From NCBI GenBank assembly GCA_036676395.1, contig JAKFCY010000002.1, forward strand, positions 2,432,001 to 2,496,000: a stretch of 64,000 nt of DNA. The letters run 5' to 3'. This DNA is from Bdellovibrio sp. (GTDB taxonomy: Bacteria > Bdellovibrionota > Bdellovibrionia > Bdellovibrionales > Bdellovibrionaceae). Position numbers and translations under genes: made by a program. The notes under the pieces were generated by a model, which saw only the letters and a list, made by a program, of their open reading frames with translations, was not told the DNA's origin and did not search any database. Below, piece after piece: positions 1 to 64,000 of the stretch (its first letter is position 1; the number at the start of each line of letters is the position of its first letter).

Positions 1-852
1 TAACATCGCCCAGCTTTTTTCAAACATCGCATCATGCCACATCACGTGATCACGAGGAATTTTTGAATACATATTAATCGCGCCTTCAAAGTCTTTTTTC
101 TGATACATTGAGCGCGCAATACCCATCATAGCTGCTACTTTATTTGTATCAGTCACTTTGGCGTTATCACGAACATTTAACAGTTTTTTAAAAGTAGAGA
201 TCGCAAGTTCTGGTTGTTTAGCTTCAGCTTGCGCTAAGGCTAATTCATAAACTGCATTAAAATAATAGCGGCTTTGCGGGCCGACTTTAGCAAATGATTG
301 GGCTGCAGCGGCGAAATCGCCGTTAGCTGATTTGATTTCACCTAAACGGTAATAAAGCATTTCACGGTGCTGAGTCGGAACACTTGATACATCGATACGT
401 TGAATCGCATAGTTTAAAAGTGTTTCGTCGCCCAATCTATCAGTTACGATTAATAACTTTTCGATCGCCTGACGGGTAAAACGGCCATCGCCTGATTTAA
501 TTAAATCAACAAATTGAAATGCAGCCGTTTGATTTAAGTTCATTTCCATCAGCGCTTCACCTAAATATAGGCGTAATTGCGGACGTTCTGCCAATAAATC
601 CCTGCGTTTTGTTAAGGCGTATAAAGTGTTCGATGCAGCCTGATAATTTCCATTCTTAAACTGAGTGATCGCTGCCTGAATCTGATTACGTGCTCCAGAG
701 TTCTTAGAGTCTGAATACACTTTTGGCGAAGCTTTGCGCTGAAACGATTTCGGAATGGTTTTGGCTTTTTTAGTTTGAGCAAAAGCCACATCGCCTGTTG
801 TAAGTGCGATTGCAAGCGCCAGAAATACTGAGGTTGTTTTTAAATTAATCAT
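1..852 (-). CDS. Secreted TPR protein, GltC-like gliding-motility component (3' end truncated by the window edge)
   Basis: Not in the ORF track. ATG at 852 overlaps the TGA of the upstream OMP (ATGA). Reads MINLKTTSVFLALAIALTTGDVAFAQ (signal peptide), and the same frame reads YSKIPRDHVMWHDAMFEKSWAML at the window edge, a TPR-like helical pattern. It follows two myxobacterial-type OMPs. Confidence 0.65.
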   Translation of the reverse strand, partial: MINLKTTSVFLALAIALTTGDVAFAQTKKAKTIPKSFQRKASPKVYSDSKNSGARNQIQAAITQFKNGNYQAASNTLYALTKRRDLLAERPQLRLYLGEALMEMNLNQTAAFQFVDLIKSGDGRFTRQAIEKLLIVTDRLGDETLLNYAIQRIDVSSVPTQHREMLYYRLGEIKSANGDFAAAAQSFAKVGPQSRYYFNAVYELALAQAEAKQPELAISTFKKLLNVRDNAKVTDTNKVAAMMGIARSMYQKKDFEGAINMYSKIPRDHVMWHDAMFEKSWAML

Positions 853-1679
853 CTGTATGAAGCCTCCGGAAAGAAGAAACTGATTCCCGCTGACAAGACT
901 AAGTCATTATAATTGCTTTTTTCAGGGCTTCCTGAAGTTGCCGTAGCCACAGGAGTCGCAGAAAAAGTGTTAAAGCTGTAATCCCAGCGAAAGGCCATTG
1001 ATTTAGTGATCGCAAAAATTTGCCCTAAGCCAAAGTGAAAAGTGGCATTATTGCCTTCTTGAGAATTGGTTGCCGAAGTTCCGCCGCCTAAAGAAAAATA
1101 CATATCAAATGGGATAATCGTGTCATTTAAATTAGAGATTTTTCCGTAGATCGGACTCCATACAAGATCTAAACCTGTGTAGCTTTTAGTATAGATAAAT
1201 TGCTCAGCTAAAAGATTATGAGCTTCTTTAATCTCTTTAGTTGTTTCACGTTCACCGTTGGTCATAAACATTGAATTAATCTCTAAGCCTAATGTTTCAG
1301 TGAAGTTGTAACTTAAGTTAAGCTTTACACCCACATTGTTATACCAAGGCGTGTTTGTCATAACACTTCCACCGGCAAAAAACTGAAAACGCTGGGTTTT
1401 GGGCATAAATTTTTTCTGAATCACTGAAACTTCGCTAAATGGAGCCAGGCGATTTAAATCTGTTAAATTTTTCACGTCTACAGATTGCGCGTTTTGTTTT
1501 AACTGCGCCGGTAATTCTTCGTTAGTCGCAGGCTTAGTTTCTTTAACCGCTGGTTGATTCGAATAAACACCCTCAACGCTTACGATATCATCTTCATCTA
1601 AAGTTTGTTGTGCGTTTACGCTGACGCTGGAAAACATCGCGAAAAGAATTAATTTTGTAAAAATAGAATTAATTTTCAC
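849..1679 (-). CDS. Outer-membrane beta-barrel protein, myxobacterial GltA/GltB-like family
   Basis: Signal peptide; VSVIQKKFMPKTQRF and WSPIYGKIS motifs; C-terminal GISFFFP strand; paired with a paralogue. Confidence 0.75.
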   Translation of the reverse strand: MKINSIFTKLILFAMFSSVSVNAQQTLDEDDIVSVEGVYSNQPAVKETKPATNEELPAQLKQNAQSVDVKNLTDLNRLAPFSEVSVIQKKFMPKTQRFQFFAGGSVMTNTPWYNNVGVKLNLSYNFTETLGLEINSMFMTNGERETTKEIKEAHNLLAEQFIYTKSYTGLDLVWSPIYGKISNLNDTIIPFDMYFSLGGGTSATNSQEGNNATFHFGLGQIFAITKSMAFRWDYSFNTFSATPVATATSGSPEKSNYNDLVLSAGISFFFPEASYR

Positions 1680-1688
1680 TTTTCACTC

Positions 1689-2429
1689 CTAAAATAAATA
1701 GTTAAGACCAACTTCTAAATTGGTCGTAAAAGTTACACGTTCACTAAAGCGATCAAAAGCTGGAGCATTTGTATTTACAGTCCCGTTGGTTCCATCAGTC
1801 ATACCTGTTCCGCCACTGGCTTTGAAAAAAGGAATTGGCGCCTGATGCGCAAACAAACGAAGATCAGCTTTTAATGAAAAAGATTTGTTGAAGTAAAATC
1901 TTTCGCCAATACCCACAGCTATTGCGGGGTAAGATTTATGTTCGTAAGCCACCATTCCGGCAGCAGCAGATCCATAAATTGTCGTATTGATCACAGCTAA
2001 TTTAGAAAGTGATAACTTTCCATAATACGGTTTGAAGTTATAATCTAACAGAACGGTGCTTGTTGGTTTTGGTGCGCGGTTGAAATCAAGCCCGTTAGAA
2101 TCTTTTAAACCTTGGCCATCTTTTGAAAGACCTGCGCTGTTTTGACTGAATAATAAACCCAAAGAATGTAATTCAGAAAAATGGTAATTCGCAGCTACCC
2201 CAAATTTTGTGGTGTCATAAATTGGTTCTGTTAATGCATATCCACCAAAGATACCGACATCGATGCGGCCCTTAGTAGCTACGTTTCTGTTTTTTACACT
2301 TTGTGGGTGATCAAACACGGGGTAAACCGACTCTTGTGCAAGCTCATCCAATGGCACGTCGACCGGATCAGCAGCGTGTGCCAGGCTTGTAAATAAAAGA
2401 ATAAACATTATGTTTCTAATTAGCGTCAT
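1689..2429 (-). CDS. Outer-membrane beta-barrel protein, GltA/GltB-like paralogue
   Basis: Signal peptide, KPYYGKLSL motif, terminal GLNYLF beta-signal. Confidence 0.75.
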   Translation of the reverse strand: MTLIRNIMFILLFTSLAHAADPVDVPLDELAQESVYPVFDHPQSVKNRNVATKGRIDVGIFGGYALTEPIYDTTKFGVAANYHFSELHSLGLLFSQNSAGLSKDGQGLKDSNGLDFNRAPKPTSTVLLDYNFKPYYGKLSLSKLAVINTTIYGSAAAGMVAYEHKSYPAIAVGIGERFYFNKSFSLKADLRLFAHQAPIPFFKASGGTGMTDGTNGTVNTNAPAFDRFSERVTFTTNLEVGLNYLF

Positions 2430-2432
2430 GCT

Positions 2433-2963
2433 CTATTTTCCTTGCGCGCCTTCGGCACGACTTCCTTTAGAGTAAAAACCATATTTTAAAATAAAATCAC
2501 AAACTTCGCGAACAGCACCGTTACCAGCTGGGCGTTTAGTAACGTATTGCACACATTCCAAAACTTCTTCCATAGCATCAGGAACAGTCGCTGAAAACTG
2601 CACGGCATTTAAAATGGGAACATCAAAAAAATCGTCTCCCATATAGGCCATCTCTGAAGGTAAAATTCCTGATTGCTTTTGTAAGTCTTCAAACGGTGGC
2701 ATTTTATTCAAAGCACCCTCGTAGAGATATGAAATTCCTAACATTTTTACGCGCGCGCGCACATCGTCAGCCGTGGCGCCAGTGATGACTGCTACTTTGT
2801 AGCCGTTTTCTAAAAGCGCTTTAATTCCAACGCCATCACGAACAGAATAAATTCTTTTCCAGTGCCCGTCAGAATCCATCCACAAACGACAATCCGTTAA
2901 AATTCCGTCAACGTCTAAAACTAACATCTTAATATTCTTTAATTTTTGTACATCTATACTCAC
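2433..2963 (-). CDS. kdsC: Kdo 8-phosphate phosphatase (HAD family)
   Basis: LVLDVDGILTD motif I, RDGVGI, YMGDDFFD, GNGAVREVCD. Confidence 0.93.
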   Translation of the reverse strand: MSIDVQKLKNIKMLVLDVDGILTDCRLWMDSDGHWKRIYSVRDGVGIKALLENGYKVAVITGATADDVRARVKMLGISYLYEGALNKMPPFEDLQKQSGILPSEMAYMGDDFFDVPILNAVQFSATVPDAMEEVLECVQYVTKRPAGNGAVREVCDFILKYGFYSKGSRAEGAQGK

Positions 2964-3131
2964 TCTATCATTGTTAAAAATAAAACTGCGGGGGGCAACA
3001 CATGCGCAACATCCGCAACGACCTTAGTCCTGCGAACAAGAGTTATGTATCATTGTTTACGACTTCCACTAGACGATTGTCTGTTCTCCTATTTTTAATT
3101 CCCAATTTTCAGGGTTCTTGCAACAATCAAA

Positions 3132-3839
3132 ATGATCAGGAGAATCAACAACATGAATTTAAAAATCTCTGCACTAACAACGATTATGTTTCTATTTGGC
3201 GCAAGCTTTTCGCAGGCACAACAACTTAACGTGATTCAAGTTAAAGGTAATCGTGCCATCGTTGAAATTCAAACTGGCGAAAAATTAAAAGTTGGCGAAA
3301 GCTACGCTGTTGGTAAAGTCGATGGTGAAGTTTCGTTAGATCCTGTAGCTTCAGGCAAGGGTTCACGTAATTATTTAATCGGTTTGGATTTTGGATTTTC
3401 AAACACTAAAGTCGACACGGCAGGTGCACAATCTGTGATGGCCATTAGCACAGCTTTAAAATTCGGCTGGAATAAAAAACAGTACGAGTACGGGCCATTA
3501 GTGGTATTTGATTATTCAAAATCTGGCAGCTTAAAACCCTCATACACTTGGGGCGTGGGCGGCTTCGGCACTTACAACTTTCAACCCAATATTATCGGCA
3601 CAGATTTAATTTTTTCTGGTGATGCAGAATTTACTTTCGCGCAAACAAAACAAGGCGAAGCCGATGCATTTAACTCTATGGGCTTAACAGTCGGTCCATT
3701 CGCAAAATGGTACGGCATCAGCGATGACCACTGTATCCGCGGCGGCCTAGTATTCTCATGGGATCGCACCAGCCCCGCAACAGGCGACGTAACAACAACC
3801 GGCCTCCAAGCCGTCGTCGGCATCTCCACGTATTTTTAG
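3132..3839 (+). CDS. Secreted protein with C-terminal outer-membrane beta-barrel
   Basis: Signal peptide (true start possibly ATG 3153), alternating beta-strand pattern, terminal aromatic GISTYF. Confidence 0.65.
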   Translation: MIRRINNMNLKISALTTIMFLFGASFSQAQQLNVIQVKGNRAIVEIQTGEKLKVGESYAVGKVDGEVSLDPVASGKGSRNYLIGLDFGFSNTKVDTAGAQSVMAISTALKFGWNKKQYEYGPLVVFDYSKSGSLKPSYTWGVGGFGTYNFQPNIIGTDLIFSGDAEFTFAQTKQGEADAFNSMGLTVGPFAKWYGISDDHCIRGGLVFSWDRTSPATGDVTTTGLQAVVGISTYF

Positions 3840-3843
3840 GTAT

Positions 3844-3872
3844 TTAGGTAGGCCGTCCCTTTTTCGGGAGCG
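3844..3872 (+). repeat. Left REP-like inverted repeat of the RAYT locus (GTAG + imperfect hairpin)
   Basis: TTAGGTAGGCCGTCCCTTTTTCGGGAGCG is the exact reverse complement of 4609-4637. Confidence 0.92.
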
Positions 3873-3879
3873 ATGAGTT

Positions 3880-3916
3880 AAAAAAATCCGGCGAGCAGTT
3901 GTTTGTCGGATTTTTT
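3880..3916 (+). terminator. Hairpin with T tail, probable intrinsic terminator for the OMP gene
   Basis: AAAAAATCCGGCGAGCA-GT-TGTTTGTCGGATTTTTT; three G-U pairs on the + strand. Confidence 0.6.
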
Positions 3917-3958
3917 CGTTTTTAATTACTAACACTTAGGTTTTAAATCTTTCGAGAC

Positions 3959-3974
3959 TGGCTACAAACCTGCA
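3959..3974 (+). promoter_or_regulatory. sigma54-like -24/-12 promoter of the RAYT gene
   Basis: TGGC-N7-CTGCA with correct GG/GC spacing; predicted +1 near 3985, two nt before ATG 3987. Confidence 0.5.
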
Positions 3975-3986
3975 TCTTCGCTACAC

Positions 3987-4637
3987 ATGCCACGCAAACA
4001 CCTCATTCGAACTTGCGATTTTCCGTATCATGTTACCGCCAGATCTAATAATAAAGAGTTTTTTTATTTAGATACAAACTCTCTCTGGGATATTTTCATG
4101 GAGTCGATGGCCGAAGCAGAGAAACTATTTAACTGTCACTTTCATGCGTTTGTTCTAATGTCGAATCACTATCACTTACTTGTAAGTACACCTAACAGTA
4201 ATCTTGATATAGTCATGAATTATCTGCAACGCGAGATTGCACGCATGGCCAATAAAAAATCTTCGAGAATTAATCATTTCTTTGGAGGTCCTTACAAATG
4301 GACAACAATTTGTGAAGAGTCTTATTATTGGAATGCCTTAAAATATATTTTTAGAAATCCAATTAGAGCAGGATTATGTGAAAATGTTTTAAGCTATAAG
4401 TATTCATCATTGAACACACAACCCAAAAAATTTAATTGGCAGCTGACAGACTTTTTTAACAACCGGAATGTACAAATCAATCCCGATCTAGATTGGCTTA
4501 ACGAAGCTTATTTGAATGAAGTCGAAAACAAAATAAAAGCAGGACTCCGCAGAAGAGAGTTCCAAATACCCTGCGATGTGAATGGATATAGACCGGTTTT
4601 AGACATGCCGCTCCCGAAAAAGGGACGGCCTACCTAA
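3987..4637 (+). mobile_element. REP-associated tyrosine transposase (RAYT / Y1 HUH endonuclease)
   Basis: MPRK...YHVTARSNNK, AFVLMSNHYHLL (HUH), YIFRNPIRAGL (catalytic Tyr), YKYSS; flanked by inverted repeats. Confidence 0.9.
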
Positions 4638-4664
4638 TTTAAAAAGGGACGGCCTACCTAATTT
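4609..4664 (-). repeat. Right REP-like inverted repeat plus tandem 24-bp duplication
   Basis: 4609-4637 is the inverse of 3844-3872. AAAAAGGGACGGCCTACCTAATTT occurs at 4617-4640 and again at 4641-4664. Confidence 0.92.
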
Positions 4665-5631
4665 TCGCTGCAAGTAGATCTGGGTAGATTAGCATGCCCA
4701 CTGGTTGTAGTGGTTTGGCTGAGGTTTTGTCTAATACGATTAGCATTTGGATTCTGAATTGTTCCATTAAGAATAAGGCTTTTTCGGCTAGTTCGGCGGC
4801 GTCGATTGTTTTTGGGTTTGTCGACATCACATCTTTGGCTACAGCATTGAATGGATTTTGATTTTTTTCTAAGAAACGGCGGATATCACCGTCTGTGATG
4901 ATGCCAACTAAGTTTTGATTGGCATCAATTACGCCGGCAGCGCCGCGTACACTTTGATGAGTCATTTTAGTTAGAATGTCTTTCATTGTGGTTTCAGGCG
5001 TTACCATTGGTAGTGCAGCACCTGACTTCATGACTTCTTTTACTTTGAGAAGTTTTGCGCCTAGTGAACCTGCGGGATGAAATTCGGCGAAGTTTTCAGT
5101 TTTAAAACCGCGCATTTCTAATACTGACATCGCTAAAGCATCACCCATCGCAAGCATGGCTGTGCTTGAAGATGTCGGAGCTAAGTTCAACGGACAAGCT
5201 TCGCGTTCAACAGCGGTGCTAATCATCACTGTGGCGGCCTGAGCTAGCGAGCTTTCTGGTTTTCCGGTCATAGCGATCATTTTGATATCACGACGAGAAA
5301 TAAAATTAAGAACATGGTTTAATTCAGCGGTTTCACCACCGTATGAAAGCGCGATAACGATATCTTGATCGCTGATCACGCCTAAATCCCCGTGGCTTGA
5401 TTCTGCTGGATGTAAATAAAGAGCTGGCGTTCCAGTGCTGGAAAAAGTGCTCGCTATTTTTCTAGCGATTTGGCCGGATTTTCCGATCCCCGTCACAACG
5501 ACTTTTCCTTTGCAGGCTAAAACCATTTCAACAGCTTTTTCAAAATCAGCGTTTACTTTAGAAACTAAGTTTAAAACACTTTCGGCTTCTAATTTTAAAA
5601 CACTTTGCGCACGCTCAATAATTTTCGACAT
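4654..5631 (-). CDS. kdsD: Arabinose 5-phosphate isomerase (KpsF/GutQ; SIS + 2 CBS)
   Basis: VVTGIGKSG, HPAESSHGDLG, APTSSSTAML, FHPAGSLG, CBS motif GIITDGDIRR. Confidence 0.93.
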   Translation of the reverse strand: MSKIIERAQSVLKLEAESVLNLVSKVNADFEKAVEMVLACKGKVVVTGIGKSGQIARKIASTFSSTGTPALYLHPAESSHGDLGVISDQDIVIALSYGGETAELNHVLNFISRRDIKMIAMTGKPESSLAQAATVMISTAVEREACPLNLAPTSSSTAMLAMGDALAMSVLEMRGFKTENFAEFHPAGSLGAKLLKVKEVMKSGAALPMVTPETTMKDILTKMTHQSVRGAAGVIDANQNLVGIITDGDIRRFLEKNQNPFNAVAKDVMSTNPKTIDAAELAEKALFLMEQFRIQMLIVLDKTSAKPLQPVGMLIYPDLLAAKIR

Positions 5632-5633
5632 AA

Positions 5634-7265
5634 TTACTTTTTCTTTCCACTGCTGGCTTTTACGAAAGCCGAAAATAATGGATGTGGATCTAATGGCTTA
5701 GATTTAAATTCTGGATGGTATTGCACACCGATAAACCACGGGTGATTCGCATTTTCGATAATCTCAACTAAGTTACGTTCAGGATTAAGCCCTGTCGCAC
5801 GTAAACCGTTTTTATAAAATAAATCTAAGTATTTATTATTAAATTCAAAACGATGACGATGACGTTCTTGAATCATATTCTTTTTATAAACTCGTGCTGC
5901 CAATGATTTCGGAAATAATTTACAGTTAAATGCACCTAAGCGCATTGTGCCGCCCATATCAGTTAAGCCACGTTGTTCAACCATTGAATCGATAACAACA
6001 TTGCCGCCACGAGTACCTTCGCCGATAAATTCACGCGAAGTCGCATCATGTAAGCCACAAACGTTACGTGCAAATTCAATCGCTGCTAATTGCATACCGA
6101 AACAGATTCCGAAAAATGGAACTTTCTTTTCGCGCGCATACTGAATTGCCGTAATTTTACCTTCAACACCACGAGTACCGAATCCACCAGGCACCAAGAT
6201 ACCTGTAACATCACCTAACTGTGATTTTACATTCTTAGCATTTAATTTTTCTGAATCTACATACTTGATATCAATTTTTACCTGGTTAGCTAAAGCGCCG
6301 TGCACTAGTGATTCATGCAATGATTTGTATGACTCTTTAAGATCAACGTATTTACCAACAACAGCAATTTTAACAGTCGCTTTTGGGTTGTTCTGAATCT
6401 TAACGATTTTCTGCCAGCCAGAAACATTGGCTTTAGTTTTCTTTAACGCCAATCTTGCTACGATTAATTCATCTAAATGTTCGCTGTGTAATTTTAATGG
6501 CACTTCGTAAATTGATTTAGAATCTTGCGCTGAAATGACATGTTCTTTTTTAATTGAGCAGAATAGGCCGATTTTAGCTTTTAAGCTTTCGTCGATTTCT
6601 TTTTCACTGCGGCAAACTAAGAAATCTGGTTGTAAACCGATTTGGCGTAGCTCTTTCACCGAGTGCTGCGTAGGTTTTGATTTTAACTCACCGGCAACCG
6701 CGATGTAAGGCACATAAGTCACATGCACTAAGGCTGTATTGTTTTCACCTAAATCTAAACGCAACTGGCGAATAGCTTCAAAGAAAGGCTGGGCTTCGAT
6801 ATCACCAACAGTTCCGCCAATCTCAACAATCGCAATTTCTGAACCTTGAGCCGCTTCATAAGCACGAGATTTAATTTCATCTGTGATATGCGGAATAACT
6901 TGAACTGTTCCACCTAAGTAATCACCGCGACGCTCACGTGTAATAACTGAATCATAAATTTGACCAGCACTTACCGAGTTTGCACGTAATAACACGGCAT
7001 TCGTAAAACGCTCGTAGTGACCTAAATCTAAATCCGTCTCGGCACCGTCATCAGTTACAAACACTTCACCATGTTGTAACGGCGACATTGTACCCGGATC
7101 AACGTTTAAGTAAGGATCAAATTTCATGATCGTAACTTTAAAGCCGCGTGATTCTAATAATGAACCAAGACTTGCTGCTGTTAACCCTTTACCGATTGAA
7201 GAAACAACTCCACCGGTAACAAAGATAAACTTCTGGTTACGTTTTTTTGTTTTTGCCAATTTCAT
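5634..7265 (-). CDS. pyrG: CTP synthase
   Basis: [47 protein letters not shown]. Confidence 0.98.
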
Positions 7266-7277
7266 ATCTGTATCTCC

Positions 7278-8000
7278 CTACGATAGCATTTTTTCTAGTT
7301 TCGCCAAATCTTCCGGTGTATCCACTCCTTGGATTGGCTTTTTCACTGACAGAACTTTAATCTTCGCACCCAAATGCAGGGCGCGCAGTTGTTCTAAACT
7401 TTCAGCCTTTTCAATAGCTGATTGTTCGCTTGTACAAAATTTATTTAAAAAAGTTTTTGTGTAGCCGTATAAACCAATATGTTTTTCGCATACAGGAGTA
7501 CCGCTTAATTTTTCACGTGAATAAGGAATCGCAAAACGACTGAAATAAATCGCTTCGTTATTTGCATTCTTTATTACTTTAACCGCGTTCGGGTTTTCGA
7601 TATCTTCAACAGCAATTGGATGCGCAAGCGTTGCCATATCTAAACCAGGTTGATCGATAAACGCTTTTGCTAATAGATCAATGTATTCAGCGGTAATTTG
7701 TGGCTCATCCCCTTGGATATTTAAAATCACATCAAATTGTAAATCTTTGGTTGCTTCAAAAATACGGTCAGTCCCTGTCGGGCACTCTGGGCGAGTCATC
7801 AGAATATTTCCACCGCAAGCTGCGACTGCGTCAGCAATTCTTTGATCGTCGGTGGCTACATAAATTTCTTGAACTAATTTTGCAGACTTTGCGCCCTCGA
7901 CAACCCATTGAATCAACGGCTTGTCTTTTAATTTCACTAAAGGCTTACCCGGAAATCTCGTTGAAGCGTAACGAGCCGGAATAACTGCAATAATTTTCAT
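7278..8000 (-). CDS. kdsB: CMP-Kdo synthetase
   Basis: IPARYASTRFPGKPL, NIQGDEP, ESLEQLRAL, VDTPEDL. Confidence 0.96.
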   Translation of the reverse strand: MKIIAVIPARYASTRFPGKPLVKLKDKPLIQWVVEGAKSAKLVQEIYVATDDQRIADAVAACGGNILMTRPECPTGTDRIFEATKDLQFDVILNIQGDEPQITAEYIDLLAKAFIDQPGLDMATLAHPIAVEDIENPNAVKVIKNANNEAIYFSRFAIPYSREKLSGTPVCEKHIGLYGYTKTFLNKFCTSEQSAIEKAESLEQLRALHLGAKIKVLSVKKPIQGVDTPEDLAKLEKMLS

Positions 8001-8002
8001 TA

Positions 8003-8593
8003 CTATTTAATCCATTCCTTATAAATGTAGTCTTCCATAACGTCGTAACCTTGTTCTTTGGTACTTGATACTGGAAATAATTTATCCGTATGCGCATGCG
8101 CCTTGATAGCCGCTAAACGCTCTTTTAATTCTTTTTGATTTAAACGATCGATCTTAGTCATCGCTACAACAACCGGAAGACCTACTTTGTTCGCAAAACG
8201 CATTAACATTTTTTCTTCGTCTTCCCAGTCACGGCGAACATCCATAACCAGAACTAAACCAACTAATTCATCACGCTCATCAATATAAGTTTCAATCGCT
8301 TGCGTCCATTCACGAATTTCATCACCACTTCGCGAAGCGAAGCCGTAACCTGGCATATCAACTAAGACATAACTTTCGCCAAAGCTGAAAAAATTAATCA
8401 AACGAGTTTTACCCGGAGTATTACTGACTTTTGCTACATCAGAACCAGAAATAGCATTAATTAACGAAGATTTACCGGCGTTGGATCTTCCAACGAAGGC
8501 GACTTCTTTTTTCTTATGTACGGGATAATCAGCGGGCAAGAAGGCACTCTTGATATAGGTGACTTTGTGCTTTTTCTTTTGTTTTACGGGCAT
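8003..8593 (-). CDS. engB: Ribosome biogenesis GTPase YihA/YsxC
   Basis: GRSNAGKSSLIN, PGKTRLINFF, DMPGYG, TKID. Confidence 0.95.
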   Translation of the reverse strand: MPVKQKKKHKVTYIKSAFLPADYPVHKKKEVAFVGRSNAGKSSLINAISGSDVAKVSNTPGKTRLINFFSFGESYVLVDMPGYGFASRSGDEIREWTQAIETYIDERDELVGLVLVMDVRRDWEDEEKMLMRFANKVGLPVVVAMTKIDRLNQKELKERLAAIKAHAHTDKLFPVSSTKEQGYDVMEDYIYKEWIK

Positions 8594-8715
8594 GGTCTAT
8601 ATTATGACCTTTTAATTAATTTCTCAAATCTTAGATTTTCTTTGTCCATTTTTTTAAAAATTGGAATCCCCTAAACTCTACTCAAATATAAGCCATTTTA
8701 AGACTCTTCCCCCCC

Positions 8716-8731
8716 TGGCTTAGCCTTTGAA
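8716..8731 (+). promoter_or_regulatory. sigma54-like promoter upstream of the FHA-bEBP
   Basis: TGGC-N7-TTGAA (GA instead of GC at -12). Confidence 0.4.
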
Positions 8732-8779
8732 ATAAGCCACTAAGATAGCCATAGACAAGAACTTCAAAGGGGAACTGAA

Positions 8780-10051
8780 ATGAAATACGTAATTGAACTA
8801 CAAGATGGATCAAACAAACGCTGGGATATCGATAATTATGCCAATATCGGAAGCGACAGCAACTGCCCGGTTCAGGTTCAAATGCCCGGAGTTTCAGCTC
8901 GCCATTTTCGCCTCGAGGTCAAAAACAACAAATTAGTTATTAAAGATCTGCTCAGCGAAGAAGGCACCTTCGTCAACAGCGTTCAGATTGTTGAAAGTAT
9001 TTTGGCTGATGGAGATTTGATTTCTGCAGGTTATGCTGACTTTGTTGTTCATGATTTAACAAAAGTTAAAAATCATTTTCCGTTATCAAGTAAATCAGAA
9101 TTCTGGAATCAACAATTACAAACACTAGGTTCAGTGGCCGAAACTGATTACCCCGTTTTATTATTAGGCCCATCAGGCACTGGTAAAGATGTGTTAACTA
9201 AAAACTTACATCAAGCTTCAACACGCAGACAGGCCCCTTTTTTAAGTGTGAACTGTTCAGCATTAACAGAAACCTTAATTGAGAGTGAATTATTCGGTCA
9301 CACTCGTGGAAGTTTTACCGGAGCCATTGCCGATCGTAAGGGAGCTTTTGAAGCGGCACGCGGAGGCACTTTGTTTTTAGATGAGATTGGTGATTTATCT
9401 TACGCTCTTCAGGCAAAATTATTACGCGCCATTGAAAATGCTGAAATTCGTCCGGTGGGTTCAGACCGTACCATCAAAACAGATGTTCGCATCATCGCAG
9501 CCACACATCAGAATCTTCAACAAAAAATTGAAGATGGATTGTTTCGCGCCGATTTATACTTTCGTTTAAATGTAATCACTATTGATGTACCCAGTTTAAA
9601 AGACCGCATCGAAGACTTTGATGATTTACTTTATACATTTTCACGCGAGATGAAGGTGCGTTTTTCTTATAACGCCACTATTCGTTTAAGAAAACATGAT
9701 TGGCCAGGCAACATTCGTGAACTAAAAAACCTAGTCGCTCGCGCATCTGCTTTATACCCGAAAGCTTATATCACTGAAGAGCATATCGAATTGTTATTAA
9801 ATAAACGTGATCGTTTATCTTCTGTTGCAGGACCATCGATGAATAATGGCGCTAAATATGCCATGCCACAATCACCCAATGCCCCATCGCTTTCGGTGAT
9901 TCGTGAGATCGAAAAGCAGATGATTTTAAAAAGACTTGCCGCCAATCATGGAAATCAAAAATTAACAGCACTTGATTTAGGAATTCCAAAGTCGACTTTG
10001 CATGACCGAATTAAAAGTTACAATATCGATGTGAAGGTATTTAAGGCTTAA
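8780..10051 (+). CDS. FHA-domain sigma54-dependent transcriptional activator (AAA+, Fis-type HTH)
   Basis: FHA motifs (IGS...VSARH...GTFVN), GPSGTGKD, ESELFGH, GSFTGA, LFLDEIG, WPGNIRELKN, C-terminal HTH. Confidence 0.92.
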   Translation: MKYVIELQDGSNKRWDIDNYANIGSDSNCPVQVQMPGVSARHFRLEVKNNKLVIKDLLSEEGTFVNSVQIVESILADGDLISAGYADFVVHDLTKVKNHFPLSSKSEFWNQQLQTLGSVAETDYPVLLLGPSGTGKDVLTKNLHQASTRRQAPFLSVNCSALTETLIESELFGHTRGSFTGAIADRKGAFEAARGGTLFLDEIGDLSYALQAKLLRAIENAEIRPVGSDRTIKTDVRIIAATHQNLQQKIEDGLFRADLYFRLNVITIDVPSLKDRIEDFDDLLYTFSREMKVRFSYNATIRLRKHDWPGNIRELKNLVARASALYPKAYITEEHIELLLNKRDRLSSVAGPSMNNGAKYAMPQSPNAPSLSVIREIEKQMILKRLAANHGNQKLTALDLGIPKSTLHDRIKSYNIDVKVFKA

Positions 10052-10844
10052 TTACTATATTTTTATAATAAACTTTGCGAACTTGGCCGTCGGTTAAGTT
10101 TGCATTGATTTTTGCTAAGATCGATTCGCTTAAGGCTTGTTTGCCAGTGCTTGTGTCTAAATCGTCGTAAGTAAATTCTTCGGTTACACGTAAAATTAAA
10201 TCGCGAAATTCGGCTTCACGGTCTTTAATTTCAACAATCGGTTCATTTGAAACTCCGTGAATCACAATTTCAAAAGAAATCATCGGGTTATTCGATGAAC
10301 TTTCTGAGGGGCGTAAATTCGCTGTCATTTTAATTAATGACATCACGTTTTTTGAAAAGCGCACGTTATCATAAAAAGGCTCAACCGCTTCTAACATATC
10401 GTAATCATGAACTGTCACTCCAAGATCTGCGTATGAAGTTAAAAATAGCTGCGTAGGGGCTGACCAAAAATGAGCTTTATAAAGTTTCAAGCCACCATAA
10501 CCAACGCCGCCCAATATTAGCCAAAAGGTGATCGCTTGTTTTGGGTATTTGTGGATCATTAATGGTTTTAGCACCAACCCCCAAAATGGAGATTTAACTG
10601 CGCCAAAAATCGAAGTGAAAAACTTAACAATGCGGTGAGGTGGTTTAACAGCTAATGAGGTATCCAGTAAAGATTCATCGACGGCTTCATTTTCGATACT
10701 GATATCGCCGACAGTTTTCATGAATTCGGGATCTTCTTCATTTAAGACGTCTTCAAGAAACCGCAGGTTTTCCTCAAGCTCAGCTTCAGCGCCAGCATCC
10801 ATACTTTTGCCAAATTTCAGTTTAAACAGATCCATCATGCACAC
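10041..10844 (-). CDS. FliL-family membrane protein
   Basis: Acidic N-terminus, single TM segment, FliL-like C-terminus (RDLILR...LDTSTGKQAL...VRKVYY). Confidence 0.7.
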   Translation of the reverse strand: MCMMDLFKLKFGKSMDAGAEAELEENLRFLEDVLNEEDPEFMKTVGDISIENEAVDESLLDTSLAVKPPHRIVKFFTSIFGAVKSPFWGLVLKPLMIHKYPKQAITFWLILGGVGYGGLKLYKAHFWSAPTQLFLTSYADLGVTVHDYDMLEAVEPFYDNVRFSKNVMSLIKMTANLRPSESSSNNPMISFEIVIHGVSNEPIVEIKDREAEFRDLILRVTEEFTYDDLDTSTGKQALSESILAKINANLTDGQVRKVYYKNIVIKP

Positions 10845-10948
10845 CTAGGTTACATATAGAAATTTTTAAAAGCTAGGACCATCTAACCTTCGTCCAGAAA
10901 TATGAAAAAGCAAACACAACCGGCCTTAGATATTTTAAGATATAGTAT

Positions 10949-11626
10949 ATGAAAAAATCTTTATTATTTGGCTTTATTGCCTTGGGTTTGATGATGACTT
11001 CATCGTGTGCAAACTGGATCAAAACAGCATCACGCCCCGAACTAGAAGAAACGACTAACCGCAAAGAAGAAACTTCTCGCCAAACAGTAACTGCTGATCC
11101 AACAAAAGACCCCGATCGCCTTTCAGATAAAGATTTAGATAAATACGCCTATGAGTTGGGCTTTGATCCGCGCAAAGGCTTAAGCGAAACAGAACGCAAA
11201 GATGCCTTATCACGCCGTAAAGTTCGTCAACTTGAGCGTGGTTTAGATTCGCCAAAAGAACGCTTAAACTACTCGAAAGTTTTACCGTTGTTTGCCAATG
11301 ACCAAGAAAAAATTGATTACTTGTCGATTCCTTCAATCGAAGGCCGCCTAGCTTGGGTCAATCGTAATAAATTATGGAATCGCGACAAAACAAATCCTGA
11401 TTTCATGGCCCTAACAGAAACACAGGATATCACATTAGGAATGTCACAAGAATTAGTGCGCAAAAGCTGGGGCGAACCGCAACAAGTTGAGCACAGTGGT
11501 AATCCAATTTATAAAAATGAACGCTGGAAATACACTCGCGAATTACCGACAGTTAGTGGATACAAACGCGAACGTCGTTACGTGTACTTCGAAGGTGGAC
11601 GCGTTGTTGGCTGGGAAACTGAGTAG
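10949..11626 (+). CDS. Lipoprotein with C-terminal SmpA/BamE-like motif
   Basis: Lipobox-like MTSSC; ITLGMSQELVRKSWGEP...ERWKY...VYFEGGRVVGW. Confidence 0.6.
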   Translation: MKKSLLFGFIALGLMMTSSCANWIKTASRPELEETTNRKEETSRQTVTADPTKDPDRLSDKDLDKYAYELGFDPRKGLSETERKDALSRRKVRQLERGLDSPKERLNYSKVLPLFANDQEKIDYLSIPSIEGRLAWVNRNKLWNRDKTNPDFMALTETQDITLGMSQELVRKSWGEPQQVEHSGNPIYKNERWKYTRELPTVSGYKRERRYVYFEGGRVVGWETE

Positions 11627-11653
11627 TTACAGAGCTCGCATCCTGCCGTCAGA

Positions 11654-14257
11654 TCAATGAGCTTGATCCCAGTTATCGCCGATTGATGAATTTACTTTCA
11701 ATGGCACTTTAAATTTCGCTACGTTTTCCATAATCGCTCTGATACGAGGCGCGTGGGTTTCTAAAACCTCTGGCGCACCTTCGAAAATCAATTCATCATG
11801 CACCTGTAATAACAATGTTAACGGCTCTTTATCCTGCACTAACCAGCGTTGCACATCGATCATGGCCATCTTCATAAGATCACTTGCTGTACCTTGAATT
11901 GGAGCGTTTATGGCCGCGCGCTCGCCGAATTTTTTTACCATCGCATTTGTTGAATCAAGCTCGGTTAAATAACGACGGCGTCCGAAAAGTGTTTCAACGT
12001 ATTTTTTCTGATGCGCAACTTCGATTGTTGTTTCGATATAATCTTTAATACCGCTGAATTTTTTAAAATAACGATCGATAATATCTTTTGATTCAGTTCG
12101 TGAAATTCCCAGTGTTTCAGCTAAACCGTAGGCCCCTTGGCCGTAAGCGATACCAAAATTTACTGCTTTTGCGATACGACGGTGTTCTTTAGTTACAGCT
12201 CTTAATTCTACGCCGAAAACTTCTGCGGCGGTTGCCGCATGGATATCTAAATCATCTTGAAAGGCTTTGATTAAGCCTTTGTCTTCTGAAATATGCGCTA
12301 ATACACGAAGTTCAATTTGTGAATAATCCAGCGATAATAATTTTTTACCACTGTCAGAAATAAAAGCCTGACGAACTTTGCGGCCCTTTTCAGTTTTGAT
12401 CGGAATATTTTGAATATTCGGATCAGTACTTGATAAACGCCCTGTGGCTGTAAAGGCCTGATTAAAATGAGTGTGAATTCTAGAATGAGAATCCACCATT
12501 TCTGGTAAGGCATCAACGTAAGTTGATTTTAGCTTCGATAATTCACGGTAATTGATCAAGAGCTGGCCAATCGGATGTTTTAGACCTTCTAAAACTTCAT
12601 TATCCGTTGAATAACCGGTTTTTGTTTTTTTAAGAGCTTCTAAGCCCATACGCTCAAATAAAATAACTCCTAATTGCTTAGGAGACGCGATATTAAATTT
12701 TTCGCCGGCGATCTGATGAATTTCAGTTTCTAATTTACCGATATCATCGCCTAGTTCTTTTGAAAAAATCGCCAGTGCCTGAGTATCGAGTTTGATACCC
12801 ACTTTTTCCATCGCGTAGAGAATTGGAATCAAGGGTTTTTCTAATTTTTCATAAATTGGCAACAATCCTTTTTCGCGGATTTCTGTTTGTACTTTTAATG
12901 ACAACTGAACAAAGGCATCAACCAGCTTGATCATATCAACTGGTTGTTTTGCTTCTGGTTTTAAATCGATATCTAAGAAATCTTTGATCACTTCAATAGG
13001 ATCAAGCATGTCTTGTGATTTAAGACAGTACGCTAAAAGCATCATGTCCCAGTCGATTTGTGCAGATAAAACATCTTCAATAGATAAATTCAGCTCTGAC
13101 CAAACTTGCTTAATATCAAATCCTGACCAAACTATATTTTTATAATCTAAATTAGCTTCTGAAGTTTGCGTAATATAGTAATCAAAATTATTAAAACAAA
13201 AACAAATTTGTGAATTTGCCGTATGAACAAAAAACTTTTCGTTCTTAATTCGTTGTTGCACAACCACAGCATCCCAAGTTTGCGCCTTAAGATCAGCTGC
13301 TAAACTGCTGTTGCCATTCACCGTAGGGCCAGGAGCCGCTGGTGTTGCAAAACTTGGCTCTGCACCAGAAATTTTGTGACCGTCACCTTTTTTAAGTGTA
13401 ACTTGCCCGTCACCTAATAGGCTTTTTTCGAATGATTTAAAATTTAATTCTTGTAAAAAAGCTCTTAGTTCTTCAGTTTTTAAATCTTTAACAATGTAGT
13501 CATCCATTGTTTTACCGGTGTTTACATCGGTCACAATCGTCACTAACTTTTTAGAAATAATCGCATCATCTTTAGATTTAATTAATTTTTCTTTAATTCC
13601 TGCAGGAGCTACTTTATCAATATTTTCGTAAATTTGCTCTAATGTGCCAAACTGCTCAATTAATTTTTGTGCGCCTTTTGGACCAATACCCGCCACTCCT
13701 GGAATATGATCTGATGTATCGCCTGTGATTGCTAGAAAATCGATAAATTGTGCCGGATACACACCGTGTTTTTCTTTTATGGCTTCTGTGGTGTAGACGA
13801 ATTCTTTCATGGTGTCGTAAAGAAAAATATTTTCATTCACCAGCTGACTAAAATCTTTATCACCACTCACGATATAAGCTTGGTAACCTTCTTTAGCTGC
13901 TTGCACAGCGATTGTTCCAATTAAATCGTCGGCTTCATATCCAGCAACTTCGATATCTGCGATTCCGAATAATTCTGCCACTTGTTTTAAGTACGGCATT
14001 TGCACTTGCAGATCATCTGGCATGGTTGTGCGATTGGCTTTGTATTCTGTGTAGAGGTCTTTTCTAAATGATGGCTCTTTGCGGTCGTAACAAAAGACAA
14101 CGTGATCTGGATTTTTTTCTTTAAAAAGTTTTACGATCATTGAAATAAAACCGTAAACTGCGTTGACCGGAACTCCCTTTGTCGAAGACAACGGGCGAAT
14201 GGCGTAGAAGGCACGAAAAAACATAGAACTGACATCAACGAGATAGATTTTCTTCAT
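11654..14257 (-). CDS. polA: DNA polymerase I
   Basis: 5'-3' exonuclease (YEADD, IVSGDKD, GDTSDHIPGV) and polymerase motifs (TATGRLSS, DYSQIELR, AKAVNFG, QVHDEL). Confidence 0.98.
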   Translation of the reverse strand: MKKIYLVDVSSMFFRAFYAIRPLSSTKGVPVNAVYGFISMIVKLFKEKNPDHVVFCYDRKEPSFRKDLYTEYKANRTTMPDDLQVQMPYLKQVAELFGIADIEVAGYEADDLIGTIAVQAAKEGYQAYIVSGDKDFSQLVNENIFLYDTMKEFVYTTEAIKEKHGVYPAQFIDFLAITGDTSDHIPGVAGIGPKGAQKLIEQFGTLEQIYENIDKVAPAGIKEKLIKSKDDAIISKKLVTIVTDVNTGKTMDDYIVKDLKTEELRAFLQELNFKSFEKSLLGDGQVTLKKGDGHKISGAEPSFATPAAPGPTVNGNSSLAADLKAQTWDAVVVQQRIKNEKFFVHTANSQICFCFNNFDYYITQTSEANLDYKNIVWSGFDIKQVWSELNLSIEDVLSAQIDWDMMLLAYCLKSQDMLDPIEVIKDFLDIDLKPEAKQPVDMIKLVDAFVQLSLKVQTEIREKGLLPIYEKLEKPLIPILYAMEKVGIKLDTQALAIFSKELGDDIGKLETEIHQIAGEKFNIASPKQLGVILFERMGLEALKKTKTGYSTDNEVLEGLKHPIGQLLINYRELSKLKSTYVDALPEMVDSHSRIHTHFNQAFTATGRLSSTDPNIQNIPIKTEKGRKVRQAFISDSGKKLLSLDYSQIELRVLAHISEDKGLIKAFQDDLDIHAATAAEVFGVELRAVTKEHRRIAKAVNFGIAYGQGAYGLAETLGISRTESKDIIDRYFKKFSGIKDYIETTIEVAHQKKYVETLFGRRRYLTELDSTNAMVKKFGERAAINAPIQGTASDLMKMAMIDVQRWLVQDKEPLTLLLQVHDELIFEGAPEVLETHAPRIRAIMENVAKFKVPLKVNSSIGDNWDQAH

Positions 14258-14300
14258 CGAAAAAATCTACCCTCAAGTGCCTAGGTTGTCATGACATGGG

Positions 14301-14540
14301 TTACTGTTTTAGAGGTGAGTCGTTTGTTTGCAGTTGCCGAGCGTAGCGGTCGAATTGCTCTACATTTTGGAGCTCTGTCCAGCTGTCGCAAAGAGCGTTT
14401 AATTTGAGTTCTTGTGAGTATTCGCTCACCTGTCTGTTTAAAATTTGCGTGTCTATTTGGCCTAATTCTAGTCGACGTTTTAACTCGGTTTTTGTAAGGC
14501 CCATAATTAACGATAAATGTTCTAATTTCATAAGTACCAC
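14301..14540 (-). CDS. Small hypothetical protein
   Basis: 79-aa ORF filling the gap co-directionally between the ftsB-like gene and polA; no recognisable motif. Confidence 0.45.
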   Translation of the reverse strand: MVLMKLEHLSLIMGLTKTELKRRLELGQIDTQILNRQVSEYSQELKLNALCDSWTELQNVEQFDRYARQLQTNDSPLKQ

Positions 14541-14623
14541 ATTAGAGCTTTTGCTCTAAGTCGTTACAAGGCCTAATGCTTTGCGATACTTTTGCTTAAA
14601 ATTAAAGCTAAATCAGACAATAG

Positions 14624-14929
14624 CTATTCAGGAAATACAAAGATAAGGTCGTGATCACCCACCAGATCCATTTTATCGCGGGCTTGGCGTTCGATGTAAG
14701 TTGTGTCGGTAGCTTGTTTAATTTGGGTATCGATCACTCGCATCTGTGCTTTGGCTTGCAATGATTGGCTCACGATCGTGTCTTCATCGCGATAAAGGCC
14801 CCAAAGTTTCCATAAAGTGCCGTTCAAAAATAGCGTTGCAGTTAACACCATTAAACAGGCGAAAAAAACTTTTTGAGGTCGGCTTAGCCAACGTTGAATG
14901 GCAAAGGCCATGTTGCGCAGTTGATCCAT
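14624..14929 (-). CDS. Septum formation initiator family (FtsB/DivIC-like)
   Basis: TM segment + coiled coil + YIERQARDKMDLV...IFVF; lies downstream of eno as is usual for ftsB. Confidence 0.8.
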   Translation of the reverse strand: MDQLRNMAFAIQRWLSRPQKVFFACLMVLTATLFLNGTLWKLWGLYRDEDTIVSQSLQAKAQMRVIDTQIKQATDTTYIERQARDKMDLVGDHDLIFVFPE

Positions 14930-14986
14930 GAAATTAGTTTCTATTTTTTTTGCGCTGATGGGTATGGCTTATAGTCTAGTTTTACT

Positions 14987-15820
14987 TCAAGAAAATCGCG
15001 TATTCAAATCTTCTAAACGAAATTCAGTAAGAAGTGCTTGTAAACGTTCTTTGGCCTGGCGCACTTGATGATTTTTATCTGGATTGTTGTGTTTAGAGGC
15101 CACAATTAATTCATTTTTCATTGAGTGTTCAAAACCAACAAGTTCAGTCACGGTCACATCATATCCGGCAGCAGTTAATTCTAATGTGCGCAGTACGTTT
15201 GTTAAATGCGAACCAAATTCACGTGTGTGAATAGGTTGGCGAAATAATTCTGACATTGGGTTAGCTAACATCTTGGCTTTGTTTTGGCGTAAATGCGAAG
15301 CCACTTCAGCTTGGCAACATGGAACTAAAACTATGTGCTTGGCTTTTTTTGCTAACGCGAAATGAATCGCATCATCAGTTGCTGTATCGCACGCATGTAA
15401 TGCCGTAACGATTTCAACTGATTCAGGTAATTTTTTAGTTGTGATTGAATCAGCGACCGTTAAATGTAAAAAATCCATATTCGGAAATTTTAATTTATCA
15501 GCTAAGTCTTTTGATTTTTTTACTAGCTCTTCACGAAATTCGATACCGAATACTTTATTGGGCTTATTTAGCGACTTGAAAAATAAATCATAGATAATAA
15601 AACCTAAATACGATTTACCTGCCCCGTGATCGACTAAATTAATTTGCGCTGAATTTTCATTAAGGTCTTTTAATAAAGGCTCAATGAAATGATACAGGTG
15701 ATACACTTGCTTAAGCTTACGACGAGAATCCTGGTTAATTTTTCCGTCGCGAGTTAAGATGTGAAGCTCTTTTAAAAGCTCAATCGATTGGCCTGGTTTT
15801 AAATCAAGATCATGTGACAT
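14987..15820 (-). CDS. SAM-dependent methyltransferase (Methyltransf_32-like)
   Basis: VDHGAGKSYLGF, TALHACDTATDDA, VLVPCCQ, EHSMKNELI. Confidence 0.88.
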   Translation of the reverse strand: MSHDLDLKPGQSIELLKELHILTRDGKINQDSRRKLKQVYHLYHFIEPLLKDLNENSAQINLVDHGAGKSYLGFIIYDLFFKSLNKPNKVFGIEFREELVKKSKDLADKLKFPNMDFLHLTVADSITTKKLPESVEIVTALHACDTATDDAIHFALAKKAKHIVLVPCCQAEVASHLRQNKAKMLANPMSELFRQPIHTREFGSHLTNVLRTLELTAAGYDVTVTELVGFEHSMKNELIVASKHNNPDKNHQVRQAKERLQALLTEFRLEDLNTRFS

Positions 15821-15823
15821 AAG

Positions 15824-16330
15824 TTATTTTTTCTTTTCACAAAGTAAAGCAGTGTCGAATTTCATTTGTAGATTTACAGATTCAGAATCTGAATATTTTC
15901 TGACTTGTTCGATTTGTTCTGTAACCACAGATTTTAAAGTTTTTAAATAATTAGACGATGATGCTGAAGTTTTAGCGGTGCACGATAACTCAAGTAAAAA
16001 CAAAGCGTATTCAGCCTGCTTTTTATGAGAACTTAAATTTAGAGCTGAATTCGAAGGCTTCGGTTTTGCTTTTTGCTGCTTTGCTTTTTCTTTCTGAATC
16101 AAACCTTTACCTGCAGGTAAAGTACCTAAAAGCTCTTCAACTGTAAGTTTTTCTTTTTCGTGAAGCTGACTAACTTGTTTTTTAAAACATTCAGAAATGA
16201 CTTCGTTTTTTAGACAAAGTTTTTCAATGTTGGCCGCTTGAAATTTATAATTGAGATCAAAAACTTTGGGATTTCCAAAAACTGTCGAAGATACGACGGT
16301 TAATAAAAGAAAAATCCCAAGTTTATTCAC
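15824..16330 (-). CDS. Secreted hypothetical protein
   Basis: Signal peptide; abuts the eno stop codon. Confidence 0.55.
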   Translation of the reverse strand: MNKLGIFLLLTVVSSTVFGNPKVFDLNYKFQAANIEKLCLKNEVISECFKKQVSQLHEKEKLTVEELLGTLPAGKGLIQKEKAKQQKAKPKPSNSALNLSSHKKQAEYALFLLELSCTAKTSASSSNYLKTLKSVVTEQIEQVRKYSDSESVNLQMKFDTALLCEKKK

Positions 16331-17599
16331 TTAGCGAAATCCAGCTTTATCCCAGTATACGCCCATACCACCAAGATCTTCTTCGATTCTTAGCAATTGA
16401 TTATACTTAGCAGTACGTTCACCACGGCATAAAGAGCCCGTTTTGATTTGGTGACAGTTTAATGCTACGGCAAGATCAGCAATAATTGTATCTTCAGTTT
16501 CGCCAGATCTGTGTGACATCACTGTTTTCATTTTATGGCGTTGAGCTAAGTTAACCGCTTCAAACGTTTCTGTTAATGTACCGATTTGGTTTACTTTAAC
16601 TAATAAAGCGTTGGCTGCTTTTTTCTCTAAACCCATGCGTAAACGTTTTGGGTTAGTTACGAATAAGTCATCACCTACAAGCTGTACGTGGTTACCCATG
16701 GCTGCAGTTGCAGAAACCCATGAATCCCAGTCATCTTCAGAGAAACCATCTTCGATAGAAACTAATGGATATTTTTCGCTCCATTTTTTATAAACGTTTT
16801 CTAATTCTTTACCTGAGATTTGGTTTTTCTCCCAAGTGTACTTGTTATCTTTATATAATTCAGTGGCAGCCACGTCCAAAGCTAAGAACATGTTTTGTCC
16901 CGCTTCGTAGCCGGCTTCCATAATCGCTTGCATTAGTAATTCAAGGGCTTCTTCATTTGATTTCAAAACTGGAGCGAATCCACCTTCATCACCAACGGCC
17001 GTTGATAAACCTTTTTTGTGGAGAATTTTTTTCAATGTGTGAAATACTTCGGCTCCGGCACGTAAACTTTCTGCGTACGAATTATTTACTGTCGGAACGA
17101 TCATGAATTCTTGAATATCTAAACCGTTGTTCGCATGGGCGCCGCCGTTTAATACGTTCATTAACGGAACCGGTAAACGGCAAGCTTGTGAACCACCAAC
17201 ATATCTGTAAAGCGGAAGACCTGCATCTTTGGCAGCCGCTTGAGCTACAGCTAATGAAACACCTAAGATCGCATTAGCACCTAAGTTTGATTTGTTTTCA
17301 GTGCCGTCGATGTCGCGTAAAACTTTATCGATGTAAACTTGTTCAAAAACATTCAAGCCCACAACTTCAGGAGCAATTTTTTCACGCACGTTATCTACAG
17401 CTTTAAAAACACCTTTTCCTAAGAAACGTTTTTTATCGCCGTCACGTAATTCGTAAGCTTCATGTGCACCCGTTGAAGCTCCAGATGGAACAGCAGCGCG
17501 GCCCATGTTGCCATCAGCAGTTTTAACTTCGACTTCGATTGTTGGATTGCCACGGCTATCTAAAATTTCGCGACCTTGAACACTTACGATTTCTGACAT
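16331..17599 (-). CDS. eno: Enolase
   Basis: [47 protein letters not shown]. Confidence 0.98.
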
Positions 17600-17601
17600 T
17601 G

Positions 17602-18648
17602 TTAATCCTTTTTTGATTCTAGCTGTGATTCTGTGCGTGTCTTCGACACGGCTTCTTCCGAATCAGGCTTACTCATTTTTTTTAAAATTTCGATACTTTC
17701 AAAAATAATTTGTGGGTATTGGCTTTTGACTAAATCCCAATCCACTCGGTGAAATGCGGCTTTCATTCCCGGAGTCACTTTTTGACCCGCAGTTAATAAC
17801 GTCACCAATTGATGGGCGCGCACCATGTAATCATGCAAGCGCGCTAAATTTTGCGCCACTTGATGTGTTGGTTTTTTGATAAATTCAAATTGTGAAAAAT
17901 CATTTGGCGAAAAAGAAACCGCTTGCAACGTATCTTTAGAAGACCACTTTTGTTCAGCCACACGTTGTAGTTCTTCGTTACGGCGTTGAAGCTCACGATT
18001 TTTTTCTTCAAGATCACGCGAACTGATTTGCAATTGGTTAATCACCTCTTGCATTAATTGCGGCGACACTTGGTGATGTTCTTGCTCATCCAAAATTGTA
18101 TCTTGGTAACCTGGCCAATCTAATTCAAAGTGCACCTGCGTCCAACGACAAACCCCAGGAGTTAAGCCAACATAAATCGGCAACGCTTCGAACGCGGCTT
18201 TTAAATACGTTGTTACTAATGGGTATTGTTCTGCCGGAAGCGGAATATCAAAACTGATTCCCGCATCGGTGCGAATCACATTTTCAATCGGCGGCTCAGG
18301 AGAAATAAAATAACCTAAAAACTTTTCGGGCTGATGAAAAATTTCTTGCGGACGCGGCATCATGCGAAGAACTGAATCCAGCACGCCCCACGCACGAAGC
18401 TTTGGAGTCACATGCCCTGCGGCTTCGATTTGTTCGCGTTTAGTGATGATACGTTCTAGAAATGCTTCCATGTCTGGTGCATACATCCAGTTTGATGGAT
18501 CTTTTAAAAAATCCCACGGTACATCTTGTTCTGAAAAATACGCATTTAGATCAACCTTTTCGGTTTCTAAATACTTCAAAATAGAATTCGTTATTTTACA
18601 GCTAAAATGCACTCGAAAAAGGTAGCCTCTGACTCTGTAGAGTGGCAA
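17602..18648 (-). CDS. Hypothetical protein with central coiled coil
   Basis: 348-aa ORF ending 2 nt before eno; [16 protein letters not shown] coiled coil; start uncertain. Confidence 0.7.
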
Positions 18649-18703
18649 CCATTTACAGAGTGCAAAAGCGCGAAAATATTGGCTTTTCTAGCTTAACAGA
18701 GCA

Positions 18704-19699
18704 CTATTTAGGCAGAGTTTCCATCTTATCAGCTACAGAGTTGTAAACTTGGTTCAAATTTGTCCAAGTTGCATTGATTTGTGGCTGAACTTCTAAAGCT
18801 TTATAAAGCAAAGCTAAGCCAGACAACTCATTACCGTTGCCATGAATTAGAACGATAGAGCCATTCTTGATCTTCTGACCTTTACCAAGCCAGGCGTTTG
18901 CCCCCAATGGAATTAAACCCCAAGATTTCAATTGGCTGATTAACAGATCACTTGAGATTAACCCGGGAAAACGAAAAAATATCGACGGCACTAAACCTTG
19001 CGATAACATCACCATTTCGTTTCCTAAAACCTCGCGCTGAAAATCAACGCCTGGGGATAACAAAAAGTTTTCTTCAATAGGTTTTGTTTTATCATAAGGA
19101 TGAGTTAATGAATGATTTGCCCAAGTGATATTAATTTTTTTCTCGTCTTGTAGTTTTAATAAATAAACAAATTCATCGTGATGATTTTTAATCCACAAAC
19201 CAGAAACCGCTAAGGTAACCGGAATATTCGTCATGTAACCACTTTGAATACGCTCAAAGATTTCAGTTTGTAGTTTTTTACTTGAAGGGCAAAGATCGAT
19301 TGTTAAATAAGTCTCATTGGGCCCTGGATCTTTAGCTTTTTGAATTCCCGCACCGGCAGTTGGTGAAGGTACGCGCGTAGAATCAGTTAAGATCGATGCG
19401 TATTTCGACTGAGAATTTATATCAAAATTGCCACAGCTGCTTAAACATTTTTCTGGAATGATGGCCGTTTGTAAGGTTTTACTGCTGACAATTAAGTTAT
19501 ACACTTCGCCGCGTAATTTGAAACGACGAAGACTGACTACATTTGATTGATTTAATTGGCACGAATGCATCGTCAGTTGATACGATTTTTTATCGATACC
19601 TGCGCTATCCACGGCAAAGCGTTTTGTAACTGGCGTACAGTCGAAAGCCTGCGCGATTGTGGATGCTAAAAATGTTGCAATAAGTAAGGCTATTTTCAC
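18704..19699 (-). CDS. Secreted polysaccharide deacetylase-like protein
   Basis: YLTIDLCPS, WANHSLTHPY, FFRFPGL, IVLIHGNGNE. Start moved to GTG 19699 (MKIALLI) because a sigma54-like site abuts the ORF-track start and predicts +1 near 19701. Confidence 0.8.
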   Translation of the reverse strand: MKIALLIATFLASTIAQAFDCTPVTKRFAVDSAGIDKKSYQLTMHSCQLNQSNVVSLRRFKLRGEVYNLIVSSKTLQTAIIPEKCLSSCGNFDINSQSKYASILTDSTRVPSPTAGAGIQKAKDPGPNETYLTIDLCPSSKKLQTEIFERIQSGYMTNIPVTLAVSGLWIKNHHDEFVYLLKLQDEKKINITWANHSLTHPYDKTKPIEENFLLSPGVDFQREVLGNEMVMLSQGLVPSIFFRFPGLISSDLLISQLKSWGLIPLGANAWLGKGQKIKNGSIVLIHGNGNELSGLALLYKALEVQPQINATWTNLNQVYNSVADKMETLPK

Positions 19700-19711
19700 T
19701 CTGAATATCAA

Positions 19712-19727
19712 AGCAAAGACGTATCCA
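19712..19727 (-). promoter_or_regulatory. sigma54-like promoter
   Basis: TGGA-N7-TTGCT on the minus strand. Confidence 0.5.
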
Positions 19728-19805
19728 GCTTGAACTGCATTTTAACGTGTTTTTAACGTTAAAACTGTCTAAATGTTTTATATTGAGACGGTTTAAGCCG
19801 GCTGG

Positions 19806-20945
19806 CTACCCGGCTTTTTTGATTTTCTGAAATTTGGCTAACGGAAAATTGATCTTGTTATCAATGATTTCCTGATAGAACGATGGCACGTTACCCGTGG
19901 GCTCAATGCCACCAATAAGCTTACCGTCTGTTGCTCTTTGTAGATTTTGAATTTCATAAATTGGTACAACGATATATTTATTATCTTCGTCAAGACCACG
20001 AACTTCAGAAATGGCTCCGATTTTACGTGATCCATCCGAGTAACGTGAAATTTGCACGATAATTTCAATTGCCGATGCGACTTGCGAAGTGAGCGCTTTT
20101 TCTGAAAGTTTCGCATCACCGCTGGCAGCTAACGCTTCTAAACGAATGATTGCATCTTCAGGAGAATTCGCATGCACTGTGCCCATTGAACCTTTGTGAC
20201 CCGTGTTCATGGCATTGATTAATTCCATAGCTTCACTTGAACGAACTTCTCCGACGATAATGCGGTCCGGACGTAAACGTAGAGCTGATTTTAATAAATC
20301 TTTAATTGTAACTTCACCTTTACCACCAAGATCGGCTTGGCGAGTTTCAAAACGTATAACGTGTGAATATTCGACTTGTAACTCTGATGAATCTTCGATG
20401 ATTAATACACGTTGGCCTTCAGGAATGCGCGAGCACATTAATGATAACAACGTGGTTTTACCAGAACCGGTACCACCGCTGACGATAATGTTTTTACCTA
20501 AGAACATACATAAATCAATGAACTGCCACGCATCAGGCGAGATCGTTCCGTATTTGATATAATCATTAGGTGTAATTTTGCTGGCGGTAAACTTACGAAT
20601 ACTGATAACCGTTCCCTGACGGGAAATCGGCGGCAATACCGCAGCGATACGCGCACCACTGGCAGCGTAGCCTTCAATTAAAGGTAAACGCGCATCTAAA
20701 CGCGGCTCTTCTTTGTTGATTCGACGTCCAACAGATTGAGCGATCGTGTTGATTGCGGCTTGTAAATTATCTTCGTCTGGAAATTTTGCGCCGGTTAGTT
20801 CTAATTTACCTTTACGCTCGACGAATATCTGATCAGGACCATTGATCAAAACCTCAGAAACTCCTGGGTCATTTAAAAAGTCGTCAACGGGCCCTAATGC
20901 CCGTTTGATAACTTCTTTAAAATTTGATTGTCCGTCAGAAGCCAT
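19806..20945 (-). CDS. cpaF: CpaF/TadA-family pilus assembly ATPase
   Basis: SGGTGSGKTTLL, IEDSSEL, LRLRPDRIIVGEVR, AMNTGHKGSMGTVHANS. Confidence 0.9.
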   Translation of the reverse strand: MASDGQSNFKEVIKRALGPVDDFLNDPGVSEVLINGPDQIFVERKGKLELTGAKFPDEDNLQAAINTIAQSVGRRINKEEPRLDARLPLIEGYAASGARIAAVLPPISRQGTVISIRKFTASKITPNDYIKYGTISPDAWQFIDLCMFLGKNIIVSGGTGSGKTTLLSLMCSRIPEGQRVLIIEDSSELQVEYSHVIRFETRQADLGGKGEVTIKDLLKSALRLRPDRIIVGEVRSSEAMELINAMNTGHKGSMGTVHANSPEDAIIRLEALAASGDAKLSEKALTSQVASAIEIIVQISRYSDGSRKIGAISEVRGLDEDNKYIVVPIYEIQNLQRATDGKLIGGIEPTGNVPSFYQEIIDNKINFPLAKFQKIKKAG

Positions 20946-20957
20946 TTTCGTTAATCC

Positions 20958-21575
20958 TTATTTTAAAGACTCTTCAATTTCAGAACTAAATAAACTGTGA
21001 TCAGTAGGGAGGGTCGATGCTTTAACTTTGTTTTCTAATTCCTCTTGAGATTTTTGCGCAAGAGATTTTTCAGAAGCTATTTTACGAACTGTATCTGGTG
21101 TAATCACCACTTTACCAAGAAAGCCTGTCTCTGGGCTTTGGAAAGAGTAAACACCTTCGATTTTTGGTTGAATCGTAAATGTTTTTATTAAACCGTAAAC
21201 CGTATTATGAGTTTGTGAAAAGGCATCCATCACAAAGCTTACGTTTTTTTCTTTTAAATTTAAATTCACCACGTGAACTTTATAAACATCACCTTTTTTT
21301 AAGTGAATCATCTCAGGAACAAAGCCTTTTTCAGTTTGCAAGATCACGATCTCTTGCGAAGGCTCAACCGGATTTACAACTTTTTTCAACGCTTCTAAGA
21401 TATCAGCATCGTTTTTGCCAGAAGATGCGGATGTTGTGTCCATATTCGTTGTCGCAGGCATTCTTTGATTTTCAATACGGGTAAAATCAGTTTGGCGGCG
21501 AGATAAATCGATATTCCATTCTGCGTGAACTTTCACTTGCACGAAAAAGAATAATGAAAACAAAAATGCTTTCAT
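20958..21575 (-). CDS. Secreted cupredoxin-fold protein
   Basis: MKAFLFSLFFF signal peptide from ATG 21575; GFVPEMIHLKKGD...GVYSFQSPETGFLGKVVI; no Cys copper ligand. Confidence 0.65.
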   Translation of the reverse strand: MKAFLFSLFFFVQVKVHAEWNIDLSRRQTDFTRIENQRMPATTNMDTTSASSGKNDADILEALKKVVNPVEPSQEIVILQTEKGFVPEMIHLKKGDVYKVHVVNLNLKEKNVSFVMDAFSQTHNTVYGLIKTFTIQPKIEGVYSFQSPETGFLGKVVITPDTVRKIASEKSLAQKSQEELENKVKASTLPTDHSLFSSEIEESLK

Positions 21576-21588
21576 AAATGTAAATGTA

Positions 21589-21867
21589 TTAGTGTAGTTC
21601 TTTACGGTCTTGAAATTCACTGAACTCACGAGCCACCTCCAACGCTACAAATGATACGGCTTTTTGATCCATACCTAATAAAGTTTCGATAATTTTTTTA
21701 CGATCACCAGAACAAGAGTTAATCGAGTGGCAAATTGTGTGGACTACTCTGGGATTAGAGTTCATTTCGCAGTTCAATTTTTCCCAGTCCGCTTGCAAAA
21801 CAGGATCGATTGCGCCAATTGTGTAAAGTGCATCAAATACTGCTTGTAAATCGCCTTGAATAAACAT
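21589..21867 (-). CDS. Small hypothetical protein
   Basis: AGGAGG RBS upstream of the ATG; preceded by a sigma28-like promoter. Confidence 0.75.
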   Translation of the reverse strand: MFIQGDLQAVFDALYTIGAIDPVLQADWEKLNCEMNSNPRVVHTICHSINSCSGDRKKIIETLLGMDQKAVSFVALEVAREFSEFQDRKELH

Positions 21868-21919
21868 GATGTAACCTCCTGGTAGTCTTCGTGTGCATCT
21901 TCTGTGATGTACATGAAAC

Positions 21920-21946
21920 TTATCGGAGGTTTGCGGAGGAACTTGA
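21920..21946 (-). promoter_or_regulatory. sigma28 (FliA)-like promoter of the hypothetical-cupredoxin-cpaF unit
   Basis: TCAA-N15-TCCGATAA. Confidence 0.7.
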
Positions 21947-21995
21947 GTCAGGATGAGACAGTTTGGAGATTTCTAGACTGAAGACCAATTCCTCA

Positions 21996-22034
21996 CTCGT
22001 GTTTTGGGCTTACACTGTAAACCCAAAACACGAG
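21996..22034 (-). repeat. 39-bp near-perfect palindrome
   Basis: CTCGTGTTTTGGGCTTACA-C-TGTAAACCCAAAACACGAG; one mismatch, which is a G-U pair on the minus strand. Confidence 0.8.
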
Positions 22035-22035
22035 C

Positions 22036-22070
22036 AATAAAAAAGGCGCCTTGCAGCGCCTACTTTATTT
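22036..22070 (-). terminator. Intrinsic terminator of the lipoprotein gene
   Basis: AGGCGC/GCGCCT stem followed by a T run on the minus strand. Confidence 0.65.
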
Positions 22071-22090
22071 AAATTACCAAAACTAAGAAT

Positions 22091-22750
22091 TTATTTCTTT
22101 TTCTTAGCGTCTTCTTTTAATTCTTCTAATTTTTTATTTTTTATCTCTACTAGCTTTTGAGCCAGTTGCGATGGCGTTAAACCAGATTTCATCTGATTTA
22201 ATTTCTTTTCTTGTTCGGCTGGTTTCGAAAAGCGTAAATCCGAAGCCGCAATGCGTTCGATAACTGTGGTTTCAAAACCTCCACCTTGGTATTGTTTTAC
22301 GAAGGCCGGCTTAAACTCAGAAAGAACGTTTTCTAAAACTACCGAGGCTGTTACTTGATCAGTGGCTTGGGCGTTACTGTCTTTGATCGTTTGTACAGAT
22401 TGGCCAACCATTTGTTCAACGGTGCCTTCCCATTCATCAGCATCTTCTAAAGGACTGCGTACAATAGACAGAATCTTATCTAAGATGACTTCTTCGTTTG
22501 GGCGGGCAAAAGCGATCATTGTGCCTTCACGAAGAGCTTGTAGACGATTATTGCGTTTATAATCGTTGGCTTTTTCATAAAGTAGGTCGGTCATTTGATC
22601 GAGATCTAAAATTTTTAAGGTTTTGTAAGTTTGCTCGATTTGGATTGTCTCAACCATGGCAAAAGATGAACCTGAAGAACTTGTTGGTTTACCCGAGCAA
22701 GCTGTAAATCCAAAAGCCAGAACCGCGGCGATGATGATATTTTTGTACAT
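22091..22750 (-). CDS. Hypothetical lipoprotein
   Basis: Lipobox FTAC; helical body. Confidence 0.75.
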   Translation of the reverse strand: MYKNIIIAAVLAFGFTACSGKPTSSSGSSFAMVETIQIEQTYKTLKILDLDQMTDLLYEKANDYKRNNRLQALREGTMIAFARPNEEVILDKILSIVRSPLEDADEWEGTVEQMVGQSVQTIKDSNAQATDQVTASVVLENVLSEFKPAFVKQYQGGGFETTVIERIAASDLRFSKPAEQEKKLNQMKSGLTPSQLAQKLVEIKNKKLEELKEDAKKKK

Positions 22751-22867
22751 AAATAAACTTCCCTTTGACTCAATATACCGAAAAATAAAAAAAAAGAGTA
22801 CAGCTCACACCGTCAAGGGCCAGACCTTAGTCGTAGTTGCTTTTTAAGGGCGCTATGTCACACTGTT

Positions 22868-23686
22868 TTGGCTAACAAAACCAAGGAGAACCTCTTGAAA
22901 ACTATTATGTCAATGAAACTAGCTTTAGCAGCTTCGGTAGTATTAGCTATCACTGCATGCGCCCCTTCAGCTAAACAATTAAAAGAAGCTGTAGAAAAAG
23001 ACCCATCAATCGTGTTCAGCGCGATCGAAAAACATCCAGATAAATTCATCGAAGTTGTGATGAAAGCTCAGCAAGAAGCTCAAAAAGTTGCTGGCGACAG
23101 AGCACAAGAAGAAGAAAAAAAACAACGCGATGAAGAATACGCTAATCCGTTAAAACCAGAAATCGATGAAACACGCGTAATTTTCGGAAACAAATCCGCT
23201 CCGATCACTATTGTTGAGTTTTCTGATTTTCAATGTCCATATTGCACACGTGGTTACCAAACTGTTCAGCAAGTTCGTAAAGAATACGGCGATAAAGTAA
23301 GAGTTGTTTTCAAACACTTACCACTTGATTTCCATCCTTTAGCGATGCCAGCTGCAAAATATTTCGAAGCCATTGCTCAGCAAAGCCCAGAAAAAGCTGA
23401 AAAATTTCATGACATGGTTTTCGAAAACCAAGGCATGTTAAAAGATAAAGGCGAAGCTTGGTTCAAAGAACTAACTAAAAAAGTTGGCGCTGATCTTAAA
23501 AAAGTTGAAGTAGCCCTTAAAGACGAAAAAATTCAAAAACGTATTGATGCTGACATGGAAGAAGCTAAAAAGTTTAATATGAGCGGTACTCCAGGATTCA
23601 TTATTAACGGTGTTTCTTTACGTGGCGCTTACCCGTTTCCGGCATTCAAAGAAATTATCGACAAACATTTAGCTTCTGCTAAATAG
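22868..23686 (+). CDS. DsbA-family thiol:disulfide oxidoreductase (lipoprotein)
   Basis: ITAC lipobox, EFSDFQCPYC, SGTPGFIING; true start probably later (about 22895-22913). Confidence 0.92.
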   Translation: MANKTKENLLKTIMSMKLALAASVVLAITACAPSAKQLKEAVEKDPSIVFSAIEKHPDKFIEVVMKAQQEAQKVAGDRAQEEEKKQRDEEYANPLKPEIDETRVIFGNKSAPITIVEFSDFQCPYCTRGYQTVQQVRKEYGDKVRVVFKHLPLDFHPLAMPAAKYFEAIAQQSPEKAEKFHDMVFENQGMLKDKGEAWFKELTKKVGADLKKVEVALKDEKIQKRIDADMEEAKKFNMSGTPGFIINGVSLRGAYPFPAFKEIIDKHLASAK

Positions 23687-23720
23687 TTTTTAGATACATA
23701 TCTGAAACAACATTTCGTTG

Positions 23721-23753
23721 AAAAAAAAGCTGGTTTAATACCAGCTTTTTTTT
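23721..23753. terminator. Bidirectional intrinsic terminator
   Basis: A8-GCTGGT-TTAAT-ACCAGC-T8 between convergent genes. Confidence 0.85.
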
Positions 23754-23784
23754 GCGCGCTGCGACCAGAAACAGGGCCTGGCAC

Positions 23785-25530
23785 CTAAAGGACTTTGTAT
23801 AATGTTAGCGGTAAGGTCTTACCTTTAACTTCGATGTCGCCAGCTAAATCAAATTTAAATAAATTATCCAGTTCTGGTTTAGATAAACGCGCAAACACTT
23901 CATCACTCACTAATAAATCGACTTCAAAATGTTTCGTCGATGACTCAATTCGCGCAGTCACATTCACCGTATCACCGATCACTGTAAACTCCATACGCTC
24001 TTCTGAACCGATGGTTCCAGAAATCGCGGTTCCTGCATGTAAGCCCATACCGATGTGAATTTCGGTTAAATTGCGCTGACGGCGTGATTCATTTAAAGTA
24101 ACTAAAGCTGAACGCATTTCTAAGCAGGCTTTTAATCCATTTAAAGTATCATGATCAGTACCTGCAGGCACACCCCACACGGCCATAATCGCATCACCGA
24201 TAAATTTATCGACGACACCGCCATGACGACCAATAATACCCACCATCACTTCAAAGTATTCATTTAACATCGATACGACTTCTTCTGGGGTATGGCCTTC
24301 AGAAAACTTGGTAAAGCCACGAATATCCGAGAAAAACACCGTCACTTCTTTGCGCGTGCCGCCGACGCTGACTTCCTGTTGTAATAGGTTTTCAGTCACA
24401 GATGACCCGTGAAACTTATTAAATAAGTTCTTCACTTTATCACGCTCTTTTAAACCTTCGGTCATGTGATCAAAGGCTTCTGCTAAATCGCCTACTTCAT
24501 CGTGTGAAGTTACTTGTTTACGGGCTGAAATATTAAAGTTTCCTTTAGGAATTTCTTTGATCAATTCAGCCAAAACTTCGATGGGTTTACTTAATGTTAA
24601 CGAGAACAAGAAGACCGCAAACAAGGCGACACTCATCACGATACCTGAAATCAGGATCGCTTTACGTTGCACCGCTTGCGCGGGCTCATTCACAATAGAA
24701 AGTGGAGTTTGCGCTAATAAAACCGTACCCCAAAAACTACTTTTTACGAAAGCTCCGATGTAAGCGTTGCCCTTGGCATTTTTAAACGTTAATTGTTTTG
24801 AATTTGTTGTATCGGCTAAGGCTTTTTCAACAAAGGCATCACCTTTAACATTTTTTGCCTGACGTAATAATTCTTCATTTTGATGCGCTAATAAAAATCC
24901 ATTACGATCAATCAAAAAGAATTCACGTTCACTGTCATTTGAAAATAAACTTTGAATCATTTCAGAGTTATAAGCCGCAATTACAAAGGTATTTACCTGA
25001 TTTTGCGCATCACGCCCGAATGGAAAACCAATTGAAATCACACGAATGCTTGGATTAACTTCAGCAAATTGCAATTCAATATTTTTTTGCATCACCGACG
25101 TAACCGGAAATGGTTTTTTTTGACGAACTTGATCAATAAATTCTGGCGTCAGTTTATTTTTTATTAAGAAGTCCTCCTGTACTTTTTTAACATAGAGTTG
25201 CGGTTTACCATCTACGACTTGCCAAATTTCAATACCCACTAAACTTTTATCTTTAGCTAATTTGTAATTACCAAGGCCTTCAAAAGATTCTTTTAATAAA
25301 ATTTGAGCTAAATTTTTGGCTTTATCTAAAGAGCCATCTAATAATGTGTCTACCTGTTTTGCACGTAAAGATGCTTCGGTAAAATTCGAGAACTCTTCAC
25401 GCTGGGTCATAACTTTTTTAAAGAAGTCAGAACTTTGTTTGGTTACCAGCACCATCGAAGTTAAAATGATAAAGGTCGTAATTCCAATAATTTTAGCCGA
25501 GATCGGAATTCTCATACTTTTCATTTTCAT
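23785..25530 (-). CDS. Membrane class III adenylate cyclase (TM-Cache-like-TM-HAMP-cyclase)
   Basis: FFSDIRGFT, VVDKFIGDAIMA (Lys, ATP-specifying), EFTVIGDTVNVTARIES; HAMP motif DEVGDLAEAFDHM. Confidence 0.92.
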   Translation of the reverse strand: MKMKSMRIPISAKIIGITTFIILTSMVLVTKQSSDFFKKVMTQREEFSNFTEASLRAKQVDTLLDGSLDKAKNLAQILLKESFEGLGNYKLAKDKSLVGIEIWQVVDGKPQLYVKKVQEDFLIKNKLTPEFIDQVRQKKPFPVTSVMQKNIELQFAEVNPSIRVISIGFPFGRDAQNQVNTFVIAAYNSEMIQSLFSNDSEREFFLIDRNGFLLAHQNEELLRQAKNVKGDAFVEKALADTTNSKQLTFKNAKGNAYIGAFVKSSFWGTVLLAQTPLSIVNEPAQAVQRKAILISGIVMSVALFAVFLFSLTLSKPIEVLAELIKEIPKGNFNISARKQVTSHDEVGDLAEAFDHMTEGLKERDKVKNLFNKFHGSSVTENLLQQEVSVGGTRKEVTVFFSDIRGFTKFSEGHTPEEVVSMLNEYFEVMVGIIGRHGGVVDKFIGDAIMAVWGVPAGTDHDTLNGLKACLEMRSALVTLNESRRQRNLTEIHIGMGLHAGTAISGTIGSEERMEFTVIGDTVNVTARIESSTKHFEVDLLVSDEVFARLSKPELDNLFKFDLAGDIEVKGKTLPLTLYKVL

Positions 25531-27149
25531 AGCTGGTACTCCAAGAAGATATTTAAGTAATGACCTTTAATAGTAGATGAATTTTTTTCTGCTGCAGGAG
25601 TTGGAAACGTTGCTGTTGGAGCCGTTTTATACTCCATCTTATCAGTACGAAAAGCGTACCCGCCTAGGGTCGTTAAATTTTTGCTCCAGCGGTAACTTAA
25701 TAAAAAGCCAGCCTGAAGCGATGTGCTCGGTATAAAAGCCTGGCCATTCGTTGTTTTTTGCCCGGCGATCAGTGGAAAAAGATGAGCATTGCCCTGTATA
25801 CCTAATTTCGGTGTCATCGCATGCCAATATTCAATACCGTAGCGAAATCCCAGCGCTGCTAATGCTGAAGTGTTTTTCACTGTGCCAGCAAAGTTAGTTG
25901 TTAAGTCAGGTAATTCTTTATAAACGATACCGGCAGTCTGACGAAATTCGCCAGCATCATTTGGTTTCATCTTAAAGAAAGAATTAAGTTCGAACATGTT
26001 GTATTTTACATCACCAAAGCCTGCGACTGATAAAGTACTGGTTTCTGCGGCGACGTAATAACCCCACGGATTTTTCTTTGTGACATAGCCAAAACCTGCG
26101 CGCAGGGATCCGCCGATCGCTTTATACACCACTTGGGTTCCGGTTAAATCATAATTTAAATTTGTATATTCAACCGAGTTAATTAAATAACTGGCCATGC
26201 CAAACCAGCCTGATAAACGCTCGATCGATTCGCGTAAGCGTGCTAATTCTTCGGCTTTTTCTGTACGATCGCCCTCTTTGGCCGTAAAACGTATTGAAAC
26301 CGACTCAGAAGCTGGTCGGTAGTTAGCAATAGCTTTAACTGTTAAGCGGTATATGCCGCCAGGCCATTCCTTTTTAAATGGCATCGCTTCACCACGTAAT
26401 TCTTTATTTTCATCAAAGACGTTGTACCTCTGCGATTTGACATCCATTTTTTCTAAGACATAACTGTACGCTTGGGCAAATTCTGGTTTAGACCATTTCA
26501 CTTCACGCACGAACAAACTTTCTGGTTGAGTCAGTTTTGGTGCAGCTAGTTTTTTACCACTCACAATGAATTCAGAAACACTGTCTTTTTCCGGATTACT
26601 TGTTAACACTTCATTCGCCGCACGGATTGTCGCCATGAACTTAGTAGCCACAGGCAATTCCATAGTCGTTTTTTCGTCATTGTTGATTTCAACTTGTTTT
26701 CTAAATGTTGAATCCAAACCCTGAACATCTAATGAATATTTTTTTCCGGCGAAAACTTTTTTCCATTTAAAGGCCACATTCTGATTGTCATTATTGCTTG
26801 AAGCAATGATTGTTCCACTGGTTGGATTAACAAAATCAGGAGAATCTAAAAAGACTTTAAATTCCTGGTACTCTGACCATTCACCCGGAACACTTCGTTT
26901 ATCACGTGCACGTACGCGCATTTTAAAAAAACCAGGCGATAAACGACCCGCCCAGATAGGTTCTTTGATTTGAAATTTAAATGTGTTTTTAGATGATTTA
27001 ACTTCTAGATCGTAACTTTTGGCATTTTCGACGCCTTCCCACTCAAGTTCAACGTTACTTTCAGCAGAGACCACAAATTTTGGATATAGCACGGCCGCAA
27101 AGAAAAAAAACAGAGCTATAATCAAGTTGCGGTGTGTTTGTGTTGTCAT
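25527..27149 (-). CDS. Secreted Fn3/Ig-repeat protein with C-terminal beta-barrel
   Basis: Signal peptide; LEWEGVENAKSYDLEV...RVRARD...GEWSE Fn3 pattern repeated about three times; C-terminal amphipathic strands ending LEYQL. Confidence 0.7.
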   Translation of the reverse strand: MTTQTHRNLIIALFFFFAAVLYPKFVVSAESNVELEWEGVENAKSYDLEVKSSKNTFKFQIKEPIWAGRLSPGFFKMRVRARDKRSVPGEWSEYQEFKVFLDSPDFVNPTSGTIIASSNNDNQNVAFKWKKVFAGKKYSLDVQGLDSTFRKQVEINNDEKTTMELPVATKFMATIRAANEVLTSNPEKDSVSEFIVSGKKLAAPKLTQPESLFVREVKWSKPEFAQAYSYVLEKMDVKSQRYNVFDENKELRGEAMPFKKEWPGGIYRLTVKAIANYRPASESVSIRFTAKEGDRTEKAEELARLRESIERLSGWFGMASYLINSVEYTNLNYDLTGTQVVYKAIGGSLRAGFGYVTKKNPWGYYVAAETSTLSVAGFGDVKYNMFELNSFFKMKPNDAGEFRQTAGIVYKELPDLTTNFAGTVKNTSALAALGFRYGIEYWHAMTPKLGIQGNAHLFPLIAGQKTTNGQAFIPSTSLQAGFLLSYRWSKNLTTLGGYAFRTDKMEYKTAPTATFPTPAAEKNSSTIKGHYLNIFLEYQL

Positions 27150-27162
27150 GTTGTTTAAATTT

Positions 27163-28950
27163 TTATTTCACTTTTAATTTTTTAATTTTAGGAGCCCCTA
27201 AGCTACTCATTGCCGGCACATCTATTTTACGTTGCGCCACTTCGCCGGTTCGTCCTAACATATCCACGCCGGCTAATTCGACCAGATACAAACCTGGCAT
27301 TAAATCTGTTAAACTTGCCGACTCAGCTTGTGCTGATTCGATTAATCTTCCGTAAACTTGTTGTCCTAATTCATCTAATAGACGAATTTTATACTTATAC
27401 GCGCCAGCCGCTAAATTCCATTTAATAGTTAGAGCGCCATCTTTAGAAGCTTGCAATACAGGCTCACCTATAATTACGGGTGGTTTAACCATATCTAATT
27501 CTTTAACAACAAAAAATCTTTTTTGTGAGTTCGCAACCACGTTTTCGCCCTGATCTACACCTTGAATACTTGCGATGTAGCGGCCTGGTTTAAAAACTTT
27601 TGTTTTCGTTTTTAAATCGCGGCTGCGCACTTCTTGTGCCGGCGCATAGGGATCATCACTGTTTTGTAATTTAATGCGAAATTCAGAAATCTTTTTACCT
27701 AATTCTGATTTCCAAGTCATTTCCAGTTCTGGCTGGTTGATATAGAACTGCTGTTCTGCATCTTCGCCCCACGAAATTAAGTTTATACCAATCGTTGAAG
27801 GATCAACCTTGCGATTTAAACTGATCGTGAATTTTTCGATCTTGCCAGAGATAGCCTTTGTCTCGCCTTCAAACATCGCTGACATACGCACATAATATTC
27901 GCCTGGCGATAATTCCTGCTCAAAACCGGCTTTTTTCGTTAATGCCTGATTAATGACTTTGTTTTTTAAAGAACTATCAGTTGCAACTTCGATTAGGTAT
28001 TTAGTTACAAATTCGCCTTCGGTCCAATCAAATAACATTTTGTATTTTGGATTTGCCGATTGATTCACGATCTGAATAAATTGGTTTGCCGTCGGACTTA
28101 CAAAAACCGGAAATTTACGTTCATTAATTTTTAAGCGTTGTAATTTTGATTCACCCACAACTAGGCCCGTTGCCGGATTGGTGAAATACAATTTATAAAA
28201 ATAGAAACCACTGGCTAAATTTAATTCAAATTGCAGGCCATTCGTTTCAAAGACTTTGTCTAATTTATTTCTTTCAGTACCAATCTCGATTCTAGTTTTA
28301 AATCCTGTCGGAACACCCGCCCAGATCATGTCTACTGTCGGTTTATTTGCATCAATTAGCGCTGATTTATCTTTTAAGGGCTGAACCATTTTGAATCCAG
28401 AAAGACGATTGTCATTCATCGTTGCAAAAAATGGATTACCACCAGCACCTGAGTCATCGCTTTGAATTTCTAAACCGCCTGTGCCTGATTTAGAAAGAGT
28501 TGCTGCCCCTTTTAATTCTACAGATTTACCATTTTGGATTAAGTTGAACTTACCCGCATCAGCTTTATCAGCGATAACCGAAGCTCCCCCTTCCATAAGA
28601 TCAAGAGAGAATTCTTTATTGGCACTTTGCAAAATCATAACGATTGATTCTGGTTCGATATCAATCGTGCGGCTGCCATCTAAGAATTGAATTTTGACTT
28701 CACTGCCTTTTGCAGTACGAATAGCTTCGCCTGAATAAACCGGCTCACCATTGACGATCGCTTGCCAAACTTGGCGTTTAGCAGGTCTGCGATCAACTTC
28801 TTCTTTGATTTGCTTTACTACGGCAATAGGTTGTTGATTTGTGATGTTTTTATTTTCTGGCTCAGAAAAATAATACCAGCCAACGACTAAGCCTAAGCTT
28901 ATCGCTGATATCATCCCTGCCATTAAAAACCGACGTACTTGTTCGTTCAC
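27163..28950 (-). CDS. Membrane-anchored FecR-like domain protein with Fn3/Ig repeats
   Basis: N-terminal TM; GEAIRTAKGSEVKIQFLDGSRTIDIEPES...LDLMEG FecR-like pattern; repeated PGxYxV Fn3 ends. Confidence 0.75.
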   Translation of the reverse strand: MNEQVRRFLMAGMISAISLGLVVGWYYFSEPENKNITNQQPIAVVKQIKEEVDRRPAKRQVWQAIVNGEPVYSGEAIRTAKGSEVKIQFLDGSRTIDIEPESIVMILQSANKEFSLDLMEGGASVIADKADAGKFNLIQNGKSVELKGAATLSKSGTGGLEIQSDDSGAGGNPFFATMNDNRLSGFKMVQPLKDKSALIDANKPTVDMIWAGVPTGFKTRIEIGTERNKLDKVFETNGLQFELNLASGFYFYKLYFTNPATGLVVGESKLQRLKINERKFPVFVSPTANQFIQIVNQSANPKYKMLFDWTEGEFVTKYLIEVATDSSLKNKVINQALTKKAGFEQELSPGEYYVRMSAMFEGETKAISGKIEKFTISLNRKVDPSTIGINLISWGEDAEQQFYINQPELEMTWKSELGKKISEFRIKLQNSDDPYAPAQEVRSRDLKTKTKVFKPGRYIASIQGVDQGENVVANSQKRFFVVKELDMVKPPVIIGEPVLQASKDGALTIKWNLAAGAYKYKIRLLDELGQQVYGRLIESAQAESASLTDLMPGLYLVELAGVDMLGRTGEVAQRKIDVPAMSSLGAPKIKKLKVK

Positions 28951-29003
28951 AAAATTCCTATTTATTTATTCCGTTAAATAAATTCACTAATTTTCTCAAT
29001 ATG

Positions 29004-29030
29004 GTATCGGCAGAAACCCCTTTGTCTTGA
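29004..29030 (-). promoter_or_regulatory. sigma28-like promoter of the FecR operon
   Basis: TCAA-N15-GCCGATAC. Confidence 0.75.
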
Positions 29031-29076
29031 ATTGGGTCAACGTCCAGTTTAATCCTTCAGTATCTGACTAAAGTAT

Positions 29077-29104
29077 TAAACATTTAAGGCAACTAACCCG
29101 ATGA
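29077..29104 (+). promoter_or_regulatory. sigma28-like promoter of fibre 1
   Basis: TAAA-N16-CCCGATGA. Confidence 0.6.
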
Positions 29105-29112
29105 ATGTACTG

Positions 29113-31632
29113 ATGATTGTTCATCTCATGAACCTATTTTTATTCAAACGAATTGCAGCGGTACTTTTGTCGCTGTTGCTGTGTCAATCGACTTTTGCAC
29201 AATCAACTGAAAATCAACAAATGGTATTTGAAGGATCCCTTACTGACAACAGCGGCAATGCCATCGATTTACAAAGCCAGCAATTATTTTATTATATCAC
29301 TGCATTTGATAATTTGGCTCGCAAATGTATTCTTTACGCCGAGTCGTCGACAACGTCTGGAAACTCAGATGGCGACATTGTTCATCGCTACGGAAGCGGT
29401 AACGCCGTAGTCACGCCTGTATCTTATAATAACGTAGTTTCAAATTCTATTTTTAGCGGTGCGACTTCGGGTAAATTAGCTGATGGCTCGGGCAATAGTT
29501 GTTCGGTGGCGGCGGCAGCGACTCGTTACGTCGATGTGTATTCGGCAGTTCTTGATATAACAGGCTCAATCGTCATGGGATCAACGCCATATTCACAATT
29601 CGCAAATAATGCAAATTCATTAAATGGAAAATTAGATACTGATTTTATTTCAACTTCAAGTGTAAGTGGTGGAACAATAGGACAAGTGTTAAGCCGCGAT
29701 GGTGCCAATGGTTTTTCTTGGATAAATCTTCCAGCTTCAGGCGGCGGAACTTCTTCGATTGATTTAGGAACTGCTTCTGCTACAGGAACTTTAGCTTCGG
29801 CAAGACTACCTGATATAGTCAGCGCGGGAACTTACACAAAAGTAACTGTTGATTCTAAAGGGCGCGTGATATCTTCAGGTTCACTGGCTGCAACTGACAT
29901 CGTGACTGGCACTTTACCAATGGGCCGTGGTGGTACAGGCTTAGCAACTATGGGCGGTGCAAATCAATTACTTGCCATGAATAACTTCGGCACAGCTTTA
30001 GAATATAAAGCTATTGTTGGCGGCAATGGCCTAAGTGTCAGTACTGGATCAGGCGCAGTAAATGTTAATTTAAATTTACAAGCATCACATGTAGTTACCG
30101 CATTAGGTTACACACCTGCAAATTTAGCCGGTGATGATTTCACCGGAGATACAAACATCTTAGGAGATATGGGTGTTGGACATAATGCTCCGATTACCCG
30201 ATTAGATGTGGCTGGTTCAATCAGAATCGGCAATGGTGGTGAAACTTGTTCCGCCATATTTGCGGGTAGCTTTCGTTATAACAGCGGGTCTATGGAATTC
30301 TGTAATGGAGCTTCTTGGCAAGGACTGTCTATTATTGGTGGCGGGGCTTCACCAGTTGGGGCCGCAAGCGGAGATTTAACTGGCACCTATCCATCTCCAA
30401 CAATCGCTTCAGGCGCTGTGACGAGTGCAAAAATTCTTGATTCAACAATTACCGATGCAGATATTTCTAATACGACCATCACTGCAGCTAAATTAAATTT
30501 AGCCAATGGTGATATTGCACTCAGTAAAATTGGCAATCTAACAGGCTTCTTATCAGGTTCAGACACAACAGTTGTTGCTGCCGACAATGTGTTACAAGCA
30601 GTTAGCAAATTACAAGGTCAAATCAATTCTCGCTGGCAAACAATGAATTCAGATATGTATTTTAATACAGGTAACGTAACTATCGGCAGCAATACATTTC
30701 CATATCCCGGAACTAAACTTTTTGTGAAAAACACCAATGGCGGATCAAATCCTGTTTCAGTTTTAGAGCAATGGGATGATTCTGCTTACAATAGTGTACT
30801 TCCGGTCTTATCAATTTCACGTCGCTTACCATCTGGTTCGAATGTGCAAAGTGGTTTCGGATCATCGATGATATTTACGGCTGAAGACACGTCAAAAGCC
30901 ATGCAAGGACAAGCTATGATTGCCACGCAATGGGTGAATCCAGCGAATGGCTCTTCGCATGCTGGATTATTTATCGGAACTAAAGATTCTTCAGGTGGAA
31001 TGACAGCTAAACTTTATATCGATCAATCAGGGCTTTATGCTTCGAACAATATCGCAGTTAGTGGAAGTGTGCGCATGGGTAGCGATGGCAGCAACACGGC
31101 TCATGGTTGTTCTGGCCAAGAGGGAAAACAACGCTACAATTCAACATACAAGACGATGGAATTTTGCGATGGAGTAAACTGGCGCGGCTTAACTGGTGTT
31201 ACCTATTGTGATGGTGGTTATTCGATGGTCGGCACGGCCGGCACCCCGTCTGCCTTTTGTATGGATACAAATGTCGTATCTCCTCAGTCGTATGTAAATG
31301 CCAGCAATACATGTTTTAACCGCAACCCAAGCAGTGGATCTAAAGCAAAACTATGCACAACGATTCAATTAGATTTAGCTTGCGAAAGTTATAATTCAAT
31401 TTCACCGACTCTAACTAATTTAAATAATGGAATTTTTCACTGGACATCAAATTCAATTCCAGTAGGTGGTTCTGCGAACTATCCGAAAAATATTTATGTT
31501 TCTTATAGCTCAAGTAATTTATCGACTTGTCACATCGAACCTAACAATGGTGGCGTGCCAACATACAATGGACGCCAAACTGATGCTGATTATATTAACA
31601 ACTCTAAAAATTACCGCTGTTGTTATGAATAG
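29113..31632 (+). CDS. Secreted tail-fibre-like adhesin 1 (MAT-like) with Cys-rich C-type-lectin-like tip
   Basis: Signal peptide (start at 29113 gives 29 aa, as in both paralogues); GTYTKVTVDSKGRV and GDLTGTYPSPTI fibre motifs; tip FCMD...AKLCT...YRCC. Confidence 0.75.
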   Translation: MIVHLMNLFLFKRIAAVLLSLLLCQSTFAQSTENQQMVFEGSLTDNSGNAIDLQSQQLFYYITAFDNLARKCILYAESSTTSGNSDGDIVHRYGSGNAVVTPVSYNNVVSNSIFSGATSGKLADGSGNSCSVAAAATRYVDVYSAVLDITGSIVMGSTPYSQFANNANSLNGKLDTDFISTSSVSGGTIGQVLSRDGANGFSWINLPASGGGTSSIDLGTASATGTLASARLPDIVSAGTYTKVTVDSKGRVISSGSLAATDIVTGTLPMGRGGTGLATMGGANQLLAMNNFGTALEYKAIVGGNGLSVSTGSGAVNVNLNLQASHVVTALGYTPANLAGDDFTGDTNILGDMGVGHNAPITRLDVAGSIRIGNGGETCSAIFAGSFRYNSGSMEFCNGASWQGLSIIGGGASPVGAASGDLTGTYPSPTIASGAVTSAKILDSTITDADISNTTITAAKLNLANGDIALSKIGNLTGFLSGSDTTVVAADNVLQAVSKLQGQINSRWQTMNSDMYFNTGNVTIGSNTFPYPGTKLFVKNTNGGSNPVSVLEQWDDSAYNSVLPVLSISRRLPSGSNVQSGFGSSMIFTAEDTSKAMQGQAMIATQWVNPANGSSHAGLFIGTKDSSGGMTAKLYIDQSGLYASNNIAVSGSVRMGSDGSNTAHGCSGQEGKQRYNSTYKTMEFCDGVNWRGLTGVTYCDGGYSMVGTAGTPSAFCMDTNVVSPQSYVNASNTCFNRNPSSGSKAKLCTTIQLDLACESYNSISPTLTNLNNGIFHWTSNSIPVGGSANYPKNIYVSYSSSNLSTCHIEPNNGGVPTYNGRQTDADYINNSKNYRCCYE

Positions 31633-31637
31633 GTGAA

Positions 31638-32222
31638 ATGAATATGAAAACATTGAACTTGAAATACATTTTACTTTCAACTTCGCTGCTAAGCTTAATG
31701 GCCTGTCAGCCTGGTGCACCCATCGTTACAGTACTTGGTGAAGTCAGCGGCTTTGAAGTGACTGAAACCACGCAAATTTTAAAAAGTAAAGATAGTAAAA
31801 GTATTTTTTATATTTCTGGAAAATGTTTTGGTGCGATCAAGGATGTTGAAGTCAGCTTTGATAACGGCGGAACTTATACTACGTTAGGTCAATATGCCGA
31901 AAGTTTTACGCAAAGTTGCGCCAGCAGCGGCACATTTTCTTATAAAATTAACCCGAACAACACCACAGCTTTTGATATTCCGGCAAACAGTTCTTACCGA
32001 GATATTAAATTACGCGGCATGAGTGATTTCGGCGCCACCATCGTGCAAAATCTGCGTCGTATGGTAACAAATTCTGGCGATTTACAAATGACAGCTGGCA
32101 GTGTTATTGCCAATGTCACTGTCAGCGGCACACCTGCGGTGTTACGTGGTCGTTTGATTTCATCAGCCGGAGTTACCTCTGGTACAAACTTTATTTTAAA
32201 AGCAGCAATCCGTATCAAGTAG
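31638..32222 (+). CDS. Lipoprotein with Ig-like fold associated with fibre 1
   Basis: Lipobox LMAC; VEVSFDNGGTY; 5 nt after the fibre 1 stop. Confidence 0.7.
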   Translation: MNMKTLNLKYILLSTSLLSLMACQPGAPIVTVLGEVSGFEVTETTQILKSKDSKSIFYISGKCFGAIKDVEVSFDNGGTYTTLGQYAESFTQSCASSGTFSYKINPNNTTAFDIPANSSYRDIKLRGMSDFGATIVQNLRRMVTNSGDLQMTAGSVIANVTVSGTPAVLRGRLISSAGVTSGTNFILKAAIRIK

Positions 32223-32269
32223 TTGTTAAGAAATTCTCAAATGAATACATTTTTCTTCGAGTAAGGTGT

Positions 32270-32296
32270 TAAACTTTTCGTCTAAAATTCCGATAA
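32270..32296 (+). promoter_or_regulatory. sigma28-like promoter of fibre 2
   Basis: TAAA-N15-TCCGATAA. Confidence 0.75.
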
Positions 32297-32305
32297 ATAC
32301 TATGA

Positions 32306-35300
32306 ATGAACCAGCACGTTGGTAAAAGCAATTTTATTAGAAAATTCACGGCGATAGCATTGTCTTTGCTGTTCTGTAAGCCCACGTTCGCACAGTCTGT
32401 AGAAAACCAACAAATTGTTTTTGAAGGAAGCCTAACAGACTCTGGCGGAAACTCAATAGATCTAGCTGGAGCTCAATTAACTTTTTACGTGTCGGCCAAC
32501 GGCTGTTACTTATACGGTGAAACTTCATCAGCCAGTGGCGATAGCCAAGGTAACATCGTTCACCGCATTGGCGGAGGGTCACAGGTTGCAGGTTCACCGA
32601 ACAGTTTTACCCAAAATATTTTTTTCGGAACAGTTACAGGATCAACAAGTTTTGCCAGCAACAACTGTACAGTTCTTCCTGGGGATACACGCCTTGCTCA
32701 GGTTTATTATGCCGCACAAAATATTTCAGCGACAATTAAACTTGGAACTGTTCCTTACGCTCACAATGCCACAATGTTAAATGGTAAAAATGCAGCTGAC
32801 TTTGTCGAAGTTTCTAACGACAGCAATACACTTTTATATAGCGGTACTGCTGGACAATTTTTATCAAAATCAGCCTCAGGTAGTTTAACTTGGACAAATT
32901 CAAGTATGACAGCTGCTGAAATTTCAACAACACTTGGAACATTACCGGCGGCAAACTTACCCAGTTTTTCTGGCGATATTTCAACAGCTGCAGGTTCTGC
33001 ATCGGCAATCGTGCAAGGACTTCGCGGAGTAACTCTTGCTGCAACGGCGCCTGTATCGGGACAAATTCTTTATTACAATGGTGTTGCATGGTCACCAATG
33101 ACGATTCCCGCAAATGTCGGAACAGTAACAGCTGTATCAAGTGCAAATTCAGATATCAGTGTAGTCTCTGGTTCAAGCTCGCCAATTCTAACTTTAAATT
33201 CTGGTGCCGGAGCTAACCAAATCGTTAAGCTTGATGCTTCTGCTCGTCTACCTTCAGTAGATGCCAGCCAATTAATAGCGATCAATGCGGCAAATATCAC
33301 TTCAGGTACTTTGCCAACAGGTCGCTTACCGTCTTTCAGTGGTGATGTGACTACGGTGACGGGCTCAAGCACGGTGACTGTGACTAAACTTCGCGGCTTT
33401 AATATTTCTGCGACAGCACCATCAGCAAATCAGGTTCTGGCCTTCATGGGTGGAAATTGGACTCCTGCAAATGCGCCTACAGGAAGTGTGACGACTGTCA
33501 TGGCTGGAACTGGTTTATCCGGCGGACCAATCACTTCTTCTGGAACTTTATCAGTAAATTTTGGCACATCCTCTGGAACAGTGGCTGCGGGCAATGACAC
33601 GCGCCTTGTGCAGGCTTTGCAATCAATAAATAATTTATCTGACGTTGCCAATGTTATTACAGCTCGCACGAATTTAGGTTTAGGAGGTTTTGCTACGGCA
33701 AACACTGTAGATTTAGGTTCGGCAAGTGCTACCGGAATATTAGCTAATGCAAGATTACCCGCTTTCACAGGTGATGTGGTAAGTACTGCATCTTCAAATA
33801 CACTGACGGTAACTAAACTTCGTGGAGTCACTATTTCTGCAACGCTACCGACATCATCACAGGTGCTTGCTTACAATGGTTCACAATGGGTACCAACCAA
33901 TTCCACAGTAGGAACAGTCACAAATGTTAATGCCGGTACTGGTTTACTTGGTGGAGTGATTTCTACTTCAGGAACAATATCTGTAAATTTTGGCACAGGC
34001 TCTGGCACTGTAGCTCAGGGTAACGATGCTCGCATTGTGCAAGCTCTACAATCAGCAAATAATTTATCTGATGTGACCTCAAGCGGATCAGCTCGGGCTA
34101 ATTTAGGTTTAGGAACATTAGCTACAAAAAATTCTGTGAATTTAGCAACGGCTGAAGTTACCGGAGTTTTACCTTTAGCTAATGGCGGCTCACCTTGGTT
34201 AACGCATGCAAATGGTTATTACACTGTAAGTAATACCGCGATCGGGACTTCTGCAGTTTTAACGAATATTAAATTATCAGTTGAAGGCAATACACCTTCG
34301 CAAGTCGCTAAATTTAATAATACGGCAACTAACGGCTATGGCGTAAGAATTGATGTGGCTGGTTCGAGCCCTGCACAATATGCGCTGAATGTGAATAATG
34401 CTTCTGGCTCTATATTAATGGTGCAAAACGATGGTTACATCGGTATCGGAACATTATCGCCGACTGCAGGTTTAAATTTAGTAAATGACAATGGTCCTGC
34501 AACAAAAGATGACATTCAGATCAATACATATGGCAGCAACACGCCAGCGCTCGCACTTCAAAAAGCAAAAGGAAATGCGGGAGCTCCGACTCCCCTGCTG
34601 GCGAATGAAAATATCGGAAATCTAAGATGGGATGGCTACACGGGATCTGCTTACGCCAATCTTGTCGCCGTGAGTGGCTATGCAGAAACAAATCTTGGCA
34701 CAGCAATTAATAGTTATTTAACTATTAGCACAAATTCTAACGGCACGATGGCCGAACGGGTCCGAGTGAGTTCTAACGGTAATGTAGGTATTGGCACTAG
34801 TAACCCAACTAGTAGATTGCAAGTTAGTAATGATGATTACGCGACGATTAGTTCAAATGCATATAGTTCTGCTAATTCATATGTTGCCGGAGGCTTTGCT
34901 GGATTCAGAGCCAGAGGCACAGCTTCGTTGCCTTCGTTTCCGCTCGGTGGCGATCGCTTGGCCTATTTCAATGCATCAAATGGCGTTAACCCTGTCGGAT
35001 ACAGCGGCATCGAGATCTTTAGTACAGAAACGCACTCTGATAGCAATCAAGGTTCAGAAATTCGATTAGTTACAGTTCCCAATGCCACGACGACTGGACA
35101 AGTGCGGATGACTGTCACAAATAATGGTAACATCGGAATCGGCACTCCTACTCCACAAGCTAAACTTCATGTTGCCGGCGCCATTGTCAGCAAACCGCAA
35201 ATCATAGCCACTGGCAGCGTACTTGATTTATCACTTTCGAATATGTTTATTTTAAATTCTGTCGGTGGCAGTGCAATCACACTTAATAATATTGTTGAGG

Positions 35301-35491
35301 GTGGTACCTACACAGTTATCGTGACTGACCCTGCGGCGCGCGCTTATACATTTACAGGATGTACGACTTCTTATTATGCTCCGGCGAATTCACTGACAGT
35401 AGCAGGCACCAGAACGATGTTTGGTGTTGTCACTGTGAAAAATGGCGCTAACTGGGATTGTTACATTAGCTGGACACCAGGCTATCAATAA
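32306..35491 (+). CDS. Secreted tail-fibre-like adhesin 2 (MAT-like)
   Basis: Shared N-terminal domain; NNLSDV..ARxNLGLG repeats; three GxxGIGTxxP beta-stack motifs; beta-sandwich-like tip. Confidence 0.8.
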   Translation: MNQHVGKSNFIRKFTAIALSLLFCKPTFAQSVENQQIVFEGSLTDSGGNSIDLAGAQLTFYVSANGCYLYGETSSASGDSQGNIVHRIGGGSQVAGSPNSFTQNIFFGTVTGSTSFASNNCTVLPGDTRLAQVYYAAQNISATIKLGTVPYAHNATMLNGKNAADFVEVSNDSNTLLYSGTAGQFLSKSASGSLTWTNSSMTAAEISTTLGTLPAANLPSFSGDISTAAGSASAIVQGLRGVTLAATAPVSGQILYYNGVAWSPMTIPANVGTVTAVSSANSDISVVSGSSSPILTLNSGAGANQIVKLDASARLPSVDASQLIAINAANITSGTLPTGRLPSFSGDVTTVTGSSTVTVTKLRGFNISATAPSANQVLAFMGGNWTPANAPTGSVTTVMAGTGLSGGPITSSGTLSVNFGTSSGTVAAGNDTRLVQALQSINNLSDVANVITARTNLGLGGFATANTVDLGSASATGILANARLPAFTGDVVSTASSNTLTVTKLRGVTISATLPTSSQVLAYNGSQWVPTNSTVGTVTNVNAGTGLLGGVISTSGTISVNFGTGSGTVAQGNDARIVQALQSANNLSDVTSSGSARANLGLGTLATKNSVNLATAEVTGVLPLANGGSPWLTHANGYYTVSNTAIGTSAVLTNIKLSVEGNTPSQVAKFNNTATNGYGVRIDVAGSSPAQYALNVNNASGSILMVQNDGYIGIGTLSPTAGLNLVNDNGPATKDDIQINTYGSNTPALALQKAKGNAGAPTPLLANENIGNLRWDGYTGSAYANLVAVSGYAETNLGTAINSYLTISTNSNGTMAERVRVSSNGNVGIGTSNPTSRLQVSNDDYATISSNAYSSANSYVAGGFAGFRARGTASLPSFPLGGDRLAYFNASNGVNPVGYSGIEIFSTETHSDSNQGSEIRLVTVPNATTTGQVRMTVTNNGNIGIGTPTPQAKLHVAGAIVSKPQIIATGSVLDLSLSNMFILNSVGGSAITLNNIVEGGTYTVIVTDPAARAYTFTGCTTSYYAPANSLTVAGTRTMFGVVTVKNGANWDCYISWTPGYQ

Positions 35492-35493
35492 TT

Positions 35494-36687
35494 ATGAACT
35501 GGAAAACCTCTTTTCATTTTTTAACTGCCACGCTGATCATGCTAGTGAGTCAATTTACTTTCGCCTCGCCAGCAGGCATGCATAACTCGCATCACATCGG
35601 AAAAACAAAAGTTACTAGTTATATGTCGCCCAGTGGTTTATACACCTGTAGTCTGAATGAATTCGGTTGGGCCTACTGTTGGGGTTCTAATTCAGCAGGA
35701 CAAATTGGTAACAACACGACGAGTGGAAGTGTTAGACCAATACCTATTCGCTCGGGCTTTATTCAATTAGATACTGCCCGGTCTGCCGCTGGAAGTTCGT
35801 ACGGAACAACTTATGGAATTACCCTGACCGGCGTGCTGATGAGCTGGGGCGATAACATTTACGGAAAACTCGGAACCGGCGATAGTAGCGGCGGCGCAAG
35901 CTTTACTCCGCAAGTGATCGATCCCACTACGCGCTATAAATTTGTAAAATCTCAGTACCGCCACACTTGCGCCATCACTAAAGACAATGCACTCAGATGT
36001 TGGGGATATAATTTAGATGGCAATTTAGGTGATGGAACTACGGCGCAAAAAAATTCTCCAATCACCATTGATTCAGGTGTTAGTTATAAGACTGTGGCTG
36101 TCGGTGCATTTCATACCTGTGGGATAACAACTGGTCACATTTTAAAATGTTGGGGCCTGAACGACAATAGCCAATTAGGTGATGGCACCTTCACGCAAAG
36201 ATTTTTACCAGTTACGATCGATAGCGGAACCACTTATGCCTCGGTGTCATTGGGGCTTTACCATAGTTGCGCTATTACTATGGCCGGCGTTTTAAAATGC
36301 TGGGGAACTGATGGCAACGGACAACTGGGCGACGGCGGAATATCCAGTACAAGAAGTGTTCCCTACATTATTGATGCAGGCATAACCTATAGCACAGTTT
36401 CTGTCGCTGATGACTCGAGCTGCGCAATTACAACAACTGGTGTATTAAAATGCTGGGGAGAAAACACGAACGGACAATTAGGCGACAACTCAACGACAGG
36501 CCGGATTTCTCCGGTGATCATTGATTCTGGCACGACTTACATTTCTGTTTCTGCTGGTGGCCCTCATACTTGCGGTATTACTACAGCAAAAACGATGAAG
36601 TGCTGGGGCTCAAATAATAATGGTCAACTTGGTATTGGTATTTTCTCAGGAACTTACAGCACGCCACAAATTGTAGTGCCACCTTAA
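35494..36687 (+). CDS. Secreted RCC1/BLIP-II-like beta-propeller
   Basis: Signal peptide; seven repeats approximating HTCGITTxGxLKCWGxNxxGQLGDG. Confidence 0.92.
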   Translation: MNWKTSFHFLTATLIMLVSQFTFASPAGMHNSHHIGKTKVTSYMSPSGLYTCSLNEFGWAYCWGSNSAGQIGNNTTSGSVRPIPIRSGFIQLDTARSAAGSSYGTTYGITLTGVLMSWGDNIYGKLGTGDSSGGASFTPQVIDPTTRYKFVKSQYRHTCAITKDNALRCWGYNLDGNLGDGTTAQKNSPITIDSGVSYKTVAVGAFHTCGITTGHILKCWGLNDNSQLGDGTFTQRFLPVTIDSGTTYASVSLGLYHSCAITMAGVLKCWGTDGNGQLGDGGISSTRSVPYIIDAGITYSTVSVADDSSCAITTTGVLKCWGENTNGQLGDNSTTGRISPVIIDSGTTYISVSAGGPHTCGITTAKTMKCWGSNNNGQLGIGIFSGTYSTPQIVVPP

Positions 36688-36724
36688 AACATCTCAAAAT
36701 GAAGCATGTAACAGACTTTAGTGC

Positions 36725-36752
36725 TAAACCTTCATCTGGTTTTTACCGATAA
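36725..36752 (+). promoter_or_regulatory. sigma28-like promoter of fibre 3
   Basis: TAAA-N16-ACCGATAA. Confidence 0.7.
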
Positions 36753-36760
36753 GTTATTGA

Positions 36761-38815
36761 ATGAACGTCGGCGGTAATATCACTCATTTGCTTAGTCACT
36801 TTATAGCGATAGCTTTTTCTTTGCTGTTGGCTTTACCGTCATTTGCGCAATCATCTGAAAATCAACAAATCGTTTTTGAAGGTTCATTAACTGATAGCGG
36901 TGGCAATCCCATTGATTTATCAGGTGCTTCTTTAGTTTTTTATATTTCAGCGAATGGCTGTTACCTTTACGGCGAATCAACGGCAGTTGCTGGCGACAGC
37001 CAAGGCAACATCAATCACCGCATTGGCAGTTCGTCTTTGATTCCCGGTTCACCAAATGGTTTTACGCAAAATTTATTTTTTGGTTTTGTTTCTGGCACAA
37101 CGACATTTGCCGGAAACGATTGTTCGGTGACACCTTCAGACACTCGCTTAGCTCAAGTTTATTACGCCGCAGAAAGCCTTACGGCATCAATCAAACTAGG
37201 CACTGTGCCTTATGCTCACAACGCCACTATGCTTAACGGAAAAGTAGCGGCAGATTTTATCGAAGCATCGAATGATTCAGTGATGATATTTTACGGCGGC
37301 AGTAACGGACAAATTTTATCAAAGAGCGCTTCAGGTTTAACTTGGGTTAATCCAAGCGCTCCTGCTGTAACTTCTTCTTCAATTACCACAGCTTTAGGTT
37401 ATACACCGGCAAATAAATCGAATAACTTATCTGATTTAACTTCTGCGACGGCAGCGCGTGCAAATTTAGGTTTAGGAATAATAGCTACAAAAAATTCTGT
37501 AAATTTAGCCACGACTGATGTCACCGGAATATTATCAGCTTCAAGTCTTCCAAGTTTTTCGGGTGATGTTTCTACCACCGCAGGTTCGTCAACGACGACG
37601 CTTCAAAAAATTCGCGGCATTGCTTTGTCTGCAACAGCTCCGGTGTCTGGACAAATTCTTTATTACGATGGTTCAAGCTGGGGACCAATGACTGTTTCTG
37701 CCCCCAGCAGTGATTCTAAATGGGTAACTGGTGTGGGTGGAATTTACACAACCAGTAATACAACGGTAGGCTCATCGACGACTTATTCTAATGTAGGTTT
37801 GACTGCATTTGCTCCAGCTTCAGTTTCGAACTCAATCATCGCTTCATTTAACAACACAAATTCAGATGGGTTTGGATTAAAAGTAAATGTTGATAACAGT
37901 AGCCCGTCTCAGTACGGTTTAAAAGTTTCTTCTTATGGCGCTACTACATTCGTAGTTCGTAACGATGGCAATATCGGAATCGGACTAGGTTCTCCAACGG
38001 CTCGATTACATCTTGCAGCTGGAACTTCTGCCTTAGCTCCTTTACGAGTTTCGAGTGGCACCTTACAATCAACACCGACAGCTGGTGCGATCGAATATGA
38101 TGGCAGCCGTTTATACTTAACCAACCAAGCAAATCTGCGCCAAACAATTCCTATGGGAAATAACGCAAATTCTATTGATAACATCACGCACTTCAATTCA
38201 CCGGCTGATATTAATTTAGTCCCGAATACAGGAAACGCAGTTCGTGTTGCCGGAAGCTTTATCGTTAGTAGTACTATAAACAATGAAATCGCTCGATTTG
38301 AAAGCCCAAACAACCAGTACATGACTTTTGTAAAAGGTGGCGGCGAAGTGGCTAATTTAGGTTTAGGTACTGCAGGTTTTATGGGGGCAAATACAATTAC
38401 TGATGCCATGGTGTTGAACGCAGTAAATGGTGTGCAACTTGGAACAGGCACTGGAGCGCACTTAACTGTAACACCAAGTGGACAAGTCGGTATCGGCACC
38501 ACTACACCAACTACGGCACTGACCGTGAACGGCTCAATTCGCACGACAGCAGGCGGTTATGAGTATGCCGACGGCACTTCACAAACGACGTCTGCGTTTG
38601 GTGGTTACGAACGAATAAGTGCCGCATGCACGCTAACCGCTTCATGTAGCGCCACTTGTTCTGCTGGAAAAAAAATAATCGGTGGCGGATGCGACGCGGG
38701 TGCCAGCGCGAGTAATTTAAAATCGTCTTATCCTCTTAACGATAATCAATGGCAATGCAACTGGACTTCAAGTATTACCGCAGGCGCGGTCTGGGCAATT
38801 TGCACAAAAATGTAA
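36761..38815 (+). CDS. Secreted tail-fibre-like adhesin 3 (MAT-like) with small Cys-rich tip
   Basis: Shared N-terminal domain; GQVGIGTTTP, GGYEYADGTSQTT; tip CSAGKKIIGGGC...SYP...WQC...AIC. Confidence 0.8.
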   Translation: MNVGGNITHLLSHFIAIAFSLLLALPSFAQSSENQQIVFEGSLTDSGGNPIDLSGASLVFYISANGCYLYGESTAVAGDSQGNINHRIGSSSLIPGSPNGFTQNLFFGFVSGTTTFAGNDCSVTPSDTRLAQVYYAAESLTASIKLGTVPYAHNATMLNGKVAADFIEASNDSVMIFYGGSNGQILSKSASGLTWVNPSAPAVTSSSITTALGYTPANKSNNLSDLTSATAARANLGLGIIATKNSVNLATTDVTGILSASSLPSFSGDVSTTAGSSTTTLQKIRGIALSATAPVSGQILYYDGSSWGPMTVSAPSSDSKWVTGVGGIYTTSNTTVGSSTTYSNVGLTAFAPASVSNSIIASFNNTNSDGFGLKVNVDNSSPSQYGLKVSSYGATTFVVRNDGNIGIGLGSPTARLHLAAGTSALAPLRVSSGTLQSTPTAGAIEYDGSRLYLTNQANLRQTIPMGNNANSIDNITHFNSPADINLVPNTGNAVRVAGSFIVSSTINNEIARFESPNNQYMTFVKGGGEVANLGLGTAGFMGANTITDAMVLNAVNGVQLGTGTGAHLTVTPSGQVGIGTTTPTTALTVNGSIRTTAGGYEYADGTSQTTSAFGGYERISAACTLTASCSATCSAGKKIIGGGCDAGASASNLKSSYPLNDNQWQCNWTSSITAGAVWAICTKM

Positions 38816-39577
38816 TTAAAGAACGATGTCTAATTTCTTGGTCGTTAATTTTACTTCATCACGAGTAATATCAACAATCAGCGGAGAAATAATTAACCCT
38901 TCTTTGGCAGCTTTTTTTAAAAGCTTCACATATTCAGGGTCTAAATCGCAGGGCGAAAAAAAATCCACGTCATTACGTTGAACGGCAAAAATTAATTCGC
39001 ACTTATGCCCTTGTTGCATCAGGTGCATCATCTCTTGCACATGCTTTTGCCCACGTTCAGTGACCGCATCAGGAAATTGCGCGTGCTGTTTTTTTTCAAT
39101 TTTAGATCTAAAAGTTGTGTTTTTAATTTCGATAAAATGTTTTTTCGCTTTGGGATTATCTAAATCAATTTGTTTAAATAAAAATACTCCGTCTAAACGG
39201 GTTTCTTTTGAAATTTTATATTCTGGTTTATAAAAACTGTATTCAGACCACTCTTTTAAAAATGGCTGACCAGATTCGATGGCATTCTGAATAGCTTCAG
39301 TTACAACACGGTTTGGATTCGAAGTATTCACTCCGACCCATGCGCCTTCTTCAGTTTGCACGGCTTCAAGTGTGCCTTTTAATTTTTTTGTCGCATCACC
39401 GTGAAGCGAAAACCAACATTTCTGTGGTTGCGAAGGATTTTTTTCAATCACCGCTTTTAATGAACCCGTGTTCGGCACGTGGATGGTGAATTTTTCTCCG
39501 TCTAATTCTACATCTGCAAAAAATCTTTTGTAGCGCGAGTGTAAAATGCCTTCGTGTAATTTTTTTTCGAATTTCAT
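38816..39577 (-). CDS. sfsA: DNA/RNA nuclease SfsA
   Basis: RYKRFFADV, HVPNTGSL, IEIKN, FPDAVTERGQKH; ATG 39577 (MKFEKKL) is the more typical start. Confidence 0.92.
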   Translation of the reverse strand: MKFEKKLHEGILHSRYKRFFADVELDGEKFTIHVPNTGSLKAVIEKNPSQPQKCWFSLHGDATKKLKGTLEAVQTEEGAWVGVNTSNPNRVVTEAIQNAIESGQPFLKEWSEYSFYKPEYKISKETRLDGVFLFKQIDLDNPKAKKHFIEIKNTTFRSKIEKKQHAQFPDAVTERGQKHVQEMMHLMQQGHKCELIFAVQRNDVDFFSPCDLDPEYVKLLKKAAKEGLIISPLIVDITRDEVKLTTKKLDIVL

Positions 39578-39630
39578 GCGGTCAACTGTTCCATACGCTT
39601 GGAACAGTGTCAATTCAGCCTTGGAACAGC

Positions 39631-39646
39631 TGGCCGACCTTTTGCT
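39631..39646 (+). promoter_or_regulatory. sigma54 promoter
   Basis: TGGC-N7-TTGCT, a close consensus match. Confidence 0.7.
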
Positions 39647-39719
39647 CTAATGACCCACGTACAGAATAACGAAACAAATGACACCAGTTGATGGTGGCAT
39701 AAATATATAAGGGGAATTT

Positions 39720-40310
39720 ATGAAAACTTTACTTTTAGCAATCATGTTAGTAGCCGGCGTAGCACAAGCTCAGCACTTAGTTCCAGGCAATGGCAATGGT
39801 CATGGCCCAGGTTCTGGCAACGGTGGTCATCACGGCGGTAACGGCGGACATCACGTTCCAGGCAATGGCAATGGTCATGGCCCAGGTTCTGGTAACAATC
39901 CATACGAGCCGGGTTACCCAAGCAATCCTTATGAACCAGGTTACCCTTCTTACCCAGGATATTCTGATTACGGTCCGGCACGCACTTACCGTTGGTTAGA
40001 TATGGGAACAACTAAAGTAGAAAAATTTTCAAACGAAACTATTCATTTACGCGTTGGTCACCGTTTAGTGAATGAAGTTTTATTGCGCTCTTCACAAGCT
40101 GACACCCAAATCATTCGTGCCTACGCTCGCTTATCAAACGGCCGCACAACAAACATCACGACTGGTATCGTAAGAGAAGGCCAAGAAGTGCGTGTACGTT
40201 TAGACTACCAATATTCAGTACGTGTTGAATCAATTGAACTTGTAGCCACGTCGCAAAACCTTATCGGTTCACGCGCTCGTTTACAAATTTTCTTAGGATT
40301 AGCTGAGTAA
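39720..40310 (+). CDS. Secreted protein with Gly/His/Asn and Pro/Tyr repeats and a beta-sandwich domain
   Basis: AGGGGA RBS, signal peptide, VPGNGNGHGPGSGN x2, NPYEPGYPS x2. Confidence 0.8.
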   Translation: MKTLLLAIMLVAGVAQAQHLVPGNGNGHGPGSGNGGHHGGNGGHHVPGNGNGHGPGSGNNPYEPGYPSNPYEPGYPSYPGYSDYGPARTYRWLDMGTTKVEKFSNETIHLRVGHRLVNEVLLRSSQADTQIIRAYARLSNGRTTNITTGIVREGQEVRVRLDYQYSVRVESIELVATSQNLIGSRARLQIFLGLAE

Positions 40311-40339
40311 TTAGTTTTTAGAACCTAGAACACACCATT

Positions 40340-40372
40340 AAGCCCTGATCGAAAGATCGGGGCTTTTTTTTT
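40340..40372 (+). terminator. Intrinsic terminator
   Basis: AAGCCCTGATC-GAAA-GATCGGGGCTT followed by a T run. Confidence 0.85.
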
Positions 40373-42167
40373 ACATTCGCTCTGGAGTTGGAATACCTAA
40401 TAGCGCCAAGCCTTGCTTAAGCGCCACACCTGTCGAATAAGCCAAGGCCATACGTGCCTTCTTAAGATCAGGTGTTTCAGCAGTTCCAATCGGGCAATCA
40501 TGGTAGAACGAATTAAACTTCTTCGCCGTATCATAAAGATAAGAACACAAAGAAGCTGGCTTGTAGTTTTCAGCAGAGTTTAAAACCACAGTGTTAAAAT
40601 TCATCAAATGCTGCATTAATTTTAATTCACTCGCGTGAGATAAAACATCTCCGGCGAATTCTGCTTTTGCATCGAATGAGAATTTTTTAAGTAAAGAATT
40701 AATACGTGCTGAAGAGTATTGAATGAAAGGACCTGATTCACCATCAAGCTTGGTCCATTCGCTCATATCAAAGACGATTTTTTTATTCGTATCTTGCTTT
40801 AACATTCCGTATTTGATCGCACCTTTTGCCACCTGATCAGCTACAGTTGCCACTTCTTCAGCCGTCCACTCACTTGCGTAGCGGGCTAAGTATTCTGATT
40901 TAATGTGCGCTTTCATTGTATCGATCAATGTCGTCAACGGCACAATGTTGCCTTTACGAGAGCTCATCGCTCCGTCTGGAAGTTCAACGAAATTATATTG
41001 TAAATGGTAACAGTCTTTAGCTTGTTCAAAACCTAAAACTTCTAGTGCTTTAAAAACTTGTTTAAAATGTAAAGCTTGTCTTTGATCGACGATGTAAATT
41101 GATTTTTCAATCTTATGATCTTCAAATTTACGACGAGCCAATTCGATATCTTTAGTTGCATATAGACCTGTGCCGTCCGATTTTAATAATAAGCAAAAGC
41201 CCATGTTTTCTTCAGAAAAATCTAAACCGATCGCACCTTGCGATTCAACAAGTTTGCCTTCAGCTAGGTATTTTTTGATCGTTTTTACAGAGTCAGAATC
41301 AACGTCTGATTCAAAATACCACTGGTCAAATTTAATATCAGCCCAGTTGTAAATTTCTTTCATTAAATCGATCGACCACTCACGAGTTTGCTTCCATAAA
41401 TCGTAGTATTCGCCGTTTTTAGCTTCTAATTGTTTTAAAATTTCAGTCAGAATCTTTCTGTTTTCATCTTCTTGCGGAGTACCAACTTGGTCTTCTAATA
41501 AAAGATTTCCTTTAGAGTACATAGCCCCTAACCAAGTTCCTTTGTTCATCATCGGCGCTGATTCTTTATTGTGAAATTTCATGTACCAAAGACATTTCGC
41601 AACATGAGTTCCGACATCACCAGGAAAAGTTGACGCTAAAATATTGTAACCAGAGTAACGAAGCAATCTTACAATCGAGTCACCTAAACACATATTACGC
41701 ATGTGACCGACGTGTAATTCTTTGTGCGTGTTCGGTTGTGAATACTCGATCATCATTTTAGGCGTTGCTTCAGTTAACTGTGCAGAAAAAGTTTCGCCAG
41801 ATAACAGAGGTTTTAAGATGTAATCTGCTAAACCAGCAGCTGAAAATTTAATATTAATATACGGACCTGCCGCTTCAACAGACGAAATCGCTTTTTTCAG
41901 CACGATATTCTGTGCGACTTCATTTTTTAATTCTTGCGCCAAAAGTTGGGCGACAACTGGCGGACCTTTTTTTAAATTCTTAGCTGTAATGAAACAACCA
42001 AAAGCTAAATGTCCAAGATCAGTATTTGGGGCATCGACTAGAGCTTTATAGACATCACCAACACTCATTGCGTCTTTAGCAACGCCGCCAGCTTCAAGTT
42101 GAACTTGAATTAACGTGATTAGAGATTGAGAAACAAGTTTTCTTAAAGGTTCGTGCAATAATGTCAT
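40371..42167 (-). CDS. argS: Arginyl-tRNA synthetase
   Basis: EYSQPNTHKELHVGHMRN, KSDGTGLYATKD, MSSRKGN, GPFIQYSSARINS, LGIPTPERM. Confidence 0.97.
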   Translation of the reverse strand: MTLLHEPLRKLVSQSLITLIQVQLEAGGVAKDAMSVGDVYKALVDAPNTDLGHLAFGCFITAKNLKKGPPVVAQLLAQELKNEVAQNIVLKKAISSVEAAGPYINIKFSAAGLADYILKPLLSGETFSAQLTEATPKMMIEYSQPNTHKELHVGHMRNMCLGDSIVRLLRYSGYNILASTFPGDVGTHVAKCLWYMKFHNKESAPMMNKGTWLGAMYSKGNLLLEDQVGTPQEDENRKILTEILKQLEAKNGEYYDLWKQTREWSIDLMKEIYNWADIKFDQWYFESDVDSDSVKTIKKYLAEGKLVESQGAIGLDFSEENMGFCLLLKSDGTGLYATKDIELARRKFEDHKIEKSIYIVDQRQALHFKQVFKALEVLGFEQAKDCYHLQYNFVELPDGAMSSRKGNIVPLTTLIDTMKAHIKSEYLARYASEWTAEEVATVADQVAKGAIKYGMLKQDTNKKIVFDMSEWTKLDGESGPFIQYSSARINSLLKKFSFDAKAEFAGDVLSHASELKLMQHLMNFNTVVLNSAENYKPASLCSYLYDTAKKFNSFYHDCPIGTAETPDLKKARMALAYSTGVALKQGLALLGIPTPERM

Positions 42168-42341
42168 AGCCTATATTGCTAACAAATCGTGGCAGTTTAG
42201 TCTACCTAGGAGCAGCACAACGGCCTGTAATTTTAGCTTGCCTTGGCATACCCCCGTTTTGCCAGTTAAAATGTTTGCCATGACCCCTCTTTGAAGTTAG
42301 AAATAAAGCTCTAATTTTGAGTGATAAATTTGCACTAAAAG

Positions 42342-43361
42342 GTGGCAGTTATGTTGAATGACATTCCTAGTGATAACTCGAGCGAAAATTCAGGTCCAAC
42401 ACCCACTCCTGTGGTTCGTAAACCTGACTGGTTAAAAGTGAAAGCTCCAGCCGGAGAAAATTACGTACGCATTAAAGAAATGTTAAGCGAATTAAAACTC
42501 GCAACTGTTTGCCAAGAAGCCCGTTGTCCGAATATGGGCGAATGTTGGTCTGGCGGAACAGCAACCATCATGATCATGGGTGACACTTGTACCCGTGGTT
42601 GCCGTTTCTGTAATGTGAAAACCGGAAATGCTAAAATCGGTTTACCACCGGTTGATCCTTTCGAACCAGAAAAAGTAGCGTACTCAGTTTCTCAGATGAA
42701 ACTTAAATACGTTGTTGTTACTTCGGTTGACCGTGATGATATGCCTGATCAAGGTTCTGATCATTTCGCAAGAACTGTTAAGGCAATGAAAAAATTAGAT
42801 CCAGATTTAATCGTTGAAATTTTAACTCCGGACTTTCGCGGCGAAGAAAATTTAATTCTTCACTTAGCCGCAAGCTACCCAGACGTATTTGCTCACAATA
42901 TTGAAACTGTTGAGCGCTTAACGCCGAAAGTTCGTGATCCGCGCGCTAAATACCGCCAATCAATGGATGTTTTAAAATTAGTTAAAAAATTCGATTCAAA
43001 AATTTACACGAAGTCTTCAATCATGTTGGGCTTAGGTGAAAAAGACGAAGAAATTCTACAAACTTTAAAAGACTTACGCGAAGTGGGCTGTGACGTTGTG
43101 ACTTTTGGTCAGTACTTACAACCGACGCCAAAACATTTAAAAGTTGTTGAATTCATTACTCCGGATAAATTTAAACACTGGCAAGAAACAGCTGAAAGCT
43201 TAGGATTTTTATACGTAGCTTCTGGTCCGTTAGTGCGCAGTTCTTACCGTGCCGGTGAATTCTTCATCGAAGGCATGATTAAACAAAATAGAGAATTAAA
43301 TAAAATTGAAAGAATTGGCGGACAAGTTCTTGCCGAAGACACAGCGAAAGGAAGCAACTAG
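42342..43361 (+). CDS. lipA: Lipoyl synthase
   Basis: [29 protein letters not shown]. Confidence 0.97.
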
Positions 43362-43362
43362 C

Positions 43363-45003
43363 ATGGCTGATGTAAAATTACCTGAATTAGGTGAAGGCGT
43401 AACCGAGGGCGAATTAGTTAAATGGTTAGTAAAACCAGGAGACTCTGTTAAGGCCGATCAAACAGTTTGTGAAATGATGACTGACAAAGCCACTGTTGAA
43501 GTTCCAACTCCAATTGCTGGTGTTGTAAAAGAATTATTATTCAAACCAGGCCAAGTTGTTAAAGTTGAATCTGTACTTTTAAAACTTGAAGGCGGAGCAA
43601 CCGCTACGGCTTCAGCTTCTGTTCCAGCAGCAGCTCACAAACCTGCTCCACAAGCAGCTGCTCCGGCACCTGCAGCAACTGGCGGCGGATCAACTGATGT
43701 AAAACTTCCTGAATTAGGTGAAGGCGTTACTGAAGGCGAATTAGTTAAATGGACTGTAAACATTGGTGATGCTGTTAAGGCTGATCAAACTGTTGCAGAG
43801 ATCATGACTGATAAAGCCACTGTTGAAGTTCCAACTCCGGTAGCAGGTGTTGTAAAAGAATTTAAATTTAAAAAAGGTGATGTGATCAAAGTTGAATCTG
43901 TGATTCTAACTTTATCAGGTGCAGCCAGCGCAACGGCTTCAGCTCCGCAAGCTCACTCTAACGGCGCTCACGCTCCGAAAGCTGCAGGTCCAGTACCAAG
44001 CGCACCGCAAGCAGCCGCTCCACAAATGTCAGCTTCAGCAGCTGGTGGTATTTACCCTCCTGTGGCTGAATCACGTGTATTAGCAACTCCAGCAACTCGT
44101 CGTTTAGCGCGCGAGATGGGTGTTGATATCAATGGAATGACTGGTTCTGGTTTAGCCGGCCGTGTAACTCGTGAAGACGTATTAAGCTCTAAAGGTGGAA
44201 AAGCTACAGCTGCGACATCGACTGGTGCTGGTGCAACTTCTGCAGGTGCTCCTTCAATGAACTTCCCGAAACCAGAATACAAATCGATAAATGCTCAACT
44301 AGAAGAGCGTGTTGATCTTTTAGGAATTCGTAAAAAAATCGCGCAAAACATGCAAATGTCTAAAGCGATTATTCCACATTTCACATTGATGGATGAAGCT
44401 GATGTAACTCAGTTAGTTGCATTACGTGAATCGTTAAAAGATTACGCCGAGAAAAATGGAACTAAAATCACTTACTTACCGTTCGCAATGAAGGCCATGA
44501 TTGCAACAATCAAAGAGTTTCCACAGTTCAATGCTTCAATTGACGATGCCAATTCACAGATCGTTTACAAAAAATATTTCAATATCGGTTTTGCCGCTGA
44601 CACACCAAATGGCTTAATGGTTCCAGTGATTAAAAACGCTGACCAAAAATCTATTTTAGAAATTTCAAAAGAAATTATCGATCTCTCTCGTCGTGCCCGT
44701 GACGGAAAATTAAAACCAGACGAAATGAAAGGTGCAACGATCACGATTACAAATATCGGATCTGTTGGTGGAACATACGCAACACCAATCATCAATCACC
44801 CTGAAGTTGCCATTCTTGGTATGTATAAATTGTCTGATAAACCAATTCTTAAAAAAGATGGTTCAATCGGCTTTATCAAAGCTATGAACTACACAATCAC
44901 TGCAGATCACCGTTTAATCGATGGCGCAGTGGCTGCGAACTTCTTAAAATCATTCTTCCAGAAAATTCAAAACCCTGGCGTATTGATGATGGGAATGTCG
45001 TAA
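43363..45003 (+). CDS. 2-oxoacid dehydrogenase E2 (dihydrolipoamide acyltransferase) with two lipoyl domains
   Basis: Two MTDKATVEVP lipoyl motifs, ATPATRRLARE E3-binding domain, DHRLIDG; ATG 43363 directly after the lipA stop. Confidence 0.95.
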   Translation: MADVKLPELGEGVTEGELVKWLVKPGDSVKADQTVCEMMTDKATVEVPTPIAGVVKELLFKPGQVVKVESVLLKLEGGATATASASVPAAAHKPAPQAAAPAPAATGGGSTDVKLPELGEGVTEGELVKWTVNIGDAVKADQTVAEIMTDKATVEVPTPVAGVVKEFKFKKGDVIKVESVILTLSGAASATASAPQAHSNGAHAPKAAGPVPSAPQAAAPQMSASAAGGIYPPVAESRVLATPATRRLAREMGVDINGMTGSGLAGRVTREDVLSSKGGKATAATSTGAGATSAGAPSMNFPKPEYKSINAQLEERVDLLGIRKKIAQNMQMSKAIIPHFTLMDEADVTQLVALRESLKDYAEKNGTKITYLPFAMKAMIATIKEFPQFNASIDDANSQIVYKKYFNIGFAADTPNGLMVPVIKNADQKSILEISKEIIDLSRRARDGKLKPDEMKGATITITNIGSVGGTYATPIINHPEVAILGMYKLSDKPILKKDGSIGFIKAMNYTITADHRLIDGAVAANFLKSFFQKIQNPGVLMMGMS

Positions 45004-45332
45004 TGAAAAAAATCTTTTTGTTTTCAATGCTTGCGATGGCCGTTCATTTTACAGGTTGCAGTTCTGCACCTAAACTTGTTCCATCAACTGATTGGGAACA
45101 AAAAAGTGTCAGCGAATCTAAAGCCACTGAATCTGCTGTTCCATCTACGCCTTTGAATCCAGAAAAAAATGAAAATTTATTCTGCAGTTACAATGGCGGT
45201 TTAGAATTCGGGCGTCACGGTGGAATTTACACAGGCAACTGCCCTAAAACTTTAGAGCGCACATTTAAAAAAGGTTATCTCAAAGGAAAAGCTGAGTACG
45301 ACAAGCAGCAAGCTGAAAAAGGAAATAAATAA
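45003..45332 (+). CDS. Small lipoprotein, DUF2799-like
   Basis: Lipobox FTGC; FCSYNGGLEFGRHG.IYTGNCP....FKKGYLKG. Confidence 0.6.
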   Translation: MKKIFLFSMLAMAVHFTGCSSAPKLVPSTDWEQKSVSESKATESAVPSTPLNPEKNENLFCSYNGGLEFGRHGGIYTGNCPKTLERTFKKGYLKGKAEYDKQQAEKGNK

Positions 45333-45335
45333 TTT

Positions 45336-46778
45336 ATGCAAAATTTTGACGTAGTAGTTATTGGTTCTGGTCCTGGTGGTTATGTAGCGGCTATTCGCTC
45401 TTCGCAGTTAGGTTTCAAAACAGCGATCATCGAGCGCGAAGCTCTAGGCGGTGTATGCTTAAACGTGGGTTGCATCCCTTCAAAAGCGATGATCACAGCG
45501 ACGCACATGTTACACCGTGCCCAGCATGATTTCAAAACTATGGGTTTAAATATCAAAGGCGGAATCGACGTTGATATGAAAACTTTAGTTAAATGGAAAC
45601 AATCTGTTTGCGATAAAATGTCAGGTGGTGTGAACCAACTTTTAAAAGGTAACACGGTTACTATTATTAAAGGTGAAGCGACTTTTAAAACGACTAAAGA
45701 ATTAACTGTTAAATCTTCATCTGGAATAGATTCAATCACAGCCAAACATTTCATTATTGCGACTGGCTCTCGCCCGATTGAAATTCCAGGCTTCCCGTTC
45801 GATGAAAAAGACATTTGTTCATCAACAGGCGCATTAAACTTCGACGAAATCCCTAAACGTGTTGTTGCCATCGGTGGTGGTTACATCGGTTTAGAAATCA
45901 CTTCTTACTTACGTAAATTAGGTTCTGAAGTTATCGTTGTTGAAGCTCAAACTTCATTATTAGCTGGCGTTGTTGATCCTGAGTGCGCAGCTGTTGTAAC
46001 TCGTAAAGCTGAAAAAGCCGGTATCCAATTTAAATTTGGCGCCAAAGCTAAAGGCCAAAAGAAAACCAAAGACGGTTACGAAGTCACTGTTGAAATCAAC
46101 GGTAAAGACGAAGTGATCAAATGTGATAAAATTTTAGTGACTGTTGGTCGTCGTCCAAACGGAGATCAAGCTAACATTAAGGGTGCAGGCATTGCAGTTG
46201 ATGAACGCGGCTTTATCAAAGTGGATGCCCAGCGCAGAACGAACATTGCGCACATTTTTGCAATCGGTGATATCTGTGGCCAACCAATGTTAGCACACAA
46301 AGCTTCGCACGAAGGCGTAATGGTTCCAGAAATTATCTCTGGCATTAACCGTGTGTACGACGCAAAAACAGTTCCTGCGGTGGTTTTCACAGACCCCGAA
46401 ATCGCATCTGCCGGCATGACTGAAGCTGAGTGCAAAGCCAAAGGTTTTAATGATTTATTAATCTCGAAATTTCCGTTCGCAGCCAACGGCCGTGCCGTAA
46501 GCATGATGGAAACTGATGGTTTCGTAAAAATGATCGCTGACAAGAAAACTCACGTTTTATTAGGCGTTCATATCGTCGGCCCAGAAGCTTCGAATTTAAT
46601 TTCAGAAGCGGCCTTAGCGATCGAAATGGGAGCGCGCATTGAAGATGTTGCTTTAACAATCCATCCTCACCCAACTTTAGGTGAAACAATGATGGAAGCT
46701 GCAGAAGCAACTCTTGGACATGCCATTCATATTATTCAAAAACCTTTAGGTGGCGCGAGCAAAAACGCTCACGCCTAA
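45336..46778 (+). CDS. lpdA: Dihydrolipoamide dehydrogenase
   Basis: GSGPGGY, GGVCLNVGCIPSK, HPHPTLGE. Confidence 0.97.
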   Translation: MQNFDVVVIGSGPGGYVAAIRSSQLGFKTAIIEREALGGVCLNVGCIPSKAMITATHMLHRAQHDFKTMGLNIKGGIDVDMKTLVKWKQSVCDKMSGGVNQLLKGNTVTIIKGEATFKTTKELTVKSSSGIDSITAKHFIIATGSRPIEIPGFPFDEKDICSSTGALNFDEIPKRVVAIGGGYIGLEITSYLRKLGSEVIVVEAQTSLLAGVVDPECAAVVTRKAEKAGIQFKFGAKAKGQKKTKDGYEVTVEINGKDEVIKCDKILVTVGRRPNGDQANIKGAGIAVDERGFIKVDAQRRTNIAHIFAIGDICGQPMLAHKASHEGVMVPEIISGINRVYDAKTVPAVVFTDPEIASAGMTEAECKAKGFNDLLISKFPFAANGRAVSMMETDGFVKMIADKKTHVLLGVHIVGPEASNLISEAALAIEMGARIEDVALTIHPHPTLGETMMEAAEATLGHAIHIIQKPLGGASKNAHA

Positions 46779-46803
46779 GCGCCAGCGCGCAGGATTTAAT
46801 CCT

Positions 46804-47490
46804 ATGATGTTTGAAGACTGGGGCCTCATCTCTTATGAAGAGGCCATGAATAAACAGCTAGAATACGTTGAAAAACTTGATCAGCTATTATCACAGGGCG
46901 AATCGCACCCAGGCTATCTCATCTTTTGTTCTCACCCCGCAGTTGTTACGACCGGAAGACAAACTCAGCCCTCAGACATCTTTTCTTGGCAAGGCCCAGT
47001 TATCGAAGTTTCACGGGGCGGCAGAGCCACATACCATGGCCCTTCACAAATCGTAGTCTACCCGATTATCAGTTTAAAAAATTCTCGTGGCAAAAAAGCA
47101 GAATCTGATGAACCACGTGGTGTGCAAGATGTGCGCGGTTATTTACGCACATTTGAAAGTGCTATCGTTAAAACCTTAAAAGCATTCGGCATCACTGCTG
47201 AAGGTAAAACCCCACAAAAAATGCCCGGCCAACAAGTTGAAACCGATGAAACCGGCGTCTGGATGGGAAACCAAAAGATCGCTTCACTTGGCATCGCGGT
47301 AAAAAAATGGATCACCTATCACGGCGCTGCGATTAATTTCTTTAATGACCCTACAGCGTTCACAGGCATTAATCCTTGCGGCTTCAAAACTGAAACAATG
47401 ATTTCGGTTGAGAAAGTATTAGGCCAAGGCAAGCTCACCGCAGAACAATTCAAAAATACTCTTAGAAAAAATTTAGAATTATCTCTTTAA
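46804..47490 (+). CDS. lipB: Octanoyltransferase
   Basis: HPAVVTTG, RGGRATYHGP, KIASLGI, ITYHG, INPCG; start placed at ATG 46804 after AGGA. Confidence 0.93.
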   Translation: MMFEDWGLISYEEAMNKQLEYVEKLDQLLSQGESHPGYLIFCSHPAVVTTGRQTQPSDIFSWQGPVIEVSRGGRATYHGPSQIVVYPIISLKNSRGKKAESDEPRGVQDVRGYLRTFESAIVKTLKAFGITAEGKTPQKMPGQQVETDETGVWMGNQKIASLGIAVKKWITYHGAAINFFNDPTAFTGINPCGFKTETMISVEKVLGQGKLTAEQFKNTLRKNLELSL

Positions 47491-47520
47491 ATATTTTGCT
47501 TATAAAACGGCGCTCTGTAG

Positions 47521-47543
47521 TTCAGTCAGCAATGTTGACTGAA
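47521..47543 (+). terminator. Hairpin between convergent genes
   Basis: TTCAGTCAGC-AAT-GTTGACTGAA; no clear T tail. Confidence 0.45.
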
Positions 47544-47573
47544 ACCCTGAGTGATGAAATTGCGTCACGAATT

Positions 47574-48044
47574 TTAGAAACAGCTTTTTTGTAGCCAGAA
47601 AGCGAATTTCAGCAATTGAAAATCGAAGATTTCTTTTTTTGCGGCGAATTTAATGTGGCGTTGATCAGAATCTGGCAAATTGCAGAATTTATTTTCTGTG
47701 TAACAGTGCTTATGCGTTTCGACAGCAAACTTTTTTATTTTACTGCATTTTGGCAGTTCACCGGCACGCGTATATTCACGTTCTAATTCGTCTTGCAGAC
47801 ACACTCTGATTTTATTTAAAAATTCTTTGCCACGCTCTGTGTATTTGTATTCTTCGACTTGGTATTTATGGCAGTAATGCGAACCGAACTGAATGTAATA
47901 CCCGTCGGTGCCGCAGTTTTCTTGCTTTTCTAGGCATTGATAATATTCACAGGTTCCCACAGCCATGGCGCAGTTGCTGGCGTGCAAACTGAGCACACCA
48001 AATATTCCAATGATAAAAATGACTAATCCCCGACCCATAGACAA
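47574..48044 (-). CDS. Secreted Cys-rich helical protein, stanniocalcin-like pattern
   Basis: Signal peptide; CEYYQCLE..CG.DGY..FG..YC...G.EF...R.CLQ..C...A.ETH..CY...FC. Confidence 0.6.
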   Translation of the reverse strand: MSMGRGLVIFIIGIFGVLSLHASNCAMAVGTCEYYQCLEKQENCGTDGYYIQFGSHYCHKYQVEEYKYTERGKEFLNKIRVCLQDELEREYTRAGELPKCSKIKKFAVETHKHCYTENKFCNLPDSDQRHIKFAAKKEIFDFQLLKFAFWLQKSCF

Positions 48045-48141
48045 GCTTGTACCCGAGAGAACATAGTGAATGCAATAACGATCCCTTCACCGAGTGAATA
48101 CTGCAAGATCGTCTAATGTTTTTACATGTATTTTACCGGGA

Positions 48142-48612
48142 TTATTCAGCGCTAGTAGAAGCTTCGCCCTGAACGTTGCTGGCCATTACGATCGTTGCTT
48201 CGCCCTTAGCGACGACATCGCCATTAGCTTTTTTTGCAATCGTTTCAATAACGCCTAAACCACGGGTGCGGTGAAGTTTCGTGATTGTTAGTTCAAAAGT
48301 GATTTCATCGTCGATGAAAACCGGGTTGTAAAACTTTAACGTTTGGCCACGATAGATACCGCCTGTGCCAATCGCTGTGTTTAAACATCTAGAAATAATC
48401 GCGCCCAAGATCATCCCGTGCGCGATACGTTGTTTGAAAATTGTGTTTTTAGCGTACTCATCATCAAGATGGATCGGATTAAAGTCTCCAGACACTTCGG
48501 CAAATTGGCGAACCATTTTGTCGGTAATCACTTGTTTGACGACGGCTTTGTAGCCGACGTCTTTCGCGTTTTGTCTTGCTTTTTCTTCTTCTAAAAATTT
48601 TGATGATGACAT
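48142..48612 (-). CDS. MaoC-family (R)-enoyl-CoA hydratase
   Basis: FAEVSGDFNPIHLD, RIAHGM, QTLKFYNPVFIDD. Confidence 0.92.
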   Translation of the reverse strand: MSSSKFLEEEKARQNAKDVGYKAVVKQVITDKMVRQFAEVSGDFNPIHLDDEYAKNTIFKQRIAHGMILGAIISRCLNTAIGTGGIYRGQTLKFYNPVFIDDEITFELTITKLHRTRGLGVIETIAKKANGDVVAKGEATIVMASNVQGEASTSAE

Positions 48613-48619
48613 CTTATTG

Positions 48620-49960
48620 TTATAGAATATTTGCCGCTAATTCGGCAAGTGCTGATCTTTCACCTTTAGTCAGCGTGACATGGGCCGCAATAGTTTGGCC
48701 TTTGAAACGCTCTACCGCATGGGTTAAGCCAGAATTTGCTGAATCTACGTACGGATTATCGATTTGATAAACGTCACCCGTTAAAATCACCTTAGTACCG
48801 CTACCAGCACGGGTAATAATCGTTTTAATCTCGTGCGGAGTTAAATTCTGCGCCTCATCCACGATTAAGTATTGCTTAGGAATACTGCGACCACGGATAT
48901 ACGTTAAAGGCTCAATATTTAACATGCCTTGATTGATAAGCTCTTGAGCGCGGCCAGCTGCTTTTTTATCAGCACCCATTAAGAACTCAACATTATCAAA
49001 AATTGGCTGCATCCACGGATTTAATTTCTGCTCAATATCACCTGGTAAATAACCGATATCACGGCCCATCGGAAAAATCGGGCGCGAAACTAATAGTCTT
49101 TGAAAACGGCCTTCATCAAGAGTTTTAAATAAACCCGCTGCGATCGCCAGTAATGTTTTACCAGTTCCCGCTTTACCTACTAAAGAAACCATCATGATTT
49201 CATCGTTTAATAAGGCATCTAGGGCAAAAGATTGCTCAACATTGCGTGCATGGATTCCCCAGATGCTGTCTGGTGGGTTAATCAATGGCACAACTGCTTT
49301 TTCTACTCCAGAAAAACGGCCGATCGCCGAATGATTTGGATTTGAAGCATCTTTTAAAATTACGTATTGGTTAATATATAATTTGTGATCAACAACTAAT
49401 TTTTTATCGCGGTAAAAAGTATCGATAGCATCAGGCTTAACTTCAATTTCAAGGTAACCTTCGTAAAGATCGCCCTGAGTAATATCTGAATTATCGTAAT
49501 CTTTTGCATTCACACCGTAAACATCAGCTTTAATACGTAAATTGATATCTTTAGAAATCAATTCAACTTTGTGGCGAGGAAACTGTTTTTGTAAAGCCAG
49601 CGCCGTACTTAAGATACGGTTATCTGCTTTGTTTTGGTCTAATTCAGAAGGAACACCGGCCAAAAACATATCTGTCGTGATGTAGACAATAGTTTCGTGG
49701 TTATCGATTTGTACACCTTGAGCTAAACTTCCTTTTGATCTTAGAACGTCAACGAAACGGCTGAACTGACGCGCATTGCGCCCGTTTTCACCTTGGTCAC
49801 GTTTAAATTTATCGATTTCTTCGATCACCGCAAACGGAATATGTAAATCAGCATCGCCAAATTTCAACAACGCAAAAGCGTCGAATAAAATAACGTTGGT
49901 ATCCAGAACAATTTTACGACGTTTAGGTTTTGCTTCTTTAGGTGTAGGATTAGAACTCAA
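48620..49960 (-). CDS. phoH: PIN-PhoH protein (PhoH2 type)
   Basis: PIN motifs VLDTNV and ADNRIL, SKDINLR; GKAGTGKT, YIRGRS, DEAQNLT, GDVYQID. Confidence 0.93.
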   Translation of the reverse strand: MSSNPTPKEAKPKRRKIVLDTNVILFDAFALLKFGDADLHIPFAVIEEIDKFKRDQGENGRNARQFSRFVDVLRSKGSLAQGVQIDNHETIVYITTDMFLAGVPSELDQNKADNRILSTALALQKQFPRHKVELISKDINLRIKADVYGVNAKDYDNSDITQGDLYEGYLEIEVKPDAIDTFYRDKKLVVDHKLYINQYVILKDASNPNHSAIGRFSGVEKAVVPLINPPDSIWGIHARNVEQSFALDALLNDEIMMVSLVGKAGTGKTLLAIAAGLFKTLDEGRFQRLLVSRPIFPMGRDIGYLPGDIEQKLNPWMQPIFDNVEFLMGADKKAAGRAQELINQGMLNIEPLTYIRGRSIPKQYLIVDEAQNLTPHEIKTIITRAGSGTKVILTGDVYQIDNPYVDSANSGLTHAVERFKGQTIAAHVTLTKGERSALAELAANIL

Positions 49961-50067
49961 TTAGACCTCCGTTAAAGGATTGATGTGCGGCGCGTATAGC
50001 ACCTATGTAAATTGCACATCAAACCCTAACGAGAGTCAAAAGAGATTCAAAAATTTATTTTTATTTT

Positions 50068-50604
50068 TTATGCGATGGTTGGCCCTGCGACCATATCACC
50101 TTCATCAATTTGTAATCCTTCATTCAGAGAAATGATGAAATTTACGAAATGCTGAAGCGCAACATCTGAGGCAGAGCCCTTCATGTATTCAACACCGTGA
50201 CGAACGATTTCTTCGCTGTCATCGACAGTTGTGTGTTTCACTTTTACGTGAAGAGGAAAATAAGTTTTAGAATTTAAATAAACACGTAAAGCAATTTCTT
50301 CACCTACAGAGAATGAGCCCATGTGCTTTTCTAGCGAGAAAGATAAACCATCACCAGAAATGTCATACATCGAAACTTTGTATAAACCCTTTTCAGGCAA
50401 AACAAGCATGCCACTAATTAAGTCAGAAAGAATAGTTCTCTCAACTTGGCGACGTTCTTTTAAAAGAATCGGCTGAAACTTGCCTTTAAGCTCCTGCATA
50501 TTAAGCAAATTCTGATCAGCTGAGCCACCCGTTTGAATTGGATTAGTATTTACAGTTTTCAGACGTGATGTAATATCGATCACTTTTGACACTTCTTTTG
50601 CCAT
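50068..50604 (-). CDS. PilZ-domain protein
   Basis: ERRQVER (RxxxR) and DISGDG (DxSxxG); ATG 50604 follows GGGGGA and lies downstream of the sigma28-like site. Confidence 0.85.
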   Translation of the reverse strand: MAKEVSKVIDITSRLKTVNTNPIQTGGSADQNLLNMQELKGKFQPILLKERRQVERTILSDLISGMLVLPEKGLYKVSMYDISGDGLSFSLEKHMGSFSVGEEIALRVYLNSKTYFPLHVKVKHTTVDDSEEIVRHGVEYMKGSASDVALQHFVNFIISLNEGLQIDEGDMVAGPTIA

Positions 50605-50630
50605 TGGTATCCCCCATATATGCAGAATAC

Positions 50631-50658
50631 CTATCGGCAAAAAATTGTCTTAACTTGA
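50631..50658 (-). promoter_or_regulatory. sigma28-like promoter
   Basis: TCAA-N16-GCCGATAG. Confidence 0.7.
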
Positions 50659-50687
50659 GATCCAGAAATGATACAGTTTAAAGCATT

Positions 50688-51491
50688 ATGTTGCGTTTAG
50701 CATCGCTTCTGGCGATCAGTCTCTTTATACACTTTCTCATGTACGAAGGCGTTTGGCTTCTGCCCGCGACACCTAGACTTTCGACGAGTGAAACAGAGAT
50801 CGAAATCATTGAAGAGAAAACTGCCGATCAGCGCGAAAAAGAATTCGATAAACCCGTCGTTAAAAATTCAAACGCGCCTGAACCCAAAGACATGTCAGAC
50901 CCGGCGCAGTTTATGGCTGAAAAAAATCAGCGTTTTGATAAACAAACTCGCGCGACAAAACTCGGTGCTTTTGAAAATCGCCAACCTTCACAAGGTGCTC
51001 CCAAACAAAAAACTCCAGCCAGTCAAGATGACGGAGACGTACCTGAATTTGCCAGAGAGATGCAGCAGCAGATGGCGCGCGTGCAAGAATCAACGGTTCC
51101 CTATGAATTACCCCGAGAAATTCAAAGCGGCTCGGCAACAAACTTAAATGCCGATGCTCATGTTTACGCTTCGTTTTACAATCGTATTTTAAATTTATTT
51201 TACGTGCGCTGGAGCGAGCGATTAAATGCTTTATTTGAACGTATGCCGACTGATGTTTACAAAACTTTGGCCGGTAAAAGTTGGATCACTGAAGTTGAAA
51301 TCTGGCTGAATGCCGATGGTCTGTATCAAGAAGGTTTAATTATGACCAGTTCTGGGTTTAAACCTTTCGATGACGCAGGAATATATGCGTTTAAGAGTGC
51401 AAAGTTCTTCCCGAACCCACCACGAGCTAAAGTCCAGGCCGACGGCGGTCGCGTTCGTCTTAGGTACAGAATTCGCGTCAACGTCTACTAA
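50688..51491 (+). CDS. TonB-like energy transducer
   Basis: TM with SLFIH (SxxxH), charged linker, SSGFKPFDDAGI...FPNPP. Confidence 0.8.
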   Translation: MLRLASLLAISLFIHFLMYEGVWLLPATPRLSTSETEIEIIEEKTADQREKEFDKPVVKNSNAPEPKDMSDPAQFMAEKNQRFDKQTRATKLGAFENRQPSQGAPKQKTPASQDDGDVPEFAREMQQQMARVQESTVPYELPREIQSGSATNLNADAHVYASFYNRILNLFYVRWSERLNALFERMPTDVYKTLAGKSWITEVEIWLNADGLYQEGLIMTSSGFKPFDDAGIYAFKSAKFFPNPPRAKVQADGGRVRLRYRIRVNVY

Positions 51492-51531
51492 GGCTCAAGC
51501 CTCTCCTCTAATTTTGAGTTAAAATATTAGA

Positions 51532-52086
51532 ATGAAAATAGCATTATTCCTGACTCTTATTTTTGCCCATATGACAGCTCATGCCCTGACCACAGAAATC
51601 GGCTTAAGCTACAGTTTTTCAAAGAAAAATTTCAACGCCACTAATTACTATCAATCTGAATCTAAATCGGCGTCGTTATCTTTTTATATGTTTGAAAAAA
51701 TTGCTCTCGAATTAAGTTACACCGAATCGTTTTATGAAAATCAGGAAAACGACACGACTTCAGCGCGTGTGATTCAACAGACTTCAACGATTGCAGGTAC
51801 GGATTTAATTTTTATTCTTACAGACCAGCGCAGTGACTTTCAGCCCTATATTAAAGGTGGCGCCGCTTATATCCACAAAAAAGCTGTGATCAAGTACGCC
51901 AATGCCAATGCCTACGAAATTCCGACCAAAGATGGCGTGGCTCCTAGTTACGGTATCGGTTTAAAATATAAATTAACCGAACGTTTTTCAGTACGTGTGG
52001 GTTACGACATCTGGAAAACACCTATGGATGATGGTACAAAAACTGATGATACGGCTTTTAAAGCTGGGCTTAACTGGTTTTTATAA
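51532..52086 (+). CDS. Small outer-membrane beta-barrel protein
   Basis: Signal peptide, QPYIKGGAAY, YGIGLKYKL, terminal NWFL. Confidence 0.8.
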   Translation: MKIALFLTLIFAHMTAHALTTEIGLSYSFSKKNFNATNYYQSESKSASLSFYMFEKIALELSYTESFYENQENDTTSARVIQQTSTIAGTDLIFILTDQRSDFQPYIKGGAAYIHKKAVIKYANANAYEIPTKDGVAPSYGIGLKYKLTERFSVRVGYDIWKTPMDDGTKTDDTAFKAGLNWFL

Positions 52087-53123
52087 TGCGATCTGTATTA
52101 GGTTTCACCGCCCTGACTTTACTCTTATCAAGTTGCCAGCTGGGCTATTATTTTAAATCTGCTAAAAATCAAATTTCGATGATGGCCAGCCGCGAAGATG
52201 TCGAAAAAGTTTTACAGAAATCTGATTTAACAGAAGCCCAAAAAAGAAAACTGGCACTGAGCCAGCAAGCGCGTGAATTTGCCTTTAACGAATTGCATTT
52301 AAAAAAAACTAAAAACTACGAAACCTATATAGATCTAAAACGCCCCTATGTAACCTGGGTCGTAAATGCTGCCTACAAATGGGAGTTGAAAAACTTTGAA
52401 TGGTCATATCCTATTGTTGGAAAAATGCCCTATAAAGGATTTTTCAGCGAACAAGAAGCTTTGGATGAAGCTGCTGAATTAAAAAAAGAAGGTTTTGATA
52501 CTTTCGTGCGCGGTGTATCTGCCTATTCAACCCTGGGCTGGTTTAAAGATTCTGTCTTATCATCAATGCTTCGTTATAAAGATCACGATCTTGTAAACAC
52601 CATTATCCACGAAATCGTCCACACGACGGCTTACATTAAGAACAATGCAGATTTCAACGAGCGCATGGCCGTCTTTATCGGCAACAAGGGCACTGAAATG
52701 TTTTACAAAAAACTTGAAGGTGCCGATTCTGCGACTGTAAAAGTGATTAGCGCTGAAAATGCCGATGATAAATTATTTTCTGCATTTATTTCTGCACAAA
52801 TCAAAAATTTAGAATCTTGGTATAAATCAAATTCAGAACAAAATGAAAAAATTCGCCAGGAACAATTTCAAAAAATAAAAGATGCGTTTACTCGCGAGCT
52901 TAGCGGTAAGTTAAAAACAACTTCGCATGAGAATTTCATCAAAAAAGATATCAATAATGCCACATTGGGACTACTGCGTACCTATATGGAAGACTTAAAT
53001 GACTTTGAAATCTTGTATAACAAGTGCGACCAGAACATGGATTTGTTTATTGAAAAAATTAAGACTCTTGAACAATCTGAAGATCCGGTCGCAGACCTAA
53101 AAAAATTATCTGTCTCACTATAA
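52086..53123 (+). CDS. Putative zinc aminopeptidase lipoprotein
   Basis: LSSC lipobox, PYKGFF, AYSTLGWFKD, IIHEIVH, FNERMA. Confidence 0.88.
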   Translation: MRSVLGFTALTLLLSSCQLGYYFKSAKNQISMMASREDVEKVLQKSDLTEAQKRKLALSQQAREFAFNELHLKKTKNYETYIDLKRPYVTWVVNAAYKWELKNFEWSYPIVGKMPYKGFFSEQEALDEAAELKKEGFDTFVRGVSAYSTLGWFKDSVLSSMLRYKDHDLVNTIIHEIVHTTAYIKNNADFNERMAVFIGNKGTEMFYKKLEGADSATVKVISAENADDKLFSAFISAQIKNLESWYKSNSEQNEKIRQEQFQKIKDAFTRELSGKLKTTSHENFIKKDINNATLGLLRTYMEDLNDFEILYNKCDQNMDLFIEKIKTLEQSEDPVADLKKLSVSL

Positions 53124-53201
53124 GACCCAGCACAAATAACTAGACCTTTTTCTGCGTCATTTTCCTTTGAAAACACAATTCATGTTTCCGAATAGAAACA
53201 T

Positions 53202-55712
53202 ATGAAATCTGTGTCTTTAAGTTTACTTATTTTAATCGCCTTTTCTTACTCGCTCGGAATCTTTGATTTTTCACGAACACCCGTGCAGGGAAGTTATGAG
53301 TTAGCTTCGAATGCAGATGCAAACTTGAGCGAAAAAGAAATTTATTACAAACACGTGATTCAACCCATCTTAAATAATCGCTGCGCGGTTTGCCATTCGT
53401 GCAACAATGCTGCCTGTCAGCTAAACTTAACTTCATATGAAGGATTTTTACGCGGAGCTAACAAACATCATGTTTATCAGTTTGAAGAAAAAGCTGCGCC
53501 ATTAACCCGCTTGGGAATCGATGCTAAAGATTTATATTCATGGCGAGATAAAAAGTTTTTTCCGGTATATGATGCAAAAAATCCAGAAGCTTCTTTAATC
53601 ACATCGATGATTAACATGAAAACAAACTCTGACCTTCTGCCTGATGAAATGCCTGAAGAAGCCAGAAGCTGCCCATCGAATCAAAAAGAATTACAGGTTT
53701 ATTTAAAAGAAAAACCAAATGCCGGTATGCCCTTTGGTTTACCGATGTTAGATAAATATGAAAAAGACAAATTAAGCAGTTGGTTATCACAAGGCGCCCA
53801 AGGCCCGGCTTGGGAAAAAATCCAGCAGGCCAAAATTCCAAGCGGCAATAGACTTTATCTTATTCGCAACTGGGAAAAATTCTTAAATGCCCAGAATCTG
53901 AAGCAAAAATTAGTTTCTAGATATATCTATGAACATTGGTTTTTAGCCCATCTGTATTTTACTGAAGAACCGACTCAATTCTATTCATTGGTTAGATCTA
54001 AATCAGAATGTTCGCGCGGTGTTGATGTGATTTCAACGCGTAGACCAAATGATGACCCCGGAGCCAGGTTTTACTATTGTTTTCAAAAAGTTACGGCTCA
54101 GATTGTTAATAAAACGCATTTACCGTTAGAAATTTCTACCGAAAAACTAAATCGTTTTAAAAATTTGTTTTATATGACTGAGTGGCAAGTTAAAGCCCTG
54201 CCTGACTACAGTGAAAAACTATCTGCCAATCCATTTATTGTTTTTCACGATATACCCGCGAAAGCACGCTATCGCTTTTTATTAGAAGATGCTCAGTACC
54301 ACATTAATACTTTTATTCGCGGGCCAGTGTGTTTTGGCAATAATGCTTTAAATTCAATTGATGAACAATTTTTTACTTTATTTTTAAATCCTGAAAGCGA
54401 TTTTGCTTCACGTGATGCCAATTTTGAAACCGAAGTATCACCCAATTTATTTTTACCATCGTATTACAACGGCAGCGATGCAAAAATGGGAAGCATCTTA
54501 GGAACTTACGGCGACATGGTCGATAAGCGTGAAGACTACCGAAAAATTATTGCAAAAAAATATAAAAAAGATTTTCCACAAGGTTATGGTATCAATGATC
54601 TATGGAATGGCGATGGTCATAACGACAACGCGGCTTTAACGATCTTTCGTCACAAAGACAGTGCTACGGTATTAAAAGGCTTTCGCGGCGATTTATCTAA
54701 AACCGTGTATGTTTTAGATTACCCGCTTTTTGAGCGCCTGGTTTACAACTTAGTCGTTAATTATGATGTCTATGGCAACTTAACCCATCAGGCGATCAGC
54801 CGAATCTATATGGATTTTATCCGCATGGAAGCTGAAGAAAACTATTTACTTTTTATGCCTCCAGGAAAAGAACATCGCAAACAAATTCGTAAATATTGGT
54901 ATCGCGGTGTATTTGCGCATTTGAAAATGAAGTTCTGGTACAAACATCATAATATCGATGCGCCCACACAAATGAAATACAATAACCCTTACCGTGCGCA
55001 GACTGAATTTGTCGAACAAGTAGCTTTTAATTACATGAGCCCACAAGTGCGCGGTCCAGTAGATTTAATCAACTGGAAGCGGATTATTCCGACTATGACC
55101 AATGTGCAATGGCAACAAAGCCAGTTAAGTAAAGCTGAACTTAATTATGCCCATCAATTTAAACGTATCGCTTCGGTTAAGGCGCAAGAAAAGCCATTTC
55201 CTGTGTTCTTTCCCGATCTGGCATTCGTGTTAGTGCAAGCCCCGCTCAATCAAAGTAAAGCTTTTACAATCGTGCATCATCGCGAACACTACAGTTTAGC
55301 GTTTATCACGAATGAAGACGGAAGACGCGATCCAGAAATTGATTCGTTAAGTATATTTCCGGGGTATGTGGGTTCTTTTCCGAATCTTTTCTTCTCGGTG
55401 CAAGAAAATGAATTAAGTGATTTTGTAACGGCGATTGAAAATATTCGCACGCAAGCTGATTATGAAAAGCTTAAACAACGCTGGGCTATTTCACGAACAA
55501 ATAAAGATTTCTGGCGATTTTCAGATTGGTTTTATTACAACGCTCAAGTTGTTAATCCTTCAGATGCTGGATTATTTGATCTTACAAGATATGATAATAA
55601 TGTTCCTGAACGCAAAGTGAACAGATACATCAAAGAAATTACTGAAGACGCGGTGAATGAAGATGACGAAGATCGTGATTACCGTTATCAATCCAGCCGT
55701 CGCGGGAAGTAA
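53202..55712 (+). CDS. cti: Fatty acid cis/trans isomerase (haem c)
   Basis: RCAVCHSC haem motif, YIYEHWFLAH, FIRGPVC, IFRHKDSA, YPLFERLVY, GLFDLTRY. Confidence 0.9.
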   Translation: MKSVSLSLLILIAFSYSLGIFDFSRTPVQGSYELASNADANLSEKEIYYKHVIQPILNNRCAVCHSCNNAACQLNLTSYEGFLRGANKHHVYQFEEKAAPLTRLGIDAKDLYSWRDKKFFPVYDAKNPEASLITSMINMKTNSDLLPDEMPEEARSCPSNQKELQVYLKEKPNAGMPFGLPMLDKYEKDKLSSWLSQGAQGPAWEKIQQAKIPSGNRLYLIRNWEKFLNAQNLKQKLVSRYIYEHWFLAHLYFTEEPTQFYSLVRSKSECSRGVDVISTRRPNDDPGARFYYCFQKVTAQIVNKTHLPLEISTEKLNRFKNLFYMTEWQVKALPDYSEKLSANPFIVFHDIPAKARYRFLLEDAQYHINTFIRGPVCFGNNALNSIDEQFFTLFLNPESDFASRDANFETEVSPNLFLPSYYNGSDAKMGSILGTYGDMVDKREDYRKIIAKKYKKDFPQGYGINDLWNGDGHNDNAALTIFRHKDSATVLKGFRGDLSKTVYVLDYPLFERLVYNLVVNYDVYGNLTHQAISRIYMDFIRMEAEENYLLFMPPGKEHRKQIRKYWYRGVFAHLKMKFWYKHHNIDAPTQMKYNNPYRAQTEFVEQVAFNYMSPQVRGPVDLINWKRIIPTMTNVQWQQSQLSKAELNYAHQFKRIASVKAQEKPFPVFFPDLAFVLVQAPLNQSKAFTIVHHREHYSLAFITNEDGRRDPEIDSLSIFPGYVGSFPNLFFSVQENELSDFVTAIENIRTQADYEKLKQRWAISRTNKDFWRFSDWFYYNAQVVNPSDAGLFDLTRYDNNVPERKVNRYIKEITEDAVNEDDEDRDYRYQSSRRGK

Positions 55713-56204
55713 TTACTTTTCTTCGATAATTTGCGGTGGTGGAAGCTTAGCAGGTTTTGCTTTAGACTCTTCACCTAAAACCAGAGATTTAAGCTTAAGA
55801 TTGATGTCTTGCTTGATCGCCAGGTAATCCAAAAACTTTTTATCGCCCAAAAGGGCTTTCATTTTATCAAGCTCTTGCAAGCTTAAATCATTATAAGCGA
55901 TCAGGGTCTTTTTATAATTTTTGATAATATTAGAAGCCTGGCTTTGCGGTAACTGAGGATTTTCTTTACTTTGAAATGACAGCTTTTGCAATTGGGTCGC
56001 AAATTGCAGTTTTTGCTTATTGAGATCGCGATGAATATCAGCGAACTTTTTTTCTTCAGCGGCAGAGAGCTTTAACTCATCACTGACTTTCCAGATAAAA
56101 ATGTCTTCAACTGAGTTTTTCTTTACGGTCGGTGCTGCTGCACTCTGAGCTGCCACCGGCAGACAAAAAAGAATGGGAATAAGAAGAATTGTGAAAAAAG
56201 ACAT
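55713..56204 (-). CDS. Periplasmic helical protein (Spy/CpxP-like) of the ECF cluster
   Basis: Signal peptide, ELKLSAAEEKKF; third gene of the sigma/anti-sigma unit. Confidence 0.55.
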   Translation of the reverse strand: MSFFTILLIPILFCLPVAAQSAAAPTVKKNSVEDIFIWKVSDELKLSAAEEKKFADIHRDLNKQKLQFATQLQKLSFQSKENPQLPQSQASNIIKNYKKTLIAYNDLSLQELDKMKALLGDKKFLDYLAIKQDINLKLKSLVLGEESKAKPAKLPPPQIIEEK

Positions 56205-56289
56205 TAAGAAATTATGTCTATATTTGGGTAACTAAACAAATGAATTTGGACATCCGTTTCCAAGATTCATCTTATCTGTGTGTTCTAGA

Positions 56290-56778
56290 TTAAAGTTGTA
56301 AGTCCGCTCCTTGGCTTGCACTTAATCTTTCATTCATAACATCTGCGTAAAAATCAGAGTCATTTTGTACTGAGGCCGCCATTTCTACCCAGTCCTGTGG
56401 GTTTTCTAATGCTTGCTCGATAATGATCTGCCTGTTTGAGGCGATCTGATTTTGTGAACTCATATCAAATAATTTAAGACTCATTGTAGCCAGACCTAAG
56501 CCTAAGGTTAAGCTGACACCAACTAATCCCATTTTCACGACGTGAAGGGTGCGCACATTATTCGACGGTCGATAATAATGCGCCTGACGTTCTAAGAATT
56601 CCCACGACTTTGATAGCCGGCTTGTAGCTGGCTTGATTTCTGTTTTTGCGACATCTGCCATGATTTTGTCATGAAGTTTGTCAAAAAACATATCGTCCAT
56701 GGGAAGTTCAATCGGATCTTCCCGTCTTAATTGTTCTCTCAATCCCTGATTCGGTTTCATGTTATTCTGCCTCCGCAT
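56290..56778 (-). CDS. Putative anti-sigma factor
   Basis: FFDKLHDKIM motif, single TM, directly downstream of and overlapping the ECF sigma gene. Confidence 0.65.
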   Translation of the reverse strand: MRRQNNMKPNQGLREQLRREDPIELPMDDMFFDKLHDKIMADVAKTEIKPATSRLSKSWEFLERQAHYYRPSNNVRTLHVVKMGLVGVSLTLGLGLATMSLKLFDMSSQNQIASNRQIIIEQALENPQDWVEMAASVQNDSDFYADVMNERLSASQGADLQL

Positions 56779-57385
56779 ATTTAGTATTTAGTTCTGTGAA
56801 GAATCCACCAATCTCGTTTGTCCAAGATTTTAATTCTGCACGATCTTCAAAAACTTCTTTTAACTTCAATAGTGCATGTCTGTAATTCGCCTTGGCCGTG
56901 TCGTACGGACACTCCATAACTTCAGCGATTTCAGAAAAGCTCATATCTTCGTACACGCGTAACACCAGAGCTGTTTTTTGTTTGAAAGGAAGCTTCTCAA
57001 CTTCTGCATTCAGAATTTCGCCGACCGCTCTGTGAACAAGTGATTTTTCAGCTTGAGCATCTACGCCCAGTTGAACATCTTCAATGTCAGAGTAGTCATA
57101 ACGATCTTCACGCAGTTTATTGCGAGCTGTATTGACTGTAATTTGATACAACCAACTTTTGAAAGACGAGCGCCCTTCAAAAGAATTTAGTTTCTCAAAA
57201 GTCTTAATAAAAGACTCCTGCACCACGTCTTGTGCAATATCTAGGTCCTTCACAAATCTCATACTTAACCGTAGCAATCCTTTTTGATGTCGTTTCACAA
57301 GTTCTGAGAATGATGACCGCTGACCGTTGCGGACTTCATCGACTAACTGTAGATCAGTCTTCTCCACTTGAATCATAAGACACAC
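56762..57385 (-). CDS. ECF (RpoE-type) RNA polymerase sigma factor
   Basis: AQDVVQESF, FEGRSSFKSWLYQI, LP...LR..EDMSFSEIAEVM. Confidence 0.95.
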   Translation of the reverse strand: MCLMIQVEKTDLQLVDEVRNGQRSSFSELVKRHQKGLLRLSMRFVKDLDIAQDVVQESFIKTFEKLNSFEGRSSFKSWLYQITVNTARNKLREDRYDYSDIEDVQLGVDAQAEKSLVHRAVGEILNAEVEKLPFKQKTALVLRVYEDMSFSEIAEVMECPYDTAKANYRHALLKLKEVFEDRAELKSWTNEIGGFFTELNTKYAEAE

Positions 57386-57495
57386 CCCTGTCCAACTTCG
57401 GTTAGTAAAACTTATGATCGCTTACTAACCTTTTTTCATGCTGCCCCCTCCAAGAACCTATTTTCTTAGATCTCAGCATGCTTGCTAAATATTAG

Positions 57496-57511
57496 AGCAA
57501 AGGATGGGCCA
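57496..57511 (-). promoter_or_regulatory. sigma54 promoter of the ECF operon
   Basis: TGGC-N7-TTGCT on the minus strand. Confidence 0.7.
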
Positions 57512-57598
57512 ATCCGAAAGAGTCAAAATGGCCTAACATATTGAATTAATTAATCTTTTCGAGGTTTAGTAATACTATGTATAAGAGAAAGTTATGAG

Positions 57599-58282
57599 CT
57601 AACGACGCTGTTTGCGATTAGCTTGGACAATTAAACGACTTAGATCTTCGCACACATTTAAAATGCGGCTCTTTTTGATTTCAGTCAGATTTACGAATTC
57701 TAAGCCAAGCTCTGGATTTTCTTTGGGTTTACGGCTAACAAAGCGAATTACGCAGCCAACTAAGAACACGGCGCGCTTGCCAACCTTAACAGACAAAATA
57801 ACACCACTGCCTTTTTGGAACAGGACCAAATCGGCCATCACGATCATTTTTGCGCCTGACTCAGAAAAGTTCGATAATTTGGCTTCTACGCGGGCATTCT
57901 TATTTAAAGAGGTAATCACATACACTTCATGCGAAAAATCATCTGTTACTTCAAAGCGCACATGACGGCGACGGCGAAGCTCAAGCATCTCCATATTGGT
58001 TTGCACATAAAAGCCTTTACCATCCATCAAAACCTTAGCTTTAAAAAAGAAAACACGCGTGCCAATACGAAAACTAAAAGCGCACATGCGATCTTTTAAT
58101 TCGTAGACTTCGAGCGGAAGAATATAAAGTTTACCGAATTTTTCAACCTCAGAAGAAGTTAAATTCACACGAATAACATCGTTCACTTTTCCATCAATGG
58201 TAATTTGGCATTTATCGAATATATTTTTTCTAAAAATAGATTCGACTTCTGATTTAGGTAACTTTTCAAAAAAGTTTTGCAT
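57599..58282 (-). CDS. PilZ-domain protein
   Basis: RRRHVRF and NFSESG; immediately downstream of the diguanylate cyclase. Confidence 0.8.
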   Translation of the reverse strand: MQNFFEKLPKSEVESIFRKNIFDKCQITIDGKVNDVIRVNLTSSEVEKFGKLYILPLEVYELKDRMCAFSFRIGTRVFFFKAKVLMDGKGFYVQTNMEMLELRRRRHVRFEVTDDFSHEVYVITSLNKNARVEAKLSNFSESGAKMIVMADLVLFQKGSGVILSVKVGKRAVFLVGCVIRFVSRKPKENPELGLEFVNLTEIKKSRILNVCEDLSRLIVQANRKQRR

Positions 58283-58283
58283 A

Positions 58284-59216
58284 TTAGCCAGCTACAGTGA
58301 CCTTGTTGCGGCCGTTTTGTTTACTTGAGTATAAAGCTTTGTCTGCGCGATCATAGACTGACTCCCAAGTGTCGATGCTATTGAATTGCGCCACACCAAT
58401 TGAGATTGTTACAGGAACTTTACGACCATCAAAAATAAATTCATGAGCTTCTACAGTTTGACGAATACGTTCAGCCACTTCTGCAGCGGTTTTGATGTTC
58501 GTAGCTTGCAATAAAGTTACAAACTCTTCTCCGCCGAAACGCGCAAAGTAATCATTGGCGCGAACCAGGCGCGCTTGCATAAGCTTACCTAATTCACGTA
58601 ATACATAATCCCCGCCTGGATGGCCGAAATTATCATTCACCTTTTTGAAAAAATCGATATCAAAAGTAATAACTGATAAAGGTTCACCTAAGTTTTTCGC
58701 ACGCTGAATAATCTCGGGGCCTTTTTCTAATAATGCGCCTTTAGAGTAAGCTCCGGTAAGAGCATCTTTTTGCGCTTTTTCTAAAGTCCTTTGATTGGCA
58801 ATAATTTCAATACTGCCTTTTTCTAAGAATTTCAAAATTACATTACCAGCTTTGATTCTGTCGCTGTTATGTAATTTTCTTTGCACCATCGGAACTGCAA
58901 TTTGATCGTTTACCGAAGTTTTATTTGTTGAATTCATATCCATGATCACAACATCAAAACCGGCCTGCATAATTTTTGCGTGCGAGCGGCTTAAAGAAGT
59001 ATCGTTGATATAGATGTCACAATCCGGAGAACGACCGATTGTCATGTCAGGTTTTGTGACCAACCACTGTTTTCCAACAGCTTCAGTCGGACCAACTAAA
59101 CACACAAGAGCCGGAGGCGCATCATCAGCTTGTTTAAGCGCACCCCTGAAAGTGTCGCTCAAAGCTCCCATCACCGTTGCTTCTTGTTCGTTATTTTTCG
59201 ACATGTTGTAACTCAC
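58284..59216 (-). CDS. dgcB: FHA-GGDEF diguanylate cyclase, DgcB-like
   Basis: N-terminal tail with Thr, FHA (IGRS...SLSRSHA...STNKT), DALTG, RxxD I-site (RAND), GGEEF. Confidence 0.85.
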   Translation of the reverse strand: MSYNMSKNNEQEATVMGALSDTFRGALKQADDAPPALVCLVGPTEAVGKQWLVTKPDMTIGRSPDCDIYINDTSLSRSHAKIMQAGFDVVIMDMNSTNKTSVNDQIAVPMVQRKLHNSDRIKAGNVILKFLEKGSIEIIANQRTLEKAQKDALTGAYSKGALLEKGPEIIQRAKNLGEPLSVITFDIDFFKKVNDNFGHPGGDYVLRELGKLMQARLVRANDYFARFGGEEFVTLLQATNIKTAAEVAERIRQTVEAHEFIFDGRKVPVTISIGVAQFNSIDTWESVYDRADKALYSSKQNGRNKVTVAG

Positions 59217-59311
59217 CTCTATTAAGAAAGTATGCTCGAGAAAATATCATTGATCAATCAAGGACTAGACTTAAGAAAGGCTAAGTTTACCTCTAGAAAC
59301 GAGACAAAGTA

Positions 59312-60427
59312 TTATGATACAGCAACGTCTTCTTCGATACGGTGAAAACCCTTCCACTCTTTTAAACGTCCGTGCGGACGAGTGTCAGATTCTGTATATT
59401 CAAAAAGAACGTAAGTTAATTTAGTGATCCGGCCAAGTGATGTAACATCTAAAGATGTCAGCTCGGTCCAGGTTCCGGTATTAAAATATTCTTTACGGGT
59501 TCCCCATTTACGGTATTCATAAACATGGGTGTGGCCAAAAACCACTGAATGGACGCGCTCATCAGCCAAAATTCTTTTAGCAGCCAGACTTAAATCCGGA
59601 AAGATCGCGCTCTCTAAGAAAATTTTTAAAAGTTTTTTTAACGGCCACTTATAGCGAGGGTCTGCCGAAAATAAAATTTGATAGATATATTTAGACAACA
59701 AACCAATCGATTTGAACATAACGGCTGTTTCATTAAACAACGCCCAGCGAATCATTGCACCAAAAGGGCGAATTTTATCTACATGTGGGTAACGTTCTTT
59801 AATCTTTAAAACTAGCTCTACAAAAAAATGTGAACCAAAAGGTAAATTTAAAATTGGTTCTGGCACACCTTGTTTGATAAAAAATTTGCGCGGGTCCATG
59901 CGGTTGGCCGCTTCATGCATATGACCGTGTTCGATATGAATGCCATCGATATAATAAATAATACTTTTATATTGTAAGGGTTTACCCACGAACTGATCTA
60001 AATAATCGCGACAGGCCTGAAACATCATGCCTTGATCATGGTTGCCGATCACATAGGTAATTTGACGAAATTGTTGCGCTAAAAAATCGCCCATTGCTTT
60101 AAACACCGGGGCATGCGCTGAAATAATAGTTTTTAAAACTTCTAAGGCAATTGTTTCTGTAATCGCAGTTAGATAATGACCTTTATAATCAACTTGCAAG
60201 AAATTTAAAAAATCACCGTTGATAATCACTTCGACTTCGTAATCACGGTAAGCACCAGATGAATAGTACTGAAAAAATTCAACTAACTTATCTGCGTAAT
60301 AGAATTCTTCTAATGAATTCAGGCCGCCATCTTCTAAAAGACGCCCTTTACCCAAATGCAAATCGCTGATCACTAGCTTGATCTTCTTTGCTGGTCTTTT
60401 AACGTCTTCCGTGATCGTTCCTGCCAT
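59312..60427 (-). CDS. Calcineurin-like metallophosphoesterase
   Basis: SDLHLG, NGDF, GNHD, EHGH, FGHTH, NTGTW. Confidence 0.9.
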   Translation of the reverse strand: MAGTITEDVKRPAKKIKLVISDLHLGKGRLLEDGGLNSLEEFYYADKLVEFFQYYSSGAYRDYEVEVIINGDFLNFLQVDYKGHYLTAITETIALEVLKTIISAHAPVFKAMGDFLAQQFRQITYVIGNHDQGMMFQACRDYLDQFVGKPLQYKSIIYYIDGIHIEHGHMHEAANRMDPRKFFIKQGVPEPILNLPFGSHFFVELVLKIKERYPHVDKIRPFGAMIRWALFNETAVMFKSIGLLSKYIYQILFSADPRYKWPLKKLLKIFLESAIFPDLSLAAKRILADERVHSVVFGHTHVYEYRKWGTRKEYFNTGTWTELTSLDVTSLGRITKLTYVLFEYTESDTRPHGRLKEWKGFHRIEEDVAVS

Positions 60428-60432
60428 TAATA

Positions 60433-61749
60433 TTAGTCTACTTTTTTAAGTGCTGGTTTATTCTCTTCTTGTAATTCTAAGTTAGCCATCGCTAATCGCA
60501 GCGCTCGTGTAGTACGTTTGAACGACTCTTGATTAGTATCAATAACCTTATTCAATTCTACACACTTCTGACGGTAGCTTTCAACTTCCAGTTGAACTTG
60601 ATCTAATTTACGACGTACATCAAGGATTTGTTCGTCTTTAGTCTTAACTAACGCATTCTTTTCTGCACGAATTAACTCTAGACGATTTTCTAGTTCGCGC
60701 TCACGCACGCGAATTTTCTTTAAATCAAATTTCATTCTTGACTCAAGCTCTTCGATTTTCATCGACGCTTTGACGATCTCGGCATCTTTACGCATGATCT
60801 GGCTTTTTAAAATGCCATTTTCATTTTTGAATGATTGCTCTAATGAGTCACGATCAGCTTTAAATTCATGTAACTGACCCGTTAATAAATCTGCGCGCTC
60901 TTTTACGATTTCAGACGCAGCGATTAATTCTTCATTTTGTGAACGTAATTTTTCATTGTCTTTTTCTAAATCTAAAATCTTTTCTTGCGCGATACGTAAA
61001 TTTTCTGACTGCGCTAAGTTTGAATCTGAAGATCCCCACGCCGCATAACCACTCGAAAAGGCATTGCCGCGCATTTGTCCGACAGAAACTTTGACTTTAT
61101 CACCGTAATCTTCAGACGCACGCTGAGAAAACCCTGCAACAGCAACTGTCTTTTCACCATCACCGCTATCAACATTACCAAAATCTTCCATCGCTGGCGG
61201 CATATCAGATTGAATTTCTGTTGCTGCTGTTTTTTCATCTGCACCCAAACTTGAATAATCGGAACGTTGCGGGTCGGCACCTGAACCAAATAAACTTGGT
61301 TCGCTACCTGGTAAAGCCGTCGGAGGCTGTGGTACAACTTCAGGTGCTGCAGCTGCCGCAATTGCATCCTCATTATCAAATAAGCTGACTTCTTTTTTTG
61401 GAGTTTCAGGAGTTTGAAATTGTGCGAAAGCATTCGCATCAGGCTCAGCTGGTACTTCGAAGATATCGCCAACGATGCCTTCTAAAGAATCTTCATTATC
61501 TAAATTAATATTAATTGCGTCAGGAGAAAACAACCCTGAAATCGAGCCATCTTCAAGTTGAATAATATTTTCTTCGCCATCTTCTGATGCCGAAATATTT
61601 TTTAATAAATCAGGATCTAAACCTAAATCATTGCCGAAAGAATCATCCGAGATGGCTTTATCGACATCTTTTAAATCTTCCATCAACGATGATAGAATAT
61701 CATCCGCTGTTTGCGATTTTTCTTGTTTCGGTTTTTGGCTTTTGCTCAT
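60433..61749 (-). CDS. Acidic disordered N-terminus plus long coiled-coil protein
   Basis: D/E/P-rich first ~240 aa, heptad-rich remainder. Confidence 0.75.
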   Translation of the reverse strand: MSKSQKPKQEKSQTADDILSSLMEDLKDVDKAISDDSFGNDLGLDPDLLKNISASEDGEENIIQLEDGSISGLFSPDAININLDNEDSLEGIVGDIFEVPAEPDANAFAQFQTPETPKKEVSLFDNEDAIAAAAAPEVVPQPPTALPGSEPSLFGSGADPQRSDYSSLGADEKTAATEIQSDMPPAMEDFGNVDSGDGEKTVAVAGFSQRASEDYGDKVKVSVGQMRGNAFSSGYAAWGSSDSNLAQSENLRIAQEKILDLEKDNEKLRSQNEELIAASEIVKERADLLTGQLHEFKADRDSLEQSFKNENGILKSQIMRKDAEIVKASMKIEELESRMKFDLKKIRVRERELENRLELIRAEKNALVKTKDEQILDVRRKLDQVQLEVESYRQKCVELNKVIDTNQESFKRTTRALRLAMANLELQEENKPALKKVD

Positions 61750-61780
61750 CTTGACCTAACCCGTTAAATTACCTAAGTAT

Positions 61781-61808
61781 TTATCGGTCTAAAGACGAGC
61801 GAACTAGA
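61781..61808 (-). promoter_or_regulatory. sigma28-like promoter
   Basis: TCTA-N16-ACCGATAA. Confidence 0.6.
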
Positions 61809-62028
61809 GTGATCTTGTATCAAAATGTTAAATCAGCAAAAATCGCTGAAGAGTGTCTTAGAATGAGATTATTTTAGACTGAAGTCGTGAAATATCAAAC
61901 AGGTCCTGCTAGCTGCCGACTGAGCTCTGCTCCATCAACTTGAAGCAGAACCTACAAAGCAAGGCTTAACTAAACAAAACACATGGCGATAAGTAATTAC
62001 ATTCAAATAAAGACACAGCGTCTTCACA

Positions 62029-62736
62029 CTAAGGGGAGGTTACGAAAGTAATCTCCCTTTTTTTCATTTCATTTTGTAAAACAAAATATTTAACTTCATT
62101 GTATTCTTTCTTAGACATTCTATTAAATTCGCCAGAAATAATATAAGCATTAAAGTATCTGACACTATCTGAAGTTTTAATGTTTGGGGTAGCGTGAAGA
62201 ACAAATCTGTATAAAACTTCGTGTAAAATCGCATGGGCCTGATCAGCTTTAGTCATCAATAGCCACAAATCAGTTGAGATAAGGTATCGCTTATCTTTTA
62301 CTGTGATAGGTTCTGTTTGTATAACCAATTGTTTTAGTTCTGAAGAATACGGAATAAAAGAAATGCCTGTATCCGGCACCGGCAACAAAACAATTCCCGA
62401 AACAAAGTTTGCTTCGGCTTCAAAGTCTTCAACAAATCCAGTTAGCTCAGCAGCAAGCTCAAGATCATGTTTTTTTACAGAGTCTAAAAGTTGAACCGCG
62501 TAATCGACTGCCGAAGCTGGCTCAACGAAATTATCTGCCATCGAAAGAGGCTTCATTTGATAGCGAATGTCTGCCTCATAAGTATCATAGAAAGCTCCTG
62601 CATAGCCCTGGCGGCCATAACAGTGGCCTGATTCGGGCTTTAGGCAAACGATGATGTTTCCACCATTACCAACACGGCCTATTGCTGCAAGATCTAATGA
62701 AAATAAAAGCACTAAAATAAATAGTTTTTTAAACAT
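62029..62736 (-). CDS. Secreted hypothetical protein with HE-containing motif
   Basis: Signal peptide, GRVGNGGNIIVC, QAHAILHEVLYR, SDSVRYFN. Confidence 0.7.
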   Translation of the reverse strand: MFKKLFILVLLFSLDLAAIGRVGNGGNIIVCLKPESGHCYGRQGYAGAFYDTYEADIRYQMKPLSMADNFVEPASAVDYAVQLLDSVKKHDLELAAELTGFVEDFEAEANFVSGIVLLPVPDTGISFIPYSSELKQLVIQTEPITVKDKRYLISTDLWLLMTKADQAHAILHEVLYRFVLHATPNIKTSDSVRYFNAYIISGEFNRMSKKEYNEVKYFVLQNEMKKREITFVTSP

Positions 62737-62892
62737 GCTTTATTTACTAATACTTTTTTTTGACAATCAAACATTAACTAAAAAATTTTAAGCTTTATTT
62801 TCTAGAACATTTACTCGCTTGCTCCACTTTTAAGGAGCGCCTGCATTTCCTTTTGACAGCGCACAGACAATATCAATACCCTTAAGTTATCA

Positions 62893-63648
62893 ATGAAGAA
62901 TAATCTCCTAATTAAAATAGTTAATGATCACTTTCAAAAGCTTTCTAACAAAAACAAACGTTTTAGCAAACGTTCGTTTGCCTTAAAGATCGGTCTTAGC
63001 TCTGGGGCTTTAACCGACTTTCTTTCTGGCAAACGTGGTATTTCCAAAAAGAAAGCTCAAGAAGTTCTTGAAAAAATCGGCTACTCTGAAAAAGAACAAC
63101 TGCAGATTTTAAATTATAATCCACTACTTACCGAGTCGAAACCACGCGCATTCAAAAAAATAGAGCACGATATCTTTGATGTGCTTTTATCTTGGGAGCA
63201 CTTAGCTATTCTATCCTTAACTAAAACTAAAAATTTTAATTCATCAGCGCACTGGATTGCTAAAAAACTTTCATTAGAGATCGAAGTGGTTGAAAAAGCC
63301 TTACTTAACCTTGAAAATCACAACTTAATCAAACGCGACAATGAAACAATCACCATTAATAACGAAGACGTCGAAACTTTTGATAATATTCCTTCAGCTG
63401 CCATCAAAAAATCGCATCTGCAAGATCTTGAAATTCATAAAAGGAATTTAGCCGAAATACCCGTCGAACTACGCGATATGTCTTCAATCACGTTATCTTT
63501 AGATGTGCAGCAAATGGAACTATTAAGATCAGCGATTCGTCTTTTTCAGGAACAAGTCGCTGAAATAGCAGAAACCAGCAATGCCACAGAGGTCTATAAG
63601 ATGTCGATCTATCTAGGCCCCTTAAGTAACTTTAGTGTTTCAACTTGA
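62893..63648 (+). CDS. TIGR02147/DUF4423-like HTH regulator
   Basis: FSKRSFALKIGLSSGALTDFLSGKRGIS, WEHLAILSL, WIAKKL, RDMSSITL, EVYKMSI. Confidence 0.85.
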   Translation: MKNNLLIKIVNDHFQKLSNKNKRFSKRSFALKIGLSSGALTDFLSGKRGISKKKAQEVLEKIGYSEKEQLQILNYNPLLTESKPRAFKKIEHDIFDVLLSWEHLAILSLTKTKNFNSSAHWIAKKLSLEIEVVEKALLNLENHNLIKRDNETITINNEDVETFDNIPSAAIKKSHLQDLEIHKRNLAEIPVELRDMSSITLSLDVQQMELLRSAIRLFQEQVAEIAETSNATEVYKMSIYLGPLSNFSVST

Positions 63649-63716
63649 GAATGGTTTTTAATAAATCCCACCTTAAGGCCATCCTGCCTTAAACTGAATT
63701 CGCGGGGATATTATAC

Positions 63717-64000
63717 ATGAAATCAATTTTAGCAATTGCTATTGCTTCTCTTTTTTCAATTCAAAGCCCGGCTCAAAGTGGCGGAAGCGGCCGGATAAAC
63801 CACGAGACTATAATTCACCTGGCTGTAAAATCAAAATGTAAGGCCTCGGTCTTAAGCGTTAGATGCGCAGGTGGAATCAAATTCGACGAACTGAAATTAA
63901 CTGGGTGGAAAAAAGATGCTGTCCTTGCAAATTATTATGAATACACCGGTGCTGTTGAGCCTGATTTATTTAATTCACATCACGATAAAAGAAATGCTTT
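63717..64000 (+). CDS. Secreted hypothetical protein (truncated by the window end)
   Basis: GGGGA RBS; MKSILAIAIASLFSIQSPAQ...; frame open to the window end. Confidence 0.6.
   Translation, partial: MKSILAIAIASLFSIQSPAQSGGSGRINHETIIHLAVKSKCKASVLSVRCAGGIKFDELKLTGWKKDAVLANYYEYTGAVEPDLFNSHHDKRNA

Follow-up and report, generated by a model that had tools for sequence, protein, structure and literature searches.

In the described REPtrons, exemplified by Escherichia coli rayT (yafM, TnpA-REP) and by the REPIN-RAYT systems of Pseudomonas, a Y1 (HUH) transposase gene is situated between inverted REPs. These systems are further characterized by an outward-facing GTAG-type head, by dispersed REP copies, and by one or two RAYT genes per genome. 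RAYTs (REP-associated tyrosine transposases) belong to the IS200/IS605 superfamily, and the in vivo role of RAYTs and REPs is a long-standing question. According to one study, E. coli TnpA-REP cuts single-stranded DNA at CT on the REP strand, with the 5' GTAG acting as a guide, and the cleavage sites may be far from the hairpin (PMC3479197). In another account, the GTAG-type REP head supplies the TAG stop codon of a neighboring gene (PMC3733652). All of these architectural features, including the stop codon derived from a REP head, recur at a locus in a 64,000-nt stretch of Bdellovibrio sp. DNA (the window; contig JAKFCY010000002.1), the components of which are listed in Table 1. In contrast to the E. 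coli K-12 system, where no such change is seen, the last 50–80 codons of the genes that neighbor the element are recoded here. These recoded tracts are referred to as halos. No description of a codon or strand skew in neighboring genes was found in the RAYT/REP literature searched.

Table 1 Features of the RAYT-like locus and its two flanking genes (positions within the window).
Feature	Position	Strand	Basis or remark
OMP-type protein gene	3132..3839	+	ORF list; converges on the RAYT/REP element
Left halo	3687..3836	+	Final ~50 codons of the OMP-type gene
Left REP	3844..3872	+	29-nt perfect inverted repeat with 4609–4637
Terminator-like hairpin and T-run (predicted)	3881..3916	+	Inverted repeat just inside the left REP
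RAYT-like Y1 (HUH) transposase gene, 216 aa	3987..4637	+	Pfam Y1_Tnp
Right REPs	4609..4664	-	Full copy 4609–4637 and tandem partial 24-nt copy 4641–4664
kdsD (arabinose-5-phosphate isomerase, SIS and CBS domains)	4654..5631	-	Profile matches; converges on the element
Right halo	4681..4830	-	50 successive kdsD codons, none ending in T

The protein encoded between the REPs contains a Y1_Tnp domain (PF01797; 33.2 bits, cut-off 23, E = 6.3e-8). Because its score of 63 bits for the NCBIfam equivalog REP_Tyr_transpos (NF047646) falls under the cut-off of 80, a value exceeded in only 3 of the 121 genomes of the order, the gene is termed RAYT-like. Its translation includes H-x-H (HFH, HYH) and Y-x-x-x-NP stretches with a putative catalytic role. 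The inverted palindromic repeats that flank the gene are also dispersed in the genome, where 17–18 copies are found. REP heads are located 0–13 nt from stop codons and in a fixed orientation. Throughout the order, flanking inverted repeats of at least 14 nt are present at 90 of 116 RAYT-like ORFs. A GTAG-type 5' foot is found as GGTAGG at positions 3847–3852 of the left REP, pointing outward to the stop codon of the OMP-type gene, and on the opposite strand in the right REPs, the heads of which point outward to kdsD. GTAG occurs in the detected arm at only 10 of 90 other loci, which mostly have GGTAC or GGTGC heads. The OMP-type gene terminates with TAG 8 nt ahead of the left REP head, and comparison with relatives reveals an 8-nt duplication (TAGGTATT/TAGGTAGG) just ahead of this REP. 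On the other side, the kdsD stop codon (4654–4656) lies inside the outer REP head, and the inner right REP encodes the final codons of the RAYT-like gene. Profile searches with Pfam and NCBIfam gave no family match for the OMP-type gene, the orthologs of which adjoin kdsD in relatives. A hairpin and T-run equivalent to that predicted inside the left REP is also present in genomes G018 and G016.

The halos are apparent from third codon positions. A first-pass annotation had described the last 47 sense codons of the OMP-type gene (3696–3836) as rich in C and A endings relative to a control stretch of the same gene (3231–3371), and the recounts match exactly (C 27, A 12, T 5, G 3 in the tail; T 21, A 15, C 8, G 3 in the control). 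The corresponding description of kdsD is equally accurate, with endings of A 26, C 17, G 7, and T 0 and four CTA codons in the 50-codon tract. A comparable skew had been noted inside the RAYT-like gene. This is correct for positions 4518–4574, where the 19 codons have 18 C/A endings (A 11, C 7, G 1), and does not hold as a general feature: among 105 RAYT clusters, C/A endings in the last 30 codons exceed those at mid-gene by only +0.032, and C is not raised. The OMP and kdsD tails share no similarity outside the REP arms, which rules out an extended inverted repeat. A frame-free G+T profile of the outward strand has only a weak signal (peak of 0.551 versus ~0.50), and third positions are thus required to reveal the skew.

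The rarity of these tracts was assessed across the 3.4-Mb genome, in which 3034 ORF-based genes were scanned in 891,115 sliding 47-codon windows, each scored with a z for C/A endings conditioned on amino acids. The OMP tail (z = 6.46) ranks first among all of these, and the kdsD tail (z = 6.30) ranks fifth by window and second by gene, with the next-best gene at a z of 5.19. This result confirms that the C/A tracts beside the RAYT-like gene are far beyond chance. Ordinary gene ends are not equally skewed, a possibility that had been raised as a potential refutation: the z of the last window averages −0.009 (sd 1.21, n = 3034). A RAYT or REP adjoins 4 of the top 9 gene ends. The second RAYT of the genome, which is unrelated to the first (31% identity) and belongs with another REP family, has a tract on one side, in a gene that ranks 6 of 3034 gene ends. 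Metagenome contigs that carry the locus differ at 8 variant sites along 10 kb, none of them in the halos, and are uninformative on polymorphism; the organism was absent from two raw-read runs.

The proposed link between skew and element extends well beyond this locus. A phylum-wide survey pooled 225 RAYT-like loci, whose 433 flank ORFs fall into 329 homology groups. Among the groups of 3'-facing flanks within 200 nt, 184 of 211 are positive, with a mean of +0.163 (p ~1e-29). For 80 held-out loci, the count is 77 of 92, and the loci with skew span ~35–57% GC. The mirror symmetry noted at the first locus also recurs, as the excess is +0.187 upstream (45 of 49 positive) and +0.178 downstream (52 of 57) of the RAYT. 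Strand specificity, likewise part of the original description, is evident from genes that start within 100 nt of the element: 23 of 33 groups are negative, 9 are positive, and 1 is zero (p = 0.002), with 12 negative, 5 positive, and 1 zero in the held-out set (p = 0.013). In such genes, which read away from the element, G is increased and C is decreased on the coding strand. Outside the order, this sign flip is weak (9 negative versus 6 positive). The reversal indicates that the effect follows the DNA strand and not the mRNA. With distance from the repeat, the fraction of C/A at third positions decays monotonically, as had been predicted, through 0.72, 0.69, 0.63, 0.61, 0.56, and 0.54 to 0.50 over 80 codons. 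Halo strength is similar at loci with (0.175, n = 119) and without (0.170, n = 16) a flanking inverted repeat of at least 14 nt, a comparison based on crude repeat detection. Finally, the 3' end of the RAYT gene itself abuts a REP yet has no halo, which points to polarity relative to the REP head; this exception could also reflect frequent replacement of RAYT alleles.

The tract is absent where the element is absent. All 18 kdsD orthologs without the element lack it (average of +0.008), whereas all 7 kdsD tails with a RAYT are skewed, with a graded strength of +0.19 to +0.40. Relative to a RAYT-less ortholog, the amino acids of the kdsD tail are conserved and the changes are almost all synonymous; the tail amino acids are as well conserved against RAYT-less relatives as the remainder of kdsD. 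The suggestion that the element rewrites host genes is not upheld at the protein level, and in the pooled data the excess is +0.020 and −0.002 at codon positions 1 and 2 versus +0.174 at position 3. Nor do the amino acids of the tails change in composition as the substitution bias would predict. Between the tails of two saturated genomes, silent differences are at approximately the gene-body level and are mostly A<->C, which indicates a constraint on composition rather than on a fixed sequence. Outgroup polarization was defeated by silent divergence (synonymous-codon identity of 0.32–0.79), and composition and pairwise classes were used.

Skew is also present at solitary REP copies, contrary to what a further refuting scenario supposed, although it is weak (mean z of +1.01, 21 of 26 positive): the halo beside a RAYT is four to five times stronger. 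The weak effect at solitary REPs fits age or cis action, and it fits other explanations too. In E. coli K-12, there is no halo at head-adjacent gene ends (3 of 12 positive, mean of −0.053) or in yafL, which adjoins rayT (0.46 versus 0.46). As a separate and single observation in this organism, third positions are rich in G in the tail of the lfhA pseudogene, which adjoins a BIME on its tail side.

The composition of the halos deviates in part from that expected for deamination. Third-position C is ~0.47 and G is ~0.10 in halos, and at the four-fold sites of strong halos the frequencies are C 0.69, A 0.18, T 0.10, and G 0.03, with some tails being nearly all C. By our own arithmetic, the log-odds shifts at four-fold sites are similar for C versus T (~2.4) and A versus G (~2.1). 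The first-pass annotation had proposed A>G and C>T changes on the strand that leaves the repeat. The composition fits this spectrum in the most AT-rich class, with A going from 0.27 to 0.34 and pyrimidines making up 0.58 versus 0.54. It does not fit in the three GC-richer classes, where the lost G is replaced by C and four-fold pyrimidines reach 0.72–0.76 versus a background of 0.52–0.57. As G often becomes C instead of A, deamination alone is insufficient, and an explanation based on cleavage and repair needs an extra assumption, such as background GC pressure or codon preference. CT, the dinucleotide cut by E. coli TnpA-REP, is not depleted on the inward strand (ratio of 1.15; observed/expected of 1.01 versus 0.95), and the idea that the halos avoid sites of RAYT cleavage was rejected. 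No halo dinucleotide departs from base composition.

In the reading that we favor, with a probability of roughly 45%, the halo is what a substitution bias that differs between strands has left over the long term at outward REP heads, and the likeliest source of this bias is RAYT. That the cause is cleavage and repair by RAYT, and not selection, is our inference. The anchor of the bias would be the GTAG-type head with which each REP faces outward. At free sites, the strand entering this head in the 5' to 3' direction would lose T and G and gain C and A (equivalently, the strand leaving the repeat would gain G and T), with a reach of ~80 codons or roughly 240 nt. To generate this bias, RAYT would repeatedly cut one strand of the REP near the head, and the flank would afterwards be excised, resynthesized, or repaired on one side, with preferential fixation of the errors or lesions of one strand. 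Purifying selection would hold the proteins unchanged and thereby confine the recoding to silent sites. If the effect builds up with residence time or closeness to the enzyme, saturation by a vertically inherited RAYT gene and weakness at solitary REPs would be expected. More tentatively still, a REP head bound by its RAYT may be a fixed, strand-polar site at which nicks direct excision and resynthesis, and would then act as a site-specific directional mutator that slowly recodes silent sites over ~80 codons of any gene outside the repeat. The biochemistry of TnpA-REP counts in favor of RAYT cleavage by analogy. Counted against it are the non-transition spectrum, the flat amino-acid composition, the lack of an E. 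coli K-12 halo, the weak solitary REPs, and the weak 5' sign flip outside the order. The mutator idea of the first-pass annotation fits the direction, polarity, and decay that are read from the sequences, and its interpretation as a whole is partly supported.

A different possibility, which we regard as less probable though deserving of real weight, is that selection keeps the strand or transcript entering the REP head low in G and T(U) and high in C. Such a tract could serve as a Rho loading zone that halts transcription ahead of the element, as an R-loop-resistant or unstructured stretch by the nicked site, or as a single strand unable to compete with folding of the REP hairpin. Rho utilization sites are C-rich and G-poor, and Rho prefers pyrimidines; the four-fold C of 0.69 versus G of 0.03 resembles this pattern, Rho was found in this genome, and GC-richer genomes swap G for C rather than A. 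The restriction to silent sites, with per-site shifts of the size of codon bias, and the overwhelming placement of RAYTs between gene 3' ends (nearest ORFs, 155 3'-facing versus 33 5'-facing) are also in keeping with selection, and a strand composed only of C and A would be incapable of pairing with itself. However, the sign flips in outward-reading genes, where the sense mRNA is then G-rich, and the RAYT mRNA also enters a REP hairpin yet lacks a 3' halo. The ~three-fold disfavor of T relative to A is unlike the pyrimidine preference of Rho, and the most AT-rich class, in which A increases and the pyrimidine share is unchanged, is not C-maximizing. The OMP-type gene, moreover, already has a terminator-like hairpin right behind the REP. 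Upstream and downstream halos are of the same strength, though only upstream read-through would express RAYT, and the excess beside a RAYT relative to solitary REPs likewise argues against selection.

The remaining explanations are far less probable. That elements land or survive at tails already rich in C/A would suit the strong site choice implied by the short distance and fixed orientation of the heads relative to stop codons, and cross-locus statistics alone give no order of events. This preference is nevertheless very hard to reconcile with the strict and graded co-occurrence of tract and element in kdsD, with the smooth fall of the excess from the repeat, and with the near absence of comparable tails elsewhere, the two most extreme windows both flanking this RAYT. 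Outward transcripts in both directions could expose the outward non-template strand to C>T and A>G changes, and the direction of skew is right downstream, where RAYT read-through would run. This transcription-based account is also scarcely credible, as the upstream halo is equally strong with no outward promoter known there, the tracts outdo every other gene window, highly expressed genes included, and the skew is gone within ~240 nt and does not track a transcription unit. Even less plausible is recombination of the element together with gene ends of a donor that used other codons. RAYT alleles are discordant with their hosts (66% identity between G000 and G018, whose kdsD and OMP genes are 97–98% identical), and the OMP tail is more alike than the body in this pair (46 of 48 versus 127 of 162 synonymous codons). 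Against such import, tail amino acids are no less conserved relative to RAYT-less relatives than other parts of kdsD, third positions of the intervening RAYT gene are rich in T (T 76, A 64, C 41, G 36), the skew recurs in unrelated flank groups over a broad GC range, and the decay is gradual, without a breakpoint edge. The probability that the tracts reflect chance, or the usual translational bias in codon choice at gene ends, is negligible. Expressed genes often favor two-fold codons that end in C, and nothing beyond this speaks for such an origin; the genome-wide ranks of the tracts, the flatness of ordinary gene ends, the four uses in kdsD of CTA, a codon unusual in the window, and the dependence of sign on gene orientation all speak against it.

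A mutational halo would constitute the first footprint of RAYTs at work on the chromosome and, for bacteria, the first local field of strand-polar mutation to be anchored at a mobile element; under the mutator reading, it would also provide a readable record of in vivo RAYT activity. If it is instead selected, the elements would impose a strong compositional constraint on their neighbors, for example for insulation from incoming transcription, which would be an equally new function. Either way, halos give the most extreme codon-usage outliers of these genomes. Such outliers could pass for horizontally acquired DNA and could bias analyses of codon usage and selection at gene ends.

Several known asymmetries resemble the halo in part. 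Bacterial transcription-associated asymmetry consists of an excess of C>T on the non-transcribed strand. Like the halo, it biases silent sites on one strand, an effect attributed to exposure as single-stranded DNA; in contrast, the halo has the opposite sign in converging genes, which lose T and G, and is far stronger and more local. The rut regions ahead of Rho-dependent termination are C-rich, G-poor, unstructured RNA, and REP/BIME-linked attenuation is known in E. coli. Both rut regions and halos have C over G for ~80 or more nt just before a hairpin at gene ends. Unlike rut regions, the halo follows the DNA strand, is missing at the RAYT 3' end, and is depleted of U relative to A. The bacterial leading strand is rich in G and T, with a switch at the origin. 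Similarly, the strand leaving the center of the element is G/T-rich on both sides, with GC skew larger than AT skew, though here the asymmetry spans ~240 nt per side and not a replichore, is anchored at a mobile-element repeat, and occurs at many sites per genome. A true origin-type switch would extend over a replichore and coincide with origin features, and the halo does not qualify as one: the skew returns to baseline within ~80 codons per side and many such loci occur in one genome. The asymmetry between the heavy and light strands of vertebrate mtDNA is ascribed to deamination while one strand is displaced and single-stranded. One report specifies A>G changes on the heavy strand (PMC9561281). 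The tracts described here differ in being local, in residing on a bacterial chromosome, and in including purine to pyrimidine changes in GC-richer genomes. As in mtDNA, the sense strand is C/A-rich and very poor in G at four-fold sites, the bias follows a positional gradient, and both transitions would act on one strand.

In the window, a gene for a Y1 transposase-like protein lies between the convergent genes for an outer-membrane-type protein (OMP) and KdsD and is bracketed by inverted copies of a palindromic repeat (REP). The gene exceeds the Pfam Y1_Tnp cut-off; because its NCBIfam REP_Tyr_transpos score of 63 bits lies under the cut-off of 80, it is referred to as RAYT-like, after the REP-associated tyrosine transposases. 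Each repeat begins with GGTAGG, a head that points away from the gene on either side. The kdsD stop codon falls inside the head of the outer right REP, and the inner right REP encodes the RAYT C-terminus (..PLPKKGRPT). In the relatives G018 and G016, the REP head opens with the OMP stop codon TAG, and G000, the source genome of the window, carries an extra 8-nt duplication at this junction. Both relatives also have an equivalent of the terminator-like hairpin and T-run found in G000, which suggests that the OMP transcript probably ends within the REPtron, that is, the RAYT gene between its inverted REPs. The G000 genome (3.40 Mb, 14 contigs, ~39.8% GC) holds 17–18 copies of the 29-nt-type repeat.

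Features of the REPtron and its flanking genes, in window coordinates
Feature	Position	Strand	Remarks
OMP gene	3132-3839	+	no family match
OMP stop and left REP head	3837-3852		with extra 8-nt duplication in G000
Perfect 29-nt inverted repeat	3844-3872 and 4609-4637		brackets RAYT-like gene
Hairpin and T-run	3881-3916		terminator-like; between left REP and RAYT start
RAYT-like Y1 transposase gene	3987-4637	+	216 aa; between OMP gene and kdsD
Tandem 24-nt repeat copy	4641-4664		beside right arm of 29-nt inverted repeat
kdsD	4654-5631	-	SIS + CBS, KpsF/GutQ family; converges with OMP gene
kdsD stop codon	4654-4656	-	inside head of outer right REP

The first-pass annotation described a tract of C- and A-ending codons, here termed the halo, at the gene ends beside these repeats, and all of its hand counts were reproduced on recount. 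To judge the tract against chance, 891,115 windows of 47 codons from 3034 G000 genes (called by our own ORF and codon-score procedure, 91% coding) were scored for an excess of C/A endings conditioned on amino acids. The OMP tail is the most extreme of all windows (z = 6.46), and the kdsD tail (z = 6.30) ranks fifth among windows and second among genes; the gene that follows these two has a maximum window z of 5.19. Ordinary 3' ends lack the halo (last-window mean −0.009, sd 1.21, n = 3034), and the share of C/A-ending codons (C/A3), counted from the stop codon, is flat in ordinary genes at 0.52–0.50. Three further gene-end outliers (z 4.6–4.9) lie far from detected REPs on contig C2: 1323662-1324618, with periodic A/C/T third positions and likely a repeat protein; 1675104-1676168; and 2658032-2658796, with C/A-rich DNA directly beyond the gene.

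A second RAYT-like gene of G000, on contig C3 outside the window, is 31% identical to the first and is associated with a different REP family. The gene ending at its REP head has a tail z of 4.63–4.95 and ranks sixth of the 3034 gene ends, and the gene end at rank 9 adjoins a solitary copy of this second family. The opposite flank of the second RAYT holds a 91-codon ORF (−1.38) and, behind it, a thiolase-like gene (0.11), neither of them with a skewed tail. In this part of C3 (~34,600-35,760), the ORF begins with a signal-peptide-like sequence and has a second-family REP copy on either side, as if inserted or captured between them. At 26 gene 3' ends that meet REP heads of either family away from RAYT genes, the last 40 codons have a mean z of +1.01 against a genome baseline of −0.014 (21/26 positive, p = 0.0017 versus zero). 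Other repeat copies are thus skewed too, although the RAYT-adjacent ends (5.32, 4.0, 4.27) exceed them four- to fivefold.

The comparison of genomes that have or lack the element used kdsD, which was located in 40 of the 41 relatives searched. A RAYT-like gene separates kdsD from the OMP gene in seven genomes of the genus, and kdsD is enriched in all seven (tail minus body C/A3 of +0.19 to +0.40), although these form a single clade and provide one evolutionary contrast, not seven. In 18 orthologues without the element the halo is absent (mean +0.008, range −0.23 to +0.15). The nearest RAYT-less genome has a T-rich kdsD tail, with kdsD and the OMP gene converging across a spacer of ~10 nt; in G007, a RAYT-less relative with such a ~10-nt spacer, no terminator lies between the two genes. 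In protein sequence, the kdsD tail and the remainder of the gene are equally conserved, and the differences in the tail are nearly all synonymous (e.g. ATT>ATC, GAT>GAC, TTT>TTC, TTG>CTA/TTA, GGT>GGC), while the faster-evolving OMP tail has also undergone amino-acid changes toward C-rich codons. Between the saturated tails of two genomes, silent sites differ about as much as in the gene bodies, mostly by A<->C exchange, and the halo is therefore not a fixed sequence motif. The RAYT gene itself is far more divergent than its flanks (G000 versus G018: ~66% protein and ~62% DNA identity, against 97–98% for kdsD/OMP). Across the seven genomes, its similarity to the G000 copy (G052 85%, G041 76%, G018 66%) does not track host similarity; either the gene has been replaced by recombination or it is evolving very fast. 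In the single case of G016, the RAYT between kdsD and the OMP gene is broken into two frames, and the halo is among the weaker ones.

In the genus, 37 of 52 genomes carry a RAYT-like gene; the figures are 83 of 121 for the order and 81 of 151 for a phylum sample. The 225 loci analysed comprise 30 + 30 + 25 from searches and 140 more taken from the listed matches in listed order, leaving out a few near contig starts or already included and those further down the lists. On each side of the RAYT, the flank was defined as the closest ORF spanning 90 codons or more, and only ORFs that reached 140 codons were used for the comparison. Within each such ORF, the frequency of C/A endings was compared between the 40 codons closest to the RAYT and codons lying >100 away. 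Homology clustering placed the proteins of 433 flanks in 329 groups, whose means were then tested. Of the groups with 3'-facing flanks no more than 200 nt away, 184 of 211 are positive (mean +0.163, Wilcoxon p ~1e-29); here and below, p-values are indicative only, as kin are non-independent and the gene calls are our own. The order alone gives 132/144 positive, the phylum outside the order 56/71, the held-out set of the 80 loci analysed last 77/92 (p = 1e-13), and the first 60 loci without the kdsD and OMP families 36/41. In the great majority of cases, RAYT-like genes lie between the 3' ends of their neighbours (155 3'-facing versus 33 5'-facing nearest ORFs within 200 nt in the order set).

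Per ten codons from the stop, C/A3 declines monotonically (0.72, 0.69, 0.63, 0.61, 0.56, 0.54, 0.54, 0.54, 0.50), and the share of C (C3) falls from 0.47 to ~0.24. The shift is confined to the third codon position (+0.174, against +0.020 at the first and −0.002 at the second), and the amino-acid composition of the tails is essentially the same as elsewhere. From far to near the RAYT, third-position C rises from 0.234 to 0.403, T drops from 0.328 to 0.211 and G from 0.178 to 0.115, with A at 0.261 and 0.271. At four-fold sites in the first 15 codons of the 36 strongest groups, the shares are C 0.69, A 0.18, T 0.10 and G 0.03, compared with 0.22, 0.19, 0.34 and 0.25 far from the element. By our own arithmetic the log-odds shifts are similar for C versus T (~2.4) and A versus G (~2.1), with an extra purine-to-pyrimidine shift of ~1. 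In the most AT-rich GC3 class, transitions alone fit (A 0.27 to 0.34; pyrimidines 0.58 versus 0.54); in the three GC3-richer classes pyrimidines reach 0.72–0.76 versus 0.52–0.57, and at loci of 54–57% GC some tails are nearly pure C. T and G are therefore lost everywhere, and the A/C balance tracks the genome background.

The strand specificity proposed in the first-pass annotation is borne out by genes that begin no more than 100 nt from the RAYT ORF and point away from it. These have the opposite skew, with G up and C down on the coding strand (23 negative, 9 positive and 1 zero of 33 groups; mean −0.074, p = 0.002), also in the held-out set (12, 5 and 1; p = 0.013). The order gives 14 negative, 3 positive and 1 zero; the rest of the phylum, at 9 negative versus 6 positive, is not significant. 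For 5'-facing flanks at 100–200 nt no opposite skew is observed (13 positive versus 7 negative). The clearest single case is locus L048, where a gene starts 139 nt from the RAYT (z = −4.91). The size of the 5' effect appears to be about what the 3' decay curve would predict at that distance. The proposed mirror symmetry also holds, the excess being +0.187 upstream of the RAYT (45/49 positive) and +0.178 downstream (52/57). A skew had further been noted inside the RAYT gene; the stretch of 18 in 19 codons is present, consisting mainly of A-ending Lys, Glu and Arg codons, but it is not general. At the RAYT's own 3' end, on the inner, tail side of the REP, there is no halo (last 30 codons minus middle +0.032; C3 0.15–0.20; 105 clusters of 116 ORFs). 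A caveat on this absence is that the RAYT gene may simply be younger than the halos, its alleles seemingly being replaced faster than the flanks.

Any process or constraint behind these data has to be anchored at the outward-facing REP head and restricted to a single DNA strand. It must affect both inverted REPs symmetrically, fade within ~240 nt and be stronger beside the RAYT gene. A RAYT-linked, one-sided bias of repair or resynthesis is tentatively favoured, with a probability of roughly 0.45. A recurrent nick on the GTAG strand would leave the outward strand as master copy; alternatively, the outward strand would be synthesised repeatedly with G·T-type errors. Either version would yield the observed direction and gradient. 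In E. coli, TnpA-REP is described in PMC3479197 as cleaving at CT, in cis on the REP strand, guided by a 5' GTAG. Avoidance of such cleavage sites was discarded as an explanation, as CT dinucleotides are not avoided in the halos. G000 encodes MutL and Rho, and no MutH was found in this genome (99.3% complete); this gene content agrees with both nick-directed mismatch repair and termination by Rho, and decides nothing.

The main rival, selection for an inward strand poor in G/T and rich in C, is considered somewhat less likely. It accounts more simply for C taking the place of G, but agrees less well with other observations: the skew flips with gene orientation, the RAYT 3' end has no halo, T is depleted more than A, and the halo is equally strong to either side of the RAYT. 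The equal strength is also at odds with outward transcription. Import of foreign DNA does not agree with the conserved protein, the T-rich RAYT, the gradual decay and the recurrence of the halo, and an insertion preference for such tails conflicts with the kdsD contrast and with their rarity elsewhere. The observation of the first-pass annotation is confirmed and generalised, and its interpretation is partly supported.

Full-text literature searches (subscription journals and supplements outside their scope) returned no statement on codon usage, skew or composition of genes neighbouring REPs or RAYTs, and no paper combining 'Bdellovibrio' with RAYT or REPIN. The passages located by term look-up in PMC3116915, PMC3733652, PMC5581495 and bioRxiv 10.1101/2021.07.10.451892 likewise held no statement on neighbour-gene codon usage, skew or composition. 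In E. coli K-12, the halo is missing from yafL, whose end meets the BIME upstream of rayT (0.46 versus 0.46). Among 74 forward-strand K-12 REP heads, only 12 have a gene end within 45 nt, and these ends have none either (3/12 positive, mean −0.053; baseline +0.009 from 34 annotated genes). In the single case of the K-12 pseudogene lfhA (L151, the E. coli region, 12359-14071), whose end adjoins the BIME downstream of rayT on the BIME's tail side, 25 of the last 40 codons end in G, which means that the GTAG strand of the REP is rich in C beyond the 3' side of the repeat. Given the K-12 negatives, the halo is not a universal property of REPs, which may be why it has gone unnoticed so far. The present analysis contributes the effect of RAYT adjacency, the flip with orientation, the range across the phylum and the E. 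coli negative. The element itself is an ordinary REPtron, and the halo is a property of it that is undescribed in the literature searched.
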